DNA of 64,000 bases from Scyliorhinus canicula (GCF_902713615.1 NC_052158.1:144567862-144631861); one strand, 5' to 3'; positions 1 to 64,000 are shown, counted from the stretch's first letter. A program made the numbers and translations. Notes: a model not told the origin generated them from the letters alone.

Positions 1-584
1 CCCCACATGGACAGTGACCCAGAGCCGGGGTTGAACCTGTGACCTCGACACCGTGAGGCAGCAGTGCTAACCACTGCTCCACCGTGCTGCCCGAGAATTG
101 GAGATTTTCACAGTAACTTCATTGCAGTGTTAATATAAGCCTACTTGTAACACTGATAAAGGTTATTATTATTAAACCATTCAACACTCAGAGTTGCCAG
201 TCGCATTAGAATTCTCTTCCCGATTTCACTCAGTATTTTATATTCATTCAGTATTTTATATTCCAGAATTATAGAATGATAATAATGATAGTATTAGTGG
301 TACACTAACGCAGACTTTTTCCAAAGCTAGTAATTCTCGGAACAGGCCGCTAGTCTGTTGCCAGAGCCCTATAACTTGAGGGACACCACTCCACATCAAG
401 GGTGATTGACCAGGAGTCCCTCCAGCTCTTTCCACCAGCCATTGACGTGTTTGGAAGCATTTTCAGAATGACACTCAACCGCGTTATGAATGCACCTTCC
501 TTGACCATCAGGTTCTGGGGTGGGACCCAAACCCAGAACTTCTAACTTAGAGACAGGGACGTTACCCTTGCAGCCACTCAGGTA

Positions 585-860
585 CATTTGAAGAAGCAGT
601 CACTGTTGCATTGTAGAAAATGCGGCGGCCAAATTACTCACACAAAACACTAGTGTGATAATCACGAGGTGATCTATTTTAATTATATTGGCTAAGGGAT
701 AAATATTGGCCTGCTCTTTTTGGAAATAGTGGCAAGGGATCTCTTTTGTACACCCGAGATAGCAGATATAGCCCTTGGTTTATCATCCCATGCTAAAGAC
801 AGCACCTCCAACAGGGCAGCACTTGCATTGTGTAATGGAATGTTTTGTATGTTCAGGTTC
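585..860. mobile_element. Old Deu-domain SINE remnant (SacSINE1-like)
   Basis: GGGATCT...CACCCGAGA..GCAGA...CTTGGTTTA.CATC.CAT...AAAGAC.GCACCTCC.ACAG.GCAGCACT pattern, recalled as the Deu core. Similar remnants at ~25170-25350 and ~43430-43510. Confidence 0.55.
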
Positions 861-1339
861 TATCAAAATCCTCTGTCCGCTATTTTAACTCATCATTGAT
901 TAACCCATTAGGTTGATATCTTTGTTGAACTGGCACAGGCTGACGCCTTGCAGAAAGAGGCCATTCAGCCCACTGCGCCTGTGCTCTCCTTTTGAGAGAG
1001 ATCTCTAAATAGTACCACTTTCTTGCTCTTAACCCTTAAGCCCTGCAATTTTCTCCCCTTCACAGATGGAGGAATTCCATCTTCATTGGGGCTTAGCCTC
1101 AAGCTTATCCACTACATATTCTACAATTACAGGGGCCCCCGCCCCTCGTATAGAAAATAAAAGTGTTTGACAAACCTTTTTGTTTATTTGGGAAGGGAAG
1201 AGAAGCAGGAGATATGTGCACAGTTTTCATTGTGATGTCACATACAAGCTTAGCAGCGCAGTGTTCTGAGACAACTTGCATCAGCATGTCATTGGTAACT
1301 AACGGAGAAAAGATTGCCCAAATACTTTTGTGGAGACAG

Positions 1340-1681
1340 TGTTATCAGCAATGGCGTTCATCATATTAGCACTGATAACCACTGGAGACAGTTAGGCTTC
1401 TTTATGATGTCAAGGAGCTGCTATGACGTCGGAGCAGTTTCTGTGGTGTCATAAAGATATCAATGCTTTCACTGTGGCCAGCCCACCTCAGTTTATGCTT
1501 TACGGAGGTCACCACAGTCGCTATCATGGTGTGCAAAGAAGTCTTCTTTGGCTAGAGCTTGCATCATGACTGTCCATCCCGACACACACTTCAGCGTCAG
1601 AGGTTGAGAAGAAGTCTTTCAACACAGCAAGGACCACGGCCTGTGAGGTGGGAAATCCAGAACCGGAATTGACCGGAAACC
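1340..1681 (+). promoter_or_regulatory. Putative proximal promoter and 5' UTR of gene A
   Basis: CRE-like octamers at 1405 (TGATGTCA), 1424 (TGACGTCG) and 1444 (TGGTGTCA), TATA-like CATAAAG at 1450, GATA motifs near 1342 and 1373, two short upstream ORFs (1526-1555, 1566-1607). Confidence 0.4.
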
Positions 1682-1861
1682 ATGTTTCTATGCTCTGGAA
1701 CCACTGCAAGATGTCTCGGTGTAATACTTCTTGGACTAGCCATTCTCTGTTTCTGTGTGAATGTATTGCTCTTCTTCCCAAATGGTGACACACGATATGC
1801 TAAGAAGAACGTATCATCAACCGTGTGGTACTTAGGAGGAGTTATTGGTTCTGGAATTTTG
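1682..1861 (+). CDS. TM4SF4-like: L6/TM4SF family gene A, coding exon 1 (60 aa; TM1, small extracellular loop, start of TM2)
   Basis: Encodes MFLCSGTTARCLG...NVLLFFPNGDT...VWYLGGVIGSGIL, matching the L6 family N-terminus (ARCxG...NxLLxFPxG...VW..GG..GSG). ATG context aaccATG, in-frame upstream stop at 1670, phase-0 donor TTG|gtaagt. Exact orthology unresolved. Confidence 0.93.
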
Positions 1862-2378
1862 GTAAGTAAAATTGGCGTCGAGTGATGGCCTTCCTGAAAG
1901 ATGCATTTTTGTTTTTCCAAAAAGCAATACTTATAATTTTGGAAAGGTTTGAATATGTACGGCATATTTGTGATATGAAGACTTGCTGCAATATTTTTCC
2001 ACATAATGATAGCAAATGCACTTTTAAAAAAGTAAAATGAAAACAGAGAATGCGGGAAATGCTCAAGCAGGTAGAACATACAGTGCAGAAGGAGGCCATT
2101 CAGCCCATCGAGTCTGCACCTACCCACTTAAGCCCTCACTTCCACCCTATCCCCATAACCCCTCCTATCCTTTTTGGTCACTAAGGGCAATTAATCATGG
2201 CCAATCCACCTAACCTGCACGTCTTTAGACTGTGGGAGGAAACGGGAGCAGACACGGGGAGAACGTGCAGACTCCGCACAGACAGTGACTCAGCTGGGTC
2301 ACTTCATTGCAGTGTTGATGTCAGCCTGTGACAATAAAGATTATTATATTATAAGTTTACAGCTCTCTGAGAGAAGTG

Positions 2379-3075
2379 GGCCGGGATTCTCCCCTACCCG
2401 GCGGGGCGGGGGTCCCGGCGTACCGGAGTGGCGCCAACCACTCTGGCATCGGGCCTCCCCAAAGGTGCGGAATTCTCTGCACCTTTAGGGGCTAGGCCCA
2501 CGCCGGAGTGGTTGGCGCCACGCCGACTGGTGTCAAAACCAGCGCCAACGGCCTTTGACGCCCGCCGCCCGGTGTCGGGGCTGGCCGAAAGGCCTTTGCC
2601 GGTTCACGCATGCGCCGGTGCGTCAGCGGCCGTTGACGTCACCACCGGCGCATGCGTGGTAGGGGGGTCTCTTCCGCCTCCGCCATGGTGGAGGCCACGG
2701 AAGAAAAAGAGTGCCCCCACGGCACTGGCCCACCCGCTGATCGGTGGGACCCGATCGCGGGCCAGGCCACCGTGGGGCACCCCCTGGGGTCCGATCGCCT
2801 CGCGCCTCCCCCAGGACACCGGGGGCCCGCTTGCGCTGCCAAACCCGCTGGCACCAGAGGTGCTCCAATTCCCGCCGGCGGGAGAGGCCTGTCAGCGGCA
2901 GGACTTCGGCCCATCGAGGGCCGGAGAATCGCCACGGGGGGCACGCCGATCGGCGCGGCGTGATTCCCGCTCCCGCCGATTCCCGGGTGGAAGAGAATTC
3001 CGGCCACGGCGGGGGCTGGATTTATGTCGGCCCTGGGCGATTCCCCGACCCTGCGGGGGTCGGAGAATTCCGCCC
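2379..3075. mobile_element. GC-rich non-autonomous Harbinger-type MITE
   Basis: Imperfect TIRs GGCCGGGATTCTCC / GGAGAATTCCGCCC. Same family as 32930-33632 (opposite orientation) and 43663-44287. No matching TSD seen for this copy. Confidence 0.8.
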
Positions 3076-5180
3076 AAGGTTCTTCCTCATCTCAGTCCTG
3101 AATGGCTTGCCCCTTATCCTTAGGCTGTGAACCCTAGTTCTTGAGTCCCCAACATGGAGAACATTCTTCCCACATCTAACCTTTCAAGTCCCATCAGGGT
3201 TTTATATAATTCTATGTGATCCCCTCTCATTCTTCTAAACTCCAGACAAGCCCAGTCAATCCAGTCTTTTTTCATATGGTGGTCCTGCCATCCCGGGAAT
3301 TAGTCTGGTGAACCTTCGCTGGACACCCTCAATAGCAAGAATGACCTTCCTGAAACTAGGAGACCAAAACTGCGCACAATACTCAAGGTGTGGCCTCACC
3401 AAGGCCCTGTATAACTGCAGCAAGACATCCCTACTCCGATACTCCAATCCTCTCGGTATGAAGGCCAGCATGCCATTGGCTTTCCTCACCGCCTGCTGTA
3501 CCTGCATGCCAACCTTCAGCGACTGTTCCACCATGACACCCAGGTCTTGTTGCACTTCCCCTTTTCCTAAATTGCCACCATTCAGATAATATCTGCCCTC
3601 CTGTTTTTGCCACCCAAGTGGCTAACCTCACATTTACCCACATTAACCAGGGGCTGGTTTAGCACACTGGGCTAAATCGCTGGCTTTTTAAAGCAGACCA
3701 AGGCAGGCCAGCAGCACGGTTTGATTCCCATACCAGCCTCCGCGAACAGGTGCAGGAATGTGGCGACTAGGGACTTTTCACAGTAACTTAATTGAAGCCT
3801 ACTCGTGACAATAAGCAATTTTCATTTCATTTCATTATATTGCATTTGCCAAGTATTTGCCCTCTCAGCCAGCCTGTCCAAGTCACGCTGAAGCTTCTTT
3901 ACATCCTCCTCACAGCATACACTACCACCCAACATAGTGTTGCTTGCAAATTTAGAGATGTTGCATGCAGTTCCTTTGTCCAAATCACTAATGTATATTG
4001 TGAGCAGTTGGGGTCCCAGCACTGAACCCTGCGGTATCCCACTAGTCACTGCCTGCCACTCTGAAACGGACCAGTTTATTCCCACTCTCTGCTTCCTATC
4101 TGCCAACCAGTTCTCTATCCGCATCAATACATTGCCCCGAATACCATGAGCTTTGATCTTGCTTACGAATGTCTTGTGTGGGATCTTATCAAAAGCCTTT
4201 TGAAAGTCCAGATACACAACATCCACTGGTTCACCTTTCTCCACTCTATAGATCACATCCTCAAAAAATTCCAGAAGATTTGTCAAGCATGATTTTCCTT
4301 TAGTGAATCCATGCTGACTTGGACCGATCCTGTCCCCCATTTCCGAATGCTCAGTTATTTCATCCTTAATAATTGACTCCAGCATTTTCCCACCACCGTT
4401 GGCAGGCTGACTGGTCTATAATTCCCATTTTCTCTCTCTCTCCTTTTTTTTTAAAAAGTGGGGTTACGTTAGCTACCCTCCAGTCCATTGGAACTCTTCC
4501 AGAGGCCAGAGAATGCTGGAAAATGATTACCAATGCATCCACTATTTCTAGGGCCACTTCCTTAAGTGCTCTGAGATGCAGAGCATCCGGCCCTGGGAAC
4601 TCTTCGGGTTTTAATCCTATCAATTTCCCCAATACGATTTCTTGACTAATAAGGATTTCCTTCAGTTCCTTCTTCATACTAGACCCTCTCTCCGCTAGTA
4701 TGTTCGGGTTATTTGTGTCCTCCTTGGTAAAGACCGATCCAAAGTATTTGTTCAACTGGTCTGCCATCTCTTTGTTGCCCACTATGAATTCACCTGATTC
4801 TAACTGTAAGGGGCCTCCATTTGTCTTCACCAGTCTTTTTCTCTTCACATATCTATAGAAACTTTTGCCATCAGTTTTTATATTTTCTGCAAGGTTACTG
4901 TTGTATTCTATTTTCCCCTTCCACATTAAACCCTTTGTCCTCTGCTGAATTTTAAATTTTTCCCAGTCCTCAGGCTCGCTGCTTTTTCTGGCCAATTTAT
5001 ATGGCTCCTCTTTGGCTTTAACACTATCTCTGATTACCCTTGTTAGCCATGGTTGAGCCACCTTCCCCGCCTTACAATTGTGCCATTCCGAGATGTACAT
5101 TTGTTGAAGTTCACCATGTGTCCTTTAAATGTCTGCCATTGCCTATCCACCATCAACCCCTTAAGTATCCTTTGCCAGCT
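3076..5180 (-). mobile_element. CR1-clade LINE fragment (RT region) with nested SINE at ~3649-3834
   Basis: QHGFTKGKSCLTNLLEFFE, VDVVYLDFQKAFDK, PQGSVLGP and LVRPHLEYC motifs, frameshifted. Confidence 0.9.
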
Positions 5181-6298
5181 TATTCCTCCCCACCAATAGC
5201 GGTAAGATTTTAATCACAATGATAGTATATGGTGGAGGAGTATTCTAGCAGGTTTGCTTCTATCATCCTGCTCAATAACATTTTTTTTTTAATAAATTTA
5301 GATTACCCAATTATTTTTTCCAATTAAGGGGCAATTTAGCATGTAGCCAATTCACCTACTCTGCACATTTTTGGGTTGTGGGGGCGAAACCCACGCAGAC
5401 ACAGGGAGAATGTGCAAACTCCACACGGACAGTGACCCAGAGCCGGGATCGAACCTGGGACCTCAGCACCGTGAGGCGGTTGTGCTAACCACTAGGCCAC
5501 CGTGCTGCCCCCTGCTCAATAACATAAGAAACAATGTTATAGTTCCCCACACCCAACTGTCTCAGCCGATTCCATTTATATTTTTTTGGAGGCTTAGCCA
5601 ATGATCATCACCTGTCTTTACCAATGCAATTAGTCTAACAATGCAATTGCCAAAGAACACGATTGCAGATACTTTGATGTAAGGGTCCAAAGCGAAATTA
5701 AGTCAGATAATCACACCCAATTGTCAATGAATATTTCTCCACAGCGTGAAATTGTTTAGAGGTTCCGATTGTTACCACACTCAGAGACCACCACAAAATT
5801 AACCAATTTAGGAAATGAAAAGGCCAAATCTCCACTCATAGTTGCTGTTTTAAAATGTTACAGGAATGATGGGCCGGACCATCTAAGGACCACCTAAAAC
5901 TTGCCATTATAATAGCGCCTTTATGGCACTTCACAGAAGCAGACTCGACAAACACTAACACCAGGCAGAGGAAGGTTGGGGGGAACTAGCCATAAGCTTA
6001 ATTAAAGAGGTGGGTTTTCAGGAGGGTCTTAAGTGGGGAAAAAAAGAGGGAGAGGCAGAGTCTCATATGGTGAGGTGAAGTGAGCGGCGGCTTGTACCAG
6101 AGACAAGAGGGAATGCCGAGTTCTCCGAACATTTAAAACTGGAGAAAATTACAAAGATACGGCAGAATGAGACCATGAAGGAACTAAAAGATGAGAATGA
6201 GAATTTGGGACTGGGAGACAATATAGAACTGCGAGGAGAGGCGTAATAGGTAAGAGGGATTTAGTACAAGATAAGAGGAAAAGGACAGCAGGTTTAGT

Positions 6299-8724
6299 AG
6301 GATGGGCGACTGATCAGGGATGGGCGACTGACCAGGGATGGGCGACTGACCAGGGAAGGGAGACTGACCAGGGAAGGGGGACTGACCAGGGATGGGCGAC
6401 TGACCAGGGAAGGGACACTGACCAGGGAAGGGGGACTGACCAGGGAAGGGAGACTGACCAGGGATGGGGGACTTCCCTGACTGACCAGGGATGGGAGACT
6501 GACCAGGGAAGGGGGACTGACCAGGGAAGGGAGACTGACCAGGGAAGGGGGACTTCCCTGACTGACCAGGGATGGGCGACAGACCAGGGAAGGGAGACTG
6601 ACCAGGGAAGGGGGACTGACCAGGGATGGGCGACTGACCAGGGAAGGGAGACTGACCAGGGAAGGGGGACTGACCAGGGAAGGGAGACTGACCAGGGAAG
6701 GGGGACTTCCCTGACTGACCAGGGATGGGCGACAGACCAGGGAAGGGAGACTGACCAGGGAAGGGGGACTGACCAGGGATGGGCGACTGACCAGGGATGG
6801 GGGCTGACCAGGGAAGGGACACTGACCAGGGATGGGCGACTGACCAGGGAAGGGGGACTGACCAGGGAAGGGAGACTGACCAGGGATGGGCGACTGACCA
6901 GGGATGGGGGACTGACCAGGGAAGGGGGGCTGACCAGGGACGGGATACTGACCAGGGATGGGCGACTGACCAGGGAAAGGACACTGACCAGGGAAGGGAG
7001 ACTGACCAGGGATGGAAGACTGACCAGGGATGGGAGACTGACCAGGGATGGGAGACTGACCAGGGATGGGAGACTGACCAGGGACGGGATACTGACCAGG
7101 GAAGGGGGACTGACCAGGGATGGGCGACTGACCAGGGATGGGCGACTGACCAGGGACGGGATACTGACCAGGGAAGGGGGACTGACCAGGAAAGGAAGAC
7201 TGACCAGGGATGGGATACTGACCAGGGAAGGGGGACTGACCAGGGATGGGCGACTGACCAGGGAAGGGAGACTGACCAGGGATGGGCGACTGACCAGGGA
7301 AGGGGGACTGACCAGGGAAGGGAGACTGACCAGGGAAGGGGGACTGACCAGGGAAGGGGGACTGACCAGGGATGGGATACTGACCAGGGATGGACGACTG
7401 ACCAGGGAAGGGAGATTGACCAGGGATGGGCGACTGACCAGGGAAGGGGGACTGACCAGGGAAGGGGGACTGACCAGGGACGGGATACTGACCAGGGATG
7501 GGCGACTGACCAGGGATGGGCGACTGACCAGGGACGGGATACTGACCAGGGAAGGGGGACTGACCAGGAAAGGAAGACTGACCAGGGATGGGATACTGAC
7601 CAGGGAAGGGGGACTGACCAGGGATGGGCGACTGACCAGGGAAGGGAGACTGACCAGGGATGGGCGACTGACCAGGGAAGGGGGACTGACCAGGGAAGGG
7701 AGACTGACCAGGGAAGGGGGACTGACCAGGGAAGGGGGACTGACCAGGGATGGGATACTGACCAGGGATGGACGACTGACCAGGGAAGGGAGATTGACCA
7801 GGGATGGGCGACTGACCAGGGAAGGGGGACTGACCAGGGAAGGGGGACTGACCAGGGACGGGATACTGACCAGGGATGGGCGACTGACCAGGGAAGGGGG
7901 ACTGACCAGGGACGGGATACTGACCAGGGATGGGTGACTGACCAGGGAAGGGAGACTGACCAGGGATGGGTGACTGACCAGGGATGGGGGACTGACCAGG
8001 GAAGGGAGACTGACCAGGGAAGGGGGGCTGACCAGGGATGGGGGACTGACCAGGGATGGGGGACTGACCAGGGATGGACGACTGACCAGGGATGGGGGAC
8101 TGACCAGGGAAGGGAGACTGACCAGGGATGGGTGACTGACCAGGGATGGGGGACTGACCAGGGAAGGGAGACTGACCAGGGATGGGCGACTGACCAGGGA
8201 AGGGAGACTGACCAGGGATGGGCGACTGACCAGGGATGGGGGACTGACCAGGGAAGGGAGACTGACCAGGGATGGGCGACTGACCAGGGAAGGGAGACTG
8301 ACCAGGGATGGGCGACTGACCAGGGACGGGATACTGACCAGGGAAGGGGGACTGACCAGGGATGGGCGACTGACCAGGGATGGGTGACTGACCAGGGAAG
8401 GGAGACTGACCAGGGATGGGATACTGACCAGGGATGGGCGACTGACCAGGGACGGGGTACTGACCAGGGAAGGGGGACTGACCAGGGAAGGGACACTGAC
8501 CAGGGAAGGGGGACTGACCAGGGATGGGCGACTGACCAGGGATGGGAGACTGACCAGGGAAGGGGGACTGACCAGGGAAGGGGGACTGACCAGGGAAGGG
8601 AGACTGACCAGGGATGGGAGACTGACCAGGGAAGGGGGACTGACCAGGGATGGGCGACAGACCAGGGATGGGAGACTGACCAGGGAAGGGGGACTGACCA
8701 GGGAAGGGGGACTGACCAGGGAAG
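6299..8724. repeat. G-rich 18-bp minisatellite, about 134 units, consensus GACTGACCAGGGA(A/T)GGG(C/G/A)
   Basis: Directly visible tandem array in intron 1 of gene A, with variant units and a 378-bp higher-order duplication. Confidence 0.97.
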
Positions 8725-9871
8725 TATTGAAATAGACAAAGCTGGAGGTGACAAAATTTGGATGAGGGTTTCAGCAGTAGATGAATGATATTTTGAGGTA
8801 GAAGTAGGTAAACTTTGCAGTCGATGGAAAATAGGGTCGAATGTTCAGCTTCAGAAGTGGACAATGATGGTGACACTACCATAAATGGCTTGCCCAAGTT
8901 GATTGTAACGGTGACAGGGAGGAATAGGCAATCAGATGAATAATCTCAAATCCTTTGACAATATCTTGCCGGAGACTGCCTTGTAACAGCCTTGAAGGAC
9001 GTCTCAGAACAGTGTACATGGGAACGCATAACAATGGGACCTGAGTCGGCTAATTAGTTCTTTCAAGCCTGTTTCACTGTTCAATTAGATCATGACTGAA
9101 CGGTCGCCCTAATCAGGAGAACGTAACACCCTTGTCTAACAAAAAACTATTTACCCACCTGCTCTCTCTGCCTTTGTATCTGCTGGAGGACATTCACAGC
9201 TTGGGAAGTTTAGGGGAATACAAAGAAAATAGCAGGATTAATATTTCATAAGAAATGTTTTATACAATAATGCGGTCAAAATTATTTAACTTGTTGATTC
9301 ACCACAACTGTCCTGTCTTCATAACAATGTTTAACTTTACATTCGGATTCACTAATTGGTGAGAGTTAAGCTGTTATGAGAGACTTCTCCCATAAATTCA
9401 AAATCCTACCCAGTTTCAAATGATACATTTAGAGAATAAGCTCTCATTGTGCACAGTTAAAAGGGAGCTGAGTTAATGGATTATTTTTGCAAGCAGTTAT
9501 GTTGGTCCTACTGAGCGACACTGCAAGTATGAAGGTGTTTGTGCATCCCTGATATTGTTCACACCAACATTGTTGGTTGGGCCTAACCTGCCAAGGCCCT
9601 GAGTTCTAGAATTCCTTCCTGAAGCCATCTCCCTCCTTCCTTGAAATCCTCTAAATCTTTGACAAAGCTTTTGGTCACCTGTCCTAATATCTTCTCCGTG
9701 GCTCCCTGTCCGATTTCTGTTCAGCCATGTTCCCTCGAAGATCCTCTGCCATTCGGCTATGTTAAATGTGCTGTATAAATGCACATTGTTGTTGTACAGA
9801 TCAACAAGTCATTGTCAACACTGTCTTAATTCCAGGTGGCCTTGGGAAATTTGTTAAAGTGCTGAAGCACA

Positions 9872-10050
9872 ATCGCTTCTTGGCCTTTTGGCTAAGATCA
9901 GCGTGAGGTCAGGTGTAATGCCTGGATCTGGTATGTCTCCCTTGTGGGGACCATGAACTGGATTCAATTTGAATTGGTTTTTGGAGCAGGCAAGAAGCTG
10001 GATTAGGGGTTGGCCCCTGTCCACACTCTGAGCCCTGGCTTTGTAACTCT
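9872..10050 (+). ncRNA. Diverged U2 snRNA-like sequence (pseudogene, variant or U2-derived repeat)
   Basis: ATCGCTTCTTGGCCTTTTGGCTAAGATCA is 28/29 identical to the U2 5' end. Collinear downstream matches to stem IIb, the Sm site (TTTTTGGAGCAGG) and stem III. Branch-point recognition region altered. Confidence 0.75.
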
Positions 10051-11176
10051 GATGAAGTAATAAAGAGAAAGTACCGAATCACATTCTTATCCATCATGGG
10101 TAATTGTTGTTCAGGACCTCATTTGTCCACACGCCCAGTGTTACATCACGCTTTCTTGCTTTTTGTTAGGATTATCCTGTGAGAAACATTCAAATTAATT
10201 TTATACTAATTCAATATCATTTTACTTCTAACCTGATATATTTTTCTCTGGTTAGTTTCAATGAGGGATGTGTTACTTGAAAGAACTAATGTTCTCCTCA
10301 CGGCACAGTGAGAGCAGATATGGGTACAAAGTCATGCAGGACATTTAATGTCGGGTTTGTGCTGGTTTAGCCCATCTCAGGCATTGAGATTTCCTGCTGT
10401 AGGGAAGGGGAAAGTCTCCTATTATACATCAGAAATCATTCACTCCTGCTAGAGAGTGCGTACGTATATAGACATTGGGTAGCGGTAGTAGCTGGTGTCA
10501 TTGCACTGTCACTCCGCTGACAACAATTAAACATGAAAAATGGCCAATGAGGTAGCAGAGGGAAAGAGAAGCTGCAGGAATTATACCTCAGTAAGAGTTA
10601 GGGATTGAAATTGATCATCATCGCTTCCACAAAATGGTTCCATACACTGTACCTTATTTTCTATTCAATGGAAGTCAGTGGTATAGAAGATACGGCACAG
10701 AGTAATGTGGCCGACAATTTGTAATGAACCCCCTTTGTGCCACTGGCAAAGAACAGTTTAATTCCCAGGGCCTTCAGGAAAGGTGGAAAGATGGGGACTA
10801 GAAAATTCAGACTATTATTTTTAAATGTCCTTATACCTGCTTAAGAACATTTAATAGTCTAGGGTGGGCTTGGTTCATTGTTAACAATTTACAAATATAA
10901 TGGTGATTATATTTTCCTCTTCCAAGTTATCGAATAAGAACATTTTATAAATTAAGAATAGAAGAATGGGGGACTATGAAGTTTAACTCATCATGTCCCT
11001 TTTCATAGTTCAGTGAATATCAGACATTTTAATTTCACCACACTTGTTAACCATGCCTTCAACTACCCAGGCTCTAAACTATGAAATTACCTTCCTCAAT
11101 ATTTCTTCCTCTCTTCCTACCTCTTTTTCCTTCAACACATTCAGTGAAGAGTACCTCTTTGACCAAACCTTTAGTC

Positions 11177-11545
11177 CAGGGGTGGGAAAACTACGGCCCG
11201 CGGGCCGCCAAAGGTCTTTATGCGGCCCACCAAGTCATTAAAAAAAAAAAATGTTAAAAATTTTTCTTTTTTTAAATTTAAATTTTTTTTAAGGTTAATG
11301 GGGGGGGGGCTGTTGGGTTACTTACTGGTATAGGGTGGATACGTTGACTTGAGTAGGGTGATCATTGCTCGGCACAACGTCGAGGGCCGAAGGGCCTGTT
11401 CTGTGCTGTACTGTTCTATGTTCTATATGAGGCGCCGAGAATCATAACCGGGTGAAGTAATTATTTTACTTAATATACTATGCGGCCCTTTAAAATTGTG
11501 AATTTCTGAATGTGGCCCTTGCACGGAAAAGTTTGCCCACCCCTG
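11177..11545. mobile_element. Non-autonomous hAT (Charlie-like) element carrying a SINE tail fragment
   Basis: TIRs CAGGGGTGGGAAAACT / AGTTTGCCCACCCCTG with perfect 8-bp TSD CTTTAGTC. Confidence 0.88.
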
Positions 11546-11704
11546 CTTTAGTCATTGGCCCTAATATCTCCTGTCTCTCGATGTCAAATTGTGTCTGGTC
11601 ACATTCTAGTGGAGAGCATTGAGTTGTCTGATTATGTTAAACTTACTGTACGTTGTAAGTTGTTAGTAGTAGGAGGTTTCATATTGAGTTAGAACAAAAG
11701 CAAA

Positions 11705-13722
11705 GAAGATAGAATCACAGAATTGTTACAGAATGAGGCCATTTGGCCCTTCACATCTGCACCAGCTCTCTGAATGAACACCTCACCTATTGCCGTTCCC
11801 CTGCCTTCTCCCGGTAACCATGGAATTCTTGCTTTTTATATAACCGTCTAATTCCTTTTGGAAGCCTCGATTGAACCTGCCTTCACCACTCTCTCAGGCA
11901 ATACATTCCAAACTCCACCCACTTGCTGTGTAAAAATGTTTCTCCTCATCTGACTCCTCCTTCTTCTACTAATTATTTCAAATCTATGCCCTCTCATTCA
12001 CAAATGTTCACTAAGTGGGAACAGTTACTCCTATTTGCTCTCGACCGAACACTCTTGATTTTGTTTCTTTTATAAATTTGGAGTACACAATTATTTTTTT
12101 CCAATTAAGGGGCAATTTCGTGTGGCCAATCCACCCAACTACTGCGCCACCCCCCTCTTGATTTTGAATACCTCTATTAATTCTCCTTAGAAACTTATTT
12201 TCTCCAAGAAAAACAGTCCTTACTTCTCCAATCTATGTTCATAACCGAAGTTCCTCATCCATGGAACCACTTGTGAATCTTTTCTGCATCCCCTCCAATG
12301 CCTTCCCAGAACTAGATGCAATATTCTAGCTGAGGATAAACTAGTGACTTGTACAAATTCAACGGGCAGCACGGTAGCATGGTGGTTAGCATCAATGCTT
12401 CACAGCTCCAGGGTCCCAGGTTCGATTCCCGGCTGGGTCACTGTCTGTGCGGAGTCTGCACGTCCTCCCCGTGTGTGCGTGGGTTTCCTCCGGGTGCTCC
12501 GGTTTCCTCCCACAGTCCAAAGATGTGCGGGTTAGGTGGATTGCCCTTAGTGTCCTAAAAGATAAGGTTAGTGGGGGTTGTTGGGTTGCTGGTGTGGGGT
12601 GGATACGTGGGCTGGAATGGGGTGGTCATTGCTCGGCACAGCGTCGAGGGCCGAGGGGCCTGTTCTGTGCTGTACTGTTCTAATAATTGCCTTGCTGTAA
12701 TATTCCATGTCCCTATTAATAAAGCCCATGATACTGTATGCTTGGGCAGCATGGTGGCACAGTGGTTAGCATTGTTGCCTACGGCGCTGAGGACCCGGGT
12801 TCGAATCCCGGCCCTGGGTCACTGTCCGTGTGGAGTTTGCACATTCTCCCCGTGTCTGCATGGGTTTCACCCCCACAACCCAAAAAGATGTGCAGGGTAG
12901 GTGGATTGACCACACTAAATTTTGCCTTAATTGGAAAAAATAATTGGGTACTCTAAATTTATTTCAAAAAAGATACTGTATACTTTATTAACTTCTCTCC
13001 AGACCAGTCCTGCTGCTTTCAATGCAGGTCCCTCAGCTCTTGCACTCCCTTTCATGTTATACCCTGAACTTTATATTGTTCCTCCATGTTCATCCCACCA
13101 AAATGAGTGACTTCATATTCCTCTACATTGAACTTCATCTGCCACCTGTCTGCACATCTCACCAACTTGTCCATGAGCTTTTGAAGTTCTACACTGTCCT
13201 TCACTGAGTTCACAATGCTTCCAAGTGTGGTACCATCTACAAATTCCGAAATCGTGTGAAGGATACCAAGGTCCAGTTCATTGTTATATACCAGGAAAGG
13301 CAATGGTCGCTAAGCCGACCTCTGGGGAATTTCACTACAAACCTTCCCCCAAAAGATCCACTAGCCACGACTCTAATTCCTCTCACTCAGTCAAATCTGT
13401 ATCCATGTTGCTACTGTTCCCCTTGTTCCATGAGCCATAACTTTACTCATAAGTCTGTTGTGCGACACTGTATCAAAGGTCTTTTGGAAGTCCATGTGCG
13501 TCACATCAACAACATTGCCCTCAATAACCCTCTCCAATACCTCGTCAAAAAACTTCAGCAAGTTAGTTGAACTTTGATTTTCTCTTCAGAAATCGCTGCT
13601 GGTATTCCTTTAATTAACCCTTTGTCCATGTGACTTAATGTTTTTCCATAATTATTGTCTCTAAGAGTTTCCCTGCCACTGAAGTTAAACTGACTGGCCT
13701 GTAATTGCTGGGTTTATCTTTC
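11705..13722 (-). mobile_element. Old CR1-clade fragments with nested SINEs (12364-12682, 12744-12970)
   Basis: Degenerate RT motifs (SEFVDGTTLG, WQMKFNVEEYEVTHFG) and CR1-type 3' end. Confidence 0.75.
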
Positions 13723-13990
13723 AGTTGATAATTATAATTTATCTTAACCATAGGAAGGAGATTGCTCTGGTGTTGCTCTGGTGAACAGCCAGGTGAGGGG
13801 CTTCATTGGTAAAGACCTTTGGCGCCAGCCACTCACCCTCCTTACACCTTCAGCAATGAATTGTGTTTAGCAAAAGGAGGGTAAATTCTTCAAGTTCTCA
13901 GCAATAAACTACAAAGAAAAGAGTGGAGATGAATAATTGATAATGTGTAATGTAATGCAATGTTATTGTCTCTTTTTTTTACACCAATAG

Positions 13991-14842
13991 ATGATCTTCC
14001 CTGCATGGGTATTCTTGGAATTTTGGGATACAAATGATTGCACGGACTGCTGTGACTCCTGCCAATGCCCACCACTGTGCTGCCAATCCTGCCAATGCCA
14101 GCAATGCCCCGAATGTTTCTCCTGCGGTCCTTGCCCAACCTGCGACTGTCCATACTGCCGGGAATGCCAGACGTGTGAACCTTGCCCCGCCTGCGACTGC
14201 AGACCCTGCCGTGACTGCCCTCCATGCCAAGCCTGTGCCAACTGCGAGTGCCCGCGTTGCCGCGATTGCCAGATATGCAAACCCTGCACCACCTGCGAGT
14301 GCCCGAAATGCCGTGCCTGCGAGCAGTGCACGCCCTGCGAGTCCTGCGATTGCAAGCGCCTCTGTGAATGCCCGCCGTGCAAACCCTGTGAGACCTGTAA
14401 CTGCCAAAACTGCCGCGAGTGCCCAACCTGCAGACGCTGCCCCGCCTGTGAATGCAAACGGTGCAACTGCTGTCCCGACTGTAAATGCAGACCCTGCTGT
14501 GAATGCCCACCCTGCAGCTGCTCTCCTGACTGTAAATGCCCACCCTGCAGCTGCCCTCCCGACTGTAAATGCCCACCCTGCTGTAAATGCCCACCCTGCA
14601 GCTGCCCTCCCGCCTGTAAATGCCCACCCTGCAGCTGCCCTCCCGCCTGTAAATGCCCACCCTGCAGCTGCCCACCCTGCTGTGAATGCCCACCCTGCAG
14701 CTGCTGCCCCAACTGCGATTGCAAGACCTGCTGTGAGAACTTTTGGAAATGCTCACTCCTGTGTCAGTGCCTGGGTGCTGTTGGTGAAGCCTGTAAATGC
14801 CCAGAATCCTGTAGGTGCAAACCATGTATCAGAAATTTTCCG
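13991..14842 (+). CDS. TM4SF4-like: Gene A coding exon 2 (284 aa): end of TM2 plus a greatly expanded Cys-rich intracellular loop
   Basis: Acceptor tctttttttt acaccaatag|ATG and donor CCG|gtaagg, 852 nt, phase 0/0, no stops. Starts MIFPAWVFLEFWDTNDC (family MIFPALVFLGLKNNDCC) and ends CIRNFP (family CGKRFA). 98 Cys counted by hand. Confidence 0.9.
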
Positions 14843-15381
14843 GTAAGGAAGACAAGCAGAAAGTTTTATATTGCAATTGTTTAATGATAATTTGTATTTA
14901 TTTCCATCCATCTTTATTATTATCTGCTGAGATTGTGGGGAATTGACTGAGACTTTGACCCCTTCCAGTAGAATCTGTCAATGGATATTAAGATGTGCAC
15001 TTGGAAGCCGATATTCAATTTTCCCTTCCTCCCTGTGGAGAAGCATTTAGCTCTCCCCCTCACCATCATACAGTTGAGGCTGAGGGGATCTATGAGTTTC
15101 AGTACATCATCTTGGGGTTTCTATGGACCACGTTGATGTCCCTCTGGGTCTATTTCTGGTAATCATAGAACCAAACACTAACCATATAAGTTATGGCGCA
15201 AAGGTACCATTTGAACCATCGTCCCGATGTCCACATTTTGCTGTAGTTATAACACACTCCATTGCCTCAATCCCACCATATCCTTTCCTCAAATGTTAAA
15301 TTACTCTTCTCTTCAAAGGTACATGGCCTCTACTACTCCCAGAGGCAAAAGCATTCCATGAGGTACCACGTCACAGAATCG

Positions 15382-15980
15382 CAGTGATGGGCGACCTAGG
15401 TTAGTGAGTGGGCCGCATGAGTGACTCTCCTTCATCTCAGTGGGCCGCAAAACTGATATCAGGCTTTTACACTAACCACAACACCATGAATAAGATCAAA
15501 TACATGTAATGCACGCCAAATATTTCATAATGAGTTGTAGAAAATGCTTAATCATTCATATATTGGGGCAGCATGTGGCGCAGTGGTTAGCATTGGGACT
15601 ACGGCGCCGAGCATCTGGGTTCGAATCCCGGCCCTGGGTCACTGTCTGTGTGGAGTTTGCGTGGGTTTCACCCCCACAACCCAAAGATGTGCAGGTTAGG
15701 CGGATTGACCATGTTAAAGTGCCCCTTAATTGGAAAAAAAAATAATTGGGTATTCTAAATTTATTACACGGCTCTCACAATTCAGTCAGCGTGCACCTCA
15801 TTTCCTGTGCCCTTGCTTTTTGTGTGTCATACTTCAGTCATACTGGTAGGAAAAAAACTAGACTGACGGAAATCAGCGGAATGTGGCAACCCTTTGCATG
15901 GGTAACGGTCAACAAAATGTCTCGTGGGCCGCACTCAGAGCCCAGCTGGGTCCCCTCAGGCTATAGGTTGCCCACCACTG
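15382..15980. mobile_element. Non-autonomous hAT-like element with a nested SINE (~15565-15763)
   Basis: TIRs CAGTGATGGGCGACCT / AGGTTGCCCACCACTG. No TSD recognisable. Confidence 0.65.
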
Positions 15981-18900
15981 GACATTTTCCTAATGCCCTG
16001 TCGACTCTAACGTGTGACAATTTTTAATTGGAGATCGTTTGTCACAAATTCCCAGCCAGAGAAAATTTTAATTTTTTAATTTTACATAAATTTAGAGAAC
16101 CCAATTCATTTTTTTCCAATTAAGGGGCAATTCAACGTGGCCAATCCACCCACCCTGCACATCTGTGGGTTGTGGGGGCAAAACCCACGCAAACATGGGG
16201 AGAATGTGCAAACTCCACACGGACAGTGACCCAGAGCCGAGATCGAATCTGGGACCTCGGCGCCGTGAGGCAGCAGTGCTATCCAGTGCTGCCCTCCAGC
16301 CTGAGAAAATAACCTATCCCTATTCACCTTATCAACGTCCTTTGAATTTTAACAAATCCTACTTATTCTCCTCTTAACCTTCTCTGCTCCTGTGGAAATA
16401 ATTCTAATTGAAGTCTGTCGATACAAGCAGATTTTAGGCCTGGAATCAGCTGAGTGAAATCTTTAATGTTCTCTGTATAAGGGAATGCTCAAAATTGGAA
16501 AAATTGCTCAAACTGTGGCCTTGCAAAGTAATTATCATATCATAACTTTTTACACAGTGCCCCATTCAGGAAATACAAATTTCCTTTGTCCTTTTTGTGA
16601 ATTACATATTTGCACACCCACCTATTCATATGTATTCACATCCTTCAGCAACTTTACTCACACCTCTCCACATTAAATTGTGTCCGCTACCTCTTTAATT
16701 ATCTTGTTGACCTTTTTTTATGTCCTCCTGAAGTTATTTAAAGTTCTCCTGGCTATTTGCCATTTTTGTCATTCACACAAGGACATAGAAATTTGGAGCA
16801 GGAATTAAACCATTCAGCCCCTCAAGCCAACTCCGCTAGTCAATGAGGTCATGGTTGATCTGATGTGACCTTTAGTCCACTTTCCTCCCTGACCCCAGTA
16901 AAGCTTGACTTACTTGCCAATGAAAAATCTGTCTAACTCAGCCTTGAGTATATTCAAAGATCACATCTAATTTGTCTAAACATCAGTGAGTATAGGCCCA
17001 ACCTGCTCAACCTTTCCTCATCTGGCAACCTCTTCATGCCACGAATCAGCCTTGTGCATCTTCTCAAAACTGCTTCCAACATCGGTAAGTCCCTCCTTAA
17101 GAAAGGTGGTTTAGTGGCATTGTCACTGGGGTAGTAATCCAGAAACCCAGGGTGAAGACCAAGAAATAAGTCACAGAAAAGACTGATAGGTACGGGAGTT
17201 GGTTTCCAAAGATCTTGGTGAGCGTTCTGAATGAGGGATCTTTACCCAGAATTGTACTGTGAAAATATTTGCTGCAGAGATCAAGCAAAGCAAGAAAAGA
17301 GATCCAAACTCATAAGGGGAGTGGTGAGAAAGGCAAAGAGAGAGATGCACAAGGGACGGGGGTATAATAATATGGTGGTTCTGCTGCTGGACTCATGGTC
17401 CGGATGCCTGAGGTAATGATTCAGAGATACAAGTCAAATCTCCACTGTAGCAACAAGTGAATTTAAATTCAATTACTGGATTACCGTTAAATCACCATCT
17501 GGTTCACTAATGTCCTTTAGAGAAGGATATTTGTCATCCTTACCTAGTCTGTCTCGAGCAAACAGCCACTCTTAACTGAAGTGGCCTCGAAGGTATTCAG
17601 TGCTATTCTAGACGGTGACTCGTCAGCACTTTCTCAAGGGATGGCCATAAATATTGGCTTTGCTGGCAAAAGAAGCATAGAACTGTAGAACCACTGTGGG
17701 TCGGAGAATCGCCGGGGGGGGACGGGGACGGCATGAATCCCGCCCCGCCGCTCCGACGCCGGCTGCCGAATTCTCCGGCGCCGGATTTTGGGCAGGGTCG
17801 GGGATTGCGCCGCACCGGTCGGGGGCCGTTGGCAGCGGCCTCCCCGGCAACTCTCCACTCGGGGAAACAAGTGACAATGTCGACCATGTCTCGGCCCCTC
17901 ACAGTTAGGTGGACCTCAATCCAGTCACCCCTCAGCCACCTCTGTTGTAAAGAGAACAGCCCATGCTCTGTGAATGAACAGAAATGATGAACTGAAAAGA
18001 GCGCATTGAATATACCTTAAGTAGAAGGATTGACCACTCAGCCCTCAATTGCGTTATGGCTGCTCTGCATTCTAAACATGGACCTGTTTTGGTTCCAATA
18101 ACCTTGCTGAACAAAAGTCTATCTACCCAGTTTAACAATTTCTTTTTTTTAATACTAAATTTAGAGTACCCAATTATTTTTTTCCAATTAAGGGGAAATT
18201 TAGTGTGGGCAATCCACCTAACCTGCGCATCTTTGGGTTTTGGGGGTGAAACCCACGCAGACGCAGGGAGAATGTGCAAACTCTACAGGGACAGTGACCT
18301 GGGCCCGATTTCGAACCTGGGTATTCAGCGCCGTGAGGCAGCAGTGATAACCACTGCGCCACCGTGCCGTCCTGGCTTCACCCTTGAATGACCCGTCTCT
18401 AGTTTTAACCTCATAAAATGTTTACCTTTGCTGTAACCAAGTGATGGTAAAGGCTGAGACAAACAGAAATAGAGCATTAGAAATGCTGCACCAACGAAAG
18501 GTGTGATAAGATAAAAAAAACAAATCGGAAAATTGTGTTAAAAGTGCGGAAATATTATGAAAGAGTCACCTCCAAGTTCTCATGACAAGCCGCTTGCCTA
18601 GTGGTTTCAGTCAACTTCATTCTGTGACTCCTTGCCCCCTTCACTTATTTTATTCATGGCAATGCCTCTACCAATTAGAGTCCATTTGCCAATCAATCAA
18701 CACTCTATTTTCATGCAACACAAAGTTGAGGGCGGGTTTCTCCGTCCCGCCGCGCCAGATTTCTGGTTCAGCACGCCATCGGGATTCTCCGTTTCGCTGG
18801 CTGGTCAATGGGGTTTCCCATTGTATGACATCTCCACACCCTCGGAAACCTGTGAGCTGCAGGCAAAACGGAACATCTTGACGGCGGAGAATTCAGCCCG

Positions 18901-19257
18901 TTGTTTCCCTGGACACTGGTATTCTTGTGATCGTCCTGATGAGTGTATGATGAAAAGCTTCGACAAAATTTTTTTTTTCAGCGATACTCACCGTGCTACC
19001 ATATGGCCATTTATTTCTTCTTTTATTAATTCATGGAAAGGCCAGCATTCATTGTCCATCCCTAATAGCCCTTGAGAATTTGGTGTTGAGTCACCAAGTA
19101 TCATGTTTGACCATTTCAGAGGACAGTTAAGGGCCAACCTCCTTGCTGTGGGTCTGGAGTCACATGAAGACCAGGTCAGGTAAGGATGGCAGATTTCCTT
19201 CCCTGCAGGATGAACCAGATGGGCTTTGCAACCGCCCATTGGTTTCATGGTCTTTAT

Positions 19258-21300
19258 GGGCGGAATCTTCTATTTTGAAGTCAAGGTTTGATGGTGGACG
19301 TGGAGTCAGAATGATTTCTGCAGGGGGTGGTGGGGAGGGCTGGGGGGGTACACCAGCTGACCATGTGTAATCTTGTGCAGCTCAGCTTATTGCCTGCACC
19401 TCCATGCCGAGCACAGCGAATCTCATGATGGTGGCGGGCAGGCATTCGCCGTCCCTGCCCTTACCTCATGGAGTCCAAGGTCCGGGCGCCATCTTGAAAG
19501 GGCAGCGGGATGGCTCTTCCCTGACTCCAGGTCAGGACCTCCTGATTCTGCCACAGTCTGGATGTTCCAGGAAAGAAAGCAGCATGTGGGCCCTCGGTCC
19601 AGCGAAGGCTCCCTGGAGATTCTCTTCCTGGAAATCCAGGAAGGCAAGTGGTGATTTCCCAGGAATAGCAGGGGGAAGGCCTCCTATCTGACCTGGTGGC
19701 TAGGAAGGCGGTCACAGCAGAGGTCTGCACCCATGGGGCCCAGCATAGAAGGGCGGGATTCTGCTGGAATCGGCGGGGCGGGCACTCCGGCGTGAAGTAG
19801 TTGCGTGAACCACTCCGCGTCAGGCCGCCCCAAAGGTGCGGAATCCTCCGCACCTTCAGGGGCTAGGCCGGCGCCGGAGTGGTTTGTGCCCCACCGGCGG
19901 GTGCGGAAGGGGCTTGGCGCCATGCCAACCGGTCTTGAAAGGCCTCCTGCCGGCCGGCGTGAGTTGGCGCATGCGCGGGAGCGCCAGCATTTGCTGGCGT
20001 CATCCCAGTGAACACGCAGGGGGGGGTTCATCTCCGTGTCGGCCATCGCAGAGGACCCCAGCGGCCGTCGCAGAAGAATAGAGTGCCCCCACAGCACAGG
20101 CCTGTCCGTGGATTGGTGGGCCCCGATCGCTGGCTAGGCCACCATGGGGGCACCTCCCGGGGCCAGATCCGCCCGCGCCCCCCCCCCCCCCCCCCCCCCG
20201 AGGACCCCGGGGGCCGCCCGTGCAGCCAGGCCTCGCCGGCAAATACCTGGTGTAATATACGCCAGCGGGACTGGCCGAAAATGGGCAGCCACTCGGCACA
20301 TCGCGGGCCGGAGAATCGCCGGGGCGAGGGGGGGGGGCTGCCTGCGGCCGCTGACCGGCGCGGCGCAATTCCCTCCCCACCAAATCCCCGGCGGCGGAGA
20401 ACATGGCAGCCGGGGGGGGCGGGATTCATGCCGTCCCCCCCGACGATTCTCCAACCCGGCAGGGGTCGGAGAATCCCGCCCCAGACGTCCAACAGCATCG
20501 CAAGAGGATGACTGATCTGCTGCACTCCAGGAGGGTCCATCTGCACCTGAGCTGGATCCAAATCTCAAAACCTCACCTTTAGGAGGCCTATTATCTGTTC
20601 AATCACAGACCTGGCAAAGACATGTGCATCATTGTAGCACTTCTCAGAAGCACCCTGCAGATGATTAACTAGCATCAACAGCCATGTTTCATTTGTTTGC
20701 AATCCCTGCAATCACTGAGATCCTTCAAAAGGCTGTGGCACCAGGAAATGGGTCAGAATGTAGGCATTGTGTGGGTTTGCTGGGAATCGAGCAAAACATA
20801 CAGGACTTTATCATCTGGGATCACAAATCAGCTACACATTCAAAGGATGGCATCCTTTTCTATTGATCGATGTTACTGACTGCTGCCTGGGAGCTCTCAG
20901 GGCCACACGTGTACAGTCAATTGCACCTTGCACTTGGAGGGAACCTGAGATTGCTACAAATCCAAACACCCTTTCAGCCTGCCTTTCAGGATCCAGACGG
21001 AATTGATCAAATTGGTGTGCTGTCCTAAACAGGGCATCTGTCACCTTCCATAGGCACTTGTGTGTCACTATCTGGGAGACGGTGCACAGTTCCCTCGGGA
21101 TCCCCAGATATAACCTATGTCACAGGAACAGGGTTCCCTCCAAGTCTTTACGCCCACAGGCCATCATGGAGAGGTTGGCAGAAGTGAGCAACCACATTCA
21201 GGACATTCAAATGCTCCCCTGGCATCGTCTTTAACTCATCTGTAGATAACTCCAGCGCCGGCAATAGATTCAAGGTCGGGCCATTGCTAGCTGTTGACAC
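19258..21300. mobile_element. Decayed autonomous PIF/Harbinger DNA transposon: Myb/SANT-like ORF remnant (+) and DDE transposase remnant (-)
   Basis: Minus strand ~20700-21300 reads VQGAIDCTRVALRAP...NRKGCHPLNV*LICD...ARFPANPHNAYIL (HARBI1-type motifs, with stops). Plus strand ~19590-19750 and 20485-20535 reads PRSSEGSLEIL...KAVTAEV...QQHRKRMTDLL (Myb-like). TIR-like GGGCGGAAT at 19258; right end not defined. Confidence 0.75.
19751..20481. mobile_element. GC-rich Harbinger-type MITE nested in the Myb-like ORF of the decayed Harbinger
   Basis: TIRs GGGCGGGATTCT / AGAATCCCGCCC. Related pieces at ~17697-17855 and ~26235-26875. Confidence 0.75.
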
Positions 21301-23031
21301 AGACACTGTTTGCCAGCATCCTGACCTTCTAAAGGCCTTGCTGCCTCTAGCTACACAGGCCCTTGCTCCTCCTGGCCTTGTGCCAACCTGTAACTAACCC
21401 TCCTTCTCCTCCTGTGGGTGAGAACCGGTACAAAGACAGGGTTGTCCAGAGCCTGCACCATCTACATCTCAGTGGATCTGTGAACAAATTAAATAATACA
21501 TCTAGTGAGCATATATTTTACAGGTTTGCCTCCATCTCAGAACCACCAAGCCAGAGCCAAATCCTGTGCCTGGCCTTTGTCTAGACATGGTGCCCCCACC
21601 CTTTCCAGATGAAGGACATCTCCAAGGACCAGAAATGGATGTTTCTCTCATCGAAGACTGCACATGGAGACATTGCTCCTTGACCAGGGTGATGAGAGCC
21701 ATGTGTGGGTAACCTTCAAGAGTCTATCGAGAGGCCATTCCCTTGGCACCATAGAAAGACTAACCACATGGGCTCTGGCAAGTCGTGATCATTCATCCAG
21801 GAGGATGGAGGTCTCATTTTATTTGGCCAATTATGCTGACCATTCCTCCACCCATCTGAAAAGACACTTCTCCCACTTCAAGGTATCGCAATTTTAAATC
21901 AATTTTCATGCCTTGTTGTTACCGGACCAATGGTGTGTGTCAGTTCTAAGACTTGCTTCACCACCTTCTAGCATCTCCCTGTCACCCACCAACCTCCCCC
22001 CCCCCCCCCCCCCCCCCCATCATCCTGGACCCACCCAGTATTCCTCTCCCCTCTGTCACCTTTGAACTTCCCCCGTTACCCTGACCCCTATCACGATCCA
22101 CTTCCACATGTCTTCTCTTCCCTCAGTGCCGACGCGTGTACCGTTCCCATGGCCATCCTGACCCCTCCATTATCCTAGTCACCTGTGGAGCCTGCTTCTG
22201 TGAGCCCCCCCCCCCCCCCCACCAAATATTCAGCTATCTGACTATCATCCTGGACCTGCCATCCGACCACATCCAACTAGCCCCTCTGCCTGTGAATATT
22301 CCCTCCTTTGTCCAGCATCTTCAGTTCAACAACCAGGACCCAACATTGCTGACAACACGGACCCCACCATCCAGGGTCATCTCTCTCCAACCAAACATGC
22401 CCACAATCTCCTCACCTCATCCAGCCACAGGGCTCCCAGACCCAACAATTGAGGGGGGGGGGGGGGGGGGGGGGACGAGCGGGGGTTGGTTCACGGAAGC
22501 CTCAACAAGGTTGGGGGAGTGAGGGGGAGGCGATAAGGCTGGGGGGGCCTGGAAGGGGGAGTGCTGAAAGGCAGAGTGGGGCGGAGACTGGAGCTGCTGA
22601 CCACAATGGCCCTTCCCTCTATCCCATGATGGGATTAAACACCTGTCTTTGATGGAAAAAATAAAAGATTTTCATTTATATAGCAACTTTCACAGCCACA
22701 CAATATCTCAATGAGTTACTTTTGAAGCAAAATCGCTCTTGTAATGTATATTTTTTAAAGGGCAATTTAGCTTGGCCAATGGGCATCTTTTTGGGTTGTG
22801 GGGGTGAGTCCGCACAGACATGCGGGGAATGTGCAAACTCCACATGGGAATTGACCCGGGATTGGGATAGAACCTGGGTCCTCAGCTAACCACTGCGCCA
22901 CCAAGGTGCCCCCACTGTTGTAATGTAATGCAGAAGCCAATGTGTTCACAGCAAGGTCCCACAATCAGCAAGGTAATAATGAGACAAGAAGCATTTTTTG
23001 TGATGTTGATTGAGCTATAAATATTGATCAG

Positions 23032-24133
23032 AGAACATAATAAGAACATAAGAACTAGGAGCAGGAGTCGGCCATCTGGCCCTTCGAGCCTGCTCCGCCA
23101 TTCAATGAGATCATGGCTGATCTTTTGTGGACTCAGCTCCACTTTGCCACCTGAACGCTATAACCCTTTATTTCTTTCTTCTTCAAAAAACTATCTATCT
23201 TTATCTTGAAAACGTTGAATGAAGGAGCCTCAACTGCTTCACTGGGCAAGGAATTCCATAGATTCACAACCCTTTGAGTGAAGAAATTCCTCCTAAACTG
23301 AGTCCTAAATCTACTTCCCCTTATTTTGAGGCAATGCCCCCTAGTTCTGCTTTCACCCGCCAGTGAAAACAACTTGCCCGCATCTATCCTATCTAGTCCC
23401 TTCATAATTTATATGGTTCTATAAGATCCCCCCCACCCCCCCACCCCCCCTGCATCCTTCTAAATTCCAACGAGTACAGTCCTAGTCTACTCAACCTCTC
23501 CTCGTAACCCAACCCCCTCAACTCTGGGATTAACCTAGTGAATCTCCTCTGCGCACCCTCCTGCGCCAATACGTCCTTTCTCAGGTAAGGAGACCATCAA
23601 TACTCCAGGTGTGGCCTCACTAACACCTTATACAGTTGCAGCATAACATCCCTAGTCTTAAACTCCATCCCTCTAGCAATGAAGGACAAAACCCCTTTCG
23701 CCTTCTTAATCAACTGTTGCACCTGCAAACCAACTTTTTGCGACTCATGCACTAGCACACCCAGGTCTCTCTGCACAGCAGCATGTTTTAGTATTTTATC
23801 ATTTAGATAATAATCCCTTTTGCTGTTATTCCTACCGAAATGGATAACCTCACATTTGTCAACATTGTATTCCATCTGCCATACCCTAGCCCATTCACTT
23901 AACCTATCCAAATCCCTCTGCAGACTTCCAGTATCCTCTGCACTTTTTGCTTTACCACTCATCTTAGTGTCGTCTGCAACTTTGGACACATTGTACTTGG
24001 TCCCTGACTCCAAATCTGGGTCCAACACTGATCCCTGAGGGACACCACTAGCTCTTGATTGCCAACCAGAGAAACACCCATTAATCCCCACCCTTCGCTT
24101 TCTATTAACTAACCAATCCTCTATCCATGCTAC
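23032..24133 (-). mobile_element. 5'-truncated CR1-clade LINE
   Basis: GVPQGSVL, ADDTK, LVRPHLEY and FFTQRVVNLWNSLP motifs, with a (TAAGAACA)n-type tail. Confidence 0.88.
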
Positions 24134-24490
24134 TACTTTTCCCAGCAGCACGGTAGCACAAGTGGATAGCACTGTGGCTTCACAGCGCCAGGGTCCGAGG
24201 TTCGATTCCCAGCTGGGTCACGTCTGTGCGGAGTCTGCACGTTCTCCCCGTGTGTGCGTGGGTTTCCTCCGGGTGCTCCGGTTTCCTCCCACAGTTCAAA
24301 TGCGTGCAGGTTAGGTGGATTGGCCATGCTAAATTGCCCTACGTGTCAAAATAGGTTCGGAGGGGTTATTGGGTTACGGGGATATGGTGGAAGTGAGGGC
24401 TTAAGTGGGTCGGTGCAGACTCAATGGGTCGAATGGCCTCCTTCTGCACTGTATGTTCGATGTTAACTCCCCTGCTCACCTTTAAGTCAT

Positions 24491-37500: not shown

Positions 37501-39766
37501 TATTTAAAAATAACTGATATAGACAGCACGAATAGAGAAGGGAACTTCAAATTCAGTGAAGACTAAAGTCTTCTGATTCCCTCTTCTCAATATTTTCTGT
37601 TCCACACGGCTTGTTGACCCATTCCAGATGACAAACAAGGTTATGCCATCACTCAGCAAGAAGTTTGGCCTGCAGAGCCGACCCTCATATTCAAGCTTGG
37701 AGCTGTGGTTTCCTTCCATCTGTCTCTTGGGCAACCTCTGAGGAACATGAAGGAGGGGTGAAGCTCCCTAGGACTTCCTCTGTGTCATTGCTGTAACCTG
37801 TGGAGGTTCTGCGACATTCACAAGTCTAAATGAGGCTTCAGTCTAAATGAGGTTTAGCTCAGGTGGCTGGACAGCTGGTTTACGATGCAAAAGAATGCCA
37901 ACAGCGCGGGTTCAATTCCCATACCAGCTGAGGTTATTTATGAAGGCTTAACCTTGACCCTCGCCTGAGGTTGAATCACCACCAATCAGCACTCCCCCTC
38001 AAAGGGGAAAGCAGCTTATGGTCATCTGGGACTATGGTGACTTTACTTACTTGTCAAAGTCAGATTTCAGAATGATATTACGATGGTGGAGGAGGCAAAG
38101 CTCCAAATCAGCCCCAATGGGTGAAGATTGCTGTTCTTACAGGACTCCATTAGACAATGAAAAGAAAAGAAAAACTACTTACCAGTCACTTACCAGGGTT
38201 AAAAAGCACCTCCTCACACTCTGCACCGAATTACCTCACTGCACCAAATTACCAACTAAATTGCAATCCCACTCTAGATGAGTCTCACTCAGGATGTGTC
38301 TCCTTGAAAAGCGCTAGCTTACTGAGTGCGCTCTCTGTCTGTCTTTTATGCAGACCTCAGCTAATCGATGACTCAAAAAATACCTAAACTTCAAAGAGAA
38401 GAATACAATGTGCCCCTAAACAGGCCTCAGGTGATTGACAGATAACTGCCACTCAGCAATTAGGGTGGGGGCAGCTTAAACCAATCAGACACTAAGCTAC
38501 ACACTGCACTTTTAACTGAAAAACAGCAGAATTTGATTTTCCACTTACCTTTCCTGATTACCTCACTGCACCAAATTACCAAGTAAGTTGCAATCCCACT
38601 CTAGATGAGTCTCACTCAGGATGTGTCTCCTTGAAAAGCGCTAGCTTTTGCTATGAATTTGCATTTACAACCCGGCGGAATTTTACAAGGAATTCGCGAC
38701 GGACCTGGCACCACATCTGTTGTGGGCGCATAATGAAGCACTGGAGAAGGGGGAGTTGTCGGAGATGATGACGAAGGCAGTAATCACACTAATCACAAAA
38801 AATGGGAATGATCCAGTGGAATGTGGGTCGTATAGGCCCATATCACTATTGAACACGGAAGTGAAAGTATTGGCGAAGTTATTGACGGGGAGGATGGAGG
38901 ACTGTGTCCGGGGGTAGTTGCAGAAGATCAGACAGGCTTCGTGAAGGACAGGCAGCTCGCGGGTAATATAAGAAGGCCGTTGAATATGGTGATGAATCCG
39001 TTGGGGGCTCTGGTGGTGGTGTCCATGGACACGGAGAAGGCATTTGATCGGGTGAAGTGGCGGTACTTATTCAAGGTTTTGGGAAGGTTTGGGTTTGGGC
39101 TGTGATTTGTGGCATGGATATGGTTGCTGTATGTGGCACCAAGGGCGAGGGTGAGGATGTATGATATGAGCTACAAAGCTTTGACTTACACAGGGGTATG
39201 AAACAGTGGTACCCAATGTCACCGTTGCTGTGTGCGCTGGCCATAGAGCCATTGGCTCTCAGAGGGTCAGCGGAGTGGCGGGGGATTATGAGGGTGCAGA
39301 GGGATTTTGGGTGTCGCTCTAAGCTGATGACCTCTTGCTGTATGTTTTGGATATGTTGGAGACCATGGGAAGGATTATGGGCCTGCTGGGGAGATTTGGA
39401 GGACGGCGGGATACAAACTGAATGTAGGGAAAAGCGAGATATTCCCGGTGAATGAGCGGGGACAGCAGGCTAATTTAGCGGGATGCCATTTACGGTAGCG
39501 AGGGATAGGTTTAGGTATTTGGGGATTCAGGTCACGAGGGAATGGATGGGGCTCCATAAGTGGAACTTAACAAAGCTGGTGGAGGAGGCCAGGGAGGATC
39601 TTAGGAGGTGGGATACACTGCACTTAACGCTGGTGGGGAGGGTCCAAGTGGTGAAAATGAATATTCTGCTGAGGTTCTTATTTATCTTTCAGGCTCTCCC
39701 GATCTTTATACCAAAGATCTTTCTTCGGAAAGTGGACATGATCATCTCGGACTTTGTATGGGCGGG

Positions 39767-40636
39767 TGTTGTTCGTTATGGTCTCTCCTTAATTGGCTCT
39801 GTTTATGGCGGTTAATATGGTCGCCGTCCTTAATTCTAATTATGTTTGCTCAAGAGTCGCCAGGTATCTTTCGATACCGCCACAAGGTTCAAAACGGAAT
39901 ACTGATCAAAGACTCGATACACCAGTTAGTAAGTTCAAAATCAATGCTCATTTATTTACACACAGTCAATTATACTCATGCACAAACTCTACCAACTAAA
40001 CTATCACTACTGGCCTATACTTAGCTTCGGGTGCCCACTCAGCCAGAGGAACAATGGCCGTTGTCCGGTTCTGAGGCTGTTGGGATCGAACTTGTATGGA
40101 ATAGGAGCTAGGAGCATCTATCCCGTAGCGTGCGTTGACTTTGGACTTACTTGTTCTGGTGCAGCTGCTAGGCAGGCCTCACGCCGCTGAGAGCCAAGGC
40201 CAAGAAGAACGATTCTCTCTTGGGGGCTTCCTCTTAAACCCCAAAGGGGCTTCGCGAGCTTTTGGGCGGGCCTTGAACTTGGTCCCAATTAATTGGACCA
40301 TATCTTGACCATTGGTATCGATTTCCTCCAATAAGGGGGTGGCTGCCCTGATTGCTGGGCGTGTCCTAGGTGGCCGTTGGCCTGCTTTGTTCTAGCCTCC
40401 ACAGGCGCCGGGGTGTCTGCTTTGGTATTGTTTGCTTAAATGTTTCTCTTTTGTCCCCTGAGATGGCCCATTACTATGCTAATGGCTTTGCAGTACCGGC
40501 CTTGTCTGGGAGCTGCAAACTCCAATCCACAGACAAACCTTGCACCTGCTTGCTTTCTCAGCATTGTCCATTTTTCCCATCATTCTCTGCAAGTGTCCAT
40601 TTTGTAATCGGGACGTGGCCTCCCCAGGTGGCTACA
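39767..40636. mobile_element. Solo LTR (870 bp) nested in an L1
   Basis: TGT...ACA ends, 4-bp TSD CGGG. It interrupts the L1 reading frame right after the FVWAG motif. Confidence 0.75.
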
Positions 40637-41122
40637 CGGGGACGGTGCCAAGGATGGGGAGGACCCTGCTACAGAGGCAGCAGGGAGGGTGGCATTGCCA
40701 AACTTGCTTCATTATTATTGGGTAGCAAATGTGGACAAATTGCGAAGATGGTGGGAAGGAGAAGGGGTAGAGTAGGTTAGGATGGAGGAGGAATCTTGTA
40801 AGGGTCTAGTTTCTGGGCTATGGTGACAGCAGCGTTGCCAATGGCTCCGAGAAGGTATTAAGGGACCCCAGTGGTGCTGTCTTCGGTGAAGGTTTGGAAT
40901 CAGTTGAGGCATTTTAGGGTGAAAGGGATGTTGGTGCTAACACCACTGTGTGGGAATTATGGGTTTGAGCTGGGGGTTGGATAGTGTATACACGAGGTGG
41001 AGGGAAGTGGGGCTGGTCAAGGTGAGAGATTTGTATTTGGAGGAAGGGTTCGCCAGTCTGGAGGAGCTAAGGGAGAGGGTAGAGCTGCTGAGTGGGAGTT
41101 CAGGTGTCTGCAGGTTAGGGAC

Positions 41123-41408
41123 TGTGGTGGTATGATTTGCATAGCTGTCTGCCATTGGTGCAGAACACCGGCTTACCATTGGCCCTGGTCGGTCATGTGC
41201 CTCTCGACCGATTGGTTGAGACCAGTCATGTGACGGCTCTCCGATTGATCGAGAGGCTGAGTTAACCACACCTCCATATCGAGGTATAAATAGTCAGAAC
41301 GCCCGGCGGTCGTCCATTTACTGTAGTCGACCGCAGGGCTAACTTCTAGCTTATTAAAGCCTAACTTTTGTACAGCAACTCGTCTCGCGTTCGATTGATG
41401 GTTCATCA
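41123..41408 (+). mobile_element. Solo LTR (286 bp) nested in an L1
   Basis: TGTGG...TCA ends, 5-bp TSD GGGAC, internal TATAAATA and ATTAAA. Confidence 0.85.
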
Positions 41409-42551
41409 GGGACTTTGCACAAAAGGTCTGGAGGGGGCTACCTAGGTTGCCTGGATACACCCTGCTCGAGCGACTGCTGCTTCCGGATGTGGAAGGGGAT
41501 GCAAATTGGGGATATATACAAGTGTGGGGTAGGGAGGTGAGTGGGTGGTGAAGATCAAGGAGAAATGGGAAGCGGAGTTGGGAGGGGAGATCAATTGGGG
41601 AGTATGGAGTGAGGCATTGCGAACGGTAAACGGGACCTCCTCTTGTGCAAGGATGAGCCTGATACAGTTTAAAGTGGTGCACAGGGTGCATATGACTCGG
41701 GCGGGAATGAGTGGGTTCTTTCAGGGGGTAGAAGATTGGTGTGAGAGGTGTGGGCGGGGGCCAGCGAATCATACGCACATGTTTTGGAGTTGCAAAAAAT
41801 TGGGATGGTTCTGGGCGGGAGTGTTCGCGGTCCTAGCCAGGATTGTGGAGGAGAGAGTGGATCCGGACCGTTTGGTGGCGATATTTGGGGTTTCAGAGAA
41901 GTCGGAGCTCATGGAGAGGAGGAAGGCCGATGTCGTGGCCTTCGCCTCTCTGATTGCACGGCGGCGAATCTTGCTGGAGTGGCGGTCGGCATCACCACCG
42001 GGGGTAGCGGCTTGATTGGGTGCCTGTACGACTTCCTGCAGTGGGAGAAGATAAAGTATGAGTTAAGGGGTTCAGCAGGGGGGTTTGAGAAAAGGCGAGG
42101 GATGTTTGTGACCGTAATCGAGGAGCTGTTCGTCGCAGGGGGGGTGGGGGTGAAAGGGAGAAAAATCTGTAGACTGTATAGTTGATTGTTGGCAAGTACA
42201 TTTCCCGTGGTGTTTATTTGCTGTGACTTGCTTTGATACATGTTTGTAATAAAATAATTTTTTTTTAATGAATTTGCATTTACACAGCATCTCTTAAGCC
42301 CTCAGGACTTATCAAATGTTTACTGCCAAAGGTTACTTTTAATGTATAGTCACCTTTGATTTGCAGTCAAAATGTGGCAACCAATTTGCTTGAGCAGATG
42401 AATAATTAATTAAATTGAAACAGAAAACACTGCACTAAACTCAGCAGGTCTGGCTGCATCTGTGGAGAGGAAACAGTTAACGTTTCGAATCACATGGCTC
42501 CTTCAGAGCTGATGGTAGCTCTGAAGAAGAGTCATTCGGACTTGAAATGTT

Positions 42552-43212
42552 GGGCGAAATTCTCCCAAAGGGAGACAAAGTGCCGACGCCGGAGTGAAAC
42601 CCGGAGTGTTTCACTCCGGCGTCGGAGGCTACTCCTCGACCCCTATTCTCCCACACCCAGGGGGCTAGGAGCGGCGGCGCGTCAATCTCGCGCGCCGGGC
42701 CTTGACGCCCGCGTCAAAGCGGCGCGGCCTGAATGACGCGGCCGGCGGCGCCTAAATGACGTCTTCCCCTCCGCTGCCCCGCAAGACATGGAGGATTGAT
42801 CTTGCGGGGCGGCGGAGGGAAAAGAGTGCGTCTTTCAGAGACGCTGGCCCAACGATCGGTGGGCACTGATCGCAGGCCTGACCCCTCCTGAGCATGTCCC
42901 TGGTGCTCGATCCTCCCTCCGCCCCCCCCACAGGCCCCAAATGCAGCGGTCGAGCAATTTTCACGCCGGCAGCGATCAGGTGTGGTTGGCGCCGGCGTGA
43001 ACCGGTCGGATTGAGCAGGCCGCTCGGCCAATCCGGGCCGGAGAATCGCCGCTCGACTGGAGCGGCGATTCTCTGAGCGGCCTGTCGCAAAACGTGACAT
43101 GCCATTTTGGGGGGGTGGGAGAATCGCGTGGGGGTGCCCGGGCGGCGTGGCGTGACTCACCCGGCATTCCCGCGATTCTCCCACTCGGGGTGGGGGTCGT
43201 AGAATCGCGCCC
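42552..43212. mobile_element. Harbinger-type MITE inserted in an older repeat
   Basis: TIRs GGGCGAAATTCT / AGAATCGCGCCC with 3-bp TSD GTT. The flanks rejoin as gaaatGTTaactctg. Confidence 0.85.
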
Positions 43213-43662
43213 GTTAACTCTGTTCCGCTCCCCACAGACACTGCCAGACCTGCCGGGTTTTTCCAACATTTTCTAATTTTATTTCAGATTTCCAGCACCT
43301 GCAGTATTTTGCTTTTACCTCGGAAGTGATCAATTAAGCAATTTTGGTGGTGTTGGTTCAGGGGTGAATGTTGTCCAGCACTCTGGTTCCAGTTGTTCTC
43401 CATGGTTTCCTTTATGCCTCATTCACAGGCAAGTGAGCCCTCAACGTATCCTCTCACCTGACAACAGCACCTCCAACAAGGCAGAGCTGCCTCAGTACTG
43501 CACTGCAGTCACAGTCTTGATTAACATTCCAAACTTCCTTGGGATTCCACAGAATTATTACAGCACTTTGGAGGCCATTTCTCCATTGAGTCTGCACCAG
43601 CTCTCCGAATGAGCATCATGGCTTAATGAATGCCTTGTTTTTTCCCCATACCCCTGAACATT

Positions 43663-44287
43663 GGCCGGGATTCTCCCCTACCCGGCGGGGCGGGGGGTCC
43701 CGGCGTGTCGGAGTGGCGTGAACCACTCCGGCGTCGGCCCGCCCCAAAGGTGCGGAAGTCTCCACACCTTTCGGGGCCAAGCCCTCAAATTGAGGGGCTA
43801 GGACCGAGCCGGAGTGGTTCCCACTCTGCCAGCTGGCATGAACGGCCTTTGGTGCCACGCCAGCCGGGGCCGAAAGAACTTCACCGGCCGGCGTTAGTCC
43901 GCGCATGCGCCGGAGCATCAGCGGCTGCTGACGTCATACCGGCGCATGCGCAGAGGAGGGGGTCTCTTCCGCCTCCACCATGGTGAAGACCATGGCGAAG
44001 GCGGAAGAAAAAGAGTGCCCCCGCGGCACAGGCCCGCCCGCCGATCGATAGGCCCCGAATGCGGACCAGGCCACCATGGGGGCACTCCCCGCGCCCACCC
44101 CCCCAGACCCTGGAGCCTGCCCGCGCCGCCAACCCCGCCGGTTTGGTAAGTGGTTTAATGCATGCCGGCGGGAGAGGCCTGTCAGCGGCGGGACTTCGGC
44201 CCATCGATCGGTGCGGTGCGATTCCCGCCCCCGCCGAATCTCGGGGAGCGGAGAATTCGGGACACGGTGGGGGCGGGATTGACGCCC
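43663..44287. mobile_element. Harbinger-type MITE, right end internally deleted
   Basis: Begins GGCCGGGATTCTCC, ends CGCCC, flanked by ATT on both sides. Confidence 0.75.
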
Positions 44288-45275
44288 ATTGTTTCTATTC
44301 AAGTAATCATCGAATGTCCTCTTGAACAAAGTCCTGCAGAAGAGATTATTGTGCAAAATTAAAGCGCATGGGATTGGGGGGAGTGTGTTGAGGTGGATAG
44401 CAAACTGGTTGGTAGAGAGGATACAAAGAATAGGAAATAATGGGCCCTTTCAAATTGGCAGGCACTAACTAGTGGGGCGCTCAGGGATCAGTGCTGGGAC
44501 CCCAGCTATTCACAATATATATTAATGATTTGGATGAGGGAACAAAATGTGACACCTCAAAGTTTGCAAATGATACCAAGTTGGGTGGGAGGGAGAACTG
44601 TGGTGAGGATGCAGGGATCCTACAGCATGATCTGGACAGGTTGGGCAAGTGGGCAAATCAATGGCAGATGCAGTATAATTTGGATACTAGGGGCTGGTTA
44701 GCACACTGGGCTAAATCGCTGGCTTTTAAAGCAGACCAAGGCAGGCCAGCAGCATGGTCCAATTCCCGTACCAGCCTCCCAAACAGGCGCCGGAATATGG
44801 TGACTAGAGGCTTTTTAAAGTAACTTAATTGAAGCCAGACAGAGTGTGTGTACTGTTGATCTCTCTTGATCATTTGGTGAATTCAGAATTATAAATGTTC
44901 TCAATAGTAAATATATATCTAATGTGCTTCTGTTCAAAGGTGTTTCTTTTGTCTTCTGGATGTTGTTTGGGAAGTTATTAAGGATTACTTAGTGTTGTAG
45001 TCTTTGGAGGTTGTATTTGAATTGATGGTTGCTAGGATGTTCACTGTATGTTTTAAAAAGGTGAACTTGAGTTCATAAAATAAACATTGTTTTGCTTTAA
45101 AAAATACTTTTCCATTTCTGCTCTACCACACCTGTAGAGTGGACCGTGTGCTCCCCATACCACAATCTATTAAAAGTTGTGGGTCAGGTGAACTCCATGA
45201 TACACTTTGGGGTTCTCTAAACTCTGGCTCATAACAATTCCCTTTCTTTCTGTCCACGACATCCTTGTCAATCTC

Positions 45276-46772
45276 AAAAACCAGGGGAGGGTTAGCCCTC
45301 CCGAATCTACAATTCTACCACTGGGCAGCAACAGCCGAGCGAGTAAGGGGATGGATCCAGGAGCCAGAAGCTGAGTGGGTGCATGCGGAGGAGGCCTCCT
45401 GCATGGGAACCTCCCTCCGGGCCCTCGCCACGGCAGCACTCCCATCCCCACCCAAAAAACACTCCAGCAGCCCAGTGGTGACAGCCACCCTCCAATCCTG
45501 GAACCAACTGCGGCAGCAACTTGGCCTGACCAAAATGTCGAACAGGGCTCCCATCTGCAACAACCATAGGTTCAAACCAGCACTGACCGACGCCACCTTC
45601 AAAAGGTGGAGGCAGGACGGGGGGACACTGACAGTCAGGGACCTATACACGGACGACAGGATCGCAACACTGGACGAACTGACAGAGAAATTTCAGCTAG
45701 CTGGGGGGAACGAGCTACGGTACCTGCAGCTCAAAAACTTCCTACGAAAGGAGACAAGGACGTACCCACAACCGCCACGACAGACACTACTGGAAGACCT
45801 ACTGGACGCAAGTATCCTAGAGAAAGGGAACTGTAGTGACATGTATGACCGACTGGTAGATAGGGACGACACCGTACTGGACGCAACAAGGAGGAAATGG
45901 GAGGACGACCTGGGGATGGAGATCGGGTGGGGACTCTGGAGCGAAGCACTGCATAGGGTCAACTCCACCTCCACGTGCGCAAGGCTCAGCCTGACGCAAC
46001 TAAAAGTGGTACATAGAGCCCACTTAACAAGAACCCGTATGAGTAGGTTCTTCCCGGAGGTGGAAGACAGATGTGAACGGTGCCAAAGAGGCCCGGCCAA
46101 CCACGCCCACATGTTCTGGTCTTGCCCCAGACTCGTGGAGTACTGGACAGCCTTCTTCGAGGTAATGTCCAAAGTGGTGGGAGTGAGGGTGGAGCCATGC
46201 CCGATAGTGGCGGTCTTCGGGGTTTCAGAACAGCCAGATCTATTCCTGGGGAGGAGGGCGGATGCCCTTGCCTTTGCCTCCCTGATCGCCCGCCGTAGAA
46301 TCATGTTTGGCTGGCGGTCAGCAGCACCGCCCAGAGCTGCGGACTGGCTGTCCGACCTCTCGGAATCTCTCCAAATGGAGAAAATCAAATTTGCCATCCG
46401 AGGGTCGGACGACGGCTTCCACAGAACGTGGGAGCCATTCATGCAACTGTTCCGGGACCTATTTGTGGCCAATGTACAAGAGGAAGAATAGTCGGGGGAA
46501 GGTAGCGGGAGGGGGGGGGGGGGGGCTACAGGTTCGTTACGGGGGTTCGATGGCTAGCTAAGGCCCAAAACCAAACTAAATAAACATGTTGAGGGGGGGG
46601 GGGGGCGGGCGCAGTTACTACTACGAAGATGCTTACCTGTAAATATGTATGTTAATTTTTGCGTGTTTGTTTTTGTTTGTTTTTTTTTTTGTTTCTCTCT
46701 CCTAACAATTTGTAATTTGTTCAATATAAAATACGAAAACTGAATAAAAACATTTATAAAAAAAAAAAAAAA
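45276..46772 (+). mobile_element. 5'-truncated young L1/Tx1-clade LINE with intact ORF2 C-terminus
   Basis: About 400 uninterrupted codons from GGLALPNL to the CCHC zinc knuckle (CERC...HMFWSC), AATAAA and poly(A) tail, 15-bp TSD ATCCTTGTCAATCTC. Confidence 0.92.
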
Positions 46773-46864
46773 ATCCTTGTCAATCTCCACCTATCGCTGG
46801 CCCCCTATCCAGCCCCAACTCTCCACCTCACCTCCCACTACAGCATAAATCTAATCTTATTACA

Positions 46865-49800
46865 GCAAAGCTGAGTAGCAGCGCACCCACGATGAACTCA
46901 GTGTATACTATGCTCGGTTTGAGCAGGAAACCATCAAACACTGTCGACTGCCCAGCGGACACACTACCATCACAGCTACCAAAGTCAGATCGGCCTTTTT
47001 GAAAGTGAACCCTCGGAAAGTGTACTCAGATCCTGCGTGGATCAATTGGCAGATATGTTCACGGACATCTTCAACCTCACCAAAATCTGCTCCGAAGTTC
47101 CCACCTGCTTCAAGAAGACTACAATCATGCTGGTGCCAAAGAAGAACCAGGCAACGTGCCTCAACATTGTCCAGTGGCCTTGACATATGTCATTATGAAG
47201 TGCTTCGAGAGGTTGGTCATGTGGCACATCAACTCCATACTCCCAGAATGCTTTGATCCACTGCAATTCGCATACCGCCATAACTGGTCCACAGCAGACG
47301 CCATCTTCTTGGCCCTACACTCATCCCTGGAGATTCTTGACAACAAGGATTCCTACAGCAGACTCCTATTCATTGACTACAGCTCCGCCTTCAACACCAT
47401 AAACCCAGCCAAGCTCATATCAAAACTCCTAAACCTCGGACTTGGCTCCTCCCTCTGCAACTGAATCCTAAACTTCCTGACCCATAGACCACAATCAGTA
47501 AGGATAAACAACAACACCTCCTCCACAATAGTCCTCAATACCGGTGCCTCGCAAGGCTGCGTACCTAGCCCCCTACTATATTCCCAGTACAATATTTGGT
47601 TCCAACTCAGACAGAACAAGAGAGCGAGGCAGGTAGTGCAGGAATCTCCTGTGGCTTCCTCTGCAGAACAGATATACCATTTTGGATAGAGTTGAGGGGA
47701 ATGGCCTCTTAGGGGAAAACAGCAACAGCCAAACTTATGGCACCACAATTGGTTCTGCTGCAGAGGGGAGGAGTAATAAGTGTGACAGTGCAATTGTTAT
47801 AGGGGATTTAATTGTAAGGGGAATAGACAGGTGTTTCCGTGGCCGCAAACAAGATTCCAGGATGGTATATTGCCTCCCAGGTGCTGGGGTCAAGGATATC
47901 TCAGAGAGGGCACAGGACGTTCTGGAGAGGGAGGGTGAACAGCCAGTGGTCGTGCTGCAAACGACATAGGTCAAAATTTGATGAGGTCCTAAAAGCAGAA
48001 TGCAGGAAGCGAGGAAGGAAGTTAAGAAATCGGACTTCAAAGGTAGTGATCTCAGGATTATTACCGGTACCACGTGCTAGTCAGAATAGAATTGACAGGA
48101 TATATAGGATTAATACATGGCTGAAGAGATGGCGTCGGGGGAGGGTTTCAGATTCCTGGGGCATTGGGACCGGTTTTGGGGGAGGTGGAACCTGTACAAA
48201 CTAGACGGGTTACATCTGGGCAGGACTGGAACTGATGCCCTTTCTATTTGCTAGAGCGGTTGGGGAGGGCTTAAACTAATATGCCGGGGGGGGGGGGGGG
48301 GGGGGGGGTACCTACGCAAGGAGTCAGAGAAAGAGGGAGCAAGGACAAAAGCAAAGGGTAGAGAAGTGAATACGAAAAGTGATAGATGGAGAAACCAAGG
48401 ACAAAATTCAAACAGGGCAGTAGAGAAAAATATTGGGAGCAAGGCAAGCATTGTGAAAAAGGTAAAATTAAAGACTCTGTGCCTTAATGCACGGAGCATT
48501 TGCAATAAAGTGGATGCACTAATTGCGCAGACAGATATAAATGGGTTTGATATAATTGGGATTACAGAGACATGGCTGCAGGGTGAACATGGATGGGAAC
48601 TGAATGTCCCAGGGTTCTCTGTATTTAGGAAGGGCAGGAATAAAAGAAAAGGTGGTGGCATGGCACTGCTAGTTAAAGAGGAAATTAACACAATAGTGAG
48701 AAAGGATTTGAGCTCTGACAATGTGGAATCTGTATGGGTAGAGTTGAGAAAAACCAAGGGACTAAAAACGTTAGTGGGTGTCATATATAGACCCCCAAAC
48801 TGCACTGGTGAGGTTGGGAATGGCATTTAGAGATGCATGTAATAAGGGAATATCGGTGATCATGGGTGATTTTAATCTTCACATAGATTGGGAAAATCAA
48901 ATTAGCCACAATGCAGTAGAGGAGGAATTCCTGGAGTGTATACGGGATGGTTTTCTTGACCAATAAGTGGAGGAACCAACTAGAGAGCAGGCCATCTTAG
49001 ACTGGGTACTGTGTAATGAGAAGGGATTCATTGCCAATCTGGCTGTACGAAACCCCAGGGGGATGAGCGACCATAACATGATAGAATTTTTTGTCAAGAT
49101 GGAGAGTGAAGTAGTTGATTCGGAGACTAGAGTGCTGAACCTTAATAAAGGGAACTATGAGGATATGAGGCGTGAGTTGGCCTTGATAGATTGGGGAGAG
49201 TTACTTAAAGGGATGGCAGTGGATAGACAATGGTAAACATTCAAGGTACACATGGAGGAACTACAGCAACTGTTCATTCCTGCTGGCACAAAAACAAAGG
49301 GGGTAAGAGGGCCAATCCATGGCTTACAAAGGAAATTAGAAATAGTATCCGATACAAGGAAGAAGCATACAGTTTGCCCAAGAAAAATAATAGGTCTGAG
49401 GATAGGGAGCAGTTTGGAATTCAGCAAAGAAGGACAAAGGGATTGATTAAGAAGGGGAAAGTACAGTACGCAAGGAAGCTTGCAGGGAACATAAGGACTG
49501 ACAGTAAGAGTTTCTACAGATATGTGAAGAGAAAGAGATTGGTGAAGGGAAATGTAGGCCCCCGACAGACAGAAACCGGGGAATGCATAATAAGGGACAA
49601 ATAAATGGTTGAGCAATTGAATACATAATTTGGTTCTGTCTTTAGAAATGAGGACACAAATCAGATCCCAGAAATGTTGGAGAATGAAAGGTTTAGTGAG
49701 AGGGAAGAACTGAGGGAGATCAACATTAGTAGAGAAATGGTGCTGGAAAAACTGATGGGATTGAAGGCGGATACATCCCCAGGGCCTGAGAATCTGCATC

Positions 49801-52425
49801 CCAGAGTGCTTAAGGAGGTGGCTCTGGAAATAGCGGATGCCTTGGTGGTCATCTTCCGGGATTTTATAGACTCTGGAACTGTCCCTGCAGATTGGAGGGT
49901 AGCTCACGTCACTCCAATATTCAAAAAGGGAGGGAGAGAGAAAGCAGGGAATTATAGACCAATAAGCCTAACATCGGTAATGGGGAAAATGCTTGAATCC
50001 ATTATCAAGGACTTTATAGCGAAACATTTAAACGCAGTGGCAGGATCAATCAGAGTCAGCATGGGGATTTGTGAAGGGAAAATCATGCTTGGCAAATTTG
50101 TTGGAATTCTTTGAAGAGGTAACCAGTACAGTCGACAAGGGGGAGCCAGTCGATGTGGTATATTTGGACTTTCAGAAAGCATTGGACAAAGTCCCGCATA
50201 AGAGATTATTGTGCAAAATTAAAGCGCATGGGATTGGGGGAAGTGTATTGAGGTGGATAAAAAACTGGTTGGTGGAGAGGAAACAAAGAGTAGGGATTAA
50301 TGGGTCCTTTTCAAATTGGCAGGCAGTAACCAGTGAGGTACCACAGGGATCGGTGCTGGGACCCCATATTAATGATTTGGATGAGGGAACAAAATGTAAT
50401 CTCAAAGTTTGCAGATGATACCTTGTTTGGTGGGAGGGTGAACTGTGACGAGGATGCAGGGATCCTACAGCAAGATCTGGACAGGTTGGGCGAGTGGGCA
50501 AACCAATGGTAGATGCAGTATAATTTGGATAAGTGGGAGATTATTCACTTTGGAAGCAAAAAAAGGAAGGCAGATTACTACCTGAATGGTTGTAAATTGG
50601 GAGAGGGGAGTGTGCAGCGGGACCCGGGTGTCCTTGTGCACCAGTCACTGAAGGTAAGCATGCAGGTGCAGCAGGTGGTAAAGAAGGCTAATGGTATGTT
50701 GGTCTTCATTGTAAGAGGTTTCGAGTATAGAAGCAGGGATGTGTTGCTGCAATTGTACAGGGCCTTTATGAAATGAAAATCGCTTATTGTCACAAGTAGG
50801 CTTCAAATGAAGTTACTGTGATAAGCCCCTAGTCGCCACATTCCAGTGCCTGTTCGGGGAGGCTGGTACGGGATTCGAACCATGCTGCTGGCCTGCCTTG
50901 GTCTGCCTTCAAAGCCAGTGATTTAGCCCTGTACTAAACCAGCCCCACTTGGAGGCCACACATGGAGTATTGTGTGCAGTTTTGATCTCCTTCTCTGAGG
51001 AAGGATGTTCTTGCTCTCGAGGGAGTGCAGAGAAGGTTTACCAGACTGATTCCAGGATTGGCGGGACTGTCATATGAGGACAGATTGACTAGGTTGGGAT
51101 TGTTCTCGCTGGAGTTCCGAAGAATGAGGGGGGATCTCATAGAGACTTATAAAATTCTAACAGGACTAGACAGGGTAGATGCAGGGAAGGTGTTACCAAT
51201 GATGGATGTGTCCAGAACCAGGGGCCACAGCCTGAGGATTCAGGGTAAACCATTTCGGACAGAGATGAGGAGACATTTCTTCACACAAAGAGTGTTGAGC
51301 CTGTGGAATTCATTACCACAGGTAGTAGTTGATGCTAAAACTTTGAATATATTCAAGAGGCGGCTGGATATAGCACTTGGGGAGAATGGAATCAAAGGCT
51401 ATGGGGAGAAAGCAGGATTAGGCTATTGAGTTGGATGATCAGCCATGATCGTGATGAATGGCGGAGCAGGCTCGCAGGGTCAACAGGCCTCCTCCTGCTC
51501 CTACGTGTCTATGTAACTCCATCTGCAAGTTTGCTGATGACACAGCTGTAGTGGGCCAGATCTCGAACAACAATGAGTTGGAGTACAGGAGGGAGATACA
51601 GAGCATAGTGGCATGGTGTAACAACAACAATCTCTCTCTCAACATAAGCAAAACTAAAGAGCTGGTCATTGACTTCAGGCACCAAAGCTTCATACACACA
51701 CCTATCAGCACCAATGGGGCCGAGGTGGAGATGGTTGACAGCTTCAAATTCCTAGGTGTGCACATCATCAACAAACTGTCCTGGTCCACCCATGCCAACG
51801 CTACCACCAAGAAAGCACAACAGCGCCTATACTTCCTCAGGAAACTAAGGAAATTCGGCATGCCTACATTGACCCTTAACAATTTTTACAGATGCATCAT
51901 AAAAAGCATCCTATCTGGCTGCATCACAGCCTGATATGGCAACTGTTGAGCCCAAGACCGCAAGAAACTTCAGAGAATCGTAAATACAGCCCAGTCCATC
52001 ACATGGACCTGCCTCCCATCCATTGTATATCCATCTACACCTCCCGCTGCCTGGAGAAAGTGGGCAGCATAATTAAAGACCCCTCCCACCCAGATTATTC
52101 TCTCTTCCAACTTCTTCAATCGGGCAGGAGATACAAAAGTCTAAGAACACGCACAACAGGGTCAAAAACAACTTCTTCCCCGCTGTTACCAGACTCCTGA
52201 ATGAGCCTCTTATGGACTGAACTCATCTCTTCACACATCTTTTCTACTGAGTACTACTATACTGTGTATGCTTCACCTGATCCCTGTGTCTATGCATTTA
52301 CAATGTCCTATTTATGCATGTCCTATGTTTTTTCATGTATGGAGCGATCTGTCTGGACTGTACACAGAACAATACTTTTAACAGTACTTCTGTAACTGTA
52401 CGTGACAATAAATCAAATTCAAATT
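46865..52425 (+). mobile_element. Rex1/Babar-clade LINE split by the CR1 insertion (pieces ~46865-47586 and ~51513-52425)
   Basis: [16 protein letters not shown]...DPLQFAYR...[12 protein letters not shown], continuing as KFADDT...KTKELVIDFR...KKAQQRLYFLRKL, ending in AATAAA and a (TCAAAT)n-like tail. Confidence 0.85.
47590..51512 (+). mobile_element. Near full-length degenerate CR1-clade LINE (ORF1 esterase-like piece, endonuclease, RT) nested in a Rex1 element
   Basis: IVIGDLIVRG...CLPGAGVKD (SGNH-like ORF1), CLNARSICNK...ITETWL and MGDFN (APE endonuclease), RT motifs, many stops. SINE inserted at ~50768-50946. Confidence 0.9.
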
Positions 52426-54075
52426 CAAGCGTTGATCACCCACATTAACATTCCCTTTGTCTTTCATCGACGACATCTTTGTCCAATCTCCACCTATCGC
52501 TGGGCCCCTATCCACCCCCCCGCCCCCCCCCCCCCCCCCCCCCCCACCCCAACTACAGCACAAACCTGACCCTATTCCAGTTCTCTCCAGATTTGACAAA
52601 GATTCAGCCACACACAAAACGTTAGTTCCACAGATGCTGTCAGACCTGCTGAGTTTATCCAGTATTTTCTATTTTTGCTCGTTGCTCTTGTACTCTATAG
52701 CCTGGTCTTTTCTTGCACTCTCTGCCCCTGGGGCGGCACAGTGGTTCGCACTGCTGCCTCCCAGCTCCAGGGTCCCAGGTTCAATTCCAGCCTCGGGTGA
52801 CTGTGTGGAGTTTGCGTTTCCTCCCCGTGTCTGCGTGGGTTTCCTCCGGGTGCTCCGGTTTCCTCCCACAGTCATAAGATGTGCAGGTGAGGTGGATTGG
52901 CTATGCTAAATTGCCCCTTAGTGCCCAGAAGGTTAGATGGGGTTACGGGGATAGGGTGGAGGTGTGGGCCTAAGTCGGGTGTTCTTTCCAAGGGCCAGTG
53001 CAGACTCGAAGGGCTGAATGGGCTCCTCTGCTCTGTCAGGATTCAATGATTCTATGGTCACCTTCTTGTACTCTCTGTCCCTGGTCTCCCTCCACAAAAG
53101 CTTTGTTTTTTGGGGGGATGTGGGTATCGCTGATTGCCCGTCCCTAATTTTCCATAAGTAAGTGGCTCGCTAGGCCATTGCAGAGAGCAGTTAAGAGTCA
53201 ACCATATTGTGTGGGTCTAGAGCCACAGGTAGGCCAGACAGGGTAAGCCTGGCAGATTTCTCTCCCTAAAAGGCATTAGAGAACCAGATGTGTTTTTATG
53301 ACAATCGATGATAGTTTCATGGCCGCCATTATTGAGACTAGCTTTTAATGCCAAACTTATTCATTGAGTTTAAATTCCACCAGCTGCCATGGTGGGATTT
53401 GAGCCTATGTCATCAGGGGAATAATCTGGGTCCCGGGATTACTAATCCAGTGACGTTACAACTAAGCCACTGTCTCCCATCAAGTCCCTCATTTTTGGAG
53501 CTTTCCAAGAAGGGACTGAACTTCCCTTTGCCTGTTACAAGACAAATGATGGCTAGGGAGCAGAGGCCAAGTGGAGGTGGGAATATCCGATGGGGGCTGT
53601 TGCTGCTCCCTCAGTTTGAGCAGCGACACAGGGCACCCACAGACACATATGAACTTGAGATCTACTGACCCCCACAATTCTGTAGGTCAGAATTGATTCT
53701 GGGATGACATGGTCCGGGGTGTGGGAAGGAGAATGAGATATGGATGGCTGAATATTAACGTAGACTTTGGGGCCCCTGTTGAGGAGAGCAAATGAGGGCT
53801 CTGAGCCTGCACTGACTGACAGTGAGGCTGGCTGAGGAATATTCCGGAAGGCAACCTCCATGCTCACTGCTCCATTAAGGATGGAAGGCAGGCTCCTGAA
53901 GGTGCTGGCCCAATCAGGATTAATGGCAACTCTGAAGCTTCGGCATTCAGAATGGGAGAGGCGTGGAAGGCTGGAGATTGAGATGGCACCTCAACGTGGA
54001 GGCACTCTCAGAGAGATGAGTTTAAAATAAGAATTTTAAAAGATCGAATGGAAGGGGAAACCCCTCTGAATGGCT

Positions 54076-55110
54076 TAGAACATAGAACATTACAGCGCAG
54101 TACGGGCCCTTCGGCCCTCGATGTTACGCCGACCTGTGAAACCATCTGAAGCCTATCTGACCTACACTATTCCATTTTCATCCATATGTCTATCCAGTGA
54201 CCACTTAAATGCCCTTAAAGTTGGCGAGTCTACTACTGTTGCAGGCAGGGCGTTCCACACCCCTACTACTCTCTGAGTAAAGAAACTGCCTCTGACATCT
54301 GTCCTATATCTACCACCCCTCAATTTAAAGCTATGTCCCCTCGTGTTGGTCATCACCATCCGAGGAAAAAGACTCTCACTGTCCACCCTATCTAACCCTC
54401 TGACTATCTTATATGTCTCTATTTTTTTTAAAATAAATTTAGAGTACCCAATTCATTTTTTCCAATTAAGGGGCAATTTAGCGTGGCCAATCCACCTAGC
54501 CGGCACATCTTTGGGTTGTGGGGGTGAAACCCACGCAGACACGGGGAGAATGTGCAAACTCCACACCGACAGTGACCCAGAGCCAGGATCGAACCTGGGA
54601 CCTCGGCGCCATGAGGCTGCAGTGCTAACCCACTGCCCCACCGTGCTGCCCCTTATATGTCTCTATTAAGTCACCTCTCAGCCTTCTCCTCTCCAACGAA
54701 AACAACCTCAAGTCCCTGAGCCTTTCCTCGTAAGACCTTCCCTCCATACCAGGCAACATCCTAGTAAATCTCCTCTGAACCCTTTCCAAAGCTCCCACAT
54801 CCTTCCTATAATGTGGTGACCAGAACTGCACGCAGTACTCCAGGTGCGGCCGCACCAGAGTTTTGTACAGCTGCAGCATGACCTCGTGGCTCCGAAACTC
54901 AATCCCCCTACTGATAAAGGCTAGCACACCATATGCCTTCTTAACAGCCCTATTAACCTGGGTGGCAACTTTCAGGGATTTATGTACCTGGATGCCGAGA
55001 TCTCTCTGTTCATCTACACTATCAAGAATCTTGCCATTAGCCCAGTACTCTGCATTCCTGTTACTCCTTCCAAAGTGAACCACCTCACACTTTTCCGCAT
55101 TAAACTCCAT
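54076..55110 (-). mobile_element. 5'-truncated CR1 with nested V-SINE (~54424-54651)
   Basis: MEFNAEKCEVVHFGR...LVRPHLEYCVQFWSP. The nested SINE is flanked by a duplicated CTTATATGTCTCTATT. Confidence 0.9.
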
Positions 55111-55532
55111 CTGCCTCCATCTGCTTCTTGAGACCAGAATTTCCTGTCCATAGTCCCTAATGAAGATGGAGCCTCAGGCTTGGATGCCCCTCCCCCATTC
55201 AGAATTGGTGAGGTGAGGGGCAAACAACTGTCGGATAAATGCCAGTGAGCTATCAGAATTGCCCTCTATTAAGATTTCAAATATGGCTCATTTTCCGCCT
55301 CTGTTTAATGGAGAGACAATTCCATCTGCTGGCCGGCCTCTGGGAAACATCCCCAGGAATTGTGTCTATCAGCCATTCTGATATGACTCCCTGCTAACAT
55401 TCTGCCCCAAGCCCACCCACCATGCACCTGGAAAACATATGCCCAAGGTTCCAGGCCTGCTGTTGGCATCAGCAATGGCCCTTCCCATCATGGACAGCAT
55501 TACTCTGTCATTGGGTTAGAGCATACAAGTAT

Positions 55533-57326
55533 TGTCATAAGCTTTGCTCAAAACCTGAGGAGTCTCAGGTCCAACACGATTGTTTACTCTTCCATCATAG
55601 GGTGGGAGAGAGCTATATTGAAGGATCACTGAGGCAGCACTCTTCCAGTCTACAGAGTTGCAGTAACTTTATACACTGACAGTCACATACGCAGACCATT
55701 ATTCAGGTGTCATGGTTCACAGATAGTCTCTCTCCTGGCTTAGGCACCATCTGTCCTCCCAGATTATTCCCACAGGCCCTACCTAATCTTTATTTTGATG
55801 TCTGTTAGTATGATCCCAGCGATCTCAGAATGGAACATTGGCTCAAAAGACCGCATCTATTATTTTTTAAATAAAATGTGGACAACTACAGTCACAGGAC
55901 AGATATTAGTTTTAACAAGAAAAAACATTTATTAAACATGGAAAAATTGGATTGTATTCCTTTATTCTTCCCTTAGCTTAACAATCACAAACAGGTCTTA
56001 AGGTGAACACAGGTGACAAAGTCCATTTGAAGCTGCAATGTTCTAATTGACAAAGTCCTTTTGATGCACACAAAATCTTTGTGGTCAAACACACACTCCC
56101 CTCTGAAACGCCAGGTGAACGCCTGTGGATGCATCCTCAGAATCTCCCCAGATGATTGTCATTTGACAGTTTTCAAACTCCAGTCCCACAACGCACTTTA
56201 AAATCTTCTCTCAGAATCATGCTTTCCGTTAGTGGTTTGCATTCTGAAATCTGGTCCACGTTCTCCAAAAGGCTCTTCTCAACAGAGCTTCCGCTTCACT
56301 TTTACCAGGAAATCCAGTCCAGGGTTTTACACCAACCCCTTTCAGGATTCCTTGGTCTTGAAGGCTTCTGTACAAACACTGCGGTGCAGCCAATACTGTC
56401 TTCCCAATTACTTTAAAATGTGTTTCCAGACTGTAGTAAGACATTCCAAACTTTAGGATAACTTTAAAATCCTTTGGATCAGTATAAATACCTTAAGAAA
56501 CCTATCTTCTTATCAGCTGATTCCTTCTTAGCTTTGACTGGGTTGCCCATGAACAGTATCCTGTGCTAATTTCAGGTTCCTAGAACAAACTGTCTTTTAG
56601 TTCCATTGGAGCTTGCTTTCTTACACATTACTCCATTTTACAACTTTCCCTGCTTAAGCAGAGCTATGAGGGCTGCTGTCTCACCCTCTCCCTGTCTCCA
56701 TCTGCTGAGGCATTCAGTTTTTTAAAAACTAAGAACAAAGGAAAGCCTTTTGAAATCCTGACACTGCCCCGGTTGCTAAGCAACCACTTATCCTTCTCTA
56801 TGCTTCGATTTATTTTTCACGCCTGTAATAATTTGCTGTCACAAGTAGGCTTATATTAATACTGCAATGAAGTTACTGTGAAAAGCCCCTAGTCGCCAGA
56901 TTCCGGCGCCTGCTCGGGCGCACTGAGGGTGGAATTCAGAATGTCCAAATTACCTAACAAGCACATCTTTCAGGACTTGTGCCAGGAAACCGGAGCACCC
57001 GGAGGAAACCCACGCAGACACAGGGAGAATGTGCAGACTCCGCACAGACAGTGACCCAAGCCGGGTATCGAACCTGGGACCATGGCGTTGTGAAGCAACA
57101 GTGCTCACAACGGTGCTACCGTGCCACCTTAGCCCTCTCTAAGCACAATAAATTCCGAGTTTGAATTGAACCTAACCCCCACACATACAGAGACCTTTAT
57201 CCAGCATAATCCAGCTATAGGTCCCTTCCAGGCACAGAAACATTAAATTAAACCCACCTAAAACTAGACCTTATTTCTACTGTTTACCCATATAAATCCC
57301 TTAAAACTATCTTTGTTTCCCTAACA
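55533..57326 (-). mobile_element. Probable long LTR-like repeat with nested SINE (~56825-57128)
   Basis: TGT...ACA-type ends and poly(A)-signal-like TTTATT near the left end. TSD not clear, boundaries approximate. Confidence 0.4.
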
Positions 57327-58083
57327 CTTTCTTTCTACAATAAACAGCCATCGCCTTGCATTAGAATGTGGAAACTCATCACACTCATATGCACTGGTTT
57401 TGAAGTGAAAATTCAATTGTGCAAAGTTGACTGCTTATGTAAGCATTCTGCTCGTGGCATCTTTTATTCCTTGTGCATGAATATTGGTTACAATCCCTTT
57501 TAAATAAATTCATATTAGTTTCATTCATTTTTATTTCCTTATGCAGGTATCCCTCTCCCATTCTGGTTAGTTGCTGCCATCTCCGTTTCTGTAGCAGCTT
57601 CTCCTGCGATGGATGTGAATGTGTGTCAATAAGTGTTGAGTATTTGAGTGATGTGGCTGTCATGGTTGAATAGCTGGCAATATGTGCAACCTGTGAGGTT
57701 GCAGCGCTAATTCTGTGAGGCTGCAGTGTAGCCCAGGAATGTAAGGTTTAAGTCCTGTTTGGCAGAGGTTACTGAGGTGAATGGTGGGATTTAGGCTGGA
57801 CATACAGTTAGTGGGATGTGGCATTTCTGACCTTGACCACATCTGCAAGGTCAATAAACCTCTTCCGGCACTGCATCCAGGTAGTCTGGGCTAGAGTCCT
57901 GGCATTAACCTCTGCTGCTACATTTTCCCATTGATTTCATTGAATGGCAGAATAGACACGAGGGACTCAATGGTTTACATCTGTTTTTCTGTCCTTCATT
58001 TCCTGCATTTGCAGTGTAGCGCTCCCACATTTGGCCATTCTTCTTCTTTGATAAATCTGAAATAAAACTATCATCTCAGATTA

Positions 58084-58262
58084 TGAAATGAAAATCGCTT
58101 ATTGTCACAAGCAGGCTTCAAATGACGTTACTGTGAAAAGTCCCTAGTCGCCGTATTCCGGCATCTGTTCGGGGAGGCTGGTACGGGAATTGAACCCGCG
58201 CTGCTGGCCTGCATTGGTCTGCTTTAAAAGCCAGCTATTTAGCCCTGTGCTAAACCAGCCCC
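58084..58262 (-). mobile_element. Second SINE family with GGGGCTGGTTTAGCAC head and (TTTCA)n tail
   Basis: Similar copies at ~3649-3834, 44689-44835, 50768-50946 and 63750-63866. Confidence 0.8.
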
Positions 58263-58875
58263 TATGGGTAAACATTAGAAATAAGGTATGGTTTTAGGTG
58301 GGTTTAATTTAATGTTTCTGTGCCTGGAAGGGACCTATAGCGAGATTATACTGGATAAAGCCCAGATTAGAACCAGAGGGAAGTTATGGTGCTGAAAGAG
58401 GCCCATTCAGCCCATTTTGTCTGTGCTGGCCAAAAACAAGGAACAAGAAACTAGCCATTCATTTAAACCCCATTTTCATTATTGCAAAAATCTGTCTGGC
58501 TCATTAATATCTTTTGGGAAGGAAACCTACCATTCTTACCTAGCATGGGGCAGCACGGTAGCATTGTGGATAGCACAATTGCTTCACAGCTCCAGGGTCC
58601 CAGGTTCGATTCCGGCTTGGGTCACTGTCTGTGCGGAGTGTGCACATTCTCCCCGTGTGTGCGTGGGTTCTCTCCGGGTGCTCCGGTTTCCTCCCACAGT
58701 CCAAAGATGTGCAGGTTAGGTGGATTGGCCAGGCTAAATTGCCCTTAGTGTTGGGTGGGGTTACTGGGTTATAGGGATAGGGTGGAGGTGTTAACCTTGG
58801 GTAGGGTGCTCTTTCCAGGACCCGGTGCAGACTCGATGGGCCGAATGGCCTCCTTCTGCACTGTAAATTCTATGT

Positions 58876-60530
58876 AAAGAGAAGGACTCGGTGGATGATG
58901 AGTCTGGGGAAGGGTGTGTAGATAGTCTGGGTCACATTGAGATCAAAAAGGAGGTATTGGGTGTCTTGAAAAACATTAATGTAGATTAGTCCCCCAGAGC
59001 CCAATGGGATCTACCCCAGTATACTGAGGGACACAAGAGAGGAAATTTGCTTGGACCTTCACAGAAATCATTGTATCCTCACTGACTCCAGGTGAGGTTC
59101 CGGAGGATTGGAGAAAAGCTGACGTTCCTTTGTTTAAGAAGGGTTGCAAGGATAATCCAAGAAATTACAGGCTAGTGAGCCTTACGTCAATGGTAGGGAA
59201 ATTATTGGAGAGGATTCTTCGCGACAGGGTTTACTCCCATTTGGAAGAAAGTGGGCATATTAGCGAGAGGCAGTATGCTTTTGTGAAGGGAAAGTCGTGT
59301 CTCACTAACTTGATCGAGTTTTTCGAGGAAGTGACGGAGGTGATTGATGAGGGTAGGGCAGTCATGTTGTCGAGATGGACTTCAGTAAGGCCTTGGACAA
59401 GGTCCCTCATGGCAGACTGGTACAGAAGGTGAAGTCGCATAGGATCAGAGGTGAGTCGGCGAGATGGATACAGAACTGGCTTGGTCACAGATTACAGAGG
59501 ATAGCAGTGGAAGGGTGCTTTTCTGAATGGAGGGCTGTGACTAATGGTGTTCCTCAGGCATCAATGCTGGAACCTTTTTCTGTTTGTAGTATATATAAGT
59601 GATTTGGAGGAAAATGTAGCTGGTCTGATTAGTAAGTTTGTAGACGACACAAAGGTTTGTGGAGTAGCAAATAGTGATGAGGACTGTCAGAGGATACAGC
59701 AGGATATAGATCGGTTGGAGACTTGGGCGGGGAGATGGCAGATGGAGTTTAATCCGGATAAATGTGAAATAATGCATTTTCGAAGGTGGGAAATAAACAG
59801 TAAATGGTGGAACCCTTAAGAGTACTGACAGGCAGGAGGATCTGGGTGTACGAATCTACAGGTCACTGAAAGTGACAACACTGGTGAAGAAGGTAGTCAA
59901 GAAGGCATACGGCATGCTTGCCTTCATCAGCCGGGGCATTGAGTATAAAAATTGGCAAGTCATGCTGCAGCTGTATAGAACCTTGGTTAGACCACACTAT
60001 ACAATTCTGGCCGCTACACTACCAGAAGGATGGGGAGGCTTTGGAGAGGGCACAGAAGAGGTTTACCAGGATATTGCCTGGTATGGAGGGCATTAGCTAT
60101 GAGGAGCGGTTTGATAAACCCAGCTTGTTCTCACTGGAACAGTGGAGGTTGAGGGGTGACCTGATAGAAGTCTACAAAATGAAGAGGGGTTTGGACAGAG
60201 TGGATAGTCAAAAACATTTTCCCAGGGTGGAAGAGTCAATTACTAGGAAACATAGGTTTAAGGAGCAAAAATGCAGAGGAGATGTGCGAGGGACGTATTT
60301 TACACAGAGGGCAGTGGGTGCCTGGAACTTGCTGCCGGAGGGAGTTGGTGGAAGCAGGGATGATAGCGACATTTAATGGGTGCGTTGACAAATACATGAA
60401 TAGGATGGGAATAGAGGGATACGGACCCCGGAAGGGTAGAAGGTTTTCAATTAGTTGGGCAGTATGGTCGGCGCAGGCTTGGAGGGCCGAAGGACCTGTT
60501 CCTGTGCCGGACTTTTCTTTGTTCTTTGGA
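58876..60530 (+). mobile_element. Degenerate CR1-clade LINE 3' half
   Basis: NYRLVSLTS, KSCLTNLIEFFEEV, MDFSKALDKVPH and FVDDTK motifs. Confidence 0.88.
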
Positions 60531-61109
60531 AAACATGTGACTCCAGATCGACAGCAATCTTGACTGCCCTCTGAAATGGGCGAGAAAGCCAATCAGTTGT
60601 ATCAAACTGCTACAAACAAAAAACTGTGGGTGTAGCTGCACCACATAGACGGCAGCGGTTCAAGCTGCAGCGCCTTCAATGGGGCAATTAGGGATGGGCA
60701 ATAAACGCTCGCCTAGCTGGCGACCCACACATTCTGAGAATAAATGAACAAGATTTAATTGAAGATGGTCAGCACGGCCGAATGGTAGTAATATTTTATC
60801 CATTTTTATTAAGGCTGAAGAATCTCCCCAAAATCTGGCAAAAATCAAAAGGTAGCCCCCTGAGTCTGAATGTGCTCTCCAACTTTGTTCTCTGGCTTGC
60901 GGAACCAACACAAATATTGACTCATTCGCCTCCCGTAGCAGATCATTGGAATTTTAAAGCATCATTTTTAACTCAACCTCAAACAACCTTATGAAGTATC
61001 TTCAAACTCGGGCAGCAGGGTGGGGAAGCGAGTGAGATAAAGCTTAAAGGATGTTTTTCAAGTGTTGAATGATTCATGTATGTGTGTGTATCTGTTCAGG
61101 AGGAGCCCC

Positions 61110-61330
61110 GCATTGGCTCTTATTGGTTCATTACAGGTTTGCGCCAAGGGGCCTCATGAACCCTGAGTGTAACTCGGACCTGTGGTGAATTATTAACAGC
61201 ACAAGATAGTTGTCATGGTGAATGAGGGCCTGTTGAGTCCTCTCTCCACACACCCCACTCCCCTTTGCTCCACGTAACCCAGGTTAATGTCATCAGTATC
61301 TGATCAGGGGGCGGCCGTATATATATACAT
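61110..61330 (+). promoter_or_regulatory. Putative core promoter of gene B
   Basis: Two reverse CCAAT boxes (ATTGG at ~61112 and ~61122), HNF1-like GGTTAAT half-site at 61282, GC box GGGGGCGG 61307-61314, TATA-like TATATATATA 61318-61327, about 200 bp upstream of the ATG. Confidence 0.5.
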
Positions 61331-61528
61331 ATGTAAACTCTGCCAGGGTTCAATGACTGCGTCGCTATTACCGGTGCTGCATCCAGCTGGGAAGTAACGG
61401 ATTTCCTCCTCCCCGTGTTTTTTTCTTTTGTTGGTTAATTTCGTTCGTTATTTCCCTCCCCGTTTGGTGCAGACTCAGGGGGCTGAAATTAACACCGGCG
61501 CTGAAAGTGACCCACCCCAGTCGGTGCC

Positions 61529-61705
61529 ATGTGCTACGGGAAATGTGCCAGGTGCCTGGGCATCACCCTCATCCCTCTGGCCCTTACCTGCATCATTTTG
61601 AACACTCTGCTTTTCTTCCCGAATGGAGAGACGGGCTACAACACTCCGGAGCAACTGGCGGAGACCGTCTGGTGTTTCAGTGGGATAATAGGATCCGGAT
61701 TGCTG
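61529..61705 (+). CDS. TM4SF1-like: L6/TM4SF family gene B, coding exon 1 (59 aa)
   Basis: Encodes MCYGKCARCLGITLIPLALTCIILNTLLFFPNGETGY...VWCFSGIIGSGLL; MCYGKCARC and FPNGET match TM4SF1. Kozak gccATG, phase-0 donor CTG|gtaaaa. Orthology (TM4SF1 versus TM4SF4 or another paralog) unresolved. Confidence 0.93.
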
Positions 61706-62206
61706 GTAAAATATCGCCCTTTCTTTCGAAAGTTGTCCTATTTTGCGGAGGGCGCGATGGGGGTTTTGGGGTTGATCCGAGTTTCCGTCACTGCGCCTCT
61801 CTCAAGTAGGGGGTGTAGAAACTTCAGAAGATCACAGAGCCGTCGGAGCGCAGAAGGAGGCCATTCGGCCCATCGTTTCTCCAATCCCAGCACCATGGCT
61901 GAGTGCCATAGTGTCATTCCCCTGCCTCCCCCCCGCCCCCCTCTCCCCAATATCATCACCCTGAATGCCTCCATTGAAATTTTGGTCCAAGATCATTTGG
62001 TTGGTATTAAAGTCACCAACAAAGGCAGCTTCTGCAATCAATACTTTATTGTAATGTTCTTGTAAAACATATTTCTGATTGCGCCCGTACAATTTCAATT
62101 TGTCCTCCTCCATTTGCTGTTATTCCCTCTTATCAGGCATTGTTTAACTGCAAGGATATTTTTATTGACCGATATCTAATATTTATCTTTGTTGAAATGA
62201 GGGCAG

Positions 62207-62296
62207 ATGGTGTTCCCGATTCTGGTGTTTATGGGAATGGAAAATAACGATTGCTGTGGCTGCTGTGGAAATGAAAACTGCGGCAAACGATTTGCG
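62207..62296 (+). CDS. TM4SF1-like: Gene B coding exon 2 (30 aa, canonical short Cys loop); the gene continues beyond the window
   Basis: cag|ATG...GCG|gtaaga, 90 nt. Encodes MVFPILVFMGMENNDCCGCCGNENCGKRFA, the hallmark L6 CCGCCG loop. Confidence 0.93.
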
Positions 62297-63030
62297 GTAA
62301 GATTTGCAACAATCGCCTGAACTTCCGCTACTTTTCACTTTTTAAAAAAATGCCTCCCTCCCCTCTCTCTGGTTTCTGCCAATGTCGAACCCTGTGGAAG
62401 ATCAATAGAGGAAGACCTGTTCTGTGAAGAAATGGGAGGGGTATAAGAAGCGACTATATGTTGCACAAGTGGTTAGCACTGCTGCCTCACTGCCCCAGGG
62501 ACCCGGGTTCAATTCCAGTCTTGGGTGAATGTGCGGAGTTTGCACTTTCTCCCCGTGTCTGCGTGTGTTTCCTCCGGATGCTCCAGTTTCCTCCCACGGT
62601 CAAAAGATGTGCAGGTTGGGGGAATTGGCCAGACTAAATTGCCCCTTAGTGTCCAAAGATTAGATGGGGTTTCGGGGTTGGGACAGGGGAGTTGGCCTGG
62701 GTATGGACCTCTTTCAGAGGGTCGGTGCAGACTCGATGGGCCAAATGGCCTCCTTTTGCACTGTAGAGATTCTTTGCCGGAACCCTGTACCGCCATTTCA
62801 GGCAGATTGGTAATGAGGGTCAGTCTGAATCTTGGGCCCTAATCATTCACTTCAAGGGGAAGATTTGCTCTGGTTCCCCAACATAACAAATTCAAGAAGA
62901 CCCTGGCCCACCTAGTTTGCCTTCTCCCATCCAAGCCGTTACATGATACAGTGATAACAACGCTGTTCATTCATCATACCCTATCAATAACTGCACAGAG
63001 AATGTTGACAGGACTTTTTCCAGAAATGGG

Positions 63031-63689
63031 GGGCACGATTCTCCCAAAACAGGAGAAATCGTAAGGCTGGCGTCAAACCCGAGCGGGTTTGACGCCAGCG
63101 CGCCCCTTCCCGACCGGGAACCGATTCTGGTCCCCGGTCGGGGCTAGCAGCCCGACGGCGCAAGCTCCGGCATCACGGGCTTAACGAATTTCGTTAAGCC
63201 CGCTTGCCGGAGTTAGCGCCGGCTGACGCGTCATATGACGTCAGCCGCGCATGCGCGGATGACGTCATCGCGTATTTGCGCGAAACCCGCGCATGCGCGG
63301 GCCGGGATGCCCCTCAGCCGCCCCGCGAATGGATACTGCGGGGGCGGCGGAAGGACAAATAGTGCGCGGGCATCAGGCCCATGGCACCCTTGGCACGGCC
63401 GTGGTACTGCCGTGCCAATCGGTGCCATGGTTATAAAAAGCGAGTTGTTCCCGCCGTTTTTACGAACGGCCAGACCAGGTCTGTTTGCCGTTCGTAAAAA
63501 CAGCGTAAAGGGATGGGACTTCGGCCCATCGAACAGCTGTGAATCGCTGCCGGCCGTAAAAAAACGGCGGCAGCAATTCGTGTCGGGAGTTGGGCGGGGG
63601 GGGGGGAGAATAGCGGGAGGGCGGGAAAAATGTCGGGAAGGCCCTCCCGCTATTCTCCGACCCGTCGTGGTGGTTGGAGAATTTCGCCC
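63031..63689. mobile_element. Harbinger-type MITE in intron 2 of gene B
   Basis: TIRs GGGCACGATTCTCC / GGAGAATTTCGCCC with 3-bp TSD GGG. Confidence 0.8.
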
Positions 63690-64000
63690 GGGGGGTTTCC
63701 CTTATGAATAAAGGTTGAACAGGTTGTTTAAAACTTAGAAGAATGAGAGATGAAATGAAATGAAATGAAAATCGCTTATTGTCACAAGTAGGCTTCAATG
63801 AAGTTACTGTGAAAAGCCCCTAGTCGCCACATTCCGGCGCCTGTTCGGGGAGGCTGTTACGGGAATGATGATCTTAATGAGACAAATAAGATCCTGAGGA
63901 GATTTGGTCGGGGTTATTTTCTACAGTACTAGAACCAGGCATGGGCAGTTTATAAGTGGCCCAGTGTTTATGACGGTGATGAAGAGAATTTTGTTCAGAG

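What the first reader, a model, noticed from the sequence alone, without database searches (positions are those of the whole stretch)
14090..14446. Seven 17-aa repeats with near-invariant Cys spacing but diverged spacers: signature of selection on the cysteines
Units are CQCQQCPECFSCGPCPT, CDCPYCRECQTCEPCPA, CDCRPCRDCPPCQACAN, CECPRCRDCQICKPCTT, CECPKCRACEQCTPCES, CDCKRLCECPPCKPCET and CNCQNCRECPTCRRCPA. The pattern is C-x-C-xx-C-xx-C-xx-C-xx-C-xx (51 bp, 6 Cys; unit 6 shifts one Cys by one position). Spacer codons differ heavily between units, yet the TGY codons persist with no stop or frameshift although TGC/TGT is one substitution from TGA. This argues for an old, translated, constrained module rather than a neutral satellite. 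The 6-Cys unit may be a repeating metal-cluster or solenoid fold (inference).
Basis: partly seen in the sequence, partly recalled or inferred. Interest (0 to 1): 0.75.

Follow-up and report, generated by a model that had tools for sequence, protein, structure and literature searches.

The report
Shark membrane protein with 98-cysteine loop
The seven cysteine repeats are real and lie in one expressed exon that gives a catshark four-pass membrane protein (TM4SF/L6 family) a 270-residue, 98-cysteine loop on the inner face of the membrane; sharks and rays have kept it since they diverged, and it may be a membrane-anchored metal binder.

Summary
Positions 14090-14446 hold seven 51-bp units with 41 of 42 cysteines in register.

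- **Where they lie.** The units sit in one 852-bp exon (13991-14842, + strand). This is exon 2 of a five-exon TM4SF/L6-family gene (1682-35163).
- **Expression.** Transcript contigs from three studies join this exon exactly to exons 1 and 3.
- **What changed.** The exon encodes the TM2-TM3 loop, which is cytosolic in this family. In the neighbouring paralogue the same exon has 30 codons; here it has 284, with 98 Cys and 50 Pro.
- **Age.** Orthologues in a sawshark, a skate, an electric ray and a stingray carry the same loop. Units match one-to-one across species, so the array predates the shark/ray split.
- **Selection (catshark vs skate).** dN/dS is 0.055 at Cys columns, 0.45 at spacers and 0.07 in the transmembrane exons.
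- **Recent growth.** Catshark and stingray each added their own younger repeats.

Function is inferred. The most likely reading is a membrane-tethered, metallothionein-like thiolate domain (about 0.45). The rivals are multi-site palmitoylation and disulfide cross-linking. AlphaFold gave no confident fold.

Public annotation calls the orthologues "keratin-associated protein-like", which the tests here do not support. I found no paper on them. Another note of this scan (s1-213826, same window) reached the same reading.

The parts
1682..1861 (+). Exon 1: start codon, TM1, small extracellular loop with an N-V-S sequon, first half of TM2 (60 codons, ends in phase 0, GTAAGT donor)
   Evidence: tblastn 90% identity to skate P0003 residues 1-61. 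Sequence and donor. Pfam L6_membrane 61.6 bits, profile positions 2-59. Its last 30 bases appear as the loose end joined to 13990/13991 in transcript contigs.
13991..14842 (+). Exon 2: end of TM2, then the Cys-rich cytosolic loop (284 codons, phase 0/0, 98 Cys, 50 Pro)
   Evidence: AG acceptor at 13989-13990 and GTAAGG donor at 14843. Contigs of runs X1, X2 and X6 stop exactly at these ends and continue into exons 1 and 3, with intron depth 0 in X1 and X2. Composition.
14090..14446 (+). The finding: seven old 17-aa (51-bp) units of six Cys each
   Evidence: Units are one-to-one orthologous in four species.
14447..14704 (+). Younger Cys-Pro sub-array of 11-aa (33-bp) units, absent from the other four species' loops
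   Evidence: TRF period 33, 92-93% matches. These columns are gapped in the sawshark, skate and electric ray, and the stingray loop has a different 19-aa array instead. The X2 contig skips 14490-14674 (183 bp, in frame), which is either an allele or an assembly collapse.
14705..14842 (+). Conserved C-terminal part of the loop, up to the boundary with TM3
   Evidence: Invariant columns across the four species (CC.NF, C.CLGA, C.CP..C, R.F) in alignment A1.
25521..25657 (+). Exon 3: TM3 and the start of the large extracellular loop, with the first conserved loop Cys (GPLC)
   Evidence: tblastn 85-90% identity to orthologues. Splice sites. Pfam L6_membrane 40.1 bits, profile positions 88-130. Its first 30 bases are the loose end behind 14842 in X1 and X6.
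25924..26104 (+). Exon 4: rest of the large extracellular loop (second conserved Cys), TM4 and the start of the C-terminal tail
   Evidence: tblastn 88% identity to P0003 residues 318-377. Splice sites. Pfam L6_membrane 66.2 bits, profile positions 135-191.
35146..35163 (+). Exon 5 (predicted): last five codons (GYGPM) and the stop
   Evidence: Pattern search after a pyrimidine-rich AG acceptor. It matches the skate's last exon (GYTPM-stop at L001:35941) and the sawshark's tail. It is not confirmed by reads.
61529..61705 (+). Context: exon 1 of a neighbouring canonical TM4SF gene
   Evidence: tblastn. Pfam L6_membrane 76.1 bits. Sequence.
62207..62296 (+). Context: exon 2 of that neighbour. 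It is the homologous exon in its short form (30 codons, phase 0/0, five Cys in a DCCGCCGNENC motif)
   Evidence: Sequence and splice sites. 74% identical to teleost TM4SF4 over this exon. Aligns to the start of the Cys-rich exon with 11 of 27 identities, E=3e-4.

Best explanation
The seven repeats are the oldest part of exon 2 of a five-exon gene of the TM4SF/L6 four-transmembrane family. The gene is closest to TM4SF4. Exon 2 encodes the loop between TM2 and TM3, which faces the cytosol in this family. In canonical members the exon has about 30 codons and holds a short Cys cluster. In the ancestor of sharks and rays it grew by internal tandem duplication. It has kept growing in single lineages, and the catshark now has 284 codons with 98 cysteines, spaced almost entirely as C-x-C and C-x-x-C. 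These steps are shown: the gene structure, transcription and splicing, the age of the array, and strong purifying selection on the cysteines with weaker selection on the spacers. The function is inferred. Because the loop sits in the reducing cytosol directly under the membrane, I think it most likely works as a membrane-tethered, metallothionein-like thiolate domain. Such a domain would bind soft metal ions (Zn, Cu, Cd) or buffer redox stress at the membrane. At metallothionein's ratio of about 20 Cys to 7 divalent ions, it could hold on the order of 30 ions. The identity part has confidence about 0.95. The figure below is for the metal-binding mechanism.
For: Gene and exon: exons 1, 3 and 4 each pass Pfam L6_membrane on their own (61.6, 40.1 and 66.2 bits against a cut-off of 30). 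They cover profile positions 2-59 and 88-191, so the Cys exon replaces positions 60-87. Orthologues P0001-P0004 carry the same split L6 domain. Expression: contigs in three studies end at 13990/13991 and 14842 and continue with exon 1 and exon 3 sequence. Topology: the literature places the TM2-TM3 loop and both termini of TM4SF proteins in the cytosol (PMC13539156, PMC7000776). AlphaFold on skate P0003 gives four long helices flanking the loop. An N-x-S sequon sits in the small outer loop and both Cys of the large outer loop are kept. Origin: the neighbouring paralogue's exon 2 has the same phases but 30 codons, and it aligns to the start of the Cys-rich exon. Selection: dN/dS is 0.055 at Cys columns, 0.45 at spacers, 0.17-0.21 over the loop and 0.074 in the TM exons. 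46 of 47 catshark Cys are kept in skate. Age: orthologous units are 51% identical at non-Cys sites, against 17.5% for paralogous units. Metallothionein-like features: 36% Cys, no His and 5 aromatic residues in 272. Of the 97 gaps between successive Cys in the exon, 79 are one or two residues. The only PDB sequence hit is a snail metallothionein, and it is not significant (E=0.21). The catshark and the stingray expanded the loop independently with different units (11 and 19 aa) but kept the same dense Cys spacing. That suggests selection for thiol number rather than for one rigid fold.
Against: No metal-binding test was possible. No Pfam metallothionein family matches, even at E<=10. The loop is far larger and much richer in Pro (18%) than classical metallothioneins, which resembles structural Cys/Pro proteins. 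AlphaFold gives no confident structure (pLDDT 25-34 across the loop; 47 for a three-unit peptide). That result is uninformative rather than supportive. The electric ray lost 11 of the 36 Cys compared in the first six units, so not every Cys is essential. The tissue of expression is unknown, because run identities were coded. dS is near saturation (1.1-1.5), so the dN/dS values are approximate.
Confidence: 0.45

Rival explanations
1. The loop is a multi-site S-palmitoylation platform. Many of its cysteines would carry fatty acids, plastering it onto the inner leaflet and organising a lipid or protein microdomain. This would exaggerate what the short Cys cluster of ordinary TM4SF proteins does.
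For: TM4SF5 is reported to be palmitoylated at cysteines near the cytosolic ends of its TM helices (PMC7000776; PMC13539156). The expansion grew out of exactly that juxtamembrane Cys cluster.
Against: Most of the 98 Cys lie far from the membrane boundary in sequence. The regular C-x-C and C-x-x-C spacing, with conserved acidic, basic and Pro spacers, is not a known acylation motif. Acylating residues that close together would be sterically hard (inference).
Confidence: 0.2
2. The loop is a disulfide cross-linking structural domain, like keratin-associated proteins or the sperm mitochondrial capsule protein. In a specialised, terminally differentiating cell it would oxidise and lock the membrane to a rigid protein matrix.
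For: The Cys and Pro content (36% and 18%) resembles such proteins. NCBI's automatic names for the orthologues are 'keratin-associated protein 4-9/5-5/10-11-like'.
Against: No Pfam keratin-associated family matches at E<=10. Adjacent Cys-Cys pairs, typical of those proteins (my own knowledge), account for only 8 of 97 gaps between successive Cys. The gene has five exons and four TM helices. The cytosol is reducing in ordinary cells.
Confidence: 0.2
3. The loop is a tolerated low-complexity expansion with no function of its own. The repeat would be slippage-prone DNA in a loop that does not matter, and Cys is kept only because the ancestral seed was Cys-rich.
For: The sub-arrays are lineage-specific. 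One RNA contig has a 183-bp in-frame length difference. The electric ray has lost 11 Cys.
Against: dN/dS is 0.055 at Cys columns while dS exceeds 1. Units are conserved one-to-one across sharks and rays with 51% identity at non-Cys sites. The unusual Cys shift in unit 6 is kept in all four species aligned.
Confidence: 0.05

Closest known systems
TM4SF4 (il-TMP) and the TM4SF1/4/18 group of the L6 membrane family (Pfam PF05805)
   Same: It has the same four-TM architecture, exon phases, small outer loop and two-Cys large outer loop. It lies next to another TM4SF gene. On a tree of the TM parts, the cartilaginous-fish clade (support 100/100) groups with bony-vertebrate TM4SF4 at 88/85. The nearest named hits are teleost TM4SF4.
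   Different: The cytosolic loop has about 270 residues and 98 Cys, instead of about 20 residues with five or six Cys. The clade sits on a long branch of 0.86 changes per column. No canonical member among the best 150 hits of an exhaustive search carries such a loop.
Metallothioneins, including long multi-domain forms such as the Littorina protein in PDB 5ML1
   Same: Cys content is about one third. C-x-C and C-x-x-C spacing dominates. There is no His and aromatic residues are nearly absent. No stable fold is predicted without metal. 5ML1 is the only PDB sequence hit.
   Different: The hit is not significant (E=0.21) and no Pfam metallothionein family matches. The loop is four or more times longer, is Pro-rich, and is embedded in a membrane protein rather than soluble. 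Metal binding was not tested.
Mammalian keratin-associated proteins (the name the orthologues carry in RefSeq)
   Same: Both are rich in Cys and Pro and evolve by tandem repeats.
   Different: No Pfam match. The Cys spacing differs, with few adjacent Cys-Cys pairs. The gene is multi-exon and carries an L6 membrane domain. The name is an artefact of composition.
His- or Cys-rich cytosolic metal-binding loops and tails of metal transporters (ZnT/ZIP loops, P1B-ATPase tails; my own knowledge, not tested here)
   Same: The concept is the same: a metal-ligand-rich, probably disordered cytosolic segment attached to a membrane protein.
   Different: TM4SF proteins are not known to be transporters. 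There is no sequence relationship. The ligand density here is far higher.

Membership tests
L6 membrane / TM4SF family (PF05805) | Pfam L6_membrane match above the gathering score | tested here: met
   Window exons 1, 3 and 4 score 61.6, 40.1 and 66.2 bits (cut-off 30) at profile positions 2-59, 88-130 and 135-191. Orthologues score 107-169 bits.
L6 membrane / TM4SF family (PF05805) | Four transmembrane helices with a small and a large outer loop | tested here: met
   AlphaFold on skate orthologue P0003 gives helices 7-31, 46-73, 269-298 and 337-369, at low confidence (pLDDT 50-57). The catshark TM exons are about 90% identical to it in protein.
L6 membrane / TM4SF family (PF05805) | Two conserved cysteines in the large extracellular loop (C118 and C145 of TM4SF5, PMC13539156) | tested here: met
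   The Cys in GPLC (exon 3) and in KCLEP (exon 4) are present in catshark and invariant in the orthologues.
L6 membrane / TM4SF family (PF05805) | Short TM2-TM3 intracellular loop (about 20-30 residues) | tested here: not met
   The loop exon has 284 codons, against 30 in the neighbouring paralogue. This is the variant feature. Pfam membership does not depend on it.
TM4SF4 orthology group | Groups with named TM4SF4 on a tree and shares synteny with other TM4SF genes | tested here: inconclusive
   It groups with TM4SF4 at 88/85 support on 197 columns and 24 chosen rows, with a midpoint root only. A second TM4SF gene lies 26 kb downstream. I could not show whether elasmobranchs also have a separate canonical TM4SF4.
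Metallothionein | Sequence-family match (Pfam metallothionein families) | tested here: not met
   No Pfam family at E<=10. The PDB metallothionein 5ML1 matches only at E=0.21.
Metallothionein | About 30% Cys in C-x-C, C-x-x-C or CC motifs, with no His and almost no aromatic residues | tested here: met
   36% Cys, 0 His and 5 aromatic residues in 272. Of the 97 gaps between successive Cys, 29 are one residue and 50 are two residues.
Metallothionein | Binds metal ions in thiolate clusters | not testable with these tools
   This needs recombinant protein with ICP-MS, native MS or UV titration.
Keratin-associated proteins | Pfam Keratin_B2-type match, adjacent Cys-Cys repeats, and a soluble protein from a small gene | tested here: not met
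   No Pfam match. Only 8 of 97 gaps between successive Cys are zero. The gene has five exons and an L6 domain.

The most novel reading that the evidence does not exclude
Elasmobranchs turned a tetraspan scaffold protein (TM4SF4-type) into a membrane-anchored giant metallothionein. One 98-Cys cytosolic loop would store or buffer on the order of 30 Zn, Cu or Cd ions directly under the membrane. Its capacity would be tuned in each lineage by adding or losing repeats. This would be a new way for vertebrates to handle metals or redox stress at a membrane.
Probability: 0.35. Interest if true: 0.8.

Novelty: new variant of a known kind. Interest (0 to 1): 0.62.

Why it matters
TM4SF/L6 proteins are studied mainly as cancer-related membrane scaffolds, and their short cytosolic Cys cluster is treated as a palmitoylation site. 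Here the same loop has been enlarged about ninefold into one of the most Cys-dense segments I know of in a vertebrate membrane protein. It has been kept under purifying selection in both sharks and rays.

If it binds metal, it is a previously undescribed membrane-tethered metallothionein, relevant to metal handling in long-lived, metal-accumulating fishes. If it is acylated or cross-linked instead, it is an extreme natural experiment on what the TM4SF loop does.

It also corrects a systematic misannotation, since the orthologues are filed as 'keratin-associated protein-like'. And it is a clean example of selection acting on a residue type across a diverging tandem array.

Tried and rejected
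- **Family and look-alike searches on the exon.** Pfam found nothing, even at E<=10. The ESM Atlas look-alike search gave no usable hit. The PDB sequence search gave one non-significant metallothionein hit and nothing for the full skate protein.
- **Structure prediction.** AlphaFold on the skate protein had mean pLDDT 38.7 and no structure in the loop. On a three-unit peptide with 14 aligned repeat segments it had pLDDT 47. I did not run fold searches on models this poor.
- **Orthologous DNA.** Only the skate locus could be fetched. The Narcine and Callorhinchus proteins are not on record, and the Hypanus file is too large.
- **Chimaera loop.** The two Callorhinchus models (191 and 195 aa) lack the Cys loop. 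After exon 1 they continue with residues that look like a read-through donor site, so I cannot tell whether chimaeras lack the expansion.
- **Tissue of expression.** Run identities were coded. The one raw poly-A run that I laid (X14) had no reads on the exon.
- **Literature.** Six searches found no paper on a Cys-rich-loop TM4SF, or on these 'keratin-associated-like' shark genes.
- **Irrelevant calls.** A bacterial promoter/terminator scan does not apply to this eukaryotic locus. Rfam found nothing in the window.
- **Rejected reading.** A non-coding satellite or dispersed repeat: no other copy lies in the window, the exon is spliced, and dN/dS is well below 1.
- Exons were searched one by one by reference, and full-length orthologues stood in for the whole protein.

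Full report
**1. Observation**

Six columns are cysteine in every unit. The exception is unit 6, where the third Cys sits one position later. Between units, Cys codons are 88% identical at the nucleotide level and spacer codons 48%. At third positions the figures are 73% and 39%.

The six TGT codons among 41 are scattered over units and columns, as expected for independent synonymous changes. Tandem Repeats Finder does not detect this part as an array, so the copies are old. It does detect a much younger 33-bp array just downstream, at 14493-14704, with 92-93% matches.

First, the spacers are not free: column 2 is acidic or polar, column 7 mostly Arg, column 8 acidic and column 14 mostly Pro. 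Second, the absence of stops proves little, because five of the six frames carry long ORFs across this low-complexity stretch.

**2. What it is**

The repeats lie in a single 852-bp exon, 13991-14842. It has an AG acceptor after a pyrimidine tract and a GTAAGG donor. The exon encodes 284 residues with 98 Cys and 50 Pro. No other Cys-dense coding stretch of this kind lies in the window.

A word-indexed protein search found three relatives, in a sawshark, an electric ray and a skate. All three carry Pfam L6_membrane (the TM4SF family), split by the Cys-rich stretch. Mapping them back on the window gives a five-exon gene:

| Exon | Coordinates | Content |
|---|---|---|
| 1 | 1682-1861 | Start, TM1, small outer loop, first half of TM2 |
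| 2 | 13991-14842 | End of TM2 and the Cys-rich loop |
| 3 | 25521-25657 | TM3 and the start of the large outer loop |
| 4 | 25924-26104 | Rest of the large outer loop, TM4 |
| 5 | 35146-35163 | Predicted last five codons and stop |

All splice sites are canonical. Exons 1, 3 and 4 each pass the Pfam gathering score on their own. They cover profile positions 2-59 and 88-191, so exon 2 stands where profile positions 60-87 would be.

As the operators require, I did not submit the joined 455-residue model to any search or fold. Exons were used by reference, and full-length orthologues stood in for the whole protein.

**3. Expression**

Assembled contigs from three public runs of three different studies cover the exon exactly from 13990/13991 to 14842. 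Beyond those points they continue with the last 30 bases of exon 1 and the first 30 bases of exon 3. Intron depth is zero in two of the runs, and about 5 against about 480 in the third. The exon is therefore transcribed and spliced as modelled.

One contig skips 183 bp (61 codons, in frame) inside the young sub-array. This could be an allele or an assembly collapse. A raw poly-A run (X14) had no reads on the exon. Tissue identities were hidden.

**4. Origin of the exon**

About 26 kb downstream of the gene's last exon, a second TM4SF gene begins at 61529. Its exon 2 (62207-62296) has the same phases (0/0) but only 30 codons, with the usual short Cys cluster. That short exon aligns to the start of the Cys-rich exon: 11 of 27 identities, E=3e-4 for the single comparison. 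Both exons end shortly after an Arg-x-Phe motif (R-F-A in the neighbour, R-N-F in the Cys-rich exon). The Cys-rich exon is thus the ordinary loop exon, expanded from inside about ninefold.

**5. Topology**

Published descriptions of TM4SF5 and the L6 family place both termini and the TM2-TM3 loop in the cytosol. The two other loops face outside, and the larger one carries two conserved cysteines (PMC13539156; PMC7000776). The catshark gene keeps those two cysteines and has an N-V-S sequon in the small outer loop.

AlphaFold on the skate orthologue gave four long helices flanking the loop, though at low confidence. I therefore take the 98-Cys loop to be cytosolic. This is inferred from family membership, not shown directly.

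**6. Age and selection**

The four loops align residue by residue through units 2-7, including the odd Cys shift in unit 6. Orthologous units share 63% identity (51% at non-Cys sites). Paralogous units within a species share 40% (17.5% at non-Cys sites). The seven-unit array therefore already existed in the common ancestor of sharks and rays, and it has not been homogenised since. From my own knowledge, that split is at least about 250 million years old.

I compared the catshark with the skate genomic locus by Nei-Gojobori counts:

| Part compared | dN/dS |
|---|---|
| Whole aligned loop | 0.17 (dS 1.47) |
| Well-aligned first 147 columns | 0.21 |
| Columns with Cys | 0.055 |
| Spacer columns | 0.45 |
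| Transmembrane exons | 0.074 |

Of 47 catshark Cys in the well-aligned part, 46 are Cys in skate, and seven of those differ by a TGC/TGT change. dS is near saturation, so the ratios are approximate. The contrast between Cys and spacer columns is nevertheless large.

Over the first six units, 36 catshark Cys can be compared (unit 7 differs in length in the orthologues). The skate keeps 35, the sawshark 32 and the electric ray only 25, with the ray's losses concentrated in units 1, 2 and 5. Individual cysteines are therefore dispensable.

**7. Distribution**

An exhaustive HMMER search of 1.84 billion cluster representatives with the skate protein found 373 relatives. Of the hits I read (the fifteen family members fetched, which include the longest of the best 150, plus three more), only one carries a Cys-rich loop. 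It is a stingray protein, named 'keratin-associated protein 5-5-like'. The others had the short loop, were tandem fusions, or carried unrelated extensions.

A profile search added no further species. The next named relatives were teleost TM4SF4. Two chimaera (Callorhinchus) models, 71-80% identical in the TM parts, lack the loop. They look like gene models that read through the exon 1 donor, so the state in chimaeras is open.

On a tree of 24 chosen family members (197 columns, loop columns dropped by the filling filter, midpoint root for drawing only), the cartilaginous-fish clade has 100/100 support. It sits on a long branch and groups with TM4SF4 at 88/85. The rows were picked from named representatives, and about 130 listed hits were left out.

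Loops hold 61-98 Cys (27-36%) in the five species. The stingray has its own five-fold 19-residue expansion, and the catshark its own 11-residue expansion.

**8. How it most likely works**

The following is shown: a four-TM anchor carries a long cytosolic segment, and selection on that segment acts mainly on thiol positions. The segment keeps being lengthened with different unit sizes but the same C-x-C and C-x-x-C density.

The mechanism is inferred. In a reducing compartment, the property such a segment offers is a very high local concentration of thiolates, which is what metallothioneins use to bind Zn, Cu and Cd. The composition fits that reading: 36% Cys, no His, almost no aromatic residues, and net charge near zero. 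So do the lack of a predicted fold and the single, non-significant PDB hit to a snail metallothionein. None of this is a test.

I put the alternatives as follows:
- Membrane-tethered metallothionein-like domain: about 0.45.
- Massive palmitoylation: about 0.2. The ancestral cluster is a reported acylation site.
- Disulfide cross-linking in a specialised cell: about 0.2.
- Functionless expansion: about 0.05, given the dN/dS values.

The repeat unit is 17, 19 or 11 residues in different sub-arrays, and AlphaFold sees no regular structure.

**9. Comparison with what is known, and novelty**

By every sequence test run here, the gene is a member of the L6/TM4SF family. It differs in the one feature that is otherwise uniform in the family, the short cytosolic loop. 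It is not a keratin-associated protein: there is no Pfam match, the Cys spacing is different, and the gene is multi-exon and encodes a membrane protein. It is not a metallothionein by sequence family, although it resembles one in composition.

Six literature searches found nothing on it. Another first-stage note of this scan on the same window (s1-213826) proposed the same reading. I reached it independently before seeing that note, so it is not independent evidence. I rate the finding a new variant of a known kind, with interest 0.62.

Noticed in passing
window:6300-8724: An 18-bp minisatellite (unit GGAAGGGAGACTGACCAG) of about 133 copies with 87% matches lies in intron 1 of the gene. It explains the strong GC and AT skew of that segment.
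   Followed up: no
window:15580-15770 (similar ORF-like pieces near 12344-12560, 12738-12956 and 16092-16327): A short interspersed repeat in the introns has summed k-mer depth of 40,000-320,000 in the same RNA runs, with many variant letters. It is probably a very abundant, transcribed SINE-like element. Rfam reports no family for it.
   Followed up: partly
window:61529-62296: A second, canonical TM4SF gene starts about 26 kb downstream of the Cys-loop gene's last exon, on the same strand. Only its first two exons are in the window. Exon 1 is closest to a stingray TM4SF1-like protein (60%) and exon 2 to teleost TM4SF4 (74%), so its identity within the TM4SF1/4/18 group is unresolved.
   Followed up: partly
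window:14490-14674: One transcript contig (run X2) lacks 183 bp (61 codons, in frame) inside the young repeat sub-array. This is either a length allele or a de Bruijn assembly collapse. Contigs of the other runs break in the same region.
   Followed up: no
window:1711-1785: The N-terminus of the electric ray 'isoform X2' (P0002 residues 1-25) matches exon 1 read in a different frame (68% identity). That predicted isoform would lack TM1 and is probably an annotation artefact.
   Followed up: no
L001:1-4301 (skate): In the skate, the upstream neighbour on the opposite strand is a gamma-glutamyl transpeptidase gene, which belongs to glutathione metabolism. The catshark window starts only 1.7 kb before exon 1, so I could not check the same neighbour there.
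   Followed up: no
P0141 (380 aa, source not looked up): Another TM4SF relative from the exhaustive search carries an insertion of roughly 180 aa that is not Cys-rich, at the same TM2-TM3 loop position. This could be intron retention in a gene model, or it could mean the loop tolerates insertions generally.
   Followed up: no
window:13890-14884, both strands: Five of the six reading frames carry long ORFs (142-311 aa) across the exon, because the repeat is poor in stop-forming triplets. ORF length alone is therefore no evidence of coding here.
   Followed up: yes
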